From assembly GCA_019244185.1 (NCBI GenBank), contig JAFATB010000018.1, forward strand, positions 1 through 64,000: a DNA stretch of 64,000 nucleotides, given 5' to 3'. This stretch comes from Acidobacteriota bacterium (lineage in GTDB: Bacteria; Acidobacteriota; Thermoanaerobaculia; Gp7-AA8). Under the pieces are notes generated by a model that had not been told where the DNA came from, did no database searches, and saw only the letters and a list, made by a program, of their open reading frames with translations. Shown one piece after another: positions 1 through 64,000 of this stretch (position 1 is the stretch's first letter; the number at the start of each line of letters is the position of its first letter). Made by a program: the position numbers and the translations under genes.

Positions 1-1917
1 GCCGCCGACCGAGCTGAAGCTCTGGCCGCCGTCGTTGCTGGCGATGAGGTCGCCGTCGGGCTTGTAGACCTTGTTCTCGTCCTTCGGGTCGACGATCAGG
101 TTGGCGAAGTAGAACGGCCGCCAGATCATCATCTGGCTGCGGTCGCGCTTGCTCCACGTCTTGCCGCCGTCGTCGCTGCGGTAGAGGGCGTTGGTCGGCG
201 GCGCCGCCTCGATGAAGGCGTAGACGACGTTCGAGTTCGACGGCGCCACGGTCACCGCGACGCGCCCCCAGGGCTTGCTCGGCAACCCCTTGGCGCTCTT
301 CTCGTCGAGCGACTGCCAGCTCGCGCCGCCATCGGTCGACTTGAAGAGACCGCTCCCCGACGGCGCGTCGGGGCCGTCGCCGCCCGAGCGGAAGGTCCAC
401 CCCTTGCGGCGGAAGTCCCACATGCCGGCGTAGAGCGTCTTCGGGTTCTGGCGGTCGAACGACATCATCGAGCAGCCGGTCGAAGCGTTCGCGCCTTTCA
501 GCACGAGCGTCCAGTTCTTGCCGCCGTCGGTCGTTTTGTAGACGCCGCGATCGGTGCTGTCGCTCCACAGTTTGCCGGGGACGCAGACGTAGACCGTGTT
601 CGTGTCGTTCGGATCGATGATGATTTTCGAAATGCGTTCGGAGTTCGGCAGGCCGACGTTCGTCCAGTTGTCGCCGCCGTCGGTCGACTTGTAGACGCCG
701 TCGCCGATCGAGACGCTGTTGCGCGTCCACGACTCGCCGGTGCCGACCCACACGGTCTTGGAGTTCTTGGGATCGATGGCGATCGCGCCGATCGACTGCA
801 CCGGCTGCTTGTCGAAGACCGGTTTGAACGTCGTGCCGCCGTTGACGGACTTCCACACGCCGCCGCTGGCCGCACCTACGTAGATGGTGACTCGATTTCC
901 TTCATGAACGGCCGTCACGGCGGCGACGCGGCCGCTCATCTCCGCCGAGCCGATGTTGCGCGCGCCGAGGCCGGAGATCGTTTCGGAATCGACCTTCGTC
1001 GGACGCGCGGGCTCGGGCGAGGAGGTCGTGTCGCCGCCCGCGCCCATCGCGGGCGGGGGAGGCGTGTCGCTCTGCGAGAGCGGCTGCTGCGTGGCCATCT
1101 GCTGCGGCTCGGCCTTCGGCAGCGTCTCCGACGCGTCGACGCCCTGCGGCTGGCGGTCCTGCGCGGGCGTGCCGGACGCGGACGGCTTCGCGAAGCGCGC
1201 GTTGCTCACCGGCACGTTCGCCTCGATCTTTTCCCACTGAATCGTGGAGCGGAACGGGCTGCCTTTCTGTCCCTGCTCCATGGAAAACGGCATGTAGTAG
1301 CCGTTGACGGACTTGTAGTCGCCGAGGATCGTTTCGTACTCGCGCTCGGCTCCGCGGACCATGCGCTTCGTGTCGATCTTGATCGGCACGTAGTAGTCCG
1401 CGTCCATGTAGAAGTAGCGGACGTCGCCCTCGGGACTGGTGACCTTGAGCTTGTAGGTGTCGGTGCCTTCGATCGGCTCGGTGCCGACGTACTCGACCTT
1501 GTAGCCGTGCTGCGCGTAATCGATGAGCGGGAAGTCGAACTCCGCGTCCTCGATCATGCCCTTCCGCTCTTCTTCACCGAGCGGCTCGGCGTCTTTCTTT
1601 CCCTGCCATGGCTCGATCTTCCAGCCGGTCGTGCCGTCCCACGCCTGCACGCCCGTCAGGCCCTGCATCGTGAAGTCTTCGCGGACCATCGCCGGCCGCT
1701 TGCTCTCCATCGAGTACGGCGCCTCGAAGCCGCCGCCGCCGATGAACTTGCCTGTACGCCGCAGCGTCTGCACCGCCATGATGCGTTCACGGCCGCCGAC
1801 TGCCTTGATGTAGCGAGCGATGATCTCGTCCGCCGTCGGTGTGGCCGTCTGCTGCGCGAGCGCGGCGCCCGCGACGAGCGCGCACCAGGACACAACTATC
1901 GCCAGGATTCTGCGCAT
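1..1917 (-). CDS. Secreted fusion protein: N-terminal LolA-like/lipoprotein-sorting-type domain, Pro/Gln-rich linker, then BNR/Asp-box (VPS10/sortilin-like) beta-propeller glycosyl-hydrolase-like domain; 3' end runs off the window
   Basis: Read by hand because it has no stop in the window and is absent from the ORF track. ATG at 1917 follows GGAGAAGG. Signal peptide MRRILAIVVSWCALVAGAALA, then TADEIIARYIKAVGG...AWDG, continuing in frame into LGARNIGSAEMSGRV and repeated Asp-boxes (KSVNGGTTF, KSTDGGDNW, KTTDGGKNW, RSDDGGKTW). Confidence 0.8.
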   Translation of the reverse strand, partial: MRRILAIVVSWCALVAGAALAQQTATPTADEIIARYIKAVGGRERIMAVQTLRRTGKFIGGGGFEAPYSMESKRPAMVREDFTMQGLTGVQAWDGTTGWKIEPWQGKKDAEPLGEEERKGMIEDAEFDFPLIDYAQHGYKVEYVGTEPIEGTDTYKLKVTSPEGDVRYFYMDADYYVPIKIDTKRMVRGAEREYETILGDYKSVNGYYMPFSMEQGQKGSPFRSTIQWEKIEANVPVSNARFAKPSASGTPAQDRQPQGVDASETLPKAEPQQMATQQPLSQSDTPPPPAMGAGGDTTSSPEPARPTKVDSETISGLGARNIGSAEMSGRVAAVTAVHEGNRVTIYVGAASGGVWKSVNGGTTFKPVFDKQPVQSIGAIAIDPKNSKTVWVGTGESWTRNSVSIGDGVYKSTDGGDNWTNVGLPNSERISKIIIDPNDTNTVYVCVPGKLWSDSTDRGVYKTTDGGKNWTLVLKGANASTGCSMMSFDRQNPKTLYAGMWDFRRKGWTFRSGGDGPDAPSGSGLFKSTDGGASWQSLDEKSAKGLPSKPWGRVAVTVAPSNSNVVYAFIEAAPPTNALYRSDDGGKTWSKRDRSQMMIWRPFYFANLIVDPKDENKVYKPDGDLIASNDGGQSFSSVGG

Positions 1918-2007
1918 CAAACCCTTCTCCTTCCGTCCGCGATGATATGTCGCTTACGCAGACGGAAGGAGAAGGTTAGTCAAGAAAGCGTCACGAGGTG
2001 CGTCGCG

Positions 2008-4638
2008 TCAGGGATTCGTGTTCGGCGCGGGGCCGATGACCGCGGTTTCGGGGTTGGAGTTGACGGCGGTGGCGCGGACTGGCGCCGAGCAGCCATTACC
2101 GAGAGCGACCGCGTCGAAGTCGACGGAATAGCGGCCTTCCGCGCGCATCGAGACGATGACCCAGTTCTGCGAGGCGGCGGCATTCGTCGACTCGGAGTTC
2201 TCGAGGTTGAGATACATCCAGCCGCCGATGGCCGCCGTCGGGTTCGGCGGGAAGTACGCCTCGTCGCGTGCCGGGGCGAGGCTCGACGACGGAAGCGTCA
2301 GACCGGGAAGGACTGCGCCCGGAACGCAGAACGTGCAATCGGTGCTCAACGCGACGGGGTTCTCTTCCTCGTCGAAACGAACCGCGTCCGTGACGTCGTG
2401 AACGTTCGTCGGATACGACGCACAGCTCGCGTCCGCGCCAGTCACGCCCTCGTGCCAGATTTTGTAGTACGTGGCGAAGTCTGGCGCGCCGAACGTGTCG
2501 ATCCAGCGCGCGGCGAAGGTCGACGGCAACGGCTGGCGCCCGTCCGCGGTGCCGCCGTTCTGGTAACGGCTGTAGAACGTGCGCTGGAAGTTCGAGTGAT
2601 ACGCGGGATCGCCCGCGCGAACGAGCGGCTGCTCGCCCTCCGGAATCGCGCGGATGTGCACCATCGGATTGCCCTGCGCGTAGTTCTGCACGCTGTTGAT
2701 CTGCTGATAGTCGCCGATGAGCGCGTTGTCGAAGCGCAAGTCGTGCGAGTAGTAGCGCGCCTCCGTGGGGAACGCGCTCTGGCACGCGCCGACGACGTCG
2801 ATCGTCGCGTAGCCGATGGCGTTCGCGTGCACGCCTCCGACCGTGTTGCACGCCTCGGCCTGTCCGAGCCGCGGCACGCGGCCGAGCGTGAGCGCGCTCT
2901 GCATGTACGTGACGAACGCCACGGGCAGTTGCGAAGGTTGCTCGCTGCACGACGCTTCGTCGACGAGCGGGTTGTCTTCGGACGACATCTCCCCGGTGGC
3001 GGCATGCTGCGCGACGATGCGCCCGCGCACGATGACGTCCGCGAGATTGATGGCCTGCACGTCGTAGCCGGTGAGGAAGAGATCGAACGAGAGCACCGGG
3101 TACGAGTAGTCGGTCCAGAGCACGACGTGCGCGATCTGCGGCTCCGGCGTCACGTTCGTGACGGTGAAGAGCGTCGTCTCGCTGTTCGGCGCGAGCGAGA
3201 CTTCGAAGTACGGCAGCAGCAGCGTCGCCGCGGGCAATGCCGCGATGTCGCACGTGTCGTCGTTGTTCATCGTGTGCGGTCCGCCGGTCACGTGCAGCTC
3301 CGCCTGGTTCTGGTTCGCCGCGGGCGCGATCTCGTGCGCCGGCGCGGAGCAGCCGTTGCCGAGCGCACTGGCGTCGAAGTCGACGGAGTAACGTCCCTCG
3401 GCGCGCATCGAGACGACGACCCACGCCTGCGCCGCGCGCTGGTCCTGCGCCTGCGTGTCGAGGTCGAGATACATCCAGCCGCCGACGCTCGAGCCGAGCG
3501 GCGCGGGGAACGGGCTCGCGTCGCTGTCGAAACGCGATGTGGCGCCGAGGCCCGAACGCGGCGTGTCGTCGATCGGGCTGATCGCGCTCGGGTTCTCGTC
3601 TTCATCGAAGCGGATGACCTGGTACGGCGCGATGTTGCCGTTCGCCGGATAGTCGGCGCAGTTCGTGCCGGCGGCCACCGCCTCGCGCCACACCTTGAAG
3701 CTGGTCTGGAACGAGCCCGTGCCGCCCTCGATCCAGCGCGCGGCGAAGGTCGACGGCAGCGGCTGGCGCGCGTCGGCCGTCGGATGTGCGCCGCTCTGCA
3801 GCGCGCTATAGAACGTGCGCGGGAAGTTCGTGCCGCCCATGTTCGGGTTCGCCGCGCGCTGCTCCGGCGTGCCTCCCTCGGGGATGGCGCGGATGTGCAC
3901 CATCGGGTTGCCCTGCGCGTAGTTCTGCGAGCCGTCCACCTGCTGGTAGTCGCCGGTGAGCACGTTGTCGAAGCGGATCTCGCGCGAGAAGTAGAGCGGG
4001 TCGTTCGGCATCGTGAAGTTGCAGGAGCCGACGACGTCCATCGTGGCGTAGCCGACCGCGTGCGCGTGCACGCCGCCGACCGTGTTGCATCCCTGCAGCG
4101 TGCCGAGGGTGTCGACGGTGCCGCGCGTGAACGCGTCGCGCATGCGCTTGATGTAAACCGCCGGCAGCACCTCCGGAAGAGACGTGTGCTCGCACGATTC
4201 GAGATCGAGCACCGGGTTCGCCGACGCCGACAGCTCGCCCTGCGGCGAGATGTCCGGCCCGGTGCCGCGGTCGGGCGCGATGCGGCCGCGCGCGATGACG
4301 TCGTACAGATTGATCGACTGCACGTCGTAGCCGGTGAGGAAGACGTCGAAGCCCATCGCCGGATACGCGTAGTCGGTCCAGAGCGTGACCTGCACGAGCT
4401 GCGGTAGCGGCGAGGTGTTCGTGATCGTGAAGAGCGTCGTCTCGCCGCTGCCCGGCACGGCGTCGACGTCCACTTCGAAATAAGGAAGGAGCAGGGTCGC
4501 GGCCGGAAGGACGGCAACGTCGCAACTATCGTCGTTGTTCGTCGAGGTCGGGCCGCCGGGGGTGGTGAAGACCGCGCCGTATGCGGCCAGGGGAAGGAAC
4601 AGACACAACACGAGGGGCAGGATCGATCGCAGACGCAT
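2008..4638 (-). CDS. Secreted protein of unknown function with two tandem copies of a ~420-aa domain (NDDSCD..PAATLLLPYFEV..FLTGYDVQ..NVLxGDYQQ..RQPLPSxFAARW..GRYSVDFDA..GNGC)
   Basis: Lies within ORF 2008..4863. Start moved to ATG 4638, 6 nt after GGGAGG. Signal peptide MRLRSILPLVLCLFLPLAAYG; the internal duplication is obvious in the translation. Confidence 0.85.
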   Translation of the reverse strand: MRLRSILPLVLCLFLPLAAYGAVFTTPGGPTSTNNDDSCDVAVLPAATLLLPYFEVDVDAVPGSGETTLFTITNTSPLPQLVQVTLWTDYAYPAMGFDVFLTGYDVQSINLYDVIARGRIAPDRGTGPDISPQGELSASANPVLDLESCEHTSLPEVLPAVYIKRMRDAFTRGTVDTLGTLQGCNTVGGVHAHAVGYATMDVVGSCNFTMPNDPLYFSREIRFDNVLTGDYQQVDGSQNYAQGNPMVHIRAIPEGGTPEQRAANPNMGGTNFPRTFYSALQSGAHPTADARQPLPSTFAARWIEGGTGSFQTSFKVWREAVAAGTNCADYPANGNIAPYQVIRFDEDENPSAISPIDDTPRSGLGATSRFDSDASPFPAPLGSSVGGWMYLDLDTQAQDQRAAQAWVVVSMRAEGRYSVDFDASALGNGCSAPAHEIAPAANQNQAELHVTGGPHTMNNDDTCDIAALPAATLLLPYFEVSLAPNSETTLFTVTNVTPEPQIAHVVLWTDYSYPVLSFDLFLTGYDVQAINLADVIVRGRIVAQHAATGEMSSEDNPLVDEASCSEQPSQLPVAFVTYMQSALTLGRVPRLGQAEACNTVGGVHANAIGYATIDVVGACQSAFPTEARYYSHDLRFDNALIGDYQQINSVQNYAQGNPMVHIRAIPEGEQPLVRAGDPAYHSNFQRTFYSRYQNGGTADGRQPLPSTFAARWIDTFGAPDFATYYKIWHEGVTGADASCASYPTNVHDVTDAVRFDEEENPVALSTDCTFCVPGAVLPGLTLPSSSLAPARDEAYFPPNPTAAIGGWMYLNLENSESTNAAASQNWVIVSMRAEGRYSVDFDAVALGNGCSAPVRATAVNSNPETAVIGPAPNTNP

Positions 4639-4655
4639 GGACATCCTCCCGAACT

Positions 4656-6026
4656 TTATGGATTGGTGTTTGCGGCGGGTCCGATGGGCGCGCCGCTCGA
4701 GTCGTTCGCATTGCTTTGCAGGACCGGCGGCGTGCAGCCGTTGCCGAGGTACGCGGCGTCGAAGTCGACGGAGTAGCGCCCTTCGTTGCGCATCGAGACG
4801 ACGACCCAGTTCTGGCTCGCCGGCGCATCGCGCCAGCAGTAGTCGAGGTTGAGGTACATCCATCCCGACAGTGCGCCGGTCGCGTTGTAAGGAAAAAAGT
4901 ATGCGTCCGCGGCGGAAAGGAGGCCCGTCGTGGCCGTGGTCGGATACGTCTCGATCGGCGTGCAGATGATGATGTCGGGAGAGAGCGTGGTGGGGTTCTC
5001 GTCCTCATCGAACCGCACGACGTCCACCATGCCGAGCGTGGCGTTGTCGGGATAGAGACTGCAGCTCGGCGTGATGCCGATCCGCCCCTCGCGCCAGATC
5101 TTGAAGTATGTCTGGAAGTAGGCCGGATCGCCGCTGATCCAGCGCGCAGCGAAGAGCGAAGGCAGCGGCTGGCGCGCGTCGAATCGCGGCCGCGCGCTGC
5201 TCTGGTAGCGGCTGTAGAACGTGCGCGGCAGGTTGACGGTGTACGCCCGCGGCTCGTTCGCGCGCGTGATCGCGTCGCCGCCTTCGGGCGTCGCGCGGAT
5301 GTGCACGAGCGGATTCGCCTGCGCGTAGTTCTGATGGCCGTTGACCTGCTGGTAGTCGCCGGTGAGCACGTTGTCGAAACCGATCCAGCGGCCGAAGTAG
5401 GCGGGCTCGTTCGGCAGGACGTCGGCGCAGCCGGTGAAGACGTCGATGGTCGCGTAGCCGATCGCGTTTTGGTGGATGCCGCCGACGGTGTTGCACGCCG
5501 GCTCGTTGCCTGACTGTGCGATGCGGCCGAGCGTCAGCGCCGACTGCACGCGCGCGAGCGCCGCTGGCGAAAGCGCCGCCGGGATGTTCGCGCACGCTGC
5601 CTCATCGACGAGCGCGTTGTCGGAGTCCGACAGCTCGCCTTCCGGTGACGCCGTGCTGCCGGTGCCGTTCGGCGGTGCGATGCGGCCGCGCACGAGGACG
5701 TCGTACAGATTGATCGTCTGGATGTCGTAGCCGGTGAGGAAGACGTTGAAGTTCAGCAGCGGGAACGCGTAGTCGGTCCACAGCACGACGTGCGCGACCT
5801 GCGTCACGCCGCTCGTGTTGATCACGGTGAAGACGGTCGTCTCGCCCTGACCGGCGGGCGCCTCGAGATCGACTTCGAAAAACGGGAGCAGCAGCGTGGC
5901 CGCGGGCGCGACGCTGATGTCGCAGGAATCGTCGCTGTCGAGGGAGACCGGATGCCGCAGGTCGGCCGCCGCGGCAACGGTGAAGATGAGCGACAGCACC
6001 GGGGGGAGGAACAGCCGAACCCGCAT
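4656..6026 (-). CDS. Secreted single-domain paralog of the 2008..4638 protein
   Basis: Lies within ORF 4656..7013. ATG 6026 follows GGAGGG. Signal peptide MRVRLFLPPVLSLIFTVAAAA; same motifs and the same C-terminus (IGPxxNTNP). Confidence 0.85.
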   Translation of the reverse strand: MRVRLFLPPVLSLIFTVAAAADLRHPVSLDSDDSCDISVAPAATLLLPFFEVDLEAPAGQGETTVFTVINTSGVTQVAHVVLWTDYAFPLLNFNVFLTGYDIQTINLYDVLVRGRIAPPNGTGSTASPEGELSDSDNALVDEAACANIPAALSPAALARVQSALTLGRIAQSGNEPACNTVGGIHQNAIGYATIDVFTGCADVLPNEPAYFGRWIGFDNVLTGDYQQVNGHQNYAQANPLVHIRATPEGGDAITRANEPRAYTVNLPRTFYSRYQSSARPRFDARQPLPSLFAARWISGDPAYFQTYFKIWREGRIGITPSCSLYPDNATLGMVDVVRFDEDENPTTLSPDIIICTPIETYPTTATTGLLSAADAYFFPYNATGALSGWMYLNLDYCWRDAPASQNWVVVSMRNEGRYSVDFDAAYLGNGCTPPVLQSNANDSSGAPIGPAANTNP

Positions 6027-6049
6027 AAACAGCCCTCCGAAAGGGCAAT

Positions 6050-7144
6050 TTATGCTGTTATGCCATGAGAAGCAAGGCCGTTGCAGCGAACTGGCTGCTG
6101 AGTATAACTCTCCAACTCCCTCGCGCGATGTGCCGCGGTGTGCTCGTGGAGCACGCGTTCGCGGGCGCGCGCGCCGATCGCGCGTCGCTCCCGCTCGTCG
6201 AGCTTCCGCAGGTAACGCATCACGTCGCTGCTGGTCTCCGCGATGAGGATCTCGCGCTCCGGCTCGAACAGCGAGTCGAGTCCGTCCCACCAGTCGCTGA
6301 TGATCGGCACGCCGCATGCGGCGGCTTCGAAGAGACGCACGCTCGGCGACCAGCCGGCGCGGATCATCTCGGCGCGCGTGACGTTCAGCGCGAACCGCTG
6401 CGCGTTGTAGAACGCGCGATGTTCGCGCGGCGCGAGATGCTCGATGCGGCGCACGTTCTTCGGCCACGCGATGTCGGCGGGATACTGCGGACCGGCGACG
6501 ACGAAGTGGCCGTCCTTCCACTTGCGCGCGGGCTCGACGAGAAGCTCGTCGACGGCCGGCTGCCGGTCGTCGCTGTAAGTGCCGAGGTAGCCGAGGTCCC
6601 AGCGCGGGCGGCGGCGCTCGGGGAAGTAGTGCTCGGGATCGAATGAGCAGTAGAGCGCGCGCGCCATCGGCGACTTGTATTTCTTCTCGATGCGCCGCAG
6701 CGTGGGGCCGCCGGTGAACGAGAGATAGAGGTCGTAGCGCGGGATGAGATGCGGCGAGAGGTATTCGAAGTCGCCGCGCGCGAGCTTCGCCAGCGTGACC
6801 GGCGTGTCGATGTCGTAGAAGGCGGTCATCCCTTCCGCGGTTTCGGTCACCCATTCGCCGACGGCGACGCCTTCGGGAACGTAGGACCCGACGATGACGA
6901 GATCGGCGTCGCGCACGTGGCGCGCGTAGCGATGTTTGAGCTGCGCCAGTCCGCGATAGAGGCGCGTCGTGCAGTACGGCGGTTCGGGGAGATCGCGATT
7001 CGCGGCGTACCACGGCACGTCGCGCTCGAGGAAGAGCACGTCGTGTCCGCGCGCGGCGAGCTCGCGCACGAGCCCGCGGTACGTCGTCGCGTGACCGTTC
7101 CCCCAGCTCGAGGTGATCGAGAGGCCGAGGATCACGATGTTCAT
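6050..7144 (-). CDS. CgeB/YkvP-like glycosyltransferase (paralog 3)
   Basis: MNIVILGLSITSSWGNGHATTYRGL...FYDIDTPVTL...SPSVRLFEAAACG...HTAAHRA; ATGA overlap with the upstream gene. Confidence 0.85.
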   Translation of the reverse strand: MNIVILGLSITSSWGNGHATTYRGLVRELAARGHDVLFLERDVPWYAANRDLPEPPYCTTRLYRGLAQLKHRYARHVRDADLVIVGSYVPEGVAVGEWVTETAEGMTAFYDIDTPVTLAKLARGDFEYLSPHLIPRYDLYLSFTGGPTLRRIEKKYKSPMARALYCSFDPEHYFPERRRPRWDLGYLGTYSDDRQPAVDELLVEPARKWKDGHFVVAGPQYPADIAWPKNVRRIEHLAPREHRAFYNAQRFALNVTRAEMIRAGWSPSVRLFEAAACGVPIISDWWDGLDSLFEPEREILIAETSSDVMRYLRKLDERERRAIGARARERVLHEHTAAHRARELESYTQQPVRCNGLASHGITA

Positions 7145-8247
7145 GCGGACACCGCGGTTCGTGTCTCGTTCATCGTTCCGCGTTCGTCGTTCAAAATGGT
7201 TTCGACCTGGCGCGCGCGATGGGCGTACGTATGCTCGGCGAGCACGCGCTGCATGGCCGCGCGTCCGATCTGCTGCGCGCGTTTCGCGTCGAGCGCGCGC
7301 ACGAGCTCCGCGACTTCCGCGCCGTCGCGCGCGACGAGCACTTCGCGCTCCGGCTCGAGAAAGAACTCGATGCCTTCCCACGCGTCGGTGATGAGACACG
7401 CGCCGGCGCCAGCGGCTTCGAAGACGCGCGTCGCGGGCGACCAGCCGTTCGCGGCCATCGACTCGCGCGAGATGTTGAGCACCGCGCGCGGCGTGGCGTT
7501 GAACGCGTTGTGATCGCCGGTGAAGACGTGCCCGAGGTAACGCACGGAGCGCGGCAGCGGCTTGTCGGCCCACCCGGAGCCGCCGAGGAGAAAGCGTTTC
7601 TCCGGCAACAGCGACGCGGCGCGGAGGAAGAACTCCTCGACGCGCGCCTCGCGGTCGGGCAGGCGATTGCCGAGGAACAAGAGGTCGGCGTCGAACTCCG
7701 GCTTCGGCGGCACCGGATGATGCGTCTCCGGATCGAGCGCGTTGTAGACGGGGATGCACGCGCGCGCGCCGAACGACTCGTAGCGCCGCACGACGGGTTC
7801 GCCGCCGCCGTACGTGAAGATGTAGTCGTATCGCGGCACGAGCGCGCGGAACGGATCGCGTGGATCGTGCTGCAGCCGGTCGAGCGTCGCCGGCGCGTCG
7901 ACGTCCCAGAAGATGACGGTCTGATTCGGACGCCGCAGCTCGACGACGGCGCGTTCGAGCAACTCGTCGAACACGCCGACGCCGCTCGCCTTGACCACCA
8001 CATCGAAGTGCCGCGCCTCGGCGAGCACGCGCTCGACGCCTTCGTCGCCTGTGCCGGGATAGACGACCACGCGCGCCCACGGCGGGTCGTCGATGTCGCG
8101 ATGCTGCTGCCGCTCGTACGCGTCGGGCTCGAAGAAGGTGATCTCGTGTCCGCGCGCGGCGAGGTTGCGGATGATGCCGCGGTAGTACGTCGCCGCGCCG
8201 TTCCAGTACGCGGAGACGAGCGAGCTGGCGTAGAAGGCGATCTTCAC
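7141..8247 (-). CDS. CgeB/YkvP-like glycosyltransferase (paralog 2)
   Basis: GTG start with GTGA overlap; KIAFYASSLVSAYWNGAATYYRG...FWDVDAPATL...SPATRVFEAAGAG...HTYAHRA. Confidence 0.85.
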   Translation of the reverse strand: MKIAFYASSLVSAYWNGAATYYRGIIRNLAARGHEITFFEPDAYERQQHRDIDDPPWARVVVYPGTGDEGVERVLAEARHFDVVVKASGVGVFDELLERAVVELRRPNQTVIFWDVDAPATLDRLQHDPRDPFRALVPRYDYIFTYGGGEPVVRRYESFGARACIPVYNALDPETHHPVPPKPEFDADLLFLGNRLPDREARVEEFFLRAASLLPEKRFLLGGSGWADKPLPRSVRYLGHVFTGDHNAFNATPRAVLNISRESMAANGWSPATRVFEAAGAGACLITDAWEGIEFFLEPEREVLVARDGAEVAELVRALDAKRAQQIGRAAMQRVLAEHTYAHRARQVETILNDERGTMNETRTAVSA

Positions 8248-9374
8248 GCGCGCGCCTCGTCGCGCGCGGAGCTCGCGGCGGCGCGCGGCTGCGTCGCGGC
8301 GACGATGGTGAGCAGCTCGGTCACGCGATGCGCGCAGGTGTGGCGGCGCTGGATCGTTTCGAGTCCGTGCCGCGCGAGCTCGCGCGCCGCGGCGCGGTCG
8401 TTCGCGAGCAGGCGCATGTGGCCGCGCATCTCCGCGCCGTCGCGCGCGACGAGATAGTCGGCGCCCGGCGTGAAGAGATGTTCCGCGTCGTCCCACGGCG
8501 CGGAGATCAGCGGGATCGCGCACGCGAGCGCCTCGAACGGACGAATGGTCGGAATGCCGCGCAGCGTCGTCGCGTACGGTCGCCGCGGCACGTGCACGGT
8601 CATGCGGTACTTCGAGAAGACTTCCGGCACTTTCCAGTTCGCGAGCCAGCCGGCGTAGTCGATGTGCGCCGCCCGTAGTTCGTCGACCGCCGCGTCGGGA
8701 TAGCGCACGCCGTGGACGCGAGCGGTCAGTTTCAGATCGCGAATCGGCTCGATGAGGAACTCGCGCAATTCGGCGCCGCGCTCGTCGTCGCCCCAGTTGC
8801 CGATCCAGACGACGTCGCCTTCCGGCTCGCCGTGCGGGCGCGGATGAAAGACGCGCGTGTCGGCCGCCTCGTGCCACACCCACGCGTCGCGCGTCCAGCC
8901 GCGCGTCAGGTAGAGATCGCGGATGACTTTTCCGTACGCGAGCACGCCGTCGTAGTGCGTGAGGTCGTACGCGCTCATCTCGTCCGGCGCGGTCGCGGCG
9001 CGGTGATGCGTGTCGTGGAAGAAGAGCCGGTACGCGCGCGTGCGGTGGCGATGCTCGCCGATGCGGCGCACGAGCTGGTGGTCGTTCCATTCGTGAACGA
9101 GCACGACGTCGGCGCCGTCGAGCGCTTCATCGAGGTCGATCGAGTCGAGCGCGTAGTGATGCGCGTGCAGCAGCGGGAACGCGCGGCGGAACTCCTCGAG
9201 CGGCGCCGTGCCGTGATCGCGCACGAGGTTCTGCACGCTCCACGCGTCGGATGGCTCGTAGATCTCGACCGCGTGTCCGCGCTGCAGCAGCTCGCTGGCG
9301 ATGCCGCGCAAAAAGTGCGCGTTGCCGTGATTCCAGTCGGAGACGAGCGAGTGATAGAAGAGGACGAACCTCAA
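8244..9374 (-). CDS. CgeB/YkvP-like glycosyltransferase (paralog 1)
   Basis: RFVLFYHSLVSDWNHGNAHFLRG...FHDTHHRA...PTIRPFEALAC...HTCAHR. Confidence 0.85.
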   Translation of the reverse strand: MRFVLFYHSLVSDWNHGNAHFLRGIASELLQRGHAVEIYEPSDAWSVQNLVRDHGTAPLEEFRRAFPLLHAHHYALDSIDLDEALDGADVVLVHEWNDHQLVRRIGEHRHRTRAYRLFFHDTHHRAATAPDEMSAYDLTHYDGVLAYGKVIRDLYLTRGWTRDAWVWHEAADTRVFHPRPHGEPEGDVVWIGNWGDDERGAELREFLIEPIRDLKLTARVHGVRYPDAAVDELRAAHIDYAGWLANWKVPEVFSKYRMTVHVPRRPYATTLRGIPTIRPFEALACAIPLISAPWDDAEHLFTPGADYLVARDGAEMRGHMRLLANDRAAARELARHGLETIQRRHTCAHRVTELLTIVAATQPRAAASSARDEARA

Positions 9375-10420
9375 ACGAAAGCCTCCGTGCGCACGAGCGC
9401 GGCGTACGCATCGCGGTAGCGGCGGGCCATGGTCTCGACGGTGAAGGTGAGGGCGCGCAGTTGCGCGCGCTGGCTCAGCTCGTGGCGCAGCGGCGCGTTC
9501 CCGATGACTTCATTGACCACGCGCGCGATGGTGTCGGTGTTCCGCGGTGGCACGAAGACGGCGGCGTCGCGCCAGATCTCGCGCAGCGACGGGATGTCGC
9601 CGAGGATGAGCGCGCAGCCGGAGAGCGCGGCCTCGAGGATCGACAGGCCGAACGGCTCATACAGCGCGGGGAAGAGATAGATCGCGCTCTCGCCGTACGC
9701 GCGCGCGACGCCTTCCGTGTCGAGCCAGCCGAGGTAGGTGACGTTCTCCGCGTTCGTGCCGCCGTCGCCGGCCATGCGCACCGGCCACTCGATGCGCGGC
9801 GCGGCCTCGACGACGGCGCGGAGGTTCTTCGCTTCGTCCCACAAACGTCCGGCGGCGAAGACCGACGCGCGGTGGCCGTGGCCGGTCGATGGCTCGAAGC
9901 GGCGGCCGTTGTAGATGAGGGAGCGCGGCGTGGTGAAGCGATAGTGCTCGTCGAGCGCGCCGAGCATCCACGCGCTTGGCGCGGCGACGAGCGCCGCGCC
10001 GGCGAGCCCGCTCGTCACGCGGCGGTGATACTCGCTTCGTTCCGCCGGCGCGTCTTCACCTTTCACCGCGCGCCACCACGAGAGCACGCACGAGTGCGCG
10101 ACGACGAGCTTCGGCGCGCGGAACGGCAGCGCGCCGTGCACGTAGCCGTTGAGATGCACGAGATCGGGCTGCCGTTCGCGTTCGAGCGCGAGCAGCCATT
10201 CGCCGGCGCGGTCGACGTCCTCCCACGGATCGTCCTGCCATTCGAGCTTCCAGTCGCTTTCGACGAGCTCCACGTTCGGCGGCACTTCTCCGTGTTGCGC
10301 CTCGGTGGCGCGGCGTCCCATCGTCGCGAGCGTGAAGCGGACGTCGGGCAGCGCGCGCGTCAGCTCCATCGCGTACGTCCAGACGCCGCCGACGGTGTCG
10401 GCCGTCATGAGGACGTTCAT
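9371..10420 (-). CDS. Glycosyltransferase family 4
   Basis: MNVLMTADTVGGVWTY; the GT4 EX7E motif appears as YEPFGLSILEAA; ATG 10420 overlaps the upstream stop. Confidence 0.85.
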   Translation of the reverse strand: MNVLMTADTVGGVWTYAMELTRALPDVRFTLATMGRRATEAQHGEVPPNVELVESDWKLEWQDDPWEDVDRAGEWLLALERERQPDLVHLNGYVHGALPFRAPKLVVAHSCVLSWWRAVKGEDAPAERSEYHRRVTSGLAGAALVAAPSAWMLGALDEHYRFTTPRSLIYNGRRFEPSTGHGHRASVFAAGRLWDEAKNLRAVVEAAPRIEWPVRMAGDGGTNAENVTYLGWLDTEGVARAYGESAIYLFPALYEPFGLSILEAALSGCALILGDIPSLREIWRDAAVFVPPRNTDTIARVVNEVIGNAPLRHELSQRAQLRALTFTVETMARRYRDAYAALVRTEAFV

Positions 10421-11391
10421 CGCCGGCCCGCCTCGTAAATCGAGTCGAGCGCCGCGGCGACGTCGACCACGTGCTCGATCTCGGGATCGAACGCGCGGCT
10501 CGCGGCGAGCCTGCGCGTCCAGTCGACGATCGCGCCGCCGCCCCACGCGTCGCCCGGCTCGGTGAGCCGCGTCGTCCGCGTTTTCTGGTGATGCTCGGCG
10601 ACGAAGTCGTAGAACGAGCCGCCGACGTTGTGGAAGGCCGCCGCGCCATCCGTGCCGTAGAACGTCGCGCCGATGACGGCGTCGCGTCCGGCGCTGACGT
10701 TCCACGAGCAGGCGAGCTGCATCGCCGCGCCGCTGGTGAGATCCATCAGCGCGACGGCGTAGTCTTCGACGGCATGGCCGCCGTGATGAAAGAGCCGCGC
10801 GGCTGTGCGTTCGACGCGCGGAAAGCCGAGCGTCCAGAGCGCGAGGTCGACGAGGTGGATGCCGAGGTCGATGACGCAGCCGCCGCCGGAGAGCGTGGCG
10901 TCGTAGAACCACGGCTTGTCCGGTCCGTACGCGTTGTGGAAGACGAGGTCAGCGGCGTAAACCTCGCCGATCGCGCCGTCCGCGACGAGCTTCCGCACCG
11001 CGCGCATCGCGTCGGTGAAGCGATACGAGAGATCGACGCCGAGGAGCCGGTCGTTCGCGCGCGCGGCATCGACGACGCGCCGCGTTTCCTCCGCGTTGCG
11101 TCCGAGCGGCTTCTGGCAGAACACCGCTTTGCCGCGTTCGAGCGCGGCGATCGCCTGCTCCGCGTGCATCGCGCTCGGCGTCGCGATGACGATCGCGTCA
11201 GCGTCGCTCGCGAGGAGCTCGTCGAACGAGAGCGTGGTGTCGTCGATGGGATCGCAGAGGTACGCGATCTCCGCCAGCCGCGCGTCCGCGACGGCGTTCA
11301 TGCGATGCCGCCCGATCCAGCCGAGCCCGGCGAACGCGAGGCGCGGGAGGGCGGAGGCGGGGGGAGGGGCGGGGGCGGCGGAGGTGCTCAT
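10417..11391 (-). CDS. Gfo/Idh/MocA family oxidoreductase
   Basis: AGLGWIG Rossmann motif, IATPSAMH, VFCQKP, GGGCVIDLGIHLVD. Confidence 0.88.
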   Translation of the reverse strand: MSTSAAPAPPPASALPRLAFAGLGWIGRHRMNAVADARLAEIAYLCDPIDDTTLSFDELLASDADAIVIATPSAMHAEQAIAALERGKAVFCQKPLGRNAEETRRVVDAARANDRLLGVDLSYRFTDAMRAVRKLVADGAIGEVYAADLVFHNAYGPDKPWFYDATLSGGGCVIDLGIHLVDLALWTLGFPRVERTAARLFHHGGHAVEDYAVALMDLTSGAAMQLACSWNVSAGRDAVIGATFYGTDGAAAFHNVGGSFYDFVAEHHQKTRTTRLTEPGDAWGGGAIVDWTRRLAASRAFDPEIEHVVDVAAALDSIYEAGRR

Positions 11392-11416
11392 GGGGCGGCC
11401 TCTCCGCGAGAGCGTG

Positions 11417-11523
11417 GAATGAAGAATGAAGAACGCAGAACGCAGAACGTAGAAAGGAGCACCGCCACCCGCGGAGCGTTTCTACATTCTGCATTCTGCG
11501 TTCTGCGTTCTAAATTCATCTTC
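11417..11523. repeat. Heptamer-tandem inverted-repeat element, copy 1
   Basis: GAATGAA-GAATGAA-GAACGCA-GAACGCA-GAACGTA, a spacer, then complementary TGCATTC/TGCGTTC units; intergenic within the operon. Confidence 0.85.
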
Positions 11524-12473
11524 TAAAACAGAATCGTCCCTTTCACGAATCGGTCCGGCCGCTGTTCGACGTCGTCCAGCGCGCGGCCGAGCTCGTCGAG
11601 CGCGTAGTCGTTCGTGAGCAGCAGCTCGGGATCGATCGTGCCGCGCAGCACCGCGTCGACGGCGTCCTGCATGCCGCGCACGTAGTTGCGCGGATCGCGC
11701 TCGTGCGCGTTGATGACGTCGAGGCCGAGCCAGTTCCAGTTCTGCATGTTGACCTGGCGCGGGCCGTCCTGGTGGTAGCCGGCGATGACGAGGCGGCCGC
11801 GCTCGCCGATGATGTCGTTGGCGATGTCGAGCGGCCACTGCGCGCCGACGCATTCGAGGACGCGCTCCGCGCCGCGACCGTCGGTGAGCTCGCGCATGCG
11901 GCCGACGATCTCGCCGTGATCGCGCATGGCGATGGTCTCGTCGGCGCCGCAGGCTTTCGCGAGCTCGCGCGCGGCGTCTCGCCGCGAGATGGCCACGACG
12001 CGCGCGCCCGCGGATTTCGCGAGCTGGATGAGCAGATTGCCGAGGAAGCCCGCGCCGATGATGGCGACGGTCTGTCCGGCGGCGATGTCGGAGCGGCGAA
12101 AGATGTTCATCGCACAGCCGATCGCCTCGCCGGGGAAGCGCCGCTGCGCGAGCGCGTCCGGAATGCGCACGAGCGCGTCGCTTTCGGCGAGGTCGTACTC
12201 CGCGTACGCGCGTCCCGAGAGAAACGCGACGCGCTCGCCGAGGTTGACGCCGTCAACCGCGTCGCCGATTTTATCGACGACGCCCCATCCTTCGTGGCCA
12301 GGCGCGCCGGGATCGAGCGGATAGGTGAACCACGGGCGTCCTTCCCATACCGCGAGGTTCGACGCGCAGACGCCGCAGCCTTCGAGGCGGATGCGCACCT
12401 GCGCCGATCCGGGCTCAGGCGGACCGACGTCGACAAGCGTGACGGAGCGGGGAGAGATGGAGGCGGCCTTCAT
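11523..12473 (-). CDS. Zinc-binding (MDR family) dehydrogenase
   Basis: CGVCASN, PGHEGWG, IIGAGFLG. Confidence 0.88.
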   Translation of the reverse strand: MKAASISPRSVTLVDVGPPEPGSAQVRIRLEGCGVCASNLAVWEGRPWFTYPLDPGAPGHEGWGVVDKIGDAVDGVNLGERVAFLSGRAYAEYDLAESDALVRIPDALAQRRFPGEAIGCAMNIFRRSDIAAGQTVAIIGAGFLGNLLIQLAKSAGARVVAISRRDAARELAKACGADETIAMRDHGEIVGRMRELTDGRGAERVLECVGAQWPLDIANDIIGERGRLVIAGYHQDGPRQVNMQNWNWLGLDVINAHERDPRNYVRGMQDAVDAVLRGTIDPELLLTNDYALDELGRALDDVEQRPDRFVKGTILF

Positions 12474-12485
12474 GAGTTTGAAGAT

Positions 12486-12588
12486 GAATGAAGAACGCAG
12501 AATGCAGAACGAAGAACGAAGAAAGGGGCCGGGCCGGGACGCGGTTCTCTTTCAACGTTCTTCATTCTGCGTTCTGCGTTCTTCATTC
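12486..12588. repeat. Heptamer-tandem inverted-repeat element, copy 2
   Basis: GAATGAA GAACGCA GAATGCA GAACGAA GAACGAA ... TTCATTC TGCGTTC TGCGTTC TTCATTC. Confidence 0.85.
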
Positions 12589-12592
12589 GTTT

Positions 12593-13729
12593 TTATTCTT
12601 TCGCTTGCGCCGCGGCCGCGACCGGCCGTTCGCCCACGCGCCCGCCGCCGGCGACGCGCTTCGCGGCGATCGACGCCGGTTCTTCCGCGTGCTGCACCAT
12701 CGCCGGGATGCCGGCGGTGAGGAGCCATTCCCGGAGACGGCGCACGCCCTCGCGTGTCCCGACGCGCGGCGACCAGCCGGTGCGCGCGGAGAAGCGGCGC
12801 GCGTCGGAGACGTAGTACTTCTGATCCCCCGTGCGCCAGTCGCTCCACGTGACGCGCGGCTCGCGTCCTTCGAGCTCGCGGATCATCGCGAGCAGCTCGC
12901 GCAGGCTGATCGTGTTGGTCGCGCCGCCGCCGATGTTGAACGCCTCGCCGGCGCAGCGGTTCATGTCCGCGGAGGCGAGGAGCATCGCGTCGACGAGATC
13001 GTCGACGAAGAGGATATCGCGGACCTGTTTGCCGTCGCCGTAGATCGCGATCGGCTCGCGGTTGATCGCGCGAATGAGGAAGTGCGCGACCCACCCCTGA
13101 TCCTCGGTGCCGAACTGGTGCGGCCCGTAGATGCAGCTCATGCGGAAGACGATCGTCTGCAGTCCGTAGCTGCGCGTGTAGTCGCGCACATACTGGTCCG
13201 CGGTGCCTTTCGAGCAGCCGTACGGCGAATGGAAGTCGAGCGGCCGCGTCTCGCCGACGCCGTGCTTCGCGACGCGCACGTTGCGCGGCGTGTAACGCAG
13301 CGCCTCCTCGTCGAGCGTGACGTCGGAGAGCCCGCCGTACACCTTGTTCGTCGAGGTGAAGAGAAGCGGCGGACGATGATTGCTGTTGCGGATCGCCTCG
13401 AGCACGTTGAGCGACGCGCGCGCGTTGTTCTCGAAGTCGCTGACGGGATCGTCGAGGCTCGTCGTCACCGCGACCTGCGCGGCGAGGTGGAAGACGCGCG
13501 TCGCGCCGCGGACGGCTTCGCGCACGGCGTTCGCGTCGCGCGTGTCGGCGACGCGTGCGAGCAGCCGCTCGCCGTGCTGCGCGCGCAGCCATTCGAGATT
13601 GCGCTCGACGCCGGCGCGCGAGAGGTTGTCGAAGACGCAGACGCGATGGCCGTCGCGCAGGAGACGATCGGCGAGGTTCGTCCCGATGAAGCCGCAGCCG
13701 CCGGTGATGAGGACGTAGCCGTCGCTCAT
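12593..13729 (-). CDS. NAD-dependent epimerase/dehydratase (CDP-paratose 2-epimerase-like)
   Basis: ITGGCGFIG, HLAAQVAVTTS, STNKVYG, SPYGCSKG (YxxxK), FRMSCIYG; ATG 13729. Confidence 0.87.
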   Translation of the reverse strand: MSDGYVLITGGCGFIGTNLADRLLRDGHRVCVFDNLSRAGVERNLEWLRAQHGERLLARVADTRDANAVREAVRGATRVFHLAAQVAVTTSLDDPVSDFENNARASLNVLEAIRNSNHRPPLLFTSTNKVYGGLSDVTLDEEALRYTPRNVRVAKHGVGETRPLDFHSPYGCSKGTADQYVRDYTRSYGLQTIVFRMSCIYGPHQFGTEDQGWVAHFLIRAINREPIAIYGDGKQVRDILFVDDLVDAMLLASADMNRCAGEAFNIGGGATNTISLRELLAMIRELEGREPRVTWSDWRTGDQKYYVSDARRFSARTGWSPRVGTREGVRRLREWLLTAGIPAMVQHAEEPASIAAKRVAGGGRVGERPVAAAAQAKE

Positions 13730-14844
13730 ACCGTCAACCCCCGCGCGTGGAGCTCCGCGGCCGCCTGCTGCACGTTGTCGACGGCGATCTGTCCCTCGAG
13801 CCACTGCGCGAGCTCGATGAGCGAGTCTTCGAGCTGCACGCGCGGCTCGTATCCGAGGAGCGAGCGGGTGAGGGAGATGTCGGCGAAACAGTGGCGGATG
13901 TCGCCGACGCGATACTTGCCGGTGATCTCCGGCTCGATGCGCTTGCCGAGGACTTCCGCGAGACGGCGGCCGATCTCGAGCACCGTGTAGTTACGCCCGC
14001 TGCCGACGTTCAGCGCCTGTCCCGCCACTTCCTCCGCGCGCTCCATCGCCAGCCGGCACGCCTCGGCCACATCGAGCACCGACACGAAGTCGCGGCGCTG
14101 CTCGCCGTCTTCGTTGACGAGCGGAGGATTGTCGTTGAGCAGGCGCGACGCGAAGATCGCGAGCACGCCGGTGTACGGATTCGACAGCGCCTGGCGCGTG
14201 CCGTAGACGTTGAAGAATCGCAATGCAACGGTGGGGATGTTGTACGCGCGGCCGATGAGCAGGCAGAGCCGCTCCTGATCGAACTTCGAGAGCGCGTACA
14301 CCGACGAGAGCGCGGGCGGCTTCGTCTCCGGCGTCGGGATCGGCGTGAGCGGCTGGCCGCCGTCGTCGAGCACTTCCCACTGCCGCTGCTTGAGCTGTTC
14401 GAGACCGCGGTCCTGTCCGGGGACGATCGTGCCCGCGGCGTCGCGGTAGAGGCCTTCGCCGTAGAGGCTCATGCTCGAGGCGACGACGAGCCGGTCGACA
14501 GGATGTGCGATCAGCGCTTCGAGCAGCACCGCGGTGCCGCGGTTGTTGACGTCGGTGTAGCTGTCGACGGCGTACATCGACTGCCCCACGCCGACTTTCG
14601 CGGCGAGATGGAAGACCGTGTCGATGCCGTCGAGCGCGCGCGCGACCGCGGACGCATCGCGCACGTCGCCGACCTGCAACTCGACGTCGGCGTCGAGATA
14701 GTCGGGACGCCGCTGCTTGTTGCCGTGGACCTGAGGATCGAGGTTGTCGAGGACCCGCACGCGATGCCCGTGCGCCAGAAGAGTGTCCGCCAGATGCGAA
14801 CCGATAAAGCCTGCGCCGCCGGTGATCAGCACCGCTCTCGTCAT
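13726..14844 (-). CDS. NAD-dependent epimerase/dehydratase (NDP-sugar 4-epimerase-like)
   Basis: ITGGAGFIGSH, VASSMSLYGEG, YALSK, LRFFNVYG. Confidence 0.88.
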   Translation of the reverse strand: MTRAVLITGGAGFIGSHLADTLLAHGHRVRVLDNLDPQVHGNKQRRPDYLDADVELQVGDVRDASAVARALDGIDTVFHLAAKVGVGQSMYAVDSYTDVNNRGTAVLLEALIAHPVDRLVVASSMSLYGEGLYRDAAGTIVPGQDRGLEQLKQRQWEVLDDGGQPLTPIPTPETKPPALSSVYALSKFDQERLCLLIGRAYNIPTVALRFFNVYGTRQALSNPYTGVLAIFASRLLNDNPPLVNEDGEQRRDFVSVLDVAEACRLAMERAEEVAGQALNVGSGRNYTVLEIGRRLAEVLGKRIEPEITGKYRVGDIRHCFADISLTRSLLGYEPRVQLEDSLIELAQWLEGQIAVDNVQQAAAELHARGLTV

Positions 14845-14898
14845 TCACGCATCTCTTTTCAGATGGAAGTCATTGCTGGAGACCTGGGGTTTTGGTCC

Positions 14899-14914
14899 AG
14901 CAATCCGCACGCCA
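14899..14914 (-). promoter_or_regulatory. Putative sigma-54 (-24/-12) promoter of the sugar-modification operon
   Basis: Minus strand TGGCGTGCGGATTGCT gives exact TGGC-N7-TTGC spacing about 55 nt upstream of ATG 14844. Confidence 0.55.
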
Positions 14915-14996
14915 CAGTATGCAAACTATGGTCGAGCTTTCTTGCAAGTTACGCAAACGAGAGGCGTTGCGTGAATTGCAAAAATGCGCGTGCGAC

Positions 14997-15908
14997 TTAT
15001 CGCGAGCCGGCGCTGGCGGTTTGCTGCGCCTTGCCGTCGCGCGCGGCCACGAAGTCGAGGTGTGCGACGAACGACCGGAAGAGCCGCTCGCTCGCGTCGG
15101 CAGGCGTCTGGTCGGCTGACAGCGCCTCGACGGGCGAGGCGATCTGCAGTTGCAGCTCGGGCGCGCGCGTCAGCATCTGGATGAGCATCTCGGAGATCGC
15201 GAACTGCTTCGGCAGCTTGACGTCGTGCGCTTTCGCCGCGGCTTCGAGCGCGTCGCGCGTCGCGGGCGCGAGCTCGCGCATCGAGCCGACGAGCGTCGTT
15301 TCGATGTGGCTCGACGCGGGCGTGATGATCGTGACGCGGCTGTGCGCGGCGTCGTATTCGTCGGTCGCGTCGATGATGCCGCGCGTCGCGGGGAGGAAGA
15401 GCTTGTCGCCGTTGTTCGGGTCGAGCTTGAGGAAGATCTCGGGACGCAGCAGGCGTCCGGAGTTGCACGCGCTGAGCACGAGATAGCGCAGCCCGACCGG
15501 CTCGAGGATCTCCTGCAGCGCACCGACGGAGACGTACGAACGATCGGCCGGCGGCTCTTTGCCGGCCTGCACTTTCAGGCCGTTGCCGTTCGTGCCGTGC
15601 GTCTCGAGGATCAGCGTGCGTACGCGCGCGCCGGGATGCTCGAGGTTGTACTGGTGGATGTCGGCGAGGATCTGCAGCCAGTCCGCGCTTTCGAAACACG
15701 CAAAACCAAGCGCGGTGTAGAAGCGGCAGTTGCCGGGCACGGAGAGATCGGGACTGAACACGATGCCGACGCCGGTGCCGAGCTCGTCGAGATTTGCGAA
15801 CGGCGCCGCGGGCCACGCGCGCGCGAGCAGCGTTTCGGTGCGCTCGAGCGCGTGCGCGGACGTCATCACGAAGAGGATGAGGACGAGATGGATCGGGACG
15901 CGTTTCAT
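14997..15908 (-). CDS. Secreted hypothetical protein
   Basis: ATG 15908; signal peptide MKRVPIHLVLILFVMTSAHA; globular-looking sequence with ETHGTNG and LSACNSG (His/Cys arrangement loosely caspase/CHAT-like). Confidence 0.7.
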   Translation of the reverse strand: MKRVPIHLVLILFVMTSAHALERTETLLARAWPAAPFANLDELGTGVGIVFSPDLSVPGNCRFYTALGFACFESADWLQILADIHQYNLEHPGARVRTLILETHGTNGNGLKVQAGKEPPADRSYVSVGALQEILEPVGLRYLVLSACNSGRLLRPEIFLKLDPNNGDKLFLPATRGIIDATDEYDAAHSRVTIITPASSHIETTLVGSMRELAPATRDALEAAAKAHDVKLPKQFAISEMLIQMLTRAPELQLQIASPVEALSADQTPADASERLFRSFVAHLDFVAARDGKAQQTASAGSR

Positions 15909-16037
15909 GGCCGTGCTGCAACGCGTCCTTGCGCGCTCCACGCCAACTCGCGCGCGGCTCAGCTCGCCGGAATTCCGTCGTTCCATCGCTGACGCTGGAC
16001 GGGGAGATATCTGACACCTAAATTTGCAAGAGGACGC

Positions 16038-18249
16038 GTGGACAAACTTCTCGAGTCGGTACTTGCCGCAATCCCGCTGCCGATCGCGGGAGTCGACGCC
16101 GCGGGGCTCGTGACCTTCTGGAACGACGCCGCCGAGCGCGTGTACGGCTGGCCTGTCTCCGCGGTCCTCGGCCGGCCGCTGCCGACCATCCCCGAAGAGC
16201 TGCGGCCGGAGTTCGAGCGTCTGCGCGGCGCGGTGTTCCGCGGCGAGCAGTTGCCGCCGGTCGATACGCGGCGGCGGCGCCGCGACGGCTCGGTGTTCGA
16301 GGTCACGATGGGCATCGTCGGCGCGCGCGGCGCCGCGGGCGCGATCGACACCGCGATTGCGATCACGCACGACCTCACGGCGATCCGCGCGGCGGAACGG
16401 CGTTATCGCGCGCTCGTCGACGCCGCCGACGTCGCGGTGATGATCGTCGCGCCGGACGGCACGATCGTCGACTTCAACCGCGGCGCGGCCGCGATCTTCG
16501 CGTGGCAGGGCGCGCCGCCGTCGCGGCTCGCCGACATCGGCGATCTCGACGAGGAGCTCGCCACCGCGAAACGCGAAGGGCGCTACTCCGGCGAACGCTG
16601 GTGCCGCCGCCGCGACGGCGAGCGCTTCTGGGCCGATCTCGTGATCGGTCTCGCGGGCGGCGCGGGGATGCCGTCGGACGCGATCGTGATCGTGCGCGAC
16701 GCCACGCGCCGCAAGGTCACCGAGGAGCAGTTGCGCGAGCGCTTGCTCGAGCACGCGGCCGTCGCCGCGTACGCGCACCTGGCCATCCACCAGCGCGACC
16801 TGCGCATCCTCGGCGAAGCGGCGCTCGCCCACGTGAGCACCGCGCTGGCGGCCGAGCGCACCGAGCTGCTTTGCAAGCCGGTCGGCGCGGCGATGCTCGA
16901 GGTCGTGCAGGTGTTCGGCGCAGGAGCCTCCAACGTTGGCGCGACGATCCCCGCGCGCGGACCGACCGTCGTCGCCGCGGCCGCGGCCGCGCGCGCGCCG
17001 GTCTTTCGCGAGCTCACGGAGAGCGACTACGGGGCGTGGCCGCATCTGCGCGGCGTGGTGCGCTACGGCGCGGCGAGCGCGGTGCAGACGGACGACGAGG
17101 TGCGCGTCGTCGCGGCGTATTCGCGCGAGCATCCGTTCGATCAGGCGTCGATGTATCCGCTGCAGGCGATCAGCGCGATCTACGCGGCGGCGTTCACGCG
17201 GAGCTTCGCGGAGGAGCAGGTCGCCAGCCGCGAGCACGCGTTGAGTCTCACCCTCGATCAGGCGCCGATGATCGTCTCCACGCTCGACCGCGAGCTGAAC
17301 TTCACGTCGCTGCGCGGCTCCGCGCTGTCGCGAGTCGGCCTCGCCGCGAGCGACCGCGTCGGACGCTCGCCTCGTTGAACTGCTCGGGTCGGAAGAGAAC
17401 GCGCCGGTGCAAGCTGTCCGCGCCGCGCTCGAAGGACGTTCGACGAAGTATCACTACACGTTCGAAGACCGCGAGTTCGAGAACGTCACCGAGCCGATGC
17501 GCGATCACGACGGCACGATCGTGGGCGTCATCCATGCCGGCTACGACATCACCGAATTCCGCGCGACGGAGCGCGCGCTGCGGCAGTCGCGCGACGAGCT
17601 CCGCCGCCTCTCCGCGGCGATGAACGAGATCCAGGAGAACGAGCGGCGCCGCATCGCGCGCACGGTGCACGACGAGCTCGGCCAGCATCTCACCGCGCTG
17701 CGATTCGAGGTCGGGCTGCTGCTGCGCGAGCTGCGCGGCGGACGCACCGACAACGCCGAGAACCGCATCGCGTCGATGCTGCAGTTCATCGACGGCACGA
17801 TCACGACCGTGCGCCGCGTCGCCACGGAACTGCGCCCGGCGGTCCTCGACGACTTCGGCTTGCGCGCGGCGCTCGAGCAGGAGGCGCGCGCATTCGAGAA
17901 CCGCACCTCGATCGCGGTCAATCTCGACGTCGAGCCCGAGCACGTCGACCTCGCGCGCGCGGCGGCGCTGTACCGGATCGTGCAAGAGGTCCTGACGAAC
18001 GTCGCGCGGCATTCGGGCGCGACGCAAGTGGACGTGCGGATCGCCATGCGCGGCAACGACATCGAGGCGGACATTCGCGACAACGGCCGCGGCATCGCGC
18101 CCGAGGACATCCGCCGTTCGTCGAGTCTGGGCATCCTCGGCGTGCGCGAACGCGCGTACGCGTTCGGCGGCGAAGTGCTGATCGAGGGAGTTGCGGGAGA
18201 AGGGACGCGCGTGTTCGTCACGCTGCCTCATGAAGATCCTGATCGCTGA
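16038..18249 (+). pseudogene. PAS-PAS-GAF-PAS HisKA_3 (NarX/UhpB-type) histidine kinase split by a +1 frameshift near 17370
   Basis: ORF 16038..17378 (PAS/GAF) and ORF 17407..18249 (ERRRIARTVHDELGQ, QEVLTNVARH, DNGRG) join into ...VGRS-LVELLGSEENAPVQAVR... if one C at 17370 is removed. Confidence 0.75.
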
Positions 18250-18856
18250 CGATCACAGCGTGGTGCGCCGCGGCCTCCAGCAGGTCATCTCCGAACGCCC
18301 CGACTGGAGCGTGGTGGCCGAGAGCTCGTCCGCCGAGGACGTGCTACCCGCGCTGCGGCGCACGCCGGTCGATCTGGTGATGCTCGACGTCTCGCTCGGC
18401 GAGCGCAGCGGCATCGACGTGCTCGGCCACATCCGCGCCGAGTTCCCGAACGTGCCGGTGCTCATCTTCAGCATGCACAACGAGGAGCAGTACGCGATCC
18501 GTTGTCTGCGCGCGGGCGCGGCGGGCTACGTGCCGAAGGACAGTTCGCCGGAGACGATCCTCGAGGCGATCGAGCGCGCGGCGACGGGACGCACGTACGT
18601 CACGCCCGCGGTCGCGGAGCAACTCGCCGCGGGGCTCACGCCCGGTGTCACCGTCGCGCCGCACGAGATGCTGTCGGACCGCGAGTTCGAGGTCTTCCGC
18701 CTCATCGCCACCGGCCGCAGCCTCACCGACATCGCCGAGTCGCTGAGCCTCAGCATCAAGACCGTCAGCACGTACCGCACGCGCATCCTGCAGAAGACCG
18801 GCTTCCGCTCGAACGCCGAGATCATCGCCTACGGCATCCGCACGGGACTCGTGTAG
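18230..18856 (+). CDS. NarL/LuxR family response regulator
   Basis: MKILIADDH; LSDREFEV...SIKTVSTYRTRI LuxR HTH; overlaps the kinase end. Confidence 0.92.
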   Translation: MKILIADDHSVVRRGLQQVISERPDWSVVAESSSAEDVLPALRRTPVDLVMLDVSLGERSGIDVLGHIRAEFPNVPVLIFSMHNEEQYAIRCLRAGAAGYVPKDSSPETILEAIERAATGRTYVTPAVAEQLAAGLTPGVTVAPHEMLSDREFEVFRLIATGRSLTDIAESLSLSIKTVSTYRTRILQKTGFRSNAEIIAYGIRTGLV

Positions 18857-19049
18857 GAGAAAGACGTACGGATCTCCGTGCTTCCGTCCGATAGAAGCGC
18901 TTGCCTTCCGTCCGTACCGTGACGAACGGTCCAAACCGTTGTCGACAAAATCTCGTTCGCTGAGCTCCGCTCGCGGGCAGGCTGCGTTTGCGGATGCGCA
19001 CGTGGCCGGCTCGCGCGCGGACGTCACTGTTCCCGGAGGGGTTCCACCA

Positions 19050-22000
19050 TTGAAGCCGCTGCGCATGCTGTTGTTTGAAAACGACTCCGTCGCCCAGCGG
19101 GCGCACGAGGAGATGCGACGCGCGGGCATCGAGTTCATGGAGCGCGACTGCCGCGACCACGAGGTCGATACGTTGCGAAGCACGGCGGAGCGTTACCGCC
19201 GCACGCTCGAGAATGCGCCGATCGGCATCGCCGAGGTGGCCGCGGACGGGCGCATCGCGATGGCGAACGCGCAGTTCCGCGCGCTCCTCGGGCGGAGCGC
19301 CGACGAGATCGTCGGGCATCACTTCACGGAGTTCCTCGCGCCCGCCGACGTCGCGACGGCCCTGGAAGCGTTCCAAGCCGCGGTCGATGGCTGGACTCCG
19401 CTGCCCTACCAGCGCCAGTACATCCGTCCCGACGGCACGGTGTCGCGCGGCGAAGTGGCGCTCTCGCCGGCGATGAACGTGGAAGGGAACGACGGCACGG
19501 TCATCGTGCTCGTCAAGGACGTCACGGAGCGCTTCGCGTTCGAAGAGGAACTGCGCATCCGCAAGCAGCAGCTCGACGACGCGCAGCAGACGGCCAACAT
19601 CGGCAGCTGGCAGCGCGACTTCGTCACCGGCCGCATCACCTGGTCCGACAACCTGATGCGGATGTACGGCTTCACGTCCGGCGATCAACTCGAGCCCGAG
19701 ATGCTGTACGAGATGGTGCATCCCGACGATCGCGAGCGCGTGCGCGTGACGATCGAGGATGCGTTCGGGTCGCGCTCGCCGTTTTCGGTGCAGTTCCGCG
19801 TCACGCTCGCCGACGGCGCGCTGCATACGCTGCAGGCCGTGGGACGGATGACCGTCGATCCGGAAGGACGGCCGCAGCGCATTTCCGGCATTCTGCAGGA
19901 CATCACCGCGCGCGTCGCCGGCGAGGAAGAGCTGCGCCGCGTGGCCGTGCAGCAGGCCGCGGTGGCGAACCTCAGCCAGATCGCGCTCATCGGCGCCTCG
20001 CTCGAGAGCCTCTTCAAGGAGGTCTCCGGCCTCGTCTGCAGCGTGCTCAATCTCGATCTCTGCGAGGTGTTGCAGAAGGACGGCGACGGCTTCGTGATCG
20101 TCGACGGCTGCGGCTGGCACGAGGGGACCATCGGACGGCGGAAGGTGCGCGGCGCCCGCGGCTCGCAGGCGTCGTTCACGCTCGAGCACGGGCAGCCGGT
20201 GGTCGTGGCGGACATCGCGCACGAGACGCGCTTTCAGCCGTCGGACGTGCTGCTCGAACATAGCGTCGTCAGCGGCGTCACGGTCCCGATCGCGACGGCC
20301 GACGGCGTGCCGTGGGGCGTCCTCGGCGCGCACGCGACCACGCGCCGCTTCTTCACGACGACGGACGTCGACTTTCTCCGTTCCGTCGCCGGCGTGCTCG
20401 GCCAGGCCATCGAACGAGCGCGCGTCGACGCGGAAGTGCGCGCGCGTGCCGCGCAGCAGAGCGCCATCGCGGAGCTCGGGCGCATGACGCTCAGCCGCCT
20501 CGACGACGAAACGCTCGACCGCGCGTGCAACCTGCTCGCGCGCGGCCTCGGCATCGACTACTGCGTCTACGCGGAGCTCGACGAGGAACAGCGCGTGGTG
20601 CGCGCCACCGCGGGACGCTGGAGCGGCCGGCCGCCGGTCGTGCGCGAAGTCGCGCCAGACACGCAGGCGGGCCTCTGCATCCTCACCGGCAAGCCGGTGC
20701 TCGTCGACGACTACGCGACGGAGACGCGGTTCCGCGCGGTGCGCGAGGCGATCGAGCTCGGCCTCGTCAGCGCCGCGACGATTCCGGTTGCCAGCGCGAC
20801 GCGTACGCACGGCGTGCTCGCCGCGCAGTCGCGCACGCGCCGCCGCTTCACGGACGCCGATCTCGACTACCTCGCCTCCGCCGCGAACCTGCTGGCCGAG
20901 GCGATGGAACGCGAGGCCGCGCGCCGCGCGCTCGTCGATTCCGAGGAGCGCTTCCGCAGCGTCGTCGAAGGCGCGACGGAGATCATCTTCACCGTCGGCG
21001 TCGACGGCACGATCGTGTCGCTGAATCCCGCGTTCGAAGCGATCACCGGTGCGCCCGTCGCGCAGTGGGTCGGACGTCACTTCATGGAGCTGATCGAGCC
21101 GGCCGACCGCCGGCGGACGCTCGGCATCTGCGAGACGATGCTCGAGACTCTCGCACCGGCGCAGCTCGAGGTGACGCTCGCCCTGGAGAACGGACGCCAC
21201 GTTCTGCTCGACGTGTCGACGTTCCCGCGCGTGAAGAACGGCGCGATGGTGGAGCTGTACGGCTTCGCGCGCGACATCACGGAGGCGCGCCGCGCCGAAG
21301 CGGAACGGCAGGAGCTGACGCGCAGCCTGCAGATGCTGCTGCAGTCGACGGTGGAAGGCATCTACACGATCGATCCGCAGGGCGTCTGCACGATGGTCAA
21401 CGCGGCGGCGGTGCGCATGTTCGGGCGCAGCGCCAGGGAGCTCGTCGGCCGCAACGTGCACGAGCTCGTGCACGCGAGGTACGCGGACGGCACACCGCAT
21501 CCCGAGAGCGACTGCCCGATCTTCCACATCGTGAAGGGTGGCGAGGCTACGATCGCGAGCGACGTCTTCTGGCGCGCGGACGGCACGGCCATGCCGGTCG
21601 ATTACTCCGCCGCGCCGATTCTCGATGAAGGCGTCGTCGTCGGCGCGGTCGTCGCGTTCACCGACGCCACCGAGCGGCGCAAGCTCGAGCTCAAGCTCGA
21701 ACAGGCCGATCGTCTCTCGAGCCTCGGCCGTCTCGCCGCGACGATCGCGCATGAGTTCAACAACGTGCTGATGGGCATCTCGCCGTTCGTCGAGGTGATC
21801 CGCCGCCGCCCCGAGCGCGCGGAGTTCGCGCTCGATCAGGTCGGACGCGCGGTCAAGCGCGGCAAGCGCATCACCGAGGACATCCTGCGCTTCACGCAAC
21901 CCGCGGCGCCGGCGCGCAGCGTCTTCGCCGTCGAGCCGTGGCTGCAGACCGTGCTCGCGGAAGCGCGCACACTGCTGCCGCCGGAATGCACGCTCGTGCT

Positions 22001-22820
22001 CGAGCCGCCGGACGCATCGCTGCAGGCGGACGCCGACTCGAATCAACTGCACCAGATCTTCACGAACCTGCTGCTCAACGCGCGCGACGCGATGCCGGGC
22101 GGCGGACAGATCACGCTCTCCGCGCGGCGCGAGCCGGCCGGCGCGCGCTTTCCCTTCGGCGTGGTCGCACAGCCCGAGCGCTTCGTGCACTTCGCGCTCG
22201 CCGACACCGGCAGCGGCATGCCGCCGGAAACGCTGCGGCACATCTTCGAGCCGCTCTTCACGACGAAGCCGAGCGGCACGGGCCTCGGCCTCACGGTCAC
22301 GCATCAGGTGGTGCATCGCCATGGCGGCGAGATCTTCGTGGAAAGCGAGCCGTCGCGCGGCACGACGTTCCACATCTTCATTCCGCTCGCGGAGGCGACG
22401 GCTGAAGCGGAGATGCCGGCCGCTCCGGAGCCCGCGCGCGAACGGCGGCGCAACGTGCACGTGCTGCTCGTCGAGGACGACATCACGGTCGGCTCGGGAC
22501 TGGTGTCGCTGCTCACGCTCGAAGGTCTCGAGGTCGATCTCGTCGGCACCGGCCACAGCGCCATCGACTATCTGTCGAAGAAACGTCCCGACGTCGTGGT
22601 GCTCGACGTCGGACTGCCCGATCTCGACGGCACGAAGGTCTACGAGATCATCGCCTCGATGCACCCGACGCTGCCGGTGGTGTTCTCGACGGGACATGCC
22701 GACCGCGCGCGCATCGACGACCTCGCGGAGCTCGACCGCAGCCACGTCTCCTACCTGCTCAAGCCGTACGACGCGGTGGCGCTGCTCGACACGATTGCGA
22801 GCGTCATGAATTTTTCCTGA
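19050..22820 (+). CDS. Hybrid sensor histidine kinase (PAS-PAS-GAF-GAF-PAS-PAS-HisKA-HATPase-REC)
   Basis: IAHEFNNVL, NLLLNARDA, DTGSG, FTTKPSGTGLGL and C-terminal REC LLVEDD. TTG 19050 follows GGAGGGG; the start is uncertain. Confidence 0.9.
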   Translation: MKPLRMLLFENDSVAQRAHEEMRRAGIEFMERDCRDHEVDTLRSTAERYRRTLENAPIGIAEVAADGRIAMANAQFRALLGRSADEIVGHHFTEFLAPADVATALEAFQAAVDGWTPLPYQRQYIRPDGTVSRGEVALSPAMNVEGNDGTVIVLVKDVTERFAFEEELRIRKQQLDDAQQTANIGSWQRDFVTGRITWSDNLMRMYGFTSGDQLEPEMLYEMVHPDDRERVRVTIEDAFGSRSPFSVQFRVTLADGALHTLQAVGRMTVDPEGRPQRISGILQDITARVAGEEELRRVAVQQAAVANLSQIALIGASLESLFKEVSGLVCSVLNLDLCEVLQKDGDGFVIVDGCGWHEGTIGRRKVRGARGSQASFTLEHGQPVVVADIAHETRFQPSDVLLEHSVVSGVTVPIATADGVPWGVLGAHATTRRFFTTTDVDFLRSVAGVLGQAIERARVDAEVRARAAQQSAIAELGRMTLSRLDDETLDRACNLLARGLGIDYCVYAELDEEQRVVRATAGRWSGRPPVVREVAPDTQAGLCILTGKPVLVDDYATETRFRAVREAIELGLVSAATIPVASATRTHGVLAAQSRTRRRFTDADLDYLASAANLLAEAMEREAARRALVDSEERFRSVVEGATEIIFTVGVDGTIVSLNPAFEAITGAPVAQWVGRHFMELIEPADRRRTLGICETMLETLAPAQLEVTLALENGRHVLLDVSTFPRVKNGAMVELYGFARDITEARRAEAERQELTRSLQMLLQSTVEGIYTIDPQGVCTMVNAAAVRMFGRSARELVGRNVHELVHARYADGTPHPESDCPIFHIVKGGEATIASDVFWRADGTAMPVDYSAAPILDEGVVVGAVVAFTDATERRKLELKLEQADRLSSLGRLAATIAHEFNNVLMGISPFVEVIRRRPERAEFALDQVGRAVKRGKRITEDILRFTQPAAPARSVFAVEPWLQTVLAEARTLLPPECTLVLEPPDASLQADADSNQLHQIFTNLLLNARDAMPGGGQITLSARREPAGARFPFGVVAQPERFVHFALADTGSGMPPETLRHIFEPLFTTKPSGTGLGLTVTHQVVHRHGGEIFVESEPSRGTTFHIFIPLAEATAEAEMPAAPEPARERRRNVHVLLVEDDITVGSGLVSLLTLEGLEVDLVGTGHSAIDYLSKKRPDVVVLDVGLPDLDGTKVYEIIASMHPTLPVVFSTGHADRARIDDLAELDRSHVSYLLKPYDAVALLDTIASVMNFS

Positions 22821-22901
22821 GCCCCTGTATTTTTTCCGCGCTCCCGCGGACTGAAACGACGAACGAAGCAAAAAACGAAAGAGAAAAAGGGAGATAGGAA
22901 A

Positions 22902-23423
22902 ATGAAGAAACTGTTCGTTGTTTTCGCCGCCGCCGCCACGCTGACGATCGCCACGACCGCGTCCGCCGACACCAGCAGCGGCACGCTCACGGTCACCGGC
23001 ACCGTGGAGAGCTCGATCAGCCTCACCGTGGAATCCGCGGGCGGCACGACCAGCGGCACCGGCACGGCGTCGGCTACGTCCGCGCTCGGCAGCATCAGCA
23101 AGTACAGCTCGGCGCCGACCGGCTTCTCGCTCGCGCGCGGCGCGTCGAACTGGACGCTCAGCTCGACGGTCGGCGTGAAGGTCAACAAGGCCAACCTCAC
23201 CAGCACCGACTACACGCTCGAAGCGCAGCTCGGCTCCGCGCCGGCCTCGGGTATCACCTGGAAGCTCAACGGCTCGACGCTCAGCGACTCCGCCGCCACG
23301 ACGCTCACGTCGACCGGCACGTACGGCTCGACCGGCTCCTACAGCTGGGACATCGTGGTCGCCGACTCGGCCGCCGCGGCCGCGATCGACAACTCCATCA
23401 GCTTCACTGCCACCTCGAACTAA
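22902..23423 (+). CDS. Secreted Ser/Thr-rich beta-strand protein, putative major pilin (Csu/spore-coat-U-like)
   Basis: Signal peptide; N-terminal alternating strand SGTLTVTGTVESSISLTV; C-terminal strand NSISFTATSN; purine-rich leader with SD; first gene of the cluster. Confidence 0.6.
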   Translation: MKKLFVVFAAAATLTIATTASADTSSGTLTVTGTVESSISLTVESAGGTTSGTGTASATSALGSISKYSSAPTGFSLARGASNWTLSSTVGVKVNKANLTSTDYTLEAQLGSAPASGITWKLNGSTLSDSAATTLTSTGTYGSTGSYSWDIVVADSAAAAAIDNSISFTATSN

Positions 23424-23459
23424 GTCGCAATGAAGCGCGCCTGAGTTCCGAGGCCCGCC

Positions 23460-23900
23460 ATGCGGTACGTCCTCACCATCGCGATGCTTGCGACCCTCAT
23501 GCAGCCGCTCTATGCCGGAGGTCGCCGCCGTGCGGCGGCGACCTCGCCCTCCGTGCGCGAGGAAGTGTCGATCACGTTCATCGGCGTGACGGGCGGCGGG
23601 CGCGAGGCGCTGATGGACGCGGGACGGATCGCGCAGTTCCGCACCCGCCGCGTGTTCGGCATCCGGCTCGATGCGCCGGGGAAGACCGGCACCGCGACGC
23701 TTCGCGCGTACCTCGAGTCGTTCGATGGACGCGCGACGGTGCGCGTCGACGGCAAGACGCTCGGCCTCGCACCGATCGTCATCGACGCGCAGGCGCCGCT
23801 CGGCGGCGTGACGATGCATACGCTCGAAATTGAAATTCCGCCCACCGTTCCCGAAGGCGCGTTCGCCAGCGCGGTGCGGTGGGAAGTCACCACCAACTGA
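23460..23900 (+). CDS. Secreted beta-rich protein, putative minor pilin
   Basis: Signal peptide; ends FASAVRWEVTTN, similar to the preceding gene's terminal strand. Confidence 0.55.
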   Translation: MRYVLTIAMLATLMQPLYAGGRRRAAATSPSVREEVSITFIGVTGGGREALMDAGRIAQFRTRRVFGIRLDAPGKTGTATLRAYLESFDGRATVRVDGKTLGLAPIVIDAQAPLGGVTMHTLEIEIPPTVPEGAFASAVRWEVTTN

Positions 23901-23910
23901 GCCACCGACC

Positions 23911-24669
23911 ATGAAACGAATGATTCTCTTCTCGACGCTGGTTTTCGCGCGCCACCTCTTCGCAGGCGACGGCGCGGTCTCGCTCTCGCCCGCGGTGATC
24001 ATCCTGCGCGGCGAAACGGGACAGAGCACGACGCAGACGCTGCTCCTGCGCAACGGCACCTCGCGCGCGCTCTCGTTCGAAGTCTCCGCGGAAGACGTCG
24101 TCGTCCGCGACGGCAAACGCGCCTTCGTCCCCGCCGGCTCGATCGCCGCGAGCGTGGCCGCTACCGCGGTGTTCTCCGAGAAGCGCTTCACCGTTGCGCC
24201 GGGCGAGGCGGCGCCGGTGACGATCACCGTCACCATTCCGCCGAACGCCGCCACCCGCGCCGTCGTGGCGCGCTTCCGCGGTCTCGACGTCATCCACAAC
24301 GGCGCCGTCGGCGCGACCGCCTCGCTCGGCGCGCTGCTGACGTTCGCGCTTTCCGACGACGTGGCCATGACGCCGCGGCCGCTCGTCGTGCAGCCGCAGA
24401 CCGCGACGTCGAGCCTCACCGTCGCGCAGACCTGCACGAACTCCGGACGCGAGCCGCTCGTCGCCAAAGGCATCGTGGCCGTCATCGGCGCCGACGGACG
24501 TCTCGCCGGCAAAGCCTCGCTCATGCCGCATCGCCTGCTGCCCGGCGAGGAAGCGCAGTTCAACACCGAGTACGCCGCCGAGCTCGCGCCCGGCCGCTAC
24601 CGCGTGCTCGTCACGTACGACTACGAAGGCCACGCGTTGACGCAGTCGGCGGACGTGGAGGTTCGATGA
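23911..24669 (+). CDS. Putative PapD-like periplasmic pilus chaperone
   Basis: Signal peptide then VSLSPAVI..LRN..FTVAPGE; second Ig-like domain N.G...LLPGE...LAPGRYRV. Confidence 0.6.
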   Translation: MKRMILFSTLVFARHLFAGDGAVSLSPAVIILRGETGQSTTQTLLLRNGTSRALSFEVSAEDVVVRDGKRAFVPAGSIAASVAATAVFSEKRFTVAPGEAAPVTITVTIPPNAATRAVVARFRGLDVIHNGAVGATASLGALLTFALSDDVAMTPRPLVVQPQTATSSLTVAQTCTNSGREPLVAKGIVAVIGADGRLAGKASLMPHRLLPGEEAQFNTEYAAELAPGRYRVLVTYDYEGHALTQSADVEVR

Positions 24670-27542
24670 TCGCCGCGCGGGCGCGGGTCTCATCGGCATC
24701 GCGAGCACGGCTCGCGGTGCTGATGCTCGCGCTCGCGCTGACGCTGGCCGCCTCCGCGCAGGCGCCGCGCGCGTTCACCGTTGCGGTGCACGACACGCTG
24801 TCGTTTCAGGTGATCGGCGCGACGTCGGCGTACGCCATTGACGCGAACATCGCCGACGCCTCCGCGTCGAACGGCACGATCACGATCTACGGCCGCAGCG
24901 CGGGACGCACGCAGCTGGTCGTCATCAGCATGACCGGCCAGTCGACGTTCGCGCTCGTCGTCGAGCCGCAACGCAACGCCGCGCAAGCGGCCGCGGATGC
25001 GAACCGCGGCAGCGCCGGACACGTGGAGTCGCGCTACGCGAGCGCGGGACGCCAGCTGCAAAACACCGTGCACCTCGAGCGCGTGACCGCGAAGCAGCGC
25101 ACCGAGCTTCATCTCGAGCACATTCAGTACGGCGCCGCGGAAGGCACTCGCGCGTCGTCGTCGATTCCGTCGGCGTCGTATCGCATCTTCACGAAAGACC
25201 GCGAGCTGACGTTCCTCGACCGTCAGGTCGATCATTCGCCGCTCACCGTCTCGTCGATGACGATCCGCGGCGCGCACTACCTCGACGAGCACTGGCGCTT
25301 CCACGCCGGCTACACCGCGTACACGCTCTTCCAGTCGTTCCTGCTGCCCGCCGACCGGCGCACCGTGATCGGCGCCGCGTACGTCGAGTCGCTCGGCCCG
25401 CACGCGCGCATCACGCCCGGGATCTTCGCGTATCGCGACGGACAAACGGCATCGATGCTCTACGACTACGACCTCGGCGAGCGCCTCTCCGCGCGCGCGG
25501 AGCTCGGCCTGAGCCATACGCGCTCCTTTAGCGCCGGCGCCGCCGCGCAGCTCGCGTACGCGGACGACCGCGACCGCGTGCACGTCGATCTGCGCTACCG
25601 CCCGCGCGAGTTCGCGACGCCGATGCCGAGCGATCCGCGCGGCCTCTTCGCCGACACCGCGTGGACGCGCACGTTCCGCGACGGTTCGTCGCTCGACGCG
25701 GCGTTCTCGTCGTCCGACTTCGATCTGCCGAATCTCCGCCAGCGCACCCGCACCGCGAACGTGAACGCGCGCGTACGTCTCACCGACACGCTCGCGCTCC
25801 TCGGCGGCGCGAGCTACGGCTCGTTCGACTCCGCGAGCAGCGTCACGATTCCGCTCGGCCTCGCCTACGACCGTCCGCGTTTCGGTGTGACGGCCCTCGC
25901 GCGCTGGGCCGAGGCGTCGACAACGAACGAGGGAGGCCTCGGCTATCGCATCGCCGCGCGCGCGTCGCTCGGCCGCGTCTTCGCCAGTACGTATGTTGAC
26001 TATCAGCGGCAGGCGCCGACGCTGGCGCTGATCTTCCGCGAGGAGCCCGATCTCGCGCTCGCGCTCGCGCAGCTCGGCATCACCGCGACCACGCCCGCCG
26101 ACATCGCCCGCGCACTGCGCGAGAACGCCGTGCTGTTCGAGCTCGGCTACATCGAAGGCGTCACCGTCGATCTCGCCCCCGCGCGCACGCAGGCCGGCTT
26201 CGAGCTGGCGTGGCTCGGCGCGGGTCCCGCGCGTCCGCAAGTGCGCGCGCGGCTGCTGTTCAACCGCCTCGAGAGCGTCGGCAACGCGACGGACACGGTG
26301 ATCGCGACGATCAGCGCCTCGCGCCGTCTGACCGAGGCGGCGGATGTCTACGCGTCGTACTCGTGGTGGAAGACCGCGCGGCGCGGCGAAGAACCGATGG
26401 TCGAGCCGCTGGTGGAAGCCGGCGTGCGCTACCGCTTCGACGAGCTGCCGTCGTTCGGCGCGCACGGCTCGATCCGCGGCGCGGTGTACGTCGACGAGAA
26501 CCTCGATGGCGTGCCCGACGGCACCGGCGTCGCGGAAGCGCAGATCGACGTCGACGGCACGCCGCGCGCGCGCACGAGCGCGGATGGCTCGTTCACTGTC
26601 GGCGGCCTCACCAGCGGCACGCACCGCGTGGTCGCGCGCGTGCCGCGTGACGCGAACGCGTACTTCACGACGCCGTCACGCGTCGAGGCGAGCTCCGGCG
26701 ACACGCTGCATTTCGGCGTCGCGTTCACGCCCGCGCGCGTCTTCGGACGCGTGACGAGCGACGCGGGCGAAGGTCTCGTCGCGAAGGTCGCGCTCGCGCA
26801 GGGCAGCGCGCGTTTCGAGGCGCAGACTGCAAGCGACGGCTCGTTCACCATCGCCGCGCCTCCGGGCGAATGGGAGCTCTCCGTCGATCCGCTGTCGCTC
26901 CCCGCCGGCTACTCGTCCGTCGAAGCGCGCAGCGTGCGGCTCGCGCGCGAGACGCCGCGCACGGAGACGTTCACGATCCGCGCGAATCGCAGCATCAGCG
27001 GTCGCGCGCCCGCGGGCGTCGCGTCGATCGTCGTCGAGCCGCTCGGGAAGACGGTGCCGGTCGATGCGGAAGGTCACTTCGCGATCCGCTCGCTGCCCGC
27101 GGGCGAGGTCACGCTGCGCGCGCGCTTCGGCTCGCACGAGCTCACGCGCCGCGTCACGCTGCCGCGCGAGCCGGCGTCGCTGACGGAGATCGCGCTCGGC
27201 GACGCGCGCGAGAACGTTGCCGTCGCCGCGAACGCGCGCGTGATTTTCGCCGTCGCGCATGCGAACGCGTCGCCGGCTGCGAGCGTGGCTGCGAACACGC
27301 CGCCTGCGAGCGCGCCGCGCGACGGCCGCTTCGTCGTGCAGCTCGGCACGTTCCGCGTGCATGCGAACGCCGTCGACGCCGTCGTGCAGGCGCGTCGCAA
27401 CGGCGTCGAGGCGAACGTCATCACCGGCGCGCAGTACACGGTCGTCCGCACCGCGCCGTTCGCCACGCGGAGTGATGCGAACGCTGTCAGCGCGCAGCTG
27501 ACGCACGCCGGGCTCGAGGCGATCGTCCTGCCGCTGCGCTGA
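24666..27542 (+). CDS. Putative usher-like outer-membrane protein with carboxypeptidase-regulatory/SdrD-like Ig domains and a C-terminal SPOR domain
   Basis: Signal peptide; ITIYGRSAGRTQLVV (pilus-assembly N-terminal-like); long amphipathic beta region; IRGAVYVDENLDG; terminal FVVQLGTF...VVRTAPFATRSDA (SPOR). Confidence 0.6.
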   Translation: MIAARARVSSASRARLAVLMLALALTLAASAQAPRAFTVAVHDTLSFQVIGATSAYAIDANIADASASNGTITIYGRSAGRTQLVVISMTGQSTFALVVEPQRNAAQAAADANRGSAGHVESRYASAGRQLQNTVHLERVTAKQRTELHLEHIQYGAAEGTRASSSIPSASYRIFTKDRELTFLDRQVDHSPLTVSSMTIRGAHYLDEHWRFHAGYTAYTLFQSFLLPADRRTVIGAAYVESLGPHARITPGIFAYRDGQTASMLYDYDLGERLSARAELGLSHTRSFSAGAAAQLAYADDRDRVHVDLRYRPREFATPMPSDPRGLFADTAWTRTFRDGSSLDAAFSSSDFDLPNLRQRTRTANVNARVRLTDTLALLGGASYGSFDSASSVTIPLGLAYDRPRFGVTALARWAEASTTNEGGLGYRIAARASLGRVFASTYVDYQRQAPTLALIFREEPDLALALAQLGITATTPADIARALRENAVLFELGYIEGVTVDLAPARTQAGFELAWLGAGPARPQVRARLLFNRLESVGNATDTVIATISASRRLTEAADVYASYSWWKTARRGEEPMVEPLVEAGVRYRFDELPSFGAHGSIRGAVYVDENLDGVPDGTGVAEAQIDVDGTPRARTSADGSFTVGGLTSGTHRVVARVPRDANAYFTTPSRVEASSGDTLHFGVAFTPARVFGRVTSDAGEGLVAKVALAQGSARFEAQTASDGSFTIAAPPGEWELSVDPLSLPAGYSSVEARSVRLARETPRTETFTIRANRSISGRAPAGVASIVVEPLGKTVPVDAEGHFAIRSLPAGEVTLRARFGSHELTRRVTLPREPASLTEIALGDARENVAVAANARVIFAVAHANASPAASVAANTPPASAPRDGRFVVQLGTFRVHANAVDAVVQARRNGVEANVITGAQYTVVRTAPFATRSDANAVSAQLTHAGLEAIVLPLR

Positions 27543-27703
27543 CTTTCGTCCGGAATCCGGACGCCTGTTCGCCGCCCGAACTCCCTCTCCGCGCGGGCAA
27601 ATCGCGTTAACCGTGTCAACACAACGACTTGCGCGCCGGCAGCCGTTGGCGGGTCCCTTGAACTAATGCCGTGCACAGCAAGAGAGTCCGAGAGGGTTTG
27701 AAC

Positions 27704-28537
27704 ATGAGCCGCATTCTGATCGTCGACGACGATCCCCATATCGCCGCCGCCGTGTCGGCACTGCTCGACGCGCACGATCTGCCCGCCCAAACGGTGTGGG
27801 ACGTCGCGTCCGCCGAGGAGCTGCTCGCGCGCGAGTTCTTTCCGGTCGTCCTCGCGGACGTCCGCCTGCGCACCGAAGACGAAGGCTTCCGCCTGCTCGA
27901 GGCGATCCGCCGCATCAGCCCCGCGTCGCGCGTGGCCAGCATGACCGGGCACTCGACACCCGATCTCGAGGCGCGGCTGCGCGAGCTCGGCGCGCGACTG
28001 GTCTTCCACAAGCCGGTCGACAACGACGTCCTCATCACCGCCGTGCGCGAGATGCTCGACGAGGTCGCGCGCGCCGGCAGCGAGCTCTCGGACGACGAGC
28101 TCGGCGCCGTCTACGAGTCGACGCGCGACATCATGCGCGGCATCGCCCGCCGCTATCACTTCAACTACGACGAATGCGACGAGCTCACGCACGAGGCGTG
28201 GTGCCTCTTCCTCGAGAAGCGCCGCGCCGTTCGCGCGCCACGCCCATGGCTCCTCGGCACGCTCTCGAATCTCTGCAAGCAGGAGATCGAGCGCCGCGTG
28301 CGCGAGCGTGAGACCCCGATGGACGTGCCGTCGACGGTCGAGCCGACGCTCGATACCACGCTCGTCGTCAACCAGGCGCTGGCGAAGCTCGACGACCGCT
28401 CGCGCGCGCTCTGCGAGCTGATCGGCCTCGAACAGCGTTCCTACGACGAGGTCACCGAGGCCCTCGGCCTGCCGCTCGGCTCCATCGGACCGCTCTACAT
28501 TCGCGCGAAGAAGCGTCTGCGCGCCGCGATCGGTTGA
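27704..28537 (+). CDS. Response-regulator receiver fused to an ECF-type sigma-70 factor
   Basis: MSRILIVDDD..LADVRL..FHKP (REC); DELTHEAW..PWLLGTLSNLC (sigma region 2); SYDEVTEALGLPLGSIGP..RAKKRLR (sigma region 4). Confidence 0.8.
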   Translation: MSRILIVDDDPHIAAAVSALLDAHDLPAQTVWDVASAEELLAREFFPVVLADVRLRTEDEGFRLLEAIRRISPASRVASMTGHSTPDLEARLRELGARLVFHKPVDNDVLITAVREMLDEVARAGSELSDDELGAVYESTRDIMRGIARRYHFNYDECDELTHEAWCLFLEKRRAVRAPRPWLLGTLSNLCKQEIERRVRERETPMDVPSTVEPTLDTTLVVNQALAKLDDRSRALCELIGLEQRSYDEVTEALGLPLGSIGPLYIRAKKRLRAAIG

Positions 28538-28576
28538 CGCGCGTTCCCCTCAGCGTTCCGGCCGGCTCACACGAGC

Positions 28577-28591
28577 CGGTACCATTGTTGC
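28577..28591 (+). promoter_or_regulatory. Putative sigma-54-like promoter of the DoxX gene
   Basis: CGGTACCATTGTTGC: GG and GC at -24/-12 spacing with TTGC. Confidence 0.4.
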
Positions 28592-28624
28592 CTCCGCCAT
28601 ACGTGCACGTTGAGGAGGATCGCT

Positions 28625-29044
28625 GTGGATCGTTATCTCGGACGCTATGCCCCGCATCTGTACGCCATTCTGCGCATCGTCGCCGGTCTGATGTTCGCCT
28701 TGCATGGAACGCAGAAGCTCTTCGGCTTCCCCGGATCGAAGCCGCCGGCCAGCGGCGCGCTGATGATGACCGGCGGCGTCATCGAATGTGTCGGCGGACT
28801 GCTCGTCGCGATCGGTCTCTTCGCGTCGTGGGCCGCGTTCATCGCCAGCGGCGAGATGGCGGTCGCATTCTTCAAAGCTCACTTCACCCCGGACAATCCG
28901 CTGCCGAACCTCAATCAAGGCGAGCTCGCGGTCGTGTACTGCTTCCTCTTCCTCTACATCGCGGCCGCGGGCGCGGGCGTGTGGAGCATCGACGCGATGC
29001 GGCGCGGCGGCGTCAGCGCGTCAGCTGGCGCAAGGCGGCCCTGA
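28625..29044 (+). CDS. DoxX family membrane protein
   Basis: GTG after GAGGAGG; LRIVAGLMFALHGTQKLFG..GEMAVAFF..GELAVVYC..GAGVWSID. Confidence 0.9.
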   Translation: MDRYLGRYAPHLYAILRIVAGLMFALHGTQKLFGFPGSKPPASGALMMTGGVIECVGGLLVAIGLFASWAAFIASGEMAVAFFKAHFTPDNPLPNLNQGELAVVYCFLFLYIAAAGAGVWSIDAMRRGGVSASAGARRP

Positions 29045-29600
29045 GCACGGCGGAGAACTCGGCGTCGTTGCCGATCTCCTTGCGCGCCTTCTCGAGCGCG
29101 GCCTCCGCGTCTTTGGCGCGGTAGCCGAGGTTGAGGAGGGCGGAGTGGACGTCATCGTCGATGGAGGTGCGCGTCGGCGCGACCGGCGCGGACTCCGGCA
29201 CGGGCGCGAGCTTGTCGCGCAGTTCGAGACAGATCCGCTCCGCGGTCTTCTTGCCGATGCCGGGGATCGACGAGAGCTTGCGGGTGTCGCTGCGCGCGAC
29301 GGCGTCGGCGAGATCGTGCGCGTCGATGCCGGAGAGAATCTTCTGCGCGACGGTCGGGCCGATCCCGGAGATCGAGATCAGCTTCTCGAACGCGATCTTC
29401 TCCTCGCGCGTGGCGAAGCCGTAGAGCGCGAGGGCGTCTTCGCGCACGTGCGTATGGATTTCCAGCGCGACTTCCCGCTGTCCTTCCAGCCGGTAGTACG
29501 TCGAGAGGGAGATGTGCACCTCGTAGCCGACGCCGCCCGTGAGGACGAGCGCGCGCGTGGCGTCGAGCTGGCGGAGCGTGCCTTCGAGATAGCCGATCAT
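29013..29600 (-). CDS. ruvA: Holliday junction branch migration protein RuvA
   Basis: MIGYLEG..GVGYEV..HVRED..LYGF..ISGIGP..IPGIGKKTAERICLEL..ALLNLGY. Confidence 0.95.
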   Translation of the reverse strand: MIGYLEGTLRQLDATRALVLTGGVGYEVHISLSTYYRLEGQREVALEIHTHVREDALALYGFATREEKIAFEKLISISGIGPTVAQKILSGIDAHDLADAVARSDTRKLSSIPGIGKKTAERICLELRDKLAPVPESAPVAPTRTSIDDDVHSALLNLGYRAKDAEAALEKARKEIGNDAEFSAVLRAALRQLTR

Positions 29601-29605
29601 GCGCG

Positions 29606-31015
29606 TTACTTCCGCCGCCAGCGCGTGCCGGCCGGCGTGTCCTCGAGCAGGATGCCGCGCGCGTCGAGCTCGTTGCGCAGGCGGTCGGACTCGGCGAAGT
29701 TGCGCGCCTTGCGCGCGGCATTGCGCGCGGCGATGAGCGCCTCGATCTCTGCGTCGAGGTTCCGCTCGCGCGCGGGGAAGAGATCGAGCACCGGATCGAC
29801 CTTCATCAGCGCCGCCTGAATGCCGGCGGCGTCGGACGCGGAGATGCGGCCGGCGTCGATGGCGCTGTTCGCGTCGCGGATGAAGGTGAAGAGCGCGCCG
29901 AGCGCGCCGGCGGTGTTGAGATCGTCGTCCATCGCTTCCTGGAACTCGCCGAGGAACTTGCCGATGAGGGCGTCGCCGCCCTCGTCCGCGTGCGCGGCGT
30001 CGTGCGGTGCGGACTTCGCGACGTCGTCGAGGCGCAGCAGGAACGACTCGATGCGCGCGAGCGCGGCCTTCGCGTCGTCGAGCGACTGCGTGGTGAAGTT
30101 CAGCTTCGTGCGGTGCGGCACGGAGAGCAGCGCGTAGCGCAGCGCGAGCGCGTCGTAGCCCATCTCCTCGATCTCGCGGATCGTGTAGATGTTGCCGAGC
30201 GACTTCGACATCTTCTGCGCGTCGATGTTGAGATGCTCGCCGTGCACCCAATAGCGCACGAACGGCTTGCCGGTCGTGCCTTCGCTCTGCGCGATCTCGT
30301 TCTCGTGGTGCGGAAAGATGAGATCGACCGCGCCCGTGTGGATGTCGAAGGTCTCGCCGAGGAGATCCATCGCCATCGCGGAGCACTCGAGGTGCCAGCC
30401 GGGACGCCCTTCGCCGAGGGGCGTCTGCCACGACGGCTCGTTGTCTTTTTTCGCTTTCCAGAGCACGAAGTCGCGCGCGGACTCCTTCTCGTACTCGTCG
30501 GCTTCGATGCGGCTGTACTCGCTGCTCGTGTCGATCTCGACGCGCGAGAGCTTGCCGTAGTCGGGGAGCGTCGCCACGCGAAAGTACGTCGAGCCGTCGG
30601 CCTCGTAGGTGTGGCCGCGAGAGGTAAGCTGCTGGACGAGGGCGACCATCTCGGTGACGTACTCGGTCGCGCGCGGATAGTGATCGGCCTTGCGGATGCG
30701 CAGCTTCGCGAGCGAGTCGTGGAACGCGTCGACGTAGGGCGCGGTGTAGGTGCGGATGTCCTGGCCGGCCGCGTTCGCGTTGCGGATGATCTTGTCCTCG
30801 ACGTCGGTGATGTTCATGACCTGCGTGACGCGCAGGCCGCGGTATTCGAGGTAGCGCCGCAGCAGATCGCTCCAGAGGAACGTGCGCAGGTTGCCGATGT
30901 GCGGATGGTTGTAGACCGTCGGACCGCACGAGTACATCCGGACCTCGCCCGGCTGCAGCGGAACGAACGGTTCCTTCTCGCGCGTCAGCGTGTTGAAGAG
31001 CTTCAAGTCCGACAT
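29606..31015 (-). CDS. cysS: Cysteine--tRNA ligase
   Basis: CGPTVYNHPHIGN, GRPGWHLEC, FPHHENE, KMSKS. Confidence 0.97.
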   Translation of the reverse strand: MSDLKLFNTLTREKEPFVPLQPGEVRMYSCGPTVYNHPHIGNLRTFLWSDLLRRYLEYRGLRVTQVMNITDVEDKIIRNANAAGQDIRTYTAPYVDAFHDSLAKLRIRKADHYPRATEYVTEMVALVQQLTSRGHTYEADGSTYFRVATLPDYGKLSRVEIDTSSEYSRIEADEYEKESARDFVLWKAKKDNEPSWQTPLGEGRPGWHLECSAMAMDLLGETFDIHTGAVDLIFPHHENEIAQSEGTTGKPFVRYWVHGEHLNIDAQKMSKSLGNIYTIREIEEMGYDALALRYALLSVPHRTKLNFTTQSLDDAKAALARIESFLLRLDDVAKSAPHDAAHADEGGDALIGKFLGEFQEAMDDDLNTAGALGALFTFIRDANSAIDAGRISASDAAGIQAALMKVDPVLDLFPARERNLDAEIEALIAARNAARKARNFAESDRLRNELDARGILLEDTPAGTRWRRK

Positions 31016-31041
31016 GGCGGGTGGATTATAAGGTTGCGTTC

Positions 31042-31827
31042 ATGCTCACACGCTCCGCGTTCGCCGATCATTTCGCCCATCGTGCCGTGTTCGGCATGAT
31101 CCATCTGCGCGCGCTGCCCGGCGCGCCGGCGTTCGTGTCGATGAGCGAGGTGCTGGGCGCCGCGCTGCGCGATGCGCGCGCGATTCGCGACGGCGGCTGC
31201 GACGGTCTCGTGATCGAGAACTACGGCGACGTGCCGTTCACGAAAGGGCGCGTCGACGCGGAGACGGTCGCGGCGATGACGCGCGCGATCGCGGAGGTCG
31301 CGCGCGAGGTGCAGCTGCCGTTCGGCGTGAACGTGCTGCGCAACGACGCGCGCTCGGCGATCGCCATCGCGGCGGCGACGGGCGCGGCGTTCATCCGCGT
31401 CAACGTGCTCGCCGGCGCGATGCTCACCGATCAGGGGATCATCGAAGGAGACGCCTACGCGACGCTGCGCGCGCGTGCGGCGCTTGCGCCCGAGGTGCTC
31501 GTCTTCGCCGATCACCTCGTGAAGCACGCGACACCGCTCGGCAACGTCGACGCCGTGCAGTCCGCGAGAGACCTCCGGCATCGCGCCGGCGCCGACGCGA
31601 TCATCGTCAGCGGCGCCGAGACGGGCGCGCCCGCCGACGCGTCGCGCCTCGCCTCGCTGCGCGAGGCCGTTCCCGACGCTCCGCTACTCGTAGGGAGCGG
31701 ACTGACCGCGGACAACGCGAGCCACTACGACGCCGACGCCGCGATCGTCGGCACCGCGCTGAAAGACAGCAGCGGTGCCGTCGACCGCGCACGCGTCGCG
31801 GCGGTCGTGGCCGCGTTCAAGCGGTGA
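31042..31827 (+). CDS. BtpA/SgcQ family TIM-barrel protein
   Basis: GMIHLRALPG, IENYGDVPF, GVNVLRND, ADHLVKHA; ATG 31042 preferred (TAAGGT 7 nt upstream). Confidence 0.9.
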   Translation: MLTRSAFADHFAHRAVFGMIHLRALPGAPAFVSMSEVLGAALRDARAIRDGGCDGLVIENYGDVPFTKGRVDAETVAAMTRAIAEVAREVQLPFGVNVLRNDARSAIAIAAATGAAFIRVNVLAGAMLTDQGIIEGDAYATLRARAALAPEVLVFADHLVKHATPLGNVDAVQSARDLRHRAGADAIIVSGAETGAPADASRLASLREAVPDAPLLVGSGLTADNASHYDADAAIVGTALKDSSGAVDRARVAAVVAAFKR

Positions 31828-31830
31828 ACG

Positions 31831-31989
31831 TCAAAGCGCCCGTCGACCGGTCGCGAGCCGGTAGATGATGAGAATCAGCGCGATGACGAGCAGGATGTGG
31901 ATCAGCCCTCCGCCGATGTGGACGACGAAGAAGCCGGCGAGCCACAGGATGAGAAGAACGACGATGATCAACCAAAGCAAATTGCCCAT
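31831..31989 (-). CDS. lmo0937/DUF5670-like small membrane protein
   Basis: MGNLLWLIIVVLLILWLAGF..GGLIHILLVIALIL..GRR. Confidence 0.85.
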   Translation of the reverse strand: MGNLLWLIIVVLLILWLAGFFVVHIGGGLIHILLVIALILIIYRLATGRRAL

Positions 31990-32002
31990 GCGCGGCTGAG
32001 TT

Positions 32003-32018
32003 TGCAAGCGCACTGCCG
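32003..32018 (-). promoter_or_regulatory. Putative sigma-54-like promoter of the lmo0937-like gene
   Basis: Minus strand CGGCAGTGCGCTTGCA (GGCA-N6-TTGCA). Confidence 0.5.
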
Positions 32019-32139
32019 ACCTCGCCGGGACGTTCCAGCTGCGCTCGTCACTGACGGCCGCGTCCGCCGACAAACGTCCTGATTCAAGGAGCTTGCTTCC
32101 GGAATCGGGGACGTATTAAATTGTTATCTGTAGTACTCC

Positions 32140-33108
32140 ATGACGGATCACGCACAGCTTCTCCTCGTCGAGGACGACGAGAATCTCTCGCTCCTTCTGC
32201 GCCGGCGGCTCGAGCGCGCCGGGTATGTCGTGCGCACGGCGGGGACGATCGCCGAAGCGCGCGCCGCGGCCCGGGTCATGCCGTGGGACCTCGTGCTGCT
32301 CGACCGCGGACTGCCCGACGGCGACGGCTTCGAGCTCTGTCGCGAGCTGCGCGCGGCGTCTCCGCACGGCTACATCATCCTGCTCACGGGCGAGTCGAGC
32401 GACGAAGCGAAGCTCGACGGGTTCCGCAGCGGCGCGGACGACTACGTCACGAAGCCGTTCCTCCACGAGGAGCTCTTCGCGCGCATCCGCGCCGGCATCC
32501 GCATCGTGACGCTGCAGCGCGCGCTGCTCGAGTCGAACCGCCGCCTCGAGGAGCTCTCGCTCACCGACGGCCTCACCGCGCTGCGCAACCGCCGCGCGTT
32601 CGACGAAGAGCTCGCCGCCGCGCACGAGCTCGCGCGCCGCTACGACCGGCCGCTGTCGCTGGCGATCATCGACGTCGATCACTTCAAGGGGATGAACGAC
32701 ACGCACGGCCACGCCGCGGGCGACGCGGTGCTGCGCGCGGTGGCGCAGCTCATCGCCGGCAGCACGCGCGCGACCGATTTCGTGGCGCGCATCGGCGGCG
32801 AGGAGTTCGCGGTGCTGCTCCCGGAAACCGGCCTCTTTGACGCGATGCAGTTCGCGGAGAAGATCCGCGCGTCCGTCGCCGCGGCTACGATCCGCACGGG
32901 CGAGGTCGCGCATCGCATCACCGTCAGCGTCGGCATCGCCAGCGAGCCGCATACGTCGATCACGAACGCGACGTGTCTGTTCGAGGCGGCGGATCAGGCG
33001 CTGTACCGCGCGAAGCAGAACGGCCGCAACCGCGTCGAGCTCGAACGGCGCCGCGCGCCGCGCAAAGTGGCCGCGGCGGCGCGGCCTCTCCAGATCGCAA
33101 CGTCATAG
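32140..33108 (+). CDS. REC-GGDEF diguanylate cyclase (WspR/PleD-like)
   Basis: LLLVEDD REC; TDGLTALRNRR, DVDHFK, RATD I-site (RxxD) before GGEEF. Confidence 0.92.
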   Translation: MTDHAQLLLVEDDENLSLLLRRRLERAGYVVRTAGTIAEARAAARVMPWDLVLLDRGLPDGDGFELCRELRAASPHGYIILLTGESSDEAKLDGFRSGADDYVTKPFLHEELFARIRAGIRIVTLQRALLESNRRLEELSLTDGLTALRNRRAFDEELAAAHELARRYDRPLSLAIIDVDHFKGMNDTHGHAAGDAVLRAVAQLIAGSTRATDFVARIGGEEFAVLLPETGLFDAMQFAEKIRASVAAATIRTGEVAHRITVSVGIASEPHTSITNATCLFEAADQALYRAKQNGRNRVELERRRAPRKVAAAARPLQIATS

Positions 33109-33143
33109 AGCGCAGCCGCCATCCGACGAAGCGAAGTCCAGAG

Positions 33144-33259
33144 CAGCCGCACGTGCGGATAGGCTCGGCCTTTAGCGCAGCCGGCCGGGCCGGCCAGCCG
33201 CACGTGCGGATAGGCTAGGCCCTTAGCGCTGTCGGCCGGGCCGACCGGCCGCGCCGGCC
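33144..33259. repeat. REP-like element, two direct ~51-bp copies between convergent genes
   Basis: CAGCCGCACGTGCGGATAGGCT(C/A)GGCC(T/C)TTAGCGC.. at 33144 and 33195. Confidence 0.8.
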
Positions 33260-33265
33260 TGCAGC

Positions 33266-34633
33266 TCATTCGCCTTCGTTGGGGTCGACGGTGGCGGCGG
33301 CGGTGAGCTCGGCCGATGCGGCCGCGTACTCCGGCAGCTCCGCATCCGTCTTCACGTACTGCGCGACCAGCTCGCGCGTGTTGAAGACGGCCAGCTTCTC
33401 CATCAGGAACTCGAACTTTGCCTCGATCGCGTCGACGATCGGCTGCTTCGCGGACGCGGGAAGGTCCCACATCTGCTGCTTGAACGGACCGATCGCCTTC
33501 TTGCGCGTCTTGTAGACGAACTGCTCGTCCGTCTCGCCCGCCTTGCGTTCGTCGAGGCAATGCTCGAAGCAGAAATTGCGGATCGCTTCCTTCATCTCGG
33601 CGGGCAGCGACGGCGCGTCGAGGATCATGTTCTGGAAGCCGGTGGCGAGATGGATCTCCACCGCGTTGTTTTCGGGGAAATGATTGAAGACCTCCTCGGG
33701 CAGCGTCGACGCGCCGTGCTGCACCGAGCCGGCGATGTGGTATTCGCCGCGGCAGATCTCCGTCGTCGTGCGCAGCACGCCGAAGTCGATCTTCGCCGCG
33801 GCGATGGTGCCGTCGGCCATCGGCACTCCGCCGTGCGACGTGCCGGTCTGCACCGAAATCTTCGCGATGCCGGGATCGCCGCCGAGCTCGCGCCGCAGGC
33901 CGTCGACGTACGCGCGGACTTCATCGGGCGTCGTGTTGTACTTGCCGACCTCGCCGATCTCGCCGCCGATGGAGACCTCGACGCCGCGCGGCTGCCGCTC
34001 GCGGATGTACTTCGTGAAATGCGCGGTGTAGGTGTAGTTCGTGTGCTGCTGCTCGTCGCGCGTCGGGAACGAGAGATCGACGAGCGTCGAGGTGTCGATG
34101 TCGATGTTGTAGAACTCCGCGGCGAGCGCCTCGTCGATGAGCGACTCGAGCGCCTTCACTTCCGCCGCGCGTCCGTCGTCGGTGGCCCACTTCTTCGCGC
34201 TGGCCTGGAAGTGATCTCCCTGAATGAAGACCGGACCCGTGTAGCCTTCCGCGAGCGCCGCGGCGAGGACGCACGCCGCGTACTCGCCGGGACGCTGTTC
34301 GGTGTAGCCGATCTCCGAGCGCGCGATCTCGAAGATGAACGCGCCGACGTCGTGGCGCATCGCCGCGCGGAACAGCGCCCGCGCGACGTCGTACGTCAGC
34401 GCGCGGATGTTGAACGCCGGCACGGTGAAGCGCCGCTGGATCTCGTCGCGGCCGAGCGCCTGATACAGCGGATAGATCGACGACGGCACAGCGCCGCTCT
34501 GCCGCGCGCGATGGTGGATCGTCTTGCGTGCTTCTGCCTTTGCCGAGGCATCGCTGCTGAAGACCGCCGTCCGGACCAGGCTATCGATTTCTGCGTCGCT
34601 CATGGCGGCGCACTCTAGCAAAATTCGCTTCAT
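33266..34633 (-). CDS. Class II fructose-bisphosphate aldolase family protein (long form)
   Basis: VPAFNIR, QGDHFQ, GEIGEVG, GTSHGG, VQHGASTLP; ATGA overlap with the upstream hydrolase. Confidence 0.85.
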   Translation of the reverse strand: MKRILLECAAMSDAEIDSLVRTAVFSSDASAKAEARKTIHHRARQSGAVPSSIYPLYQALGRDEIQRRFTVPAFNIRALTYDVARALFRAAMRHDVGAFIFEIARSEIGYTEQRPGEYAACVLAAALAEGYTGPVFIQGDHFQASAKKWATDDGRAAEVKALESLIDEALAAEFYNIDIDTSTLVDLSFPTRDEQQHTNYTYTAHFTKYIRERQPRGVEVSIGGEIGEVGKYNTTPDEVRAYVDGLRRELGGDPGIAKISVQTGTSHGGVPMADGTIAAAKIDFGVLRTTTEICRGEYHIAGSVQHGASTLPEEVFNHFPENNAVEIHLATGFQNMILDAPSLPAEMKEAIRNFCFEHCLDERKAGETDEQFVYKTRKKAIGPFKQQMWDLPASAKQPIVDAIEAKFEFLMEKLAVFNTRELVAQYVKTDAELPEYAAASAELTAAATVDPNEGE

Positions 34634-36342
34634 TTGACGGCGGGCAGCACGTACTGCGGGAACAGCTTGTTCTGCGCGACCATCGTGGCCGGGCCGTCGC
34701 CGTAGTTGCCGCCGAAGAACGCGGCGGCGAGGTCGAGCTCCGGCACGATCATCACCACCTGCCCGCCGTTGCCCGCCGCATAGACCACGCGCACCTTTCG
34801 GTCGCGGTACGGCATCTCCTCGACGTACCAGAGGCGTCCGTACTTGCGGTTGCCGAAGTCGTACAGCGGCGAGGTCGAATGCTTCACCCAATCAGCGCTC
34901 ACGATCTGCTGGCCGTGCCACTTGCCGCCGTCGAGATAGAGCTGCCCGAACTTCAGGAAGTCGCGCGGCGTGAAGCGCGCGCCGCCGCCCATGTACGCGT
35001 CGCCGGTCGGCGTGAGCCAGAGCCCGTACCGGCGGATCTGCAGCGGCGCGGCGACGGCGTCGCGGAAGAGATCGGCCAGCCAGCGGCCGCGCACGCGCTG
35101 CAGGACGCCGCCGGCGAGGTTCGGCTGGCAGCTGCAATAGACCATCTTCACGCCCGGCTCGCGGATGCTCTTCAGATCCAGCGTGTAGCGGTACCAGTCG
35201 GGCTGCGCCTCCTGGTTCTGCATCACGTCTTCGTTGCCGGGCGAGTCGTCGTCGTTGTCGTCGCAGTCGAGTCCCGACGTCTGCGTGAGCAGGTGCTCGA
35301 GCGTCAGCGCGCTCTTGCGCGGATCGGCGTTGGGCGTGCCGGTCATCGTCGCGTACACGGGCGTCGACGCGTCGACGTGCAGCGCGCCCGCGAGGACGTC
35401 GGTGACCGACTTCGCCGCCGAGCGCGTGTCGTGCGGCTCGTCGGGACTGGCGCCGTGAAAGTACTCCTCGACCACGAGCTTGCCGTGGCGGGCGACGAGC
35501 AGCGCGTGGATGTCGGACGAGCGCACCGACTCGACCGGCATGCTGGTCAAGAGGTTGACCAACGTCGTGACGGCGGCGCGATCGATCCCGACGTCGTCGA
35601 TGGACGCGACGGTCCAGCCGTCGTCGCGCGCGAGCGGCTTGCGATAGACGTACGGCGCGGGCGTCTTGCCGCGCGGATAGAACGCCGCCTCGTCCGCCGC
35701 CGACGCGCGCGTGAAGTCGTACGTGCCGCCGAGCCACGGGAACGACATCGACAGCACGTCGTTCTCGGCGTCGTACCGGCCGCCGGCGATGCCGCGGCCG
35801 CCCTTCCCGGTGAACGTCACGCGTTCGCCGTCGACGGTGATGGTTTCCGGGTTGTTGCGCAGGCCGATGTTGCGCTCCGGATTGCGCAGGAATCCCGAGA
35901 GCTTGCCCGACGCGTCGCGCGCGATCGACAGATACAGCGCGACGTGATCGTCGAGCGGCGCGACGGTGCCGCGATAGAGCGCGGGCGACACGGCGTCGAG
36001 CGTCACCGGCGTCGCCATCGAGCCGGGGAACGAATACGCGCGGGGCTGGATCCAGTGTCCGACGATGCGCTTCTGCGCGAGCGTGCCGCGGAAACGTCCC
36101 TCGTCGTTCGGCAGCGCGAACGTGACGTTCGCGCCGTCGACCGCCACGTCCGCCTCGCGTCCCGCGATTTGCGCGCGCCACGCGTTGCCGTCGCGCACGA
36201 GCTCCAGCGTGCCGCGTATGGACGGTCCAAAATCGCGGCGCGCCGCCCACAAGCCCACGAGCGACGGCGGCTCCGCGGCAGTTGGTGTTTGTGCCGCGAA
36301 GAGCGGCATGGCCAGCGAGAGAACGAGCATGAGTGCCTTCAT
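34630..36342 (-). CDS. Secreted serine hydrolase (beta-lactamase/class C family)
   Basis: Signal peptide MKALMLVLSLAMPLFA; SxxK (RSAAKS), HLLTQTSGL, YCS, AGNGGQ. Confidence 0.88.
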   Translation of the reverse strand: MKALMLVLSLAMPLFAAQTPTAAEPPSLVGLWAARRDFGPSIRGTLELVRDGNAWRAQIAGREADVAVDGANVTFALPNDEGRFRGTLAQKRIVGHWIQPRAYSFPGSMATPVTLDAVSPALYRGTVAPLDDHVALYLSIARDASGKLSGFLRNPERNIGLRNNPETITVDGERVTFTGKGGRGIAGGRYDAENDVLSMSFPWLGGTYDFTRASAADEAAFYPRGKTPAPYVYRKPLARDDGWTVASIDDVGIDRAAVTTLVNLLTSMPVESVRSSDIHALLVARHGKLVVEEYFHGASPDEPHDTRSAAKSVTDVLAGALHVDASTPVYATMTGTPNADPRKSALTLEHLLTQTSGLDCDDNDDDSPGNEDVMQNQEAQPDWYRYTLDLKSIREPGVKMVYCSCQPNLAGGVLQRVRGRWLADLFRDAVAAPLQIRRYGLWLTPTGDAYMGGGARFTPRDFLKFGQLYLDGGKWHGQQIVSADWVKHSTSPLYDFGNRKYGRLWYVEEMPYRDRKVRVVYAAGNGGQVVMIVPELDLAAAFFGGNYGDGPATMVAQNKLFPQYVLPAVK

Positions 36343-36992
36343 GAGGAAGCCTGCCTTTCCAGCCAGTCGACGAGCGGCCCTTTGCCGCTCTGCATGTTTT
36401 TCCGCAGCGCCGCGCACGCGCCGCGGAGATCGCGTTTGCGAAGTTTCGCGAGCACGAGGTCGTGCTCGTGCGCGGTGTTGCCCACGTTCGTCTCGTCGCG
36501 CATGAGCGCCAGCTCGTAGCGTCGCGTGCGGCGGATGAAGTGCTGGATGAGATCGAGGAGCACGCGGTTCGGGCAGTCCGCGAGCAGCTCGAGGTGGAAG
36601 CGGTCGTCGAGCGCGATGATGTCTGCCGGTTTGCGCGCCTTGCGCAGCGACTCGTTGATGGCCGTCAGCGCGCGCAACCGCTCCGCCGAGGGCAATCCCG
36701 CCAGCCGCAGCGCCTCGGGATCGAGCAGAGCGCGCATCGGATAGATCTGCTCGAGCTCCTCCCGCGTCAGCGGCGCCACGTAAAACCCGAAGCGCGCCTG
36801 CACGGTCAGCGCGCCCTCGGACACGAGCCGCATCAGCGCCTCGCGCAGCGGCGTGCGGCTGATCCCGAGCGCCGCCGCGAGATGGACCTCGTTGATCCGC
36901 GATCCCGCCGCGAGCCGCCCGTCCACGATCATCTCCCGCAGCGTCTCCGCGATCGATTCGCTGAGGTTCGGCCGTTCCTGCATCTTCTGCAT
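36339..36992 (-). CDS. GntR (FadR/FCD subfamily) transcriptional regulator
   Basis: LGISRTPLREAL wHTH; DDRFH..N..EH FCD motifs. Confidence 0.92.
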   Translation of the reverse strand: MQKMQERPNLSESIAETLREMIVDGRLAAGSRINEVHLAAALGISRTPLREALMRLVSEGALTVQARFGFYVAPLTREELEQIYPMRALLDPEALRLAGLPSAERLRALTAINESLRKARKPADIIALDDRFHLELLADCPNRVLLDLIQHFIRRTRRYELALMRDETNVGNTAHEHDLVLAKLRKRDLRGACAALRKNMQSGKGPLVDWLERQASS

Positions 36993-36999
36993 ATTGCAT

Positions 37000-37011
37000 A
37001 CTGTATACAGT
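37000..37011. promoter_or_regulatory. Palindromic operator ACTGTATACAGT overlapping the gntR -10 (likely autoregulatory site)
   Basis: Perfect 12-bp palindrome with a GTATAC core typical of GntR boxes, 7 nt upstream of the ATG. Confidence 0.55.
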
Positions 37012-37053
37012 TCATACGGAGAAGGCGAACGAAGGTTAGGGGTGCGGGGAAAA

Positions 37054-37428
37054 TCAGCGGGAGGTGGCGCCGATGTGGGCGCGGATGGTCTCGACGAGCG
37101 ACGGCACGTCGAACGGCTTGAGCACCGCCGCGGTCGCGCCGATGGCGCGCAGCTCGTCCGGCTCGATCGGCTCGCCGCTCAGCATCAGCACCGGCACGCC
37201 ATCGAGGCCGTCCGCGCGCAGCGCGTGCAACACTTCGTCGCCCGACATTCCGGGCATGTTGCGGTCGAGCAGGATGATGTCCGGCGACTGCGCGCGCACG
37301 CTGGCAATCGCTTCCGGCCCGCTCGCCGCCGCACGTGCCTCGAAGCCGAATTCGCGCAAGAGATTGCGCATCAGCAGGAGAATCGGCGCGTCATCGTCGA
37401 CCACCAGGACAGTTGGACGTTCGGCCAT
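37054..37428 (-). CDS. Single-domain response regulator (CheY-like)
   Basis: MAERPTVLVVDDD..ILLDRNMPGMSG..VLKPF. Confidence 0.9.
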   Translation of the reverse strand: MAERPTVLVVDDDAPILLLMRNLLREFGFEARAAASGPEAIASVRAQSPDIILLDRNMPGMSGDEVLHALRADGLDGVPVLMLSGEPIEPDELRAIGATAAVLKPFDVPSLVETIRAHIGATSR

Positions 37429-37492
37429 TGGACGGACGGTCGCGAGTGTAACAGAACTCCCTGGGCGCTTACGCCGCGTGTAAAGTAAGCAG

Positions 37493-38176
37493 ATGCCGAT
37501 TCGACACGACCGGAAGGTCAGCATTCTCGACGTCATGGGACCGGTCATGGTCGGCCCGTCGAGCTCGCATACGGCCGGCACCGCGCGCCTCGGCCGCGTC
37601 GCGCGCGAGATCCTCGACGAGGACCCGCTCGAGGTGCATTTCCACCTCCACCCGCCCCTCGCCGCGACCTATCGCGGGCACGGCTCCGACTTCGCGCTCG
37701 TCGGCGGCGCGATCGGCCTCAACGTCGACGACCCGCGCATCCCCGAGGCGATCCGCATCGCCGAGCAGATGGGCGTGAAGATCGAGTTCGCCGAAGAGGA
37801 CCTCGGCGAGGTGCACCCGAACACGGTGCGCGTCGAGATCCGCGGACCGAATCGCGAGGCCGAGATCGTCGGCTCGTCGATCGGCGGCGGCGTGATCGAG
37901 GTCTTCAAGATCAACGGCTTCCAGACGCGCTTCAAAGGCGACTCGCCGACGCTGCTGCTGTTCTACCGCGACCGCCCGCGCATGATCGCGGAGGTGACCG
38001 GCATCATCGGCGACGAGGTCATCAACATCGCCTCGCTTTATTGCTCGCGCAAGCAGCGCGGCAAGGACGCATTCATGCAGATCGACGTCGATTCGCCGAT
38101 CTCGGCCGCGGCGCTGGCGCGCATACGCGCCATGGCCGACGTGGCCGAGGCGCGGTATCTCGATCGAATACCGTGA
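37493..38176 (+). CDS. sdaAB: L-serine dehydratase beta subunit with ACT domain
   Basis: GPVMVGPSSSHTAG, YRGHGSD, HPNT, SIGGG. Confidence 0.93.
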   Translation: MPIRHDRKVSILDVMGPVMVGPSSSHTAGTARLGRVAREILDEDPLEVHFHLHPPLAATYRGHGSDFALVGGAIGLNVDDPRIPEAIRIAEQMGVKIEFAEEDLGEVHPNTVRVEIRGPNREAEIVGSSIGGGVIEVFKINGFQTRFKGDSPTLLLFYRDRPRMIAEVTGIIGDEVINIASLYCSRKQRGKDAFMQIDVDSPISAAALARIRAMADVAEARYLDRIP

Positions 38177-38201
38177 TGCGTTTCGCCGTTACCTGAGGCG
38201 C

Positions 38202-39137
38202 ATGATCGAATCGTTTCAGCATCTCGAAGAGCTCGCACGCGACCGCGACCTCGCCGACGTTTTCCTCGAAATGGACGAGCAGGAGCACGCCGTCCCCGCC
38301 GACATGATCGTCGAGGCGCTCCGCAAACGCCGCGCGGTGATGCGCGACTGCGTGGAGCGCGGCAAGAACGGCGGCGAGTCGATGGGCAAGCTCGTCGGCC
38401 ACGAGGCGCGCCTGCTCAACGAGGCGTTCCGCTCCGGCAGGACGTTCCTCGATCCGCTGACCGTCAAAGCGGAGCTCTACGCGCTGTCCGTGATGGGCGA
38501 GAACGCGCGCATGGGCGTGATCGTCGCCGCGCCGACCGCGGGCGCTGGCGGGATCGTCCCCGGGATGCTCCTGGCGCTCGAAGAGGAGCGCAACATCGAT
38601 CCCGAACGCACGGTGCGCGCGCTCGTCGTCGCCGGCGGCATCGGCTCGATCATCGCGCTCTCCGCGAACATCTCCGGCGCCGCGGGCGGCTGCCAGAATG
38701 AAGTCGGCGTCGCATCCTCCATGGGCGCGGCCGGCGTCGCGTACATGATGGGCGGCACGACACACCAGTCGATCCACGCCGCGGCAATCGCGCTCAAGAA
38801 CACGCTCGGCCTGGTCTGCGACCCGGTCGGCGGTCTCGTGGAAGTGCCGTGTGTGAAGCGCAACGCGCTCTTCGCCGTGCACGGCCTCACCGCCGCGCAA
38901 CTCGCACTCGCCGGTGTCGATTCCGTGATTCCGATGGACGAGATCGTGGAAGCGATGGTCCGCATCGGCCGGTCGCTCCCGCGCGGTCTCCGCGAAACCG
39001 CGGAAGGCGGCCTCGCGACGACCGAGACCGGCACCGCGATCGCGCTCCGCCTCAAGGAAGAAGCGAACCGCCGCCGCGCCGAACGTGCCGCTGAACGCGA
39101 ACGCGCGGCGCAGGAGCGGAAGACGGGAACGACGTAG
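38202..39137 (+). CDS. sdaAA: L-serine dehydratase alpha subunit (Fe-S)
   Basis: AAPTAG, SGAAGGCQNEVG, LGLVCDPVGGLVEVPCVKRN, LRETAEGGLA. Confidence 0.95.
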   Translation: MIESFQHLEELARDRDLADVFLEMDEQEHAVPADMIVEALRKRRAVMRDCVERGKNGGESMGKLVGHEARLLNEAFRSGRTFLDPLTVKAELYALSVMGENARMGVIVAAPTAGAGGIVPGMLLALEEERNIDPERTVRALVVAGGIGSIIALSANISGAAGGCQNEVGVASSMGAAGVAYMMGGTTHQSIHAAAIALKNTLGLVCDPVGGLVEVPCVKRNALFAVHGLTAAQLALAGVDSVIPMDEIVEAMVRIGRSLPRGLRETAEGGLATTETGTAIALRLKEEANRRRAERAAERERAAQERKTGTT

Positions 39138-39287
39138 AGCGCCTCCGGCGGGCCGGCGCGGCCGGCTGCGCTAAGGGCTTAGCCCGTACGCACGTGCGGC
39201 TGCAGTCAATCGCGTTCAGAGTAGCCGCACGTGCGAATAGGCTAGGCCCTTAGCGCAGCCGGCCGCGCCGGCCCGCCGGAGGCGCTC
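39137..39287. repeat. REPIN-like long inverted repeat between convergent genes (may also act as a bidirectional terminator)
   Basis: Arms 39137-39203 and 39221-39287 are reverse complements with about 5 mismatches. The right arm starts GTAG-CCGCACGTGCG, the same unit as at 33144. Confidence 0.85.
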
Positions 39288-39296
39288 CTCGTCGTC

Positions 39297-41900
39297 CTAC
39301 GGGTAATACCCGCGGATCGTCTTCACCTTGCCTTCCGCCACTTGCACGCTCACTTCGTGCCACTTGCCGCCGGCTTTCACGTCGGCAGCGGGGTAGAAGC
39401 CGAGCACGTATTGCGAGCGGAGCTCCGACTCGATCTCCGCGTAGATCTTCGCGAGATCGTTCGCCTCGTCGATGTAATACGACGCGCCGCCGGTATCGCC
39501 GCAGATGTGATTCAGCTTCTGCCGCACATCGAGCTCGGACCCGCGGATGCCGATGCCGATCGCGTAGATCGGAACGGCGGCGCGCTGCGCATACTCGCGC
39601 GCCTGTTCGAACGTGAACTTCGACGCCGTGTCCTTGCCGTCGGTCACGAGCACGAGCGCCTTCTGCCCTTTCACGCCGACGAAGTTGTAGAGCGAGTACA
39701 CGATTGCGTCGTAGAGCGCCGTCGACTCCTCGGGGCGCATGCGCGCGAGGCCGGAGTAGATGTCCTTGATCTCGTTCGACCACTTCTGCACGAGGTGCGG
39801 CTGCGCGTCGAAGGAGACGAGGAACGCCTTGTCACCCTTCTTGAGCACGTGCTGGAAAAACTGCGCGCCGGCGTCGCGCGCGGCGGCCATGCGCGGCTCC
39901 ATCGAGCCGGACGTATCGACGGCCATCCCGATGGAAAGCGGGAGATTCGTCACGTGCTCGAACTTCGCGAGCTTCACCGGCTGCCCCTCGTCGAAGACCT
40001 TGAACGCGTTCTCGCCGAGGTCATTCTTCGGCTTGCCGCCGACGAGGACGGTGGTGGGGAGCTCGACGAGATGCACGTCGACGGTCTCCATGTAGTCGGG
40101 CGTGTTCACCATCACCACGTCTTCGACCGGATCGACCTCGGGGTCCTTGAGCTTCGCCACCGCGCGGAGATAGCCGACTCCGTCGCTCGCGGGGATGTTC
40201 ACCGTCTGCACGTACGGCGGATCGAACATCGTCGCGACGCGGGTCTGATTCCAGTACAGCTCCACGCCGTCGAGCTGCTTGCCCTCGGGGACTTTCACTT
40301 CGAGCTCGACGCGCGTCGGGCCGCTCAGTTTCGGCGCGATGCGCGGCGAGGCGATGCGCACGCGGAAGGGATCGGTGCCGGTGTTGACGACGATCTCGTC
40401 GCCGGTGATCGGCTGCTCGTGCGAGTCGATGGCGACCGCGCGCACGCGGCGTGAACGCGGCACGGTGCCGAAGTCGAGGTCGAGCGTGTAAGGAGGTGAG
40501 CGCCGCGTGGCGATCTTCTTGCCGTCGAGCCAGAACTCCACGCCGCTGATGCCGGTGCCGCTGACGATCGTCTGGATGGTCTGGAAGCCGCTCGTGACGC
40601 CGTCGGCCAGCGGCACGATGCGCAGCTTCGCGCGCGTCGACTGCAGCTCCGTGTTCAGTGCCGCGATGGTCGCGCTTTCTTCCGACGGCTTGAGCGGACC
40701 GACGAGCGCGGGGACTTTCAGCTCGTTCTCGAGGATCGCCTGCGCGTTCGACGCGGGATCGGTCAGTTTCACGCGCGCCGTGTACGTCGCGGGGCGGAGG
40801 AAGCGGTCGATGACGATCGGCAGCTTCTCGTCCTTGATGTCGCCGGGAAAATCGAAGCGATAGCGGTACTTCTCCCACATCTTCCCGTCGCGCAGCACCT
40901 CGCCGACCACGTCGATCGTGTAGACCGAGACGCCGCTGACGGCGGTCGTCTTCAGCTGCGCGCGCGGCACCATGATCGTGAGCTGCGCGTCCGTCTTCTC
41001 CGATTCCATCGACGGGTACGAGACCGTGAGATCGGCGGCGAGCTTCGGCGCGTTCGGATCGGCGAGGACGACGGAGCGCAGCATGCGGTTCACGTCTTCG
41101 TCGTTGACCTTCGGCGGATCGAAGACCTGGAAGATGCGCTCCTTGTTCAACTGCATTTGATAGAGCGCGTTCGTCAGTTCCTCGGGGTTCTGGCAGTCGA
41201 TCATGACATTGCCGCCGCCGCCACCGATCGAGCCGGCGCCGCCGGCGACGATGTCATTGCTGCGGAGATCGTCCATCGCCATCGTGCCGCCGAGGGCGCT
41301 CCAGAGCTTGTACTCGCGATGATCGCGAGGGATGTAGAAGAGTAGGCGGACGTCGTGGCCGAAGCCCTCGATGTACTCGTACTTCCAGATTTGAATCGGC
41401 TGGAAGTGTTTCGGGCAGTTGACGCCGATCATGGCCGCCGGCGGGCCGTGCAGCAGATAGATGCGTCCGCGATCCGATGAGACCTGCTCGAAGTTTTCCT
41501 TCACGTACTCGAGCCGCTCGTAATAGTTGTCGCGCGCCGCGTGGTTCGTCGTCCCGCCCGCGATGTCGCGCCGCCGCCAGAAGTCGTCGATGTACGCATC
41601 GCGCTGCGCATCGGTCTCGAGCCGCAGAAACGTGTCCCGCTCCGCCGGATTGATGATCGGCTCCACGTCGCGCAGGAACTGCCGATACGCGTCGGGAAGC
41701 TTGGCGATGAGGTCCTTTTGTTCGCGGCGGGTGAGGGGAGTTGGTGTGTCGGCGGCGGAGAGTGGGCGGAGGGCGGCGATGAGAAGAAGAATGAAGAACG
41801 CAGAACGCAGAATGAAGAATTGAGAAAGCGCACCGCGCGCGGTCTCCTTTCTTAATTCTTCATTCTGCGTTCTGCGTTCTTCATTCAGCTTTTCTCTCAC
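39297..41900 (-). CDS. GWxTD-domain / Ig-like / VWA-domain secreted protein
   Basis: FWRRRD..YYERL..SDRGRIYLLHGPP..IWKY; VWA DTSGSM, TALYDAI, TDGKD; GTG 41900 overlaps the upstream TGA. Confidence 0.85.
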   Translation of the reverse strand: MREKLNEERRTQNEELRKETARGALSQFFILRSAFFILLLIAALRPLSAADTPTPLTRREQKDLIAKLPDAYRQFLRDVEPIINPAERDTFLRLETDAQRDAYIDDFWRRRDIAGGTTNHAARDNYYERLEYVKENFEQVSSDRGRIYLLHGPPAAMIGVNCPKHFQPIQIWKYEYIEGFGHDVRLLFYIPRDHREYKLWSALGGTMAMDDLRSNDIVAGGAGSIGGGGGNVMIDCQNPEELTNALYQMQLNKERIFQVFDPPKVNDEDVNRMLRSVVLADPNAPKLAADLTVSYPSMESEKTDAQLTIMVPRAQLKTTAVSGVSVYTIDVVGEVLRDGKMWEKYRYRFDFPGDIKDEKLPIVIDRFLRPATYTARVKLTDPASNAQAILENELKVPALVGPLKPSEESATIAALNTELQSTRAKLRIVPLADGVTSGFQTIQTIVSGTGISGVEFWLDGKKIATRRSPPYTLDLDFGTVPRSRRVRAVAIDSHEQPITGDEIVVNTGTDPFRVRIASPRIAPKLSGPTRVELEVKVPEGKQLDGVELYWNQTRVATMFDPPYVQTVNIPASDGVGYLRAVAKLKDPEVDPVEDVVMVNTPDYMETVDVHLVELPTTVLVGGKPKNDLGENAFKVFDEGQPVKLAKFEHVTNLPLSIGMAVDTSGSMEPRMAAARDAGAQFFQHVLKKGDKAFLVSFDAQPHLVQKWSNEIKDIYSGLARMRPEESTALYDAIVYSLYNFVGVKGQKALVLVTDGKDTASKFTFEQAREYAQRAAVPIYAIGIGIRGSELDVRQKLNHICGDTGGASYYIDEANDLAKIYAEIESELRSQYVLGFYPAADVKAGGKWHEVSVQVAEGKVKTIRGYYP
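41789..41886. repeat. Heptamer-tandem inverted-repeat element, copy 3, inside the 5' end of a CDS
   Basis: GAATGAA GAACGCA GAACGCA GAATGAA GAATTGA ... TTCATTC TGCGTTC TGCGTTC TTCATTC. Confidence 0.85.
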
Positions 41901-44551
41901 GGATAGTATCCCCTCAAACTCCGAGCCTTCCCTCCCTGCGCCTCCACCGTCAGCTCGCGCCATTTGCCGGGCTTCGCGTCCGCGGGCGGGTAGAAGCCGA
42001 GGACGTATTGCGAGCGGAGCTCGGTCTGGATCTGATCGTAGGTGCGGTCGAGATCGTGGGCCTGGTCGATGTAATAGACGGCACCGCCGGTTTCGTTGGC
42101 GAGACGGGTCAGCTTGTAGCGGACGTCCATCTCGGTGCCTTTGATGCCGATGCCGATGGCGTAGATCGGGACGGCGGCGCGGCGCGCGTACTCGAGCGCC
42201 TGATCGAAGGTGAACTTCGACGCCGTGTCCTGTCCGTCGCTGATGAGCACCAGCGCCTTCTGTCCGTTGATCCCGAGGAAGTTGTAGAGCGAGAAGACGA
42301 CGGCGTCGTAGAGCGCGGTCGTCTCGTCGGCGCGCAGCTTCGCGAGGCCGGCGTGCACGTCGGCGATCTTCGACGACCAGTGCGAGACGAGGCGCGGCTC
42401 GGTGTCGAACGAGACGAGGAACGCCTTGTCGCCTTTCTTCATCACGTTCTTGAAGAACTGCGCGCCCGCTTTCTGCGCCTCGTCCATGCGCGGCTTCATC
42501 GAGCCCGACGTGTCGATCGCGAGGCCGATCGACAGCGGCAGATTCTTCACGCGCTCGAACTTCGCGATCGACACCGGCTTGCCTTCATCGAGGACCTTGA
42601 ACGCCTTCTCATCGAGCTCCATCGACGGTTTGCCGCCGACGATCACCGTGGTCGGCAGCTCAATGAGGTGAACGTTCAGCTCCTCCATGTACGCCGGCGT
42701 GTTGATCATCACCACGTCTTCGATCGGCGCGGTGTCGGAGTCCTTGAGCGTGGCCACTGCGCGGAGATAGCCGACGCCGCTCGTCGGCGGGATGTCGACG
42801 GTCTGCACGAACGGCGGATCGTAGAGCGTCGCCACGCGCGTCTCGTTCCAGTACAGCTCGAGCGCGCCGAGGGTCTCGTCTTCGGGGACGCTCACGTCCA
42901 TCTCCACGCGCGTCGGTCCGGAGAGGTGCGGCGCGATGCGCGGCGAAGTGATGCGCACGCGGAAGGGATCGGTGCCGCCGTTGACGACGAGATCGTCGCC
43001 GGTGAGCGGCTGGTCTTTCGCGTCGAGTGCGACCGCGCGGATGCGCCGCATCTGCGGCACCTCGCCGAAGTCGAACGCCATCGAAAACGGCGCGGAACGT
43101 CGCACCGCCATCTTGCGGCCGTCCATCCAGAACTCGACCGCTTTGATCGCGTCGCCGGTGGCGAGCGTCTCGATGGTCTTCACGCCGCTCACGAGCGCGT
43201 CATCCGGCGGCACGATGCGCAGCCGCGTCTCGTGCGGATCGGCGGCGGCGGTTTTCGCGTCGGCGGTACTGGCCGGCGCTGATGTTGTCGTTGTCGCTGT
43301 GGTTGTCGATGGCGCGGCCGCGGGCGCGGGCGGTTCGGCGGATGCGACCGGCTCCGGCGTGAAGATCTCAGGAACGGTCAGCGGGTTCTCGACGATCGTC
43401 TCCGCGCCGCTGTTCGCGTCGATGACTTTCACGCGCGAAACGTAATCCGCGGGACGCAGCAGGCGATCGATGACGATCGGCAGCTTCTCGTCCTTGAGGT
43501 CGCCCGGGAAGTCGAAGCGATAGCGATACTTCTCCCACAGCTGCCCTTCCTTGAGCACTTCCCCCGTCACGTCAACGGTGTAAACCTCGGCACCGCCGAC
43601 TTCGGCCGGCGTGATCTGCGCGCGCGGCACGAGCAGCATCATCTGCACGTCCGTGCGGCTGCCTTCCTTCGTCGGATAGCGGACGCTGAAGTCCGCCGTG
43701 AGCTTCGGCGCGTTCGGGTTCGCGATGACCACCGAGCGCAGGAGGTCGCGCGCCTGCTCGTCGTTCAGCTGCGGCGGCTCGAACATCTTCAGGAGGTCGA
43801 CGCGCTGCTGCACCATCTGCGTCATCGCGCGCAGGATCTCGTCGCCCTGCTGGCACTCGAGCTGGATGCGGGTGATGTACGCGTACGGACTGGCCGACTT
43901 GTTCGGATTGCGGTTCGCCTGCCCTTCTTCCGCGTTGGCGCCGAACGACGCGGGATCGGCCGCGGCGATGTCGCTGATGGCCATCGCGCCGCCGATCGGG
44001 TTCCAGAGCTTGTAGTCGCTCGAGCCGCGCGGACGGTAGAAGACGAGGCGGACGTCGTTGCCGACGCCGCGCAGGTACGGGTACTTCCAGATCTCGATCG
44101 GCTGGAGGACGCGCGCGCATTCGGCGCGCACGACGCCCGCGGGCGGGCCGTGCACGAGGAACGTCTTCGCGCGGTCGGAGTCGAGCCGCTTGAACTGTTC
44201 CTTCGCCGTCGCGAGGCGCTCGTAGTACGTGTCGCGAAACGAGCGGCTGTCGCCCTGCAGCGCATCGCGGCGGCGCCAGAACTCGTCGATGAAGTTGTCG
44301 CGTTGGGGATCGGTCTCGAGCAGGAGGAACGTGTCGAGCTCCGTCGGCAGCGCGATCGGCTTCGTGTCGGCGACCCAGTCCTGATACTTCGCGTCGAGCT
44401 GTTCGACGCGCTCCTTCCGCTCGCGGCGCGTGAGCTTGCGCAGCGTGTCGCTCACGGCGGACTGCGGATCGGCGGGGGGATTGCCCGCGTATGCGACGAT
44501 GGTTGTTGTAGCGACTGCGAACATCACTGCGACGACCGCGGTTCGCTTCAT
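41897..44551 (-). CDS. GWxTD-domain / Ig-like / VWA-domain secreted protein (tandem paralog)
   Basis: MKRTAVVAVMFAVATTTIVAYA signal peptide; SDRAKTFLVHGPP; DTSGSM, SDGQD; same C-terminus RGYYP. Confidence 0.87.
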   Translation of the reverse strand: MKRTAVVAVMFAVATTTIVAYAGNPPADPQSAVSDTLRKLTRRERKERVEQLDAKYQDWVADTKPIALPTELDTFLLLETDPQRDNFIDEFWRRRDALQGDSRSFRDTYYERLATAKEQFKRLDSDRAKTFLVHGPPAGVVRAECARVLQPIEIWKYPYLRGVGNDVRLVFYRPRGSSDYKLWNPIGGAMAISDIAAADPASFGANAEEGQANRNPNKSASPYAYITRIQLECQQGDEILRAMTQMVQQRVDLLKMFEPPQLNDEQARDLLRSVVIANPNAPKLTADFSVRYPTKEGSRTDVQMMLLVPRAQITPAEVGGAEVYTVDVTGEVLKEGQLWEKYRYRFDFPGDLKDEKLPIVIDRLLRPADYVSRVKVIDANSGAETIVENPLTVPEIFTPEPVASAEPPAPAAAPSTTTATTTTSAPASTADAKTAAADPHETRLRIVPPDDALVSGVKTIETLATGDAIKAVEFWMDGRKMAVRRSAPFSMAFDFGEVPQMRRIRAVALDAKDQPLTGDDLVVNGGTDPFRVRITSPRIAPHLSGPTRVEMDVSVPEDETLGALELYWNETRVATLYDPPFVQTVDIPPTSGVGYLRAVATLKDSDTAPIEDVVMINTPAYMEELNVHLIELPTTVIVGGKPSMELDEKAFKVLDEGKPVSIAKFERVKNLPLSIGLAIDTSGSMKPRMDEAQKAGAQFFKNVMKKGDKAFLVSFDTEPRLVSHWSSKIADVHAGLAKLRADETTALYDAVVFSLYNFLGINGQKALVLISDGQDTASKFTFDQALEYARRAAVPIYAIGIGIKGTEMDVRYKLTRLANETGGAVYYIDQAHDLDRTYDQIQTELRSQYVLGFYPPADAKPGKWRELTVEAQGGKARSLRGYYP

Positions 44552-44566
44552 CAGGGTCCTTTTCCG

Positions 44567-45688
44567 ATGCGGATCTATCTCGACAACAACGCCACGACGG
44601 CGATCGACGCGGACGTCCTCCAGGTCCTCGAGGGATCGTTGAGGGACGTCTACGGAAACGCCTCGTCGATTCATAAAGAAGGCCAGACGGCGCGGCGGAT
44701 GATCGAGGACGCCCGCGAAGCCGTCGCGCGCCTCATCGGCGCTGCGGCCCGCGACGTCGTTTTCACCAGCGGCGGCACCGAGTCTAACAATGCCGCCATT
44801 TTCGGCGCATTTCCGCCGGAGGGTCGTTTCCACATCGTGACAAGCTCCATTGAGCATCCGTCGGTCATCGAGGCGACGCGCGCGCTCGATCGGCGCCATG
44901 CGGACGTGACGTATGTCGCGCCGTCGCGCGACGGCGTCGTCGCCGCGTCCAACGTCATCGACGCGATGCGCGACGACACGCGCCTCGTGACGGTGATGCT
45001 CGCGAACAACGAGACCGGCGTCGTGCAGCCGGTCGCGGAGATCGGCGCCGCGACGCGCGCGCGCGGCGTGCACTTCCACGTCGACGCCGTGCAGGCCGCG
45101 GGCAAGATCGCGGTCGACGTCGAGACGCTGCAGTGCGACACGCTCGCGCTCTCCGCGCACAAGCTGCATGCGCCGAAAGGCATCGGCGCGCTGTACGTGC
45201 GCCGCGGCACGAAGATGAGCTCGCACCTCGTCGGCGGCGCGCAGGAGCGGCGGCGCCGCGCGGGCACCGAGAATGTGCCGCTCGCCGCCGCGTTCGGCGC
45301 CGCCGCGACGCTCTCGATGCAGCCGCACGACGTCGCGTCCGTGCGCGATGCGTTCGAGCGCGAGCTGCGCGCGGCGTTCGGCGCGGCCATCACGATCAAC
45401 GGCGAGCGCGTCGCGCGTCTGCCGAACACGAGCAACGTCACGTTCCACGGCGCCGACGGCGAAGGGATCGTCATCGCGCTCGATCTCTCCGGCGTCGCGG
45501 TCTCGACCGGCTCCGCGTGCTCGTCCGGCCGCGTCGAGCCGAGTCCGGTGCTGCTCGCGATGGGACTCTCGCCCGACGACGCGCGCGCGACGGTGCGCTT
45601 CTCGCTCTCGCGCTTCACGACGCTCGCCGAAGTCCGCCGCGTCGCGGCGCTGCTGGTCGATCTGGTCCCGCGCTGCCGGGCGCGGTGA
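44567..45688 (+). CDS. Cysteine desulfurase (IscS/NifS family)
   Basis: IYLDNNATT, FTSGGTESNN, DAVQ, SAHKLHAPKG, STGSACSS. Confidence 0.93.
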   Translation: MRIYLDNNATTAIDADVLQVLEGSLRDVYGNASSIHKEGQTARRMIEDAREAVARLIGAAARDVVFTSGGTESNNAAIFGAFPPEGRFHIVTSSIEHPSVIEATRALDRRHADVTYVAPSRDGVVAASNVIDAMRDDTRLVTVMLANNETGVVQPVAEIGAATRARGVHFHVDAVQAAGKIAVDVETLQCDTLALSAHKLHAPKGIGALYVRRGTKMSSHLVGGAQERRRRAGTENVPLAAAFGAAATLSMQPHDVASVRDAFERELRAAFGAAITINGERVARLPNTSNVTFHGADGEGIVIALDLSGVAVSTGSACSSGRVEPSPVLLAMGLSPDDARATVRFSLSRFTTLAEVRRVAALLVDLVPRCRAR

Positions 45689-45697
45689 TGCCCGCGC

Positions 45698-45735
45698 TTC
45701 TCAATTCTTCATTCTGCGTTCTGCGTTCTTCATTC
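45698..45735. repeat. Heptamer repeat, single arm (copy 4)
   Basis: TCAATTC TTCATTC TGCGTTC TGCGTTC TTCATTC. Confidence 0.8.
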
Positions 45736-45805
45736 GTTTTTCCAGACGAAATCTCTCTTGCCGCTCCTCGGTTCCCATGGCATTGTTCTGTCCGGCCGGT
45801 CCCTG

Positions 45806-46936
45806 ATGACGGAAAAACCTATCCTTCAAGGCGATCTGTCGAAGATCCAACTCCCCGACGTCCTCAGCTTCCTTGCCATGATCCGCGAGAGCGGAAAGCT
45901 CGTCGTCCGGCAGGGGCAGCTCGAGCGCACGATCCATTGGAAAGAGGGAGAGATCGTCTTCGCCAGCTCGAGCTCTCCCGAGCACTCCCTCGGCCAGTTC
46001 CTGCTGCGCAACGGCAAGATCACGCAGGCGCAATACGAGGAGACGAAACGCCGCGTCACGCCGCAGCTGCGCCACGGAAAGCTGCTCGTGCAGATGGGCG
46101 CGATCTCGCCGAAAGACCTCTGGTGGGGCGTCAAGAACCAGGTGCTCGAGATCATCTACTCGCTCATCGGCTGGAAGGAAGGCGAGTTCGCGCTGTACGA
46201 CTCGGCCGAGGAGCTGGCGCAGGAGCGGATCGTCGTGCAGATCAACACGTCGAGCGTGATCATGGAAGGCACGCGGCGGCTCGACGAGTCGGCGCGCATC
46301 CGCGAGAAAGTGCCGAGCCTCGACATGGTCTTCGCGAAAGTCGGCGGCGCGGTGCCGGACTTTCACGCGCTCGACATGACCGACGTCGAGATCGGCATCT
46401 ACAACGACATCGACGGCAAGCTCACCGTGCGCGAGCTCACCGGCCGCTCCGATCTCACGGAGTTCGAGGTGACGCGGATTCTCTTTCAGCTCGTCTCCGC
46501 GCGGCTCATCGAGCCGGTGCCGGAGGAGAAGTCGTTCCGCCCGGTCTTCCTCGACGTCGAGGATTCGCCGGAGCTGCTGAAGGTGATCTCGACCTACAAC
46601 GACATGTTCGGGCGCCTCTACGACGCGCTCGAGAAAACCGTCGGCGAAGATCAGGCGCGCGACATTTTCATGACCGTGCTGCAGAACGCCGAGACCGACG
46701 ATCTCTGGGCCGGCGTCTTCTTCGATCAGTACGGCCGCTTCGACGAGAACATGCTCATCGCGAACATCTCCGAGCTGCCGTTCGAGCGGCGCAAAGCCGC
46801 GCTCGACGAGGGCCTCAATACGCTGCTGTCCGTGCAGCTCTTCGAGGTCTCGCAACATCTCGATCAGGCGGGAAAAGTGGACGTGTTCCGCTTCATCTCG
46901 GACCAGAAGGCGAGCCTCGAAAAAGCGGTGGTCTGA
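45806..46936 (+). CDS. DUF4388 (PatA-N-like) domain protein
   Basis: LQGDLSKIQLPDVL..SGKL..GEIVFA..LGQFL..WKEGEF..VIMEGTRRLDE. Confidence 0.85.
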   Translation: MTEKPILQGDLSKIQLPDVLSFLAMIRESGKLVVRQGQLERTIHWKEGEIVFASSSSPEHSLGQFLLRNGKITQAQYEETKRRVTPQLRHGKLLVQMGAISPKDLWWGVKNQVLEIIYSLIGWKEGEFALYDSAEELAQERIVVQINTSSVIMEGTRRLDESARIREKVPSLDMVFAKVGGAVPDFHALDMTDVEIGIYNDIDGKLTVRELTGRSDLTEFEVTRILFQLVSARLIEPVPEEKSFRPVFLDVEDSPELLKVISTYNDMFGRLYDALEKTVGEDQARDIFMTVLQNAETDDLWAGVFFDQYGRFDENMLIANISELPFERRKAALDEGLNTLLSVQLFEVSQHLDQAGKVDVFRFISDQKASLEKAVV

Positions 46937-46963
46937 GACCCGCTGTTGTAAGCTCCCGCCCGC

Positions 46964-47761
46964 ATGTGGCCCACGCTTTTCCGCTTCGGAAACTTCGAGA
47001 TCACCACCTTCGGGCTGATGATGTTCCTCGCGTTCGTCATCGCCGGCTGGATTCTCGCGAGGCAGTTCCGCGCGCACGGACTCGATGACGAGCTCGCGTC
47101 GTCGATGGTCGTCGCGGCCGCGCTGGGTGGCATCGTCGGCGCGAAGGTCTATTACGCGATCCTCTTCCGCGACTGGCACCTGCTCTTCGACCGCGCGGGC
47201 CTGGTCTGGTACGGAGGCCTCATCGGCGGCGCGCTCGCATGCTCGTGGCTCGTGCACCGCCACCGCGTCCCGTTCTTCACCGCCGCCGACGCCACCGCGC
47301 CCGCGCTCGCGATCGGCTACGCCGTCGGCCGCATCGGCTGCTTCCTCGTCGGCGACGACTACGGCCGCCCCACGAATTCCTGGGTCGGCATCGCCTTCCC
47401 GAAAGGCGCCCCGCCGACGACCGCCGAGTCGCTCCGCCAGTTCGGCGTCGCCGTCGATCCCTCCCTCCCTCCCGACACCCTTCTGCGCGTCCACCCAACG
47501 CAGATCTACGAGTCCCTGAGCGCCTTCGCCATCTTCGCCATCCTCATGGCCATGAGCCGCCGCCCCCACGTCCGCGGCCGCATCTTCGCGATGTTCCTGA
47601 TCTTGCTCGGTATTGAGCGCTTTCTCGTGGAGATCGTGCGCGCAAAGGACGATCGGCTCCTCGGACCGTTCACGGTGGCGCAGTTGATCAGTGTGTTGCT
47701 GGTGGTGGGGGGCGGCGTTCTGTTCGCCGTCACGGCTTCCAGAGCGGAGCAGCGCGCGTAG
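46964..47761 (+). CDS. lgt: Prolipoprotein diacylglyceryl transferase
   Basis: GLVWYGG, GRIGCFLVGDDYG, HPTQIYE, RFLVE. Confidence 0.93.
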   Translation: MWPTLFRFGNFEITTFGLMMFLAFVIAGWILARQFRAHGLDDELASSMVVAAALGGIVGAKVYYAILFRDWHLLFDRAGLVWYGGLIGGALACSWLVHRHRVPFFTAADATAPALAIGYAVGRIGCFLVGDDYGRPTNSWVGIAFPKGAPPTTAESLRQFGVAVDPSLPPDTLLRVHPTQIYESLSAFAIFAILMAMSRRPHVRGRIFAMFLILLGIERFLVEIVRAKDDRLLGPFTVAQLISVLLVVGGGVLFAVTASRAEQRA

Positions 47762-47804
47762 CGTCACGACGTAGGAGCGCTACAATTCATGACGGAGGGC
47801 CGTC

Positions 47805-49349
47805 ATGCCGTCGAAACCGCTCGGAGATGTGGGCGCTGCATGGGAGACGGTTCGATCGCCGGCGTCGCGCGCCGCGGCGGTCTTCGTGCACGGCTGGGGT
47901 GGCGACTATCTCGAAACGTGGACGCGCAAGCCTCGTTTTCGCGCTCCGCTGAAGAGTCTCATCGACCATCTCGCCGAGGACGCGGCTCTTCCCTGGCTGT
48001 TCTATTCGGTGCGGCACACCGGTGCTGCCTTCGAGTCGACGACGATCGACCACATCGCCGGGATCGTGCAGACCGTCCTCGATACGTACGTTTACAAGGT
48101 GGCCGACGTCGTCGTGCTGGTCGCGCATAGCCTGGGCGGGCTCGCGTGTCGCCAGTTGATCCTCAACGAGATCGACCGGCTGCCGCGCGCCGAAATGAAG
48201 ATCGCCGGTCTGCTAATGTACGGGACGCCGAACGACGGCGCATCGATGGCAAAGCTCGCCGGCGGGCTGCTTGGCTCGGCATCCGGTGAGCAGATGCGCA
48301 CGTATAGCGACGAACTGCGCAGGCTCAACAGCGAGTGGCTGGAACGCGTTGCGAACGGCGGCAACCCCGCGCGCGGCTTCGACCAGCGTGCGCCGCTGCT
48401 CTGCTGGAATGTCGTCGGTACCTCCGATCGCGTCGTGACCCCCTCGTCCGCGGCCCACATGGCTCTCATGGGCGACGTGAAGATGGTCGCGAAGGGCCAC
48501 CTCGACATGGTTAAGCCGGCGTCGGTCGACGACGTCTCAGTCGGTATCGCCCGCGATTTCTTAGCCGAGGCGGAGAAGCGCGTCGCATCGCGGCCGCGCG
48601 ATTACGCGTGCGACAAGCTCGCCGCGCTGACCCGCGCTGCCGCCGCGCGTGAGCCGTGGGTGCTGACGGAAGAAGAGACGATCGAGCTCACGCAACTCGA
48701 CGGCGATCGGTCGCGATTCAGCGAGGCTGCCTCGCTGTTCCGATCGCACATCACCACCGTCCGCACCGGCGTCGCGTGCGGCGCGACGTTGCAAATCGGG
48801 GCGCGCCTCGACACCGCGAACTACGAGCCGGGAGTGACGGTGGCGTTCGACTGCGCGATCGGGGATGGCGTCGTGTCCAGCGCCGTCAGCGACGTGCTTC
48901 GCAGCGGCGACATCGACGAAGAGGAGTTGAAGGACCTCGTCCGCGTGGACCGGGTGGAGGCGACGAACGGCACGCGGTCGCTTCCGTTCGCCGCCGAGCC
49001 GATCACGAGGACGGACGGCTGTTACCTGCTGCCCTTCCGCTGTGAGAACTGGCCTGAGAGTCTGGAGCGAGTCGATCGTCTGGAAGTCGAGATCTCATCG
49101 GTCATCGATCTGGCCATGGGTTGGTACACGTTCTATGCGCCGAACACCGTTACCGATCGCCTGACCGTCACGTTCCGCTCGCCGTTCCGGATCGCATGTC
49201 TTCTGCACGAGCCGTTGCGGAGCCAGGCGCAGCCCAAGGAGAACGACTTCGTCAGCGGGTCTTATGTCACGAGGGTGCGCATCGACGGCCCGGTGGCCGC
49301 CGGCGCGCGGATCATGTTCATCTTCAGGAGGGACGATGGCGGCGAGTAA
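47805..49349 (+). CDS. Alpha/beta-hydrolase (PGAP1/DUF676-like lipase) fused to an unknown beta-rich C-terminal domain
   Basis: VFVHGWGG, AHSLGG nucleophile elbow, GTPNDG, SDRVV (Asp), KGHLDMVKP (His); SD GGAGG. Confidence 0.8.
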   Translation: MPSKPLGDVGAAWETVRSPASRAAAVFVHGWGGDYLETWTRKPRFRAPLKSLIDHLAEDAALPWLFYSVRHTGAAFESTTIDHIAGIVQTVLDTYVYKVADVVVLVAHSLGGLACRQLILNEIDRLPRAEMKIAGLLMYGTPNDGASMAKLAGGLLGSASGEQMRTYSDELRRLNSEWLERVANGGNPARGFDQRAPLLCWNVVGTSDRVVTPSSAAHMALMGDVKMVAKGHLDMVKPASVDDVSVGIARDFLAEAEKRVASRPRDYACDKLAALTRAAAAREPWVLTEEETIELTQLDGDRSRFSEAASLFRSHITTVRTGVACGATLQIGARLDTANYEPGVTVAFDCAIGDGVVSSAVSDVLRSGDIDEEELKDLVRVDRVEATNGTRSLPFAAEPITRTDGCYLLPFRCENWPESLERVDRLEVEISSVIDLAMGWYTFYAPNTVTDRLTVTFRSPFRIACLLHEPLRSQAQPKENDFVSGSYVTRVRIDGPVAAGARIMFIFRRDDGGE

Positions 49350-49425
49350 GAAGTCAGCGAAAGGTGGGTCTTCTAAAAAAAGCAGCAGCAAGAAGAATGG
49401 CGGCGGCGGCATTAGGAAAAAGTGA
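49336..49425 (+). CDS. 29-aa Lys/Ser/Gly-rich peptide MAASKKSAKGGSSKKSSSKKNGGGGIRKK
   Basis: AGGAGG 5 nt before the ATG; overlaps the hydrolase stop; below the ORF-track cutoff. Confidence 0.5.
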   Translation: MAASKKSAKGGSSKKSSSKKNGGGGIRKK

Positions 49426-49435
49426 GGAGACAGTC

Positions 49436-49582
49436 ATGGCGAACAAGAACAGCGGTTCGGGTTCATCTTCGGGAAGCGGCGGATCGAAAGGCGGCGGTGG
49501 CAAGAGCGTGACCACGACGACCCCGCAGCCGATTCCGCCTCGCGGTCCGAAACCGCGCAGCGGCGGCGGCGGAACCCGCTGA
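49436..49582 (+). CDS. 48-aa Gly/Ser/Pro-rich basic peptide MANKNSGSGSSSGSGGSKGGGGKSVTTTTPQPIPPRGPKPRSGGGGTR
   Basis: GAGGAG 6 nt before the ATG, immediately after the previous peptide's TGA. Confidence 0.55.
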   Translation: MANKNSGSGSSSGSGGSKGGGGKSVTTTTPQPIPPRGPKPRSGGGGTR

Positions 49583-49651
49583 CGCGTTGACTGCAGCGAA
49601 AACGCCGGCGCTCTTCACGAGCGGAGCTCGAGCGATACACTGACGCACCCG

Positions 49652-50824
49652 ATGTTCCGCTTCGACTTCACCACCGCCGGCGAATCTCACGGGCCGCAGC
49701 TGACGGTCCTCGTCACCGGACTGCCTGCCGGTTTGCGCGTCGACCGTGCTGCGATCGATCGGGATCTCGCGCGGCGGCAGCATGGGTATGGGCGCGGCGG
49801 GCGGATGAAGATCGAGAGCGATGCGGCGGAGGTCACCGCAGGCCTGCGCGGCGGCGAGACGCTCGGGTCGCCGATCGCGGTGCAGATCCGCAATCGCGAT
49901 TTCGAGAACTGGCAGCCGGCGATGGATCCGTGGACGCTCGACGACGCGGAGGCGCACAAGCGGCGCGTGCATGCGCCGCGACCGGGGCACGTCGATCTCG
50001 CGGGCGGGATGAAGTACGGCCGCACCGATCTGCGCGACGTCCTCGAGCGCGCGTCGGCGCGCGAGACCGCGGCGCGCGTCGCCGCCGGCGCGTTCGCGAA
50101 AGAACTGCTGCGCGCGTTCGGCATCGAGATCCGTTCCGGCGTCGTCTCCGTCGGACCCGCCGGCGATCCCGAATACGCGGCGACGTGGGGCGAGCTCGCG
50201 TCCGTTGACGACGACTCGCCCCTGCGCGCGATCAATCGCGAGCACGAGGCCGCGATGATCGCGGAAGTCGATCGCGCCCGCGAGCTCGGCGAGACCCTCG
50301 GCGGCACGATCGTCGTCGCCGCGCGCGGCGTCCCCGTCGGACTCGGCTCCTACGTCCAGTGGACGGAGAAGCTCGACGGCCGCATCGCGCAGGCGATCCT
50401 CTCGATCCATGCAGTCAAGGCGGTCGCGATCGGCGACGGCGTCGGCGCGGCGCGACGCGTCGGTTCCGAAGTGCATGATGCGATCTGGTTCGATGACGAG
50501 CGGCGCTATCACCGCACGACCAATCGCGCGGGTGGACTCGAAGGCGGCGTCACGAACGGAGAAGACGTCGTCGTGCGCGCGTTCATGAAGCCGATCTCGA
50601 CGCTGCGGCGTGGACTGCCGTCCGTCGACACCGAAACGCGCGAGGCGCATCGCTCGCAGTGGGAGCGCAGCGACGTCACCGCGGTGCCGGCGTGCGGCGT
50701 CGTCTGCGAGGCGATGCTCGCGATCGTGCTCGCGTCCGCGATGCGCGAAAAGTTCGGCGGCGATTCGCTCGCGGAGATGCGCCGGAATTACGATGCGTAT
50801 CTCGATGAGCTCCGCCTCTTTTAG
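49652..50824 (+). CDS. aroC: Chorismate synthase
   Basis: TAGESHG, RRQHGYGRGGRM, PRPGHVD, ERASARETA, NRAGGLEGG, ERSD. Confidence 0.97.
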   Translation: MFRFDFTTAGESHGPQLTVLVTGLPAGLRVDRAAIDRDLARRQHGYGRGGRMKIESDAAEVTAGLRGGETLGSPIAVQIRNRDFENWQPAMDPWTLDDAEAHKRRVHAPRPGHVDLAGGMKYGRTDLRDVLERASARETAARVAAGAFAKELLRAFGIEIRSGVVSVGPAGDPEYAATWGELASVDDDSPLRAINREHEAAMIAEVDRARELGETLGGTIVVAARGVPVGLGSYVQWTEKLDGRIAQAILSIHAVKAVAIGDGVGAARRVGSEVHDAIWFDDERRYHRTTNRAGGLEGGVTNGEDVVVRAFMKPISTLRRGLPSVDTETREAHRSQWERSDVTAVPACGVVCEAMLAIVLASAMREKFGGDSLAEMRRNYDAYLDELRLF

Positions 50825-51944
50825 AGACCTCTTTCCGGTCACGAAGAACCTCGTCTACTTCAATCACGCCGCGGTCGGCCCGCTCTCCGTGCGCGCGTAC
50901 GAGGCGATGGAGCGGCACGCGCGCGACCAGCGCGAGTTCGGCGCGCTGCACTGGCGCGACTGGTACGCGGAAGTCGACCGCCTCCGCGAGGCCGCGGCGC
51001 GGCTCATCGGTGCGAACGCGGACGAGATCGCGATCCTCAAGAACACGTCGGAAGGCCTGTCTTTCGTGGCCGAAGGCATCCGCTGGAACGCCGGCGACAA
51101 CGTCGTCACGACGGCGATGGAGTTCCCGTCGAACTGGACGCCGTGGCAGGCGCTCGCGCCGCGCGGCGTCGAAACGCGCGTCGCCGAAAACGCCACCGCC
51201 GCCGCGATCGCGCCGCTCCTCGACGACCGCACGCGCGTCGTCAGCGTCTCGTCCGTCGCGTTCCACAACGGCTTCGTCGCCGAGCTCGACGCGATCGGCG
51301 CACTCTGCGCGTCGCGCAATGTGCTCTTCGTCGTCGACGCGATTCAGAGCGTCGGCGTGCTGCCGATCGACGTGCGCCGCTCGGGCATTCACGTGCTCGC
51401 GGCGGATGGACACAAGTGGATGTGCGGTCCGGAGAGCTGCGCGCTCTTCTTCGTCGCCGCGGAACGTCGCGACGAACTGCAGGTGCTCGAGCACGGCTGG
51501 ACGAACATCGAGCGCGGCGGGAAGTTCATCGGCTGCGACGTCGCGCTCGTTCCCGACGCGCGCCGTTTCGAGGCGGGCTCGCTGAACACGAACGGCATCT
51601 ACGGTCTGCGCGCGGCGCTCGAACTGCTGCTGGAGATCGGCATCGAGACGGTGGCGTCGCATGCGATCGCCGTCGCCGCGGAGCTCGCGGACGGACTGGC
51701 CTCGATCGGCTGGAGCGTCGCGTCGCCGCGTCCGATCCGCTCCGGCATCGTCGGCGCGATTCCACCGGCCGTAGAAAACGACGCGTCGAAGTCGCTGTTG
51801 TGGTACCACCGGCGCCTCGAGGAAAACGGCGTCGTCTGCGCGCCGCGCGAAGGAATGCTGAGGTTTTCGCCGCATTTCTACAACGACCGCCTCGATGTCG
51901 CGCGCGTCGTGTCTGTGTTGCGGGGGTTATCATCATCGACATGA
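50805..51944 (+). CDS. Class V PLP-dependent aminotransferase
   Basis: YFNHAAVGP, NTSEG, EFPSN, VDAIQSVG, DGHKWMCGP, RFSPHFYN. Confidence 0.9.
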   Translation: MSSASFRDLFPVTKNLVYFNHAAVGPLSVRAYEAMERHARDQREFGALHWRDWYAEVDRLREAAARLIGANADEIAILKNTSEGLSFVAEGIRWNAGDNVVTTAMEFPSNWTPWQALAPRGVETRVAENATAAAIAPLLDDRTRVVSVSSVAFHNGFVAELDAIGALCASRNVLFVVDAIQSVGVLPIDVRRSGIHVLAADGHKWMCGPESCALFFVAAERRDELQVLEHGWTNIERGGKFIGCDVALVPDARRFEAGSLNTNGIYGLRAALELLLEIGIETVASHAIAVAAELADGLASIGWSVASPRPIRSGIVGAIPPAVENDASKSLLWYHRRLEENGVVCAPREGMLRFSPHFYNDRLDVARVVSVLRGLSSST

Positions 51945-53386
51945 CGATCATGGTGTTGTTTCTCTGCGTGATCGCGCTGCTGCTCGGTGCGATCGGAGGG
52001 TGGGTGGTTGGGAGCGCGAGGAAGAGCGCCGAGGCGCGGAAGGCGCTCGCGCAGCGCGACCAGGCGCTCGTGGAACGCGATCGCGCGGCCGCGGAGCGCG
52101 AGAAGGCGAAGATCGAGCGCGATCTCATGCGCGCGGAGCGCGAGCGCAGCGACGCCGAACGTCTGGCGATGCAGCAGCGCGTCGAGGATGCGCAGCAGGC
52201 GCGCGCCGCCGCCGACGCGCGCGTCGCGGAGGCGGAGAAGCTCCTCACCAATCACGAAGAAATGCGGCGCCAGCTCGAGGGCACGTTCGCGAGTCTCGCG
52301 CAGCGCGCGTTCCAGGCCGCGGGCGAGAACCTCGTGGCGATGAACAAGACCCAGATCGACGGCACGCTCGACACGAAGAAAGTCGAGATCGACGGCCTGC
52401 TCAAGCCGCTGCGCGACATGCTCGAGCAGTACCGCGGCGAAGTGCTCAAGAGCGAGCGCGTGCGCAACGAAAGCTACGGCGGACTGCAGGAGCAGATCCG
52501 CGCGCTGCTGGCCGCACAGGAATCGACGCAGCGCGAGGCGTCGCGTCTCGCGAACGTCCTGCAGTCGCCGACGGTCCGCGGCTCGTGGGGCGAGAACTCG
52601 CTGCGCCGCTGCATCGAGCTCGCCGGCATGAGCGAGTTCTGCGACTTCGACGTGCAGTTCACGGTCGTCTCCGACGATGGCCGCCGCCTGCGCCCCGATC
52701 TCATCGTCCGCCTGCCGAACAACCGCGCCATCGCCGTCGATGCGAAGGCGCCGCTGAACGAATACGCGAGCGCCGCCGACGAGACCGACGAGACGCGCAA
52801 GCGCGAGGCGCTCGCCGCGCACGCGAAGATGCTGCGGCGCCACATCGATGGCCTCAGCCGCCGCGACTATCAGGCCAGCATCGGCGACACGCTCGACTTC
52901 ACGGTGATGTATCTGCCGGGCGAGCACTTCCTCTCCGCCGCGCTCGTCACCGACCCGTCGCTCTTCGAATACGCGGTCGAACGCAAGATCTACCTCGCGT
53001 CGCCGACCGTGCTCCTGCCGCTGCTGCGCGCGGTGGCCGCGGGCTGGAAAGCGGAGCGCACGGAAGAGAACGCGAAGAAGCTGCACGACGCGGGCGTCGA
53101 GCTCTTCAATCGCTTCGTTAAGGTGATGGAGCACGTCGCCGACGTCGGCACCGCGCTGCGGCGCACGGTCGAGAAGTACAACGGCGCGATCGGCTCGATC
53201 GACCGCATGCTCTGGCCGAAGGGCGAAGAGCTGCAGCGCCTCGCCGGCAGCGGCAAAGAGCTCGGTGCGCTCAACCAGATCGAAGCGGTGCCGCTCGAGT
53301 CGTCGAAGCTGCGGCTCACGATGCAGAACGAAGAGCCGGGGCTGCTTTTCGCGATCGACGGCCGGCCGCTCGAGGGAACTTCGTAG
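51941..53386 (+). CDS. rmuC: DNA recombination protein RmuC
   Basis: N-terminal TM and coiled coil; RGSWGE..L, RPDLIVRLP, VDAKAP, DFTVMYLPGE, SPT. Confidence 0.92.
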   Translation: MTIMVLFLCVIALLLGAIGGWVVGSARKSAEARKALAQRDQALVERDRAAAEREKAKIERDLMRAERERSDAERLAMQQRVEDAQQARAAADARVAEAEKLLTNHEEMRRQLEGTFASLAQRAFQAAGENLVAMNKTQIDGTLDTKKVEIDGLLKPLRDMLEQYRGEVLKSERVRNESYGGLQEQIRALLAAQESTQREASRLANVLQSPTVRGSWGENSLRRCIELAGMSEFCDFDVQFTVVSDDGRRLRPDLIVRLPNNRAIAVDAKAPLNEYASAADETDETRKREALAAHAKMLRRHIDGLSRRDYQASIGDTLDFTVMYLPGEHFLSAALVTDPSLFEYAVERKIYLASPTVLLPLLRAVAAGWKAERTEENAKKLHDAGVELFNRFVKVMEHVADVGTALRRTVEKYNGAIGSIDRMLWPKGEELQRLAGSGKELGALNQIEAVPLESSKLRLTMQNEEPGLLFAIDGRPLEGTS

Positions 53387-53414
53387 CCGCGAGCTGTGTT
53401 ACGATCGGCGTCTC

Positions 53415-53486
53415 ATGACCCGCCACCTTCAGGAGCACGAGCCGCTGCAGAGTCTCAACGCCGGCTCGTTGCTTTGGCCGGCGTAA
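53415..53486 (+). CDS. Putative trp leader peptide MTRHLQEHEPLQSLNAGSLLWPA
   Basis: Short ORF upstream of trpG, 9 nt after an extended -10 (TGtTACGAT), with one Trp codon near its end. Confidence 0.5.
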   Translation: MTRHLQEHEPLQSLNAGSLLWPA

Positions 53487-53572
53487 CCGCCGCGTTCCCC
53501 CATTTCCTCTGACGTTGATTCGATGGCGATGGTGATCGCCCGCGTCCGCCTTTCCATTCGCCGGAGGAACGC

Positions 53573-54142
53573 ATGATCACCGTCATCGACAACTACGATT
53601 CATTCACCTACAACCTCGTGCAGCAGCTCGAGCGCCTCGCGGGCGAGCGGCTGCGCATCATCCGCAACGACGCGTTCGAGCCCGCGGAACTGCTGCACGA
53701 GCGGCCGCGCGCGCTCGTGATCTCGCCCGGCCCCGGCACGCCCGCGCGCGCCGGCCGCTGCATCGATCTCATTCGCGCGAACACTTCGATCCCGCTCCTC
53801 GGCGTCTGCCTCGGACATCAGGCGATCGCCGAGGCGTTCGGCGCGAGCGTCGTGCGCGGGAGTTTGCCCGTGCACGGGAAAGTGAGCGAGGTGCGCCACG
53901 GCGGCGAGCGGCTGTTCAAGGACTGCCCGACGCCGATGCACACCGCGCGCTATCACTCGCTCGTCGTCGCGCGCGAAACGCTGCCGGACGTTTTCACGGT
54001 CGACGCGGAGACCGACGATGGCGCGGTCATGGCGGTGTCGCATCGCATGCGCCCGATCTTCGGCATCCAGTTCCATCCCGAGTCGTACGGAACCGCGGGC
54101 GGCGATCAGCTGATCCGCAACTTTCTCGGAGGTCTCGCATGA
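53573..54142 (+). CDS. trpG: Anthranilate synthase component II
   Basis: IDNYDSFTYNL, ISPGPG, GVCLGHQ, RYHSL, QFHPES. Confidence 0.93.
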   Translation: MITVIDNYDSFTYNLVQQLERLAGERLRIIRNDAFEPAELLHERPRALVISPGPGTPARAGRCIDLIRANTSIPLLGVCLGHQAIAEAFGASVVRGSLPVHGKVSEVRHGGERLFKDCPTPMHTARYHSLVVARETLPDVFTVDAETDDGAVMAVSHRMRPIFGIQFHPESYGTAGGDQLIRNFLGGLA

Positions 54143-55164
54143 TCGCCGACGCCATCAAACGCGTGGTCGACGGCCGGCACCTCGGCCGCGACGAAATGCG
54201 GGAGGTCTTCGGCGCCGTCATGGACGGCCGCACGACAGACGTGCAGAAGTCGGCGCTCCTGGTCGCGCTGCGGATGAAAGGCGAGACGCCGGACGAGATC
54301 GCCGGCGCCGCGCTGGCCATGCGCGAGCGCGTGACGCCGCTCGACGTTGACGGTGTCAACCTGGTGGACACCTGCGGGACCGGCGGCGACGGCCGCGGCA
54401 CGTTCAACGTGTCCACCATCGCCGCGATCGTCGCCGCGGGCGCAGGCGCGAAGGTCGCGAAACACGGCAACCGCGCGGTGTCGTCGTCGTGCGGCAGCGC
54501 CGATCTCCTCGCCGCGCTCGGCGTCAACATCGATCTCGACGCCGCGCGCATGTCGGCGGTGCTGCGCCGCACCGGCATCGCGTTTCTCTTCGCGCCAAAG
54601 CTGCATCCCGCGATGAGCGCCGTGGCCGGCGTGCGGCGCGAGCTCGGCGTGCGCACGATCTTCAACGTCCTCGGCCCGCTCACGAACCCCGCGTTCGCGC
54701 GGCGGCAGGTGCTCGGCGTGTACGCGGAGCGGCTCGTCGATGTGGTCGCGCGCGTCCTCGCCGCGCTCGGCGTCGAGCACGCGCTCGTCGTGCACAGCCG
54801 CGACGGTCTCGACGAGATCTCCGTCTCCGCGCCGACGGTTGTCTGCGAGGTGCGCGACGGCGAGGTGCGCTCGTACGAGCTCACGCCGGACGATCTCGGT
54901 CTCGCCACGCACACACTCGACGATCTCCTCGGCGGCGACGCCCGCATGAACGCGACGATCGCGCGCGCAATCCTCGAAGGTGCCGGCGACGCGCGCCACG
55001 ACATCGTCGTCGCGAACGCCGGCGCCGCGTTGTACGTGGCCGGACTCGCGCCGACGATCCGCGACGGTGTCGCGCTCGCGCGCGAGTCGCTCGCGAGCGC
55101 GCGGGCGTTAGGAAAATTGGAAGAGTTGATCGCGGCAAGCCGCGAGCTCGGAGGCGCCGCATGA
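54139..55164 (+). CDS. trpD: Anthranilate phosphoribosyltransferase
   Basis: DTCGTGGDG, KHGNRAVSS, RTIFNVLGPLTNP, GLDE. Confidence 0.96.
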   Translation: MIADAIKRVVDGRHLGRDEMREVFGAVMDGRTTDVQKSALLVALRMKGETPDEIAGAALAMRERVTPLDVDGVNLVDTCGTGGDGRGTFNVSTIAAIVAAGAGAKVAKHGNRAVSSSCGSADLLAALGVNIDLDAARMSAVLRRTGIAFLFAPKLHPAMSAVAGVRRELGVRTIFNVLGPLTNPAFARRQVLGVYAERLVDVVARVLAALGVEHALVVHSRDGLDEISVSAPTVVCEVRDGEVRSYELTPDDLGLATHTLDDLLGGDARMNATIARAILEGAGDARHDIVVANAGAALYVAGLAPTIRDGVALARESLASARALGKLEELIAASRELGGAA

Positions 55165-55931
55165 CCGTCCTCGACCAGATCGTCGAACGTACGCGCGAGC
55201 GCCTCCGCACCGAAAGCAAGCCCGATCGCCGCGCGGCGGAAGACGTCGCGGCCTCGCGCGCGCCGTTCGCGTTTCGCGAGGCGCTCGCACGCGACGGCGT
55301 GAACGTCATCGCCGAGATCAAGTCCGCGTCGCCGTCGGCGGGATCCATCATCGACAACCCCGACGTCGAAGCGATCGCGCGCGAGTACGCGCGGGGCGGA
55401 GCCGCGGCACTCTCGGTCGTCACCGAGCCGGAGTTCTTCCGCGGCTCGCGCGAATGGCTTGCGCGCGCGAGCGGTGCGGCGGCGTTGCCGGTGGTGATGA
55501 AAGACTTCGTCGTCGAGCCGTCGCAAATCGTGCGCGGGATCGCGGCGGGCGCCAACGCGATCCTGCTGCTCGCGTCGCTGCTCGACACCGCGCGCATCCG
55601 CGACTTCGTGGCGCTTCTCGAAGCCTACGGCTGCGACGCGCTCGTCGAAGTGCACGACGAGGAAGAGCTCGAGCGCGCGGTCGCGGGCAGCGCGCGCATC
55701 ATCGGCGTCAACAATCGAGATCTGCGCGATTTCCGCGTCGATCTCGCCACCTCCGAACGGCTCGGCGCGCGCATGCCGGCCGATGCGATCCGCGTCGCGG
55801 AAAGCGGCATCCGCACGCACGCGGACGTCGCGCGGCTGCGCAACGTTGGCTTTCACGCGTTTCTCGTCGGCGAATCGCTCCTTCGACAACACGACCGCGC
55901 CGCCGCCGTGCGCGCGTTGATCGAGCCATGA
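55161..55931 (+). CDS. trpC: Indole-3-glycerol phosphate synthase
   Basis: [34 protein letters not shown]. Confidence 0.95.
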
Positions 55932-56533
55932 CCAAGCTCAAGATCTGCGGCATCACGCGACTCGAAGACGCGCAACTCTGCGCCGACAACGAAGTCGATT
56001 TTCTCGGCTTCATCTTCGTCCCCGAGTCGCCGCGCTACATCGAGCCGGAACGCGCGGCGGAGATCGCGTCGCGCGTGCGCGGTCCGCGCTTCGTGGGCGT
56101 GTTCCGCGACGCCGCGCCGGAGCTCGTGCGCGAGACGGCGCGCATCGCGAACGTCGACTTCGTGCAACTGCACGGCGCCGAATCCGAAGACGACATCCGC
56201 GAGATCGGATTGCCGTCGATCAAAGCGCTGCGCGTCGGCGACACGCTGCCCGACACCACGGCCACGCCGAGCGCGCAGTGGCTGCTCTTCGACACCTACG
56301 ACGAACGCCGCGGCGGCGGCACCGGCCGTCGCTTCGACTGGTCGCTGCTCGCGCTGTACGCGCGCACGCAACCGTTCTTTCTCTCCGGCGGCCTCGGCCC
56401 CGACAACGTCGCCGCCGCGATCAGCCTCGTGCGCCCCGACGCGATCGACGTCTCCAGCGGCGTCGAAGCGTCGCCCGGCGTGAAAGACCACGACAAACTC
56501 CGCAACCTCTTCGAGAGGATCCGACGCTCATGA
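55928..56533 (+). CDS. trpF: Phosphoribosylanthranilate isomerase
   Basis: KICGIT, SPR, QLHG, GGTG..FDW, DVSSGVE. Confidence 0.95.
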
Positions 56534-57714
56534 CGGCAGTGCTTCCCGACAAACACGGTTTCTTCGGCACGTTCGGCGGACAGTTCGTCCCCGAAACGTT
56601 GATGGCCGCGCTCGACGAATTTGAGCGCGCGTACAAGCAGCTCAAACGCGACCGCGCGTTTCGCGACGAGCTGCACGACATCCTCGGCGAGTTCGTGGGG
56701 CGTCCGACGCCGCTCACCGAGGCGCGAAGGTTCGCGTCGCTGGCAAACGGCGCGTTTCGCTTGTTTCTAAAACGCGAAGACCTCAACCACACCGGCGCGC
56801 ACAAGATCAACAACGCCATCGGCCAGGCGCTCATCGCGAAACGCATGGGCAAGCAGCGCGTGATCGCGGAGACCGGCGCGGGACAGCACGGCGTCGCCAC
56901 CGCCACCGCGTGCGCGCTCCTCGGCTTGCAATGCGTCGTCTACATGGGCGAAGTCGACATGGCGCGGCAGGAGCTCAACGTCTTCCGCATGCGCCTCCTC
57001 GGCGCGGAAGTCGTCCCCGTGACGAGCGGCAGCCGGACGCTGAAAGACGCGATCAACGAGGCCATCCGCGACTGGGTCACGAACGTCCGCACCACGCACT
57101 ACATCATCGGCTCGGTGCTCGGGCCGCATCCGTATCCGATGATCGTGCGCGACTTCCAGTCCGTCATCGGACGCGAGGCGCTCGCGCAGCTGAAGAAGAA
57201 AACCGGCGCGCTGCCGGACGTCGCGATCGCGTGCGTCGGCGGCGGCTCGAACGCGATCGGCCTCTTCTACGAGATGCTCCCGCACCCGTCGATCCGGATG
57301 ATCGGCGTCGAAGCGGGCGGGCGCGGCGCGCAGCTCGGCGAACATGCCGCGCGTTTCTCCGGCGGCGCGCTGGGCGTGCTGCACGGCACGCGCTCGATGG
57401 TGCTGCAGGACGAGTTCGGACAGATCGCGGAGACGCATTCGATCTCCGCGGGACTCGACTACCCATCGATTGGTCCCGAGCACGCGTACCTGCAGGAAAT
57501 CGGACGCGTCGAATACCACGACTGCAGCGACGACCTCGCGCTCGAGGCGTTCCACAAGCTCAGCGAGTCGGAAGGCATCATCCCGGCGCTCGAGTCGTCG
57601 CACGCCCTCGGGTGGCTGCTGCGCAACGGGCAGACGATCGCGCGCGACGCGGTCGTGGTCGTGAATCTCTCCGGACGCGGCGACAAGGACGTGCCGCAGG
57701 TGGCCGCCCTATGA
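56530..57714 (+). CDS. trpB: Tryptophan synthase beta chain
   Basis: [42 protein letters not shown]. Confidence 0.97.
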
Positions 57715-58526
57715 AACGCGTCGAGACGTTGTTCCGCCGTCTGAAACGCGAGCGCCGCTGCGGCCTCATCGCGTACGTCACGTGCGGCGACGGCGACACG
57801 GGGCGTATCGTCGACGCGCTCGCGCGCGCCGGCGCCGACGCGATCGAGCTCGGGATTCCGTTCTCCGATCCGATCGCCGACGGCCCGGTGATCCAGGCGG
57901 CGTCGCAGCGCGCATTGCAGCACGGGACGACGACGCACGACGTCTTCGCCATCGCGCGCGCGATCCGCGCGCTGCACGCCGACCTGCCGCTGATCGCGTT
58001 CTCGTATCTCAATCCGATTCTCCGCTACGGTGCGCGGCGCTTCGCGCACGACGCGTGCGAGGCCGGCATCGACGCCGTTTTGCTGACGGACCTGCCGCCC
58101 GAGGCAGCGGCGGAGTTGCGGAAAGAGCTCCGGGAGGAAGGATTGGGAGCCGTTTTTCTGCTTGCCCCGACTTCCACCGATGCGCGCATCCGCGCCATCG
58201 ACCGCGCGTCGGACGGCTTCGTCTACTACGTCTCGACGACGGGCGTGACCGGCGCGCGTCGCGAGCTCGATCCCTCGCTCCTCGGCCGTCTCGACGAAGT
58301 ACGCGCGAAGCTCAGACATCCGATCGCCGTCGGCTTCGGCATCTCGCGGCATGAACACTACGAACTGCTGCGCGAGCACTGCGACGCGATCGTCGTCGGC
58401 AGCGCGATCGTGCGTGCCATCGGCGAAGGCGATGCGGACGGCGCGGCCGAACGCGCGGCGAACGTCGTGCGCGGCATTCTCGACACCGCCATTCTTGACA
58501 CCGCGAGCATCGCGCCCGTACCCTGA
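57711..58526 (+). CDS. trpA: Tryptophan synthase alpha chain
   Basis: [34 protein letters not shown]. Confidence 0.96.
58495..58524 (+). promoter_or_regulatory. Putative sigma-70 promoter inside the trpA 3' end driving the Tyr leader
   Basis: TTGACA (58495-58500), 18 nt, TACCCT (58519-58524), then 9 nt to the leader ATG. Confidence 0.55.
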
Positions 58527-58533
58527 CGCGCAC

Positions 58534-58584
58534 ATGAATCACAGCGCCCTTCGCTACGCGTATTACTACGGCTACTACAGCTAG
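58534..58584 (+). CDS. Tyr-rich leader peptide MNHSALRYAYYYGYYS
   Basis: 6 Tyr codons in the last 9 sense codons, directly upstream of the attenuator hairpins and chorismate mutase. Confidence 0.85.
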   Translation: MNHSALRYAYYYGYYS

Positions 58585-58645
58585 CGTGGGGCAACGACCG
58601 CCCCGACGCGAGAAGGGGCGCTCGAACGGCAACGGATCATCGACG

Positions 58646-58679
58646 ACCTCTTCTCCGGCGGGAGAAGAGGTTTTCGTTT
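58646..58679 (+). terminator. Attenuator terminator hairpin, also occluding the chorismate mutase SD
   Basis: ACCTCTTCTCC-GGCG-GGAGAAGAGGT followed by TTTCGTTT, then ATG 58680. Confidence 0.8.
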
Positions 58680-58970
58680 ATGAATCGAACCGATGCCGAA
58701 GCCGAGCTGACGCGCCTCCGTGAAGCGATCGACCGCGTCGACGACGTGCTGGTCAAGCTCCTCAACCAGCGCGCGAAATACGCCGTCGAAATCGGCGAGA
58801 TCAAAGGCCTGCTCGCGCTGCCGATCTACGCGCCCGAGCGCGAGAAGCAGGTCCTCCAGCACGTCGAGGATGCGTCGCAGGGGCCGCTGCACGGCACCGC
58901 GATCCGCCGCCTCTTCGAACGCATCATCGACGAGTCGCGCCGCGTGGAACGAGAGTCCGCGAACGCATAG
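58680..58970 (+). CDS. Chorismate mutase (AroQ type II)
   Basis: LREAIDRVD..LLNQRA..IGEIK..PERE..IIDESRRVE. Confidence 0.92.
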   Translation: MNRTDAEAELTRLREAIDRVDDVLVKLLNQRAKYAVEIGEIKGLLALPIYAPEREKQVLQHVEDASQGPLHGTAIRRLFERIIDESRRVERESANA

Positions 58971-59005
58971 ATACGCGAGTCCGCACAAGCGTAAAAGGAG
59001 AAGTC

Positions 59006-60019
59006 ATGGTCATCGTCATGCAGAAGCACGCGCCCGACGCGAGCATCGAACACGTGGTCGCGGAGCTGATCTCGCGCGGCTTCGACGTGCATCGTTCCAC
59101 CGGCTCGGACCAAACGGTCCTCGGCGTCGTCGGCCACGTCGACACGATCGATCCGCGCGAGTTCGAGCTCTTCGACGGCGTGCAGGAAGTCGTGCGCGTC
59201 AGCGAGCCGTACAAGCTCTCGAGCCGCACGTTCAAGCGCGAGAAGACCGTCGTCAACGCGCGCGGTGTCGAGATCGGCGGCGACAAGGTCGTGGTCATGG
59301 CCGGGCCGTGCACGATCGAAAGCGAGACGCAGCTCTTCGAGACCGCGCGCCGCGTCGCGCGTGCCGGCGCGCGCGTCCTGCGCGGCGGCGCGTACAAGCC
59401 GCGCACGTCGCCGTACGCGTTTCAGGGCATGGGCGTCGAAGGCCTCAAGCTGCTGCGCGCGGCGGGCGACGAGACGAACATGGCCACGGTCTCCGAGGTG
59501 ATGGAGATCTCGCAGATCGAAACGATGCTCGAGTACGTGGACATCCTGCAGGTCGGCGCGCGCAACATGCAGAACTACAACCTGCTGTCGGCGCTTGGGC
59601 AGATCCGCAAGCCGGTGCTGCTCAAGCGCGGCATGTCCGCCACGATTCAGGAATGGCTGCTCGCCGCCGAGTACATCATGGCCGGCGGCAACTACGACAT
59701 CATCCTCTGCGAGCGCGGCATCCGCACGTTCGAGACGTACACGCGCAACACGTTCGACATCTCGGCGATCCCGGTGATCGGGAAGCTCTCGCATCTGCCG
59801 ATCGTCGGCGATCCGTCGCACGCGGTGGGACGGCGCGACAAGGTGATGCCGGTTGCGCGCGCGGTCGTGGCCGCGGGCGGCGACGGGCTGCTCATCGAGG
59901 TGCATCACGATCCGGACAAGGCGGTGTGCGACGGACCGCAGTCGCTGTATCCCGATCAGTTCGCGCGTCTCATGGACGAACTGCGTATCATCGTGCCGGC
60001 GGTGGGACGAAGCGTGTGA
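59006..60019 (+). CDS. aroF: DAHP synthase (type I-beta with N-terminal ferredoxin-like/ACT regulatory domain)
   Basis: AGPCTIE, GGAYKPRTSPY, GARNMQN, LKRG, CERGIRTFE, DPSH. Confidence 0.95.
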   Translation: MVIVMQKHAPDASIEHVVAELISRGFDVHRSTGSDQTVLGVVGHVDTIDPREFELFDGVQEVVRVSEPYKLSSRTFKREKTVVNARGVEIGGDKVVVMAGPCTIESETQLFETARRVARAGARVLRGGAYKPRTSPYAFQGMGVEGLKLLRAAGDETNMATVSEVMEISQIETMLEYVDILQVGARNMQNYNLLSALGQIRKPVLLKRGMSATIQEWLLAAEYIMAGGNYDIILCERGIRTFETYTRNTFDISAIPVIGKLSHLPIVGDPSHAVGRRDKVMPVARAVVAAGGDGLLIEVHHDPDKAVCDGPQSLYPDQFARLMDELRIIVPAVGRSV

Positions 60020-61074
60020 TGGTCGTTGGGGTCCGGACGAAGACCGCGCTCACGATTGCCGCGGCGGCGGTGCTCGTCCGCGCGCTCGTGCTCGTCGCGT
60101 CGATGTACGCCGGCCATCTCTCGATCGCGCAACTCGCCGACGCGCGCGATGGCCGGTCGTACCTGCACTACGCCGCGGCAGCGCGTGCGCCGAACGGGTT
60201 CGCGTCGTTGCCGGAGTACGACCGGCGCGTGTTTCCCGGCTATCCGGCGCTGCTGGCCGTGCTGCGCCTCGATGCGATGCCGCTGCTCGCGATGATCGTG
60301 AACTGGCTCGCCGCCGGCGCGGTGGCGGCGCTCTGCTTCGTGCTGTTCGATGACGCACGCATCGGCTGGGCAATGGCGGTGCTCACGCCGAGCTACGTCA
60401 TGTACTCGACCGTGCTGATGACGGAGCCGCTCGTGCTGCTCCTCGGCGTTGGCGCGTTGTACTTCGGCCGTCGCGAGCGTCCGGCGTTCGCGGGCGCGGC
60501 ACTCGGACTCGACGCGCTCGTGCGTCCGCTTGCGCTGCCGCTCGGACTCGCGTTTCTCGCCGAACGGCGCAAGTCGCCGCGCGCGATCGTCGTCGCGGTC
60601 ATCGCCGCCGTGGTCGCGATCGCGATCGGCGCGGCGTGCTTCGTCTGGTGGTCGGGCTCGTTGTCGTCGGGCGTGCGCGTCTACGCGAGCGATCCGCGCG
60701 CGTACGGCGGCTCGAGCATGTTCACGTGGCCGTTCGCGTCGCTCGTGCGGACGTCGCTCGCGCCCGGCATCGCGAAGTGGAAGATCGCGTACATCTGGCT
60801 GCACGTCATCGCCGCCCTCGGCGCGCTCGTGCCGCTCGCACGCAACGCGCGGCGCGAGTTCCCTCCGTTCGTCTGGCACGCGTCGAACATGCTGCTCGTG
60901 CTCTGCGTCGGCGGCGTCTGGGGCTTCCACGAGTTCCATCGTCTGATCGTGCCGTCGCTGCCGCCGCTGTTCTGGGCGTATCGGCGCCTGCTGCCGTCGC
61001 GCACGCTCGCGTGGATCGCGATCGCACTGCTGTCCGCCGCCGTCGCGGCGAAGGGACTCAGTCACGGCTGGTAA
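60019..61074 (+). CDS. Polytopic membrane protein, GT-C/PMT-like glycosyltransferase
   Basis: About 10 hydrophobic segments; D-G-x-S-Y loop, FPGYPALL, LMTEPL, LVRP. Confidence 0.6.
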   Translation: MVVGVRTKTALTIAAAAVLVRALVLVASMYAGHLSIAQLADARDGRSYLHYAAAARAPNGFASLPEYDRRVFPGYPALLAVLRLDAMPLLAMIVNWLAAGAVAALCFVLFDDARIGWAMAVLTPSYVMYSTVLMTEPLVLLLGVGALYFGRRERPAFAGAALGLDALVRPLALPLGLAFLAERRKSPRAIVVAVIAAVVAIAIGAACFVWWSGSLSSGVRVYASDPRAYGGSSMFTWPFASLVRTSLAPGIAKWKIAYIWLHVIAALGALVPLARNARREFPPFVWHASNMLLVLCVGGVWGFHEFHRLIVPSLPPLFWAYRRLLPSRTLAWIAIALLSAAVAAKGLSHGW

Positions 61075-62237
61075 ATGACGTTGCCGCCGCGCAGCGTGTA
61101 GCGGACGTCGGTCAGCGCGCGCAGGTCCGTCGATGGGTCGCCGCGTAAGACGACGAGATCCGCATCGAAGCCCGCCGCGACGCGGCCTTTCGCTTGCGCG
61201 CTGCCGAATTGTTCCGCGGGCGCCGTCGTGAGCGACGCGAGGATCTGCGCGAACGTCATGCCCGCACTCTGCATCAGCCGATATTCGTCGGATGGGTCGG
61301 GATCGACCGCGCCGAGGTCGGTGCCGAAGAGGACGCGGCCACCGGAGCCGAGCCAGGCGCGCAACTCGCCGATGGCCGCGTCGACGAACTGTTCCTGCGC
61401 GGACGCGCGATCGTGACGCATCGTCTGCTGCCACAACGTCAGCGTCGGCGTCAGCGCGGGATGCTGTTCGCGCACGAGCGCGAGGATCGCGTCGTCCCAC
61501 GTCTTCGATGCGGGCGTCGTGTGCGCGATCACGTCGACGCCGGCGCGCAATGCGGTGAGGACGTCGGCGCTGCTGTTCGGATGCACGAACACGGGCTTAC
61601 CCGCGTCGTGCGCTTCGTCGACCGCGGCGCGAATCGTCTCCTCGGAGAGCGCGGCTCCGCGTTGGGAGGATGCGAAGAGCTTGATGCCGTCGACGCCTGC
61701 GTCGAGAAGTTTCTTCGCGGCGGCGCGCGCCTGCGCAGGGTCGTCGATCTCCGGCAGCGGCGTCTTCATGAGACCCATCATCGCGAGCACGAGATCAGGC
61801 GGAAGACCGCCGGTCGGAATCAGTCCTTCGCCCGTCGAACGAATCGCGGGACCGGCCACTTCGCCCGACTCGATGCGCGCACGCAACGCCCGCGTGTTCT
61901 CCCAAAGCGAACTGAGATCGAAGACGGTCGTGAAGCCGTAGCGCGTGTGCGACTGTTCGAGTTGACGCGCGAGCTCCGGCGCCGGAATCGACGCGGCGTC
62001 CGCCCACTTGCGCTCGAAGAAATGCACGTGGCTGTTCCAGAAGCCTGCGGTGATGGTCATGCCGGAAGCGTCGATGCGCCGTGCGTTCGCGGGAATCGCG
62101 ACATGCGCTCTGTCGCCGACGGCCGCGATCGTGGCGCCGTCGATGACGACGACGCCGTCGCGGATTGGCGAGTCGTCGGGGCTGACGTAGATCGTCGCAC
62201 CGGCGAATGCGATTGCAACGTGAGGCGCGCTTTCCAC
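61062..62237 (-). CDS. Amidohydrolase family protein
   Basis: GFWNSHVH, GFTTVFD, IAH, FGTDLG, GFDADLVVL. Confidence 0.9.
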   Translation of the reverse strand: MESAPHVAIAFAGATIYVSPDDSPIRDGVVVIDGATIAAVGDRAHVAIPANARRIDASGMTITAGFWNSHVHFFERKWADAASIPAPELARQLEQSHTRYGFTTVFDLSSLWENTRALRARIESGEVAGPAIRSTGEGLIPTGGLPPDLVLAMMGLMKTPLPEIDDPAQARAAAKKLLDAGVDGIKLFASSQRGAALSEETIRAAVDEAHDAGKPVFVHPNSSADVLTALRAGVDVIAHTTPASKTWDDAILALVREQHPALTPTLTLWQQTMRHDRASAQEQFVDAAIGELRAWLGSGGRVLFGTDLGAVDPDPSDEYRLMQSAGMTFAQILASLTTAPAEQFGSAQAKGRVAAGFDADLVVLRGDPSTDLRALTDVRYTLRGGNVIYQP

Positions 62238-62276
62238 GCGCGCCAGTCTACCTGCCTGCGAAGAACGCGAACCGCG

Positions 62277-62951
62277 TCAGCGCCGGCTGCGACGGATGTA
62301 GTGCATCGGCGCGCGCGTGACGCGGCTGCTGCAACGCTCGTCGGGACGCCACACGCGGCACGGGCGGTTCGTCGCCCGCAGCGCGTTGAGGAACGTGGGG
62401 CCGGTTTCGACGTCCGCGAAGTGCAGCGAGAGCAGGATCTGAAGGCGGCTCTGCAGAATCGGATCGCTCACCGCATTCACGAGGCGCAGCGACTCCTCGA
62501 CGTCGCGGAAGCGCTCGAAGAAGCCGATCATCAGCTTGCGTGCGGAGCCCGACTGCGTGAGGAACACCACCGCCACGAGCTCGACCACGAGTCCGGCGCC
62601 GAGCGCCGCGATCGGCCACGGCTGGAGATAGATCGGCAGCGTCCAGCGGAACGCGAAGAGCGCCGCGAGCATCACCGCGATGCCGAGCCCCGCGAACGCC
62701 GTTGCGAACCAGAAGCAGAGGTCCGCCTGCGCGAACGCCCACGCGTGATACTCGCGCAGCAGCTCGTACCGGAAGCGCACGTACCCGCGGCGGTCGTACG
62801 GCTCGTCTTCGCGAATCCTGTCGATGCGCAGTTCCTCCGTCTCCATCGCCCGCCGCTTCCACGGCGAGTACCGAAGCACGGCGAACGCCGCCACGGCGGT
62901 GATGCCGAGCGCGGTGAGGGCGAGAATGACGACGAGCCATGGAGAAATCAT
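62277..62951 (-). CDS. Membrane protein resembling the TRADD-N-associated transmembrane domain
   Basis: YHAWAFAQA..F..A..G (TM) ..AGLVVELVAVVF (TM) ..FFERF..L..VSD; pattern recognised by eye only. Confidence 0.55.
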   Translation of the reverse strand: MISPWLVVILALTALGITAVAAFAVLRYSPWKRRAMETEELRIDRIREDEPYDRRGYVRFRYELLREYHAWAFAQADLCFWFATAFAGLGIAVMLAALFAFRWTLPIYLQPWPIAALGAGLVVELVAVVFLTQSGSARKLMIGFFERFRDVEESLRLVNAVSDPILQSRLQILLSLHFADVETGPTFLNALRATNRPCRVWRPDERCSSRVTRAPMHYIRRSRR

Positions 62952-63014
62952 TAAGTCAATATAGATGGATGGGAAGGTGGGCGCAAGAGAGGTCCCCGTG
63001 CACGAGTCGCGGGC

Positions 63015-63410
63015 TCACCGCGCGCTGCGCGTTGGCGTGCGGTCAGGCGTGGCGTCGAGGTCGGCCGCGTCGAGATCGAAGAGCGTCGTCAGGTAGCGCA
63101 CGAACTCGCGGAGGCGGCGGCGGTCGGCGAGGGTCACGCCGTACGGTTGCTCGCCGAGGAGATCGCCGACGGTGGTGCCGAGGGAGTTGGCGATGTCGAT
63201 GAGGGTGGCGATGCGCGGGTTCTCGGCGGCGCGGCGGCGCTTGGCGGTCGCGCGCGTCCGATAGGGAACGTAATCCTCGTCGTTCTCGAGGATGCGCGAC
63301 ATCGCCGGGGTGATCGGCGCGGGGTGGTGGGGGTGCGCGCGGTTGTACTCCTCGCGGCGGCGGCGGATCGCTTTCGCCAGCGCTTTGATGTCGTAGGAGC
63401 CCTGCGGCAT
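63015..63410 (-). CDS. XRE-like HTH protein with an insertion
   Basis: LAKAIRRRR..MSRILEN..(insert)..NPRIATLIDIANSLGTTVGDLLG. Confidence 0.7.
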   Translation of the reverse strand: MPQGSYDIKALAKAIRRRREEYNRAHPHHPAPITPAMSRILENDEDYVPYRTRATAKRRRAAENPRIATLIDIANSLGTTVGDLLGEQPYGVTLADRRRLREFVRYLTTLFDLDAADLDATPDRTPTRSAR

Positions 63411-63520
63411 GCCCCTACGAAGTTAATGGATTCGCGAGAGGGGAGTGCCGGAAGTTGTGCAGTATAGTGTCGTAGCAGAAGAAGACTTATAGATTACATA
63501 GCTTTGCGTAGGAAACTGTT

Positions 63521-63767
63521 TATGCGACTGCGCACGAATCCACAGCCGGTAGATGACGAGGTGAAGATGCTCGTCGCGAGGACGCGTGCGCGCCTGGCGC
63601 TGCTGGCCGGATTCACGCTGTTCCTGGTGATCGTCGCGGCGCTCGTCCTCTTCGCCTGCGGCATCGCGCCGGAGTGGCTGCAGAAGATTCTCGCGACCGG
63701 CGTGGGGGCGGAGGGAGTGATCGCGGTGCAGTACGCGTTGGGACGTCTGCCGCCGCTGCCGAAATAA
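63521..63767 (+). CDS. Small 2-TM hypothetical protein (start uncertain, 63504-63567)
   Basis: ORF 63504..63767 with hydrophobic LALLAGFTLFLVIVAALVLFA; divergent from the HTH gene. Confidence 0.5.
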
Positions 63768-63845
63768 ATTGCCGGCCGCGTGTGCTTTCCGTACACTTGC
63801 CGGCCCCGATCCGGGTGCCCGGACAATTCTTTAACAATCTGCCAG

Positions 63846-63891
63846 CTCCTTGAACCCGCCGCGTGTGCGGGTTCCGCTAGGCCAGAAGGAG
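63846..63891 (+). promoter_or_regulatory. S6:S18 ribosomal-protein leader RNA
   Basis: CTCCTT pairs with SD AAGGAG; inner hairpin AACCCGC/GCGGGTT is followed by the conserved CCG; directly upstream of rpsF. Confidence 0.75.
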
Positions 63892-63896
63892 GTCAC

Positions 63897-64000
63897 ATGA
63901 GGACTTACGAAGTCCTGTTCATCCTTTCTCCGCAAGTGCCGGAGGAAGAAGCGACGACGCTCATCAACGACTTCAAGAGCATCGCCGAAAAGAACGGCGC
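63897..64000 (+). CDS. rpsF: 30S ribosomal protein S6 (partial)
   Basis: AGGAGG SD; MRTYEVLFILSPQVPEEEATTLINDFKSIAEKNG. Confidence 0.9.
   Translation, partial: MRTYEVLFILSPQVPEEEATTLINDFKSIAEKNG

Follow-up and report, generated by a model that had tools for sequence, protein, structure and literature searches.

The enterobacterial trpL, pheL-pheA, hisL and thrL leaders share a short upstream open reading frame (uORF) rich in codons for the cognate amino acid, on which the position of the ribosome selects between a terminator and an antiterminator (PMC1183508 and PMC11802643, in their accessible parts). The element reported here is predicted to work likewise, and it differs from those leaders in its Tyr codons, in a uORF devoid of a Shine-Dalgarno (SD) sequence, as predicted, and in the existence of three specificities on one recognisable sequence. 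As regards the regulated pathway, a related case is the aroR-aroF attenuator of C. glutamicum, also a leader-peptide attenuator with aromatic codons preceding a DAHP synthase gene, whose Phe-Tyr-Phe leader is described as responsive to Phe and not to Tyr in the available text of PMC11802643 and PMC4046766. Likened by description, the leaders studied here carry instead 2-6 Tyr codons, have a chorismate mutase (CM) gene as the first gene and belong to another phylum. The C. glutamicum attenuator was reportedly tested experimentally by Neshat in 2014, and our literature search retrieved no other aromatic leader with experimental support ahead of a DAHP synthase gene. Sensors lacking an SD have precedents in the C. 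glutamicum ilvBNC leader, a sensor of amino acids other than Tyr with three alternative hairpins (PMC11857589, accessible portion), and in the mycobacterial polycysteine uORFs, which respond to Cys and act on the ribosome binding site (10.1101/834739, accessible portion). Unlike the leaderless mycobacterial uORFs, the Tyr leader has a predicted 5' UTR of 2-4 nt rather than none. Morbach (2000) is said, going by the title of that work, to have dealt with the leader of C. glutamicum ilvBNC as one lacking a ribosome binding site.

Attenuation before DAHP synthase genes has also been listed computationally, Shewanella aroF appearing as 'Attenuator sensing tyr-tRNA' (PMC2659441 Table 3) and the Vibrio and Thermus aroA-tyrA genes with predicted Tyr-linked attenuators (PMC1173090 Table 7), with no leader peptide shown in the accessible parts of these sources. 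Almost none of the predicted Acidobacteria attenuators has an assigned function in the available text of PMC2965389, whose supplements and those of PMC4833913 list leader genes or attenuators genome-wide and, going by the available text, could include Acidobacteria. It is likely that Tyr leaders have been predicted elsewhere before. Comparative studies by Vitreschak (2004) and Lopatovskaya (2010) reportedly cover aromatic attenuators. A search of literature outside subscription journals and supplements retrieved no paper on the Tyr cassette, no experimental demonstration of a pure tyrosyl-tRNA leader-peptide sensor and no description of a leader peptide changing specificity by codon swap.

Here we analyse a leader in an Acidobacteriota bacterium; the window is the whole 64,000-nucleotide stretch of contig JAFATB010000018.1 that was studied. 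We conclude, with a probability of roughly 0.85, that it is an attenuator of transcription that depends on the ribosome, has its own promoter and controls CM and DAHP synthase through charged tRNA-Tyr (Tyr and some Phe in most relatives).

Results

A Tyr-rich uORF precedes the chorismate mutase and DAHP synthase genes

The genes of the locus are the following.

57711..58526, + strand: trpA, the upstream neighbour hosting the predicted promoter (its adjacency to the leader is not conserved)
58534..58584, + strand: leader uORF, MNHSALRYAYYYGYYS plus TAG (basis: sequence, genome ORF count and conservation)
58680..58970, + strand: AroQ-type CM, 96 aa, predicted first regulated gene (TIGR01807 above cut-off)
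59006..60019, + strand: DAHP synthase, 337 aa, predicted second regulated gene (PRK08673, TIGR01361; PDB)

The uORF runs for 16 codons from the ATG at 58534 to the TAG at 58582-84 and contains no Phe or Trp codon and six Tyr codons, namely codons 8, 10-12 and 14-15 (58555-57, 58561-69 and 58573-78). These six Tyr codons, which had drawn the attention of the initial annotation, set it apart in the genome: among the 31,401 ATG-initiated ORFs of 8-35 aa in the 5.3 Mb scanned, it is the sole one with six, and a single other has five. The five-Tyr ORF, on contig C2, was rejected as a leader, since it is apparently the terminal, in-frame part of a longer gene. The 157-nt leader region folds with a z-score of -4.85, none of 200 shuffled sequences being equally stable. 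The identities first proposed for the two downstream genes stand on the profile matches given above, to which DAHP synthase adds full-length PDB matches (4grs, 1rzm).

Gene order in the window is trpG-D-C-F-B-A, Tyr leader, CM, DAHP synthase; trpE is missing from this trp cluster and is located on a different contig, following an aroD-aroE fusion. A second DAHP synthase paralogue (G000:C2:38146-39156, 49% identical) is present in the genome, with no cassette match there. Metatranscriptomic data (5% of words; 80% likeness) yielded mixed-organism contigs with zero depth over 58510-90, uninformative either way.

The leader is conserved and dominated by Tyr codons

Close relatives are mostly labelled Thermoanaerobaculia or Acidobacteriota. 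The initial annotation had made its reading depend on Tyr-rich uORFs existing in relatives, and the leader was found 5' of CM at 64 of 67 loci with at least 60% identity (21 from one search, 46 from another), corresponding to 51 distinct leaders, 11 duplicates and two dropped by the start filter. Two of the other three loci are cut by contig ends and the third, from another family, has trpA joined directly to CM. No leader was found at six distant CM loci (34-41% identity), and the best 30 DAHP synthase loci of a class-wide sample gave 23 with the leader, five without it and two cut. The Tyr copy is thus confined to part of one family in the samples examined. Genomes G002, G030 and G229 enter the tallies as single rows, G002 being also one row of alignment A1, and no conclusion depends on any of them by itself.

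Tyr accounts for 208 of the 752 codons in the 51 leaders (28%, against 2.5% genome-wide; TAT 59, TAC 149) and Phe for 73 (9.7%, against 3.8%), while Trp occurs in seven leaders, once in each (1.3% genome-wide). Most of the Phe codons (44 of 73) are TTT (8% genome-wide), one change away from TAT. From these tallies the leader family is Tyr-dominant with a Phe component, and the window lies at its pure-Tyr end. The Tyr specificity initially claimed therefore applies to the window and four other Phe-free leaders among the 51, and does not extend to a family with 73 Phe codons.

It could be argued that Phe, alone or on a par with Tyr, is what the family senses, with Tyr codons mattering little in vivo. 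Phe does take the place of Tyr at codons -9, -7 and -2 from the stop, at least one Phe is found in 46 of the 51 leaders, and C. glutamicum aroR is a Phe-only precedent (accessible part of PMC11802643). Against this, codon -5 is TAC in 47 leaders and codon -3 is Tyr in 46, Tyr outnumbers Phe in 47 and ties with it in four, Phe never being higher, and five of the nine pheA loci inspected in relatives show, as judged by eye, a separate Phe-containing SD-less uORF with a different terminator. This alternative, inapplicable to the Phe-free leader of the window and overlapping the best explanation in the case of the relatives, is in our opinion very improbable.

A putative promoter places CM and DAHP synthase in their own transcription unit

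Two candidate promoter elements lie upstream of the uORF.

58495..58500, + strand: -35 hexamer TTGACA, within the 3' end of trpA (predicted)
58519..58524, + strand: -10 hexamer TACCCT, 9 nt 5' of the ATG of the uORF (putative start site downstream)

The pattern TTGACA-18-TACCCT is sigma70-like; a consensus promoter scan did not list the -35 TTGACA of the window. A TTG-led hexamer lies 17-18 nt 5' of the -10 in 47 of the 51 leaders, compared with 37 of the 1,067 ATGs in the genome that follow a similar -10 (3.5%), the -35 having played no part in the choice of leader start codons. The distance from the -10 to the uORF ATG is 7-13 nt in all 51, a regularity to be read with the fact that the -10 had guided that choice. 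Given this short spacing, the predicted 5' UTR of the uORF would be about 2-4 nt, in which an SD cannot fit. The 3' end of the 16S rRNA could not be located in the genome assembly. Genome-wide, TA[CT]nnT boxes are in excess 6-12 nt before the ATGs of long ORFs, with peaks at 6 and 9 nt, so that mRNAs with a very short leader, or with none, may be frequent in this lineage.

Only 10 of the 51 leaders have trpA within 900 nt upstream, 38 do not, and in three the flank is too short. CM and DAHP synthase thus appear to form a separate transcription unit with a promoter of their own, predicted from sequence, with read-through from trpA being possible in the window. This weakens the initial view of two amino-acid sensors in one aromatic supra-operon, which does not hold as a conserved state.

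Six RNA segments are predicted to form alternative hairpins

The switch is built from the following segments.

58546..58562, + strand: segment 1, within the uORF coding region (from the MFE fold)
58584..58592, + strand: segment A, core GGGGC at 58588-92, 3 nt after the stop; would be covered by a ribosome at the stop
58599..58609, + strand: segment B, core CGCCCC at 58599-604; partner of A (ON) or C (OFF)
58610..58620, + strand: segment C; partner of B (OFF) or of D (antiterminator, ON)
58645..58656, + strand: segment D, terminator 5' arm, with CCTCTTCTC at 58647-55
58661..58679, + strand: segment E, terminator 3' arm and U-tract, with GAGAAGAGG at 58662-70

Segments A to E and the U-tract are all present where the initial annotation had placed them, and to these we add segment 1, which pairs with the stop region and segment A in the untranslated RNA (-20.9 kcal/mol) and so brings the switch to six segments. 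This six-segment, three-hairpin layout resembles that of hisL. Helix energies in the window are -16.5 kcal/mol for A:B, -22.1 for C:D with its extension and -24.9 for D:E. The first GGG lies 3-4 nt past the stop in 46 of the 51 leaders. A 12-bp hairpin at 58645-72 ranks first in the terminator scan, whose total of eight sites does not differ significantly from the shuffled mean of 5.0. The leader thereby combines a uORF of cognate codons, a terminator, a mutually exclusive antiterminator, a suitable geometry and a promoter, all of them predicted from sequence and modelling.

An SD-like GAGG (58667-70) lies inside segment E, and the U-tract TTTTCGTTT (58671-79), which is interrupted, runs up to the CM ATG at 58680. 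The proposal that the terminator hides the SD of CM finds support across the family, as 46 of the 51 leaders have CM starting no more than 5 nt from where the modelled terminator ends, which puts the SD in segment E. The same arrangement, the interrupted U-tract of the window and the precedent of the mycobacterial leaderless polycysteine uORFs, which work through SD sequestration (bioRxiv 10.1101/834739, accessible part), would fit a variant of this device whose main output is translational, with D:E hiding the SD and termination being minor. Three U positions are, however, invariant over the 51 leaders and two more are at least 90% conserved, and the five leaders in which CM starts 13-142 nt downstream retain both hairpin and U-tract, which makes a mainly translational output improbable and transcription attenuation the reading that we follow. 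In L031 and L071, where 134-142 nt separate the terminator from CM, insertions with inverted-repeat character lie in this interval.

The alternative pairings put forward initially, A:B with C:D for ON and B:C with D:E for OFF, were examined by covariation. RNAalifold recovers B:C and D:E on an unfitted alignment; these two helices are paired in 98.9% of the cells, with both-side changes at five pairs, and none of 500 shuffles scores as high. For C:D 96.7% of the cells are paired and no both-side change occurs in alignment A1. In the 82 of 88 elements (all three types described below) whose segments could be cut out, C:D has an energy of -13.6 with its own partner and -12.7 with shuffled partners (0/2000), the partner-specific signal being weak for B:C (136/2000) and nil for A:B (916/2000); as the leaders share kinship, these shuffle counts are not probabilities.

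Staged folding, with D made and E not yet, ribosome footprints of +12 and +15 and C:D counted at P > 0.5, gave the opposite folds anticipated for the two ribosome positions in most leaders: with the A site anywhere from codon -7 to codon -3, C:D forms in 44-46 of the 51 leaders, as against 7-9 when the ribosome is at the stop and seven without ribosome. The window itself behaves less clearly: when its truncated RNA is folded with a ribosome placed on the stop, its own C:D still reaches 0.78-0.93. In its full-length RNA at equilibrium, D:E has P = 1.0 at every ribosome position. Therefore, the switch must depend on folding order; the logic proposed initially is supported by covariation and staged folds and is at odds with the equilibrium fold. 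Furthermore, as soon as C is available B:C prevails over A:B in 36-40 of the 51 leaders, even with the ribosome stalled on codons -7 to -5, and the ON state consequently needs kinetic priority of A:B. According to these models, A:B would have to form before C appears, and B:C before D appears.

The sequence of events that we propose is as follows. Transcription would start 2-4 nt 5' of the ATG of the uORF, and ribosome loading would need no SD. With ample Tyr, the modelled ribosome reaches the stop and covers A, B:C would form before D is made, then D:E, and transcription would end near 58675 with the SD of CM hidden in E. With scarce Tyr the ribosome would stall on the Tyr cluster, covering segment 1 and leaving A free, so that A:B would form first, C would capture D, and polymerase would read through with the SD accessible. 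In the absence of translation, segment 1 would take A, leading to termination.

Paralogous copies carry His or Trp codons

A covariance model built from the Tyr leaders matches in 69 of the 80 genomes of the family, frequently at two or three places in a genome, and in seven of a 141-genome phylum sample, these being the window's own, four of the same family, one of the same order (Trp type) and one weak match without a leader. We inspected 48 paralogue loci, made up of 40 weaker places among the 126 family matches and eight from the phylum sample: 46 are of His or Trp type, one is of Tyr type and one has no leader. When the 88 distinct elements are typed by their peptide alone, the leader codons fit the downstream gene in every case (42 Tyr before CM, 28 His before hisZ-like genes, 18 Trp before aroD-aroE), 'hisZ' being the name that we give to a tRNA-synt_His match some 260-320 aa long, and the downstream genes of 12 elements having been checked by Pfam. 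Most Tyr rows were found via CM or DAHP synthase, and it is therefore the 46 His and Trp rows that carry this test. Several genomes, e.g. G142, G113 and G097, hold all three copies; that of the window has the Tyr copy only and an aroDE without leader. Identity downstream of the stop is 0.62-0.64 between types and 0.64-0.69 within them. In staged folding the His copies switch, with C:D in 26 of 28 when stalled against seven of 28 at the stop, and the Trp copies do so poorly (17 of 18 against 11 of 18).

These copies also bear on the nature of the short ORF. Tyr-rich modified-peptide precursors offer a conceivable role for it, the product being then a functional peptide and the hairpin merely a terminator, and a Y-Y-G-Y-like core does recur in many leaders. 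The N-terminal half of the leader varies freely, though, the neighbours are trpA, CM and DAHP synthase, and ahead of his or aro-trp genes the same RNA has His or Trp codons instead, in 46 of 46 cases, leaving a functional peptide barely credible beside a codon-reading attenuator.

Rfam gave no match at the window element, including the T-box, and no leader family up to E 5 in 49000-62000; on paralogous loci Thr_leader scored 28.3 bits (a His paralogue) and 27.4 bits, below the gathering threshold of 55. A few leaders are mixed, L215 (G196) being His-rich with WW before aroDE, and L235 (G164) and L237 (G121) His-rich with one Trp before hisZ, which possibly indicates cross-pathway sensing or traces of shared ancestry. 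The Trp copies L229, L231, L244 and L214 look decayed, with the terminator or U-tract weakened, and L214 lacks segments A and B. The pheA leaders (L087, L088, L090, L091 and L092), which the covariance model of the Tyr leaders does not match, constitute a third type of leader within this family.

Possible origin of the Tyr copy and lack of a pheA match

Deep members without the Tyr leader have aroDE-trpE-G-D-C-F-B-A-(CM)-DAHPS in one run. This run is headed by a G-W-W copy in G093, where the codons are mixed (MNAGSATSYFSFGWWYLHS), and in G149; in G089 the run is present and no copy was found at its head. In some of these leaders of ancestral type, Tyr, Phe and Trp already occur together. On a 64-row tree of CM and DAHP synthase, leader presence requires one change (SH-aLRT 91, by a quick method and with long outgroup branches). 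The G-W-W and G-Y-Y motifs lie in similar register and the seven Tyr leaders mentioned above keep a Trp, which speaks for the Trp copy as the donor. When 87 sequences downstream of the stop were placed on a tree (98 columns, without L214), the donor of the Tyr copy was not resolved, and the tree shows 12 changes of type, compatible with one origin per type.

In the genome of the window, 98.9% complete, pheA (PF00800) was not found, tblastn with the proteins of nine relatives giving a best E of 0.07, nor were phenylalanine hydroxylase and hisZ; a TyrA-like gene is present (45 bits). The lack of pheA and hisZ matches in this genome (G000) raises the possibility of Phe and His auxotrophy. Across 53 genomes pheA was found in 33 and PDH in 50, calls to be read in the light of many incomplete assemblies. 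The mean number of leader Phe codons is 1.00 in 18 genomes without a pheA match versus 1.67 in the 33 with one (Mann-Whitney p 0.004), and nine independent pairs show the same trend without reaching significance (median p 0.25-0.5), so that we treat a link between pheA loss and Phe codons as a lead.

A second, unrelated uORF precedes trpG

Another SD-less uORF, MTRHLQEHEPLQSLNAGSLLWPA, with one Trp, lies before trpG in the window (53415-53486, + strand; -10 TACGAT at 53400-05). A script detected a related uORF (ENE...S-x-L-W-L) at 22 of the 30 trpG loci, and two more were recognised by eye. The trpG uORF is unrelated to the Tyr cassette, and no U-tract terminator was seen. Possible roles for it are those of an arrest peptide or of an attenuator with one Trp that works on translation or through Rho. 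A tentative LIRWRW leader at 53515-35 was dropped in favour of this conserved uORF.

Discussion

By sequence, the switch before CM is homologous to those of the Trp copy before aroD-aroE and the His copy before hisZ. We infer that the Tyr copy arose once, whereby CM and DAHP synthase would have gained control independent of an ancestral aro-trp supra-operon. It is tempting to speculate further that one cassette, comprising promoter, SD-less uORF and six-segment switch, was duplicated in this lineage of Acidobacteriota and that codon swaps alone turned it to His, Trp or Tyr, the Tyr version deriving from the G-W-W leader of an ancestral aroDE-trp-CM-DAHPS supra-operon and becoming a pure tyrosyl-tRNA sensor where pheA was lost, as in the genome of the window; for this scenario as a whole we consider the odds to be even. 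T-box riboswitches offer a parallel, with specificity switching by codon change after duplication and one RNA chassis being retuned. The codon retuning is alike in both; T-boxes bind tRNA directly, unlike the uORF-based Tyr leader.

The mechanism class is old, and the interest of this family lies in its codon-reprogrammed paralogues and its Phe-free leader. Such a cassette could be put to use as an amino-acid biosensor programmed through its codons. The leader with six Tyr and zero Phe, in a genome where pheA was not detected, would provide a clean test of whether Tyr alone can be sensed by leader-peptide attenuation, and the three paralogous cassettes would represent a natural experiment on how attenuators change their specificity.
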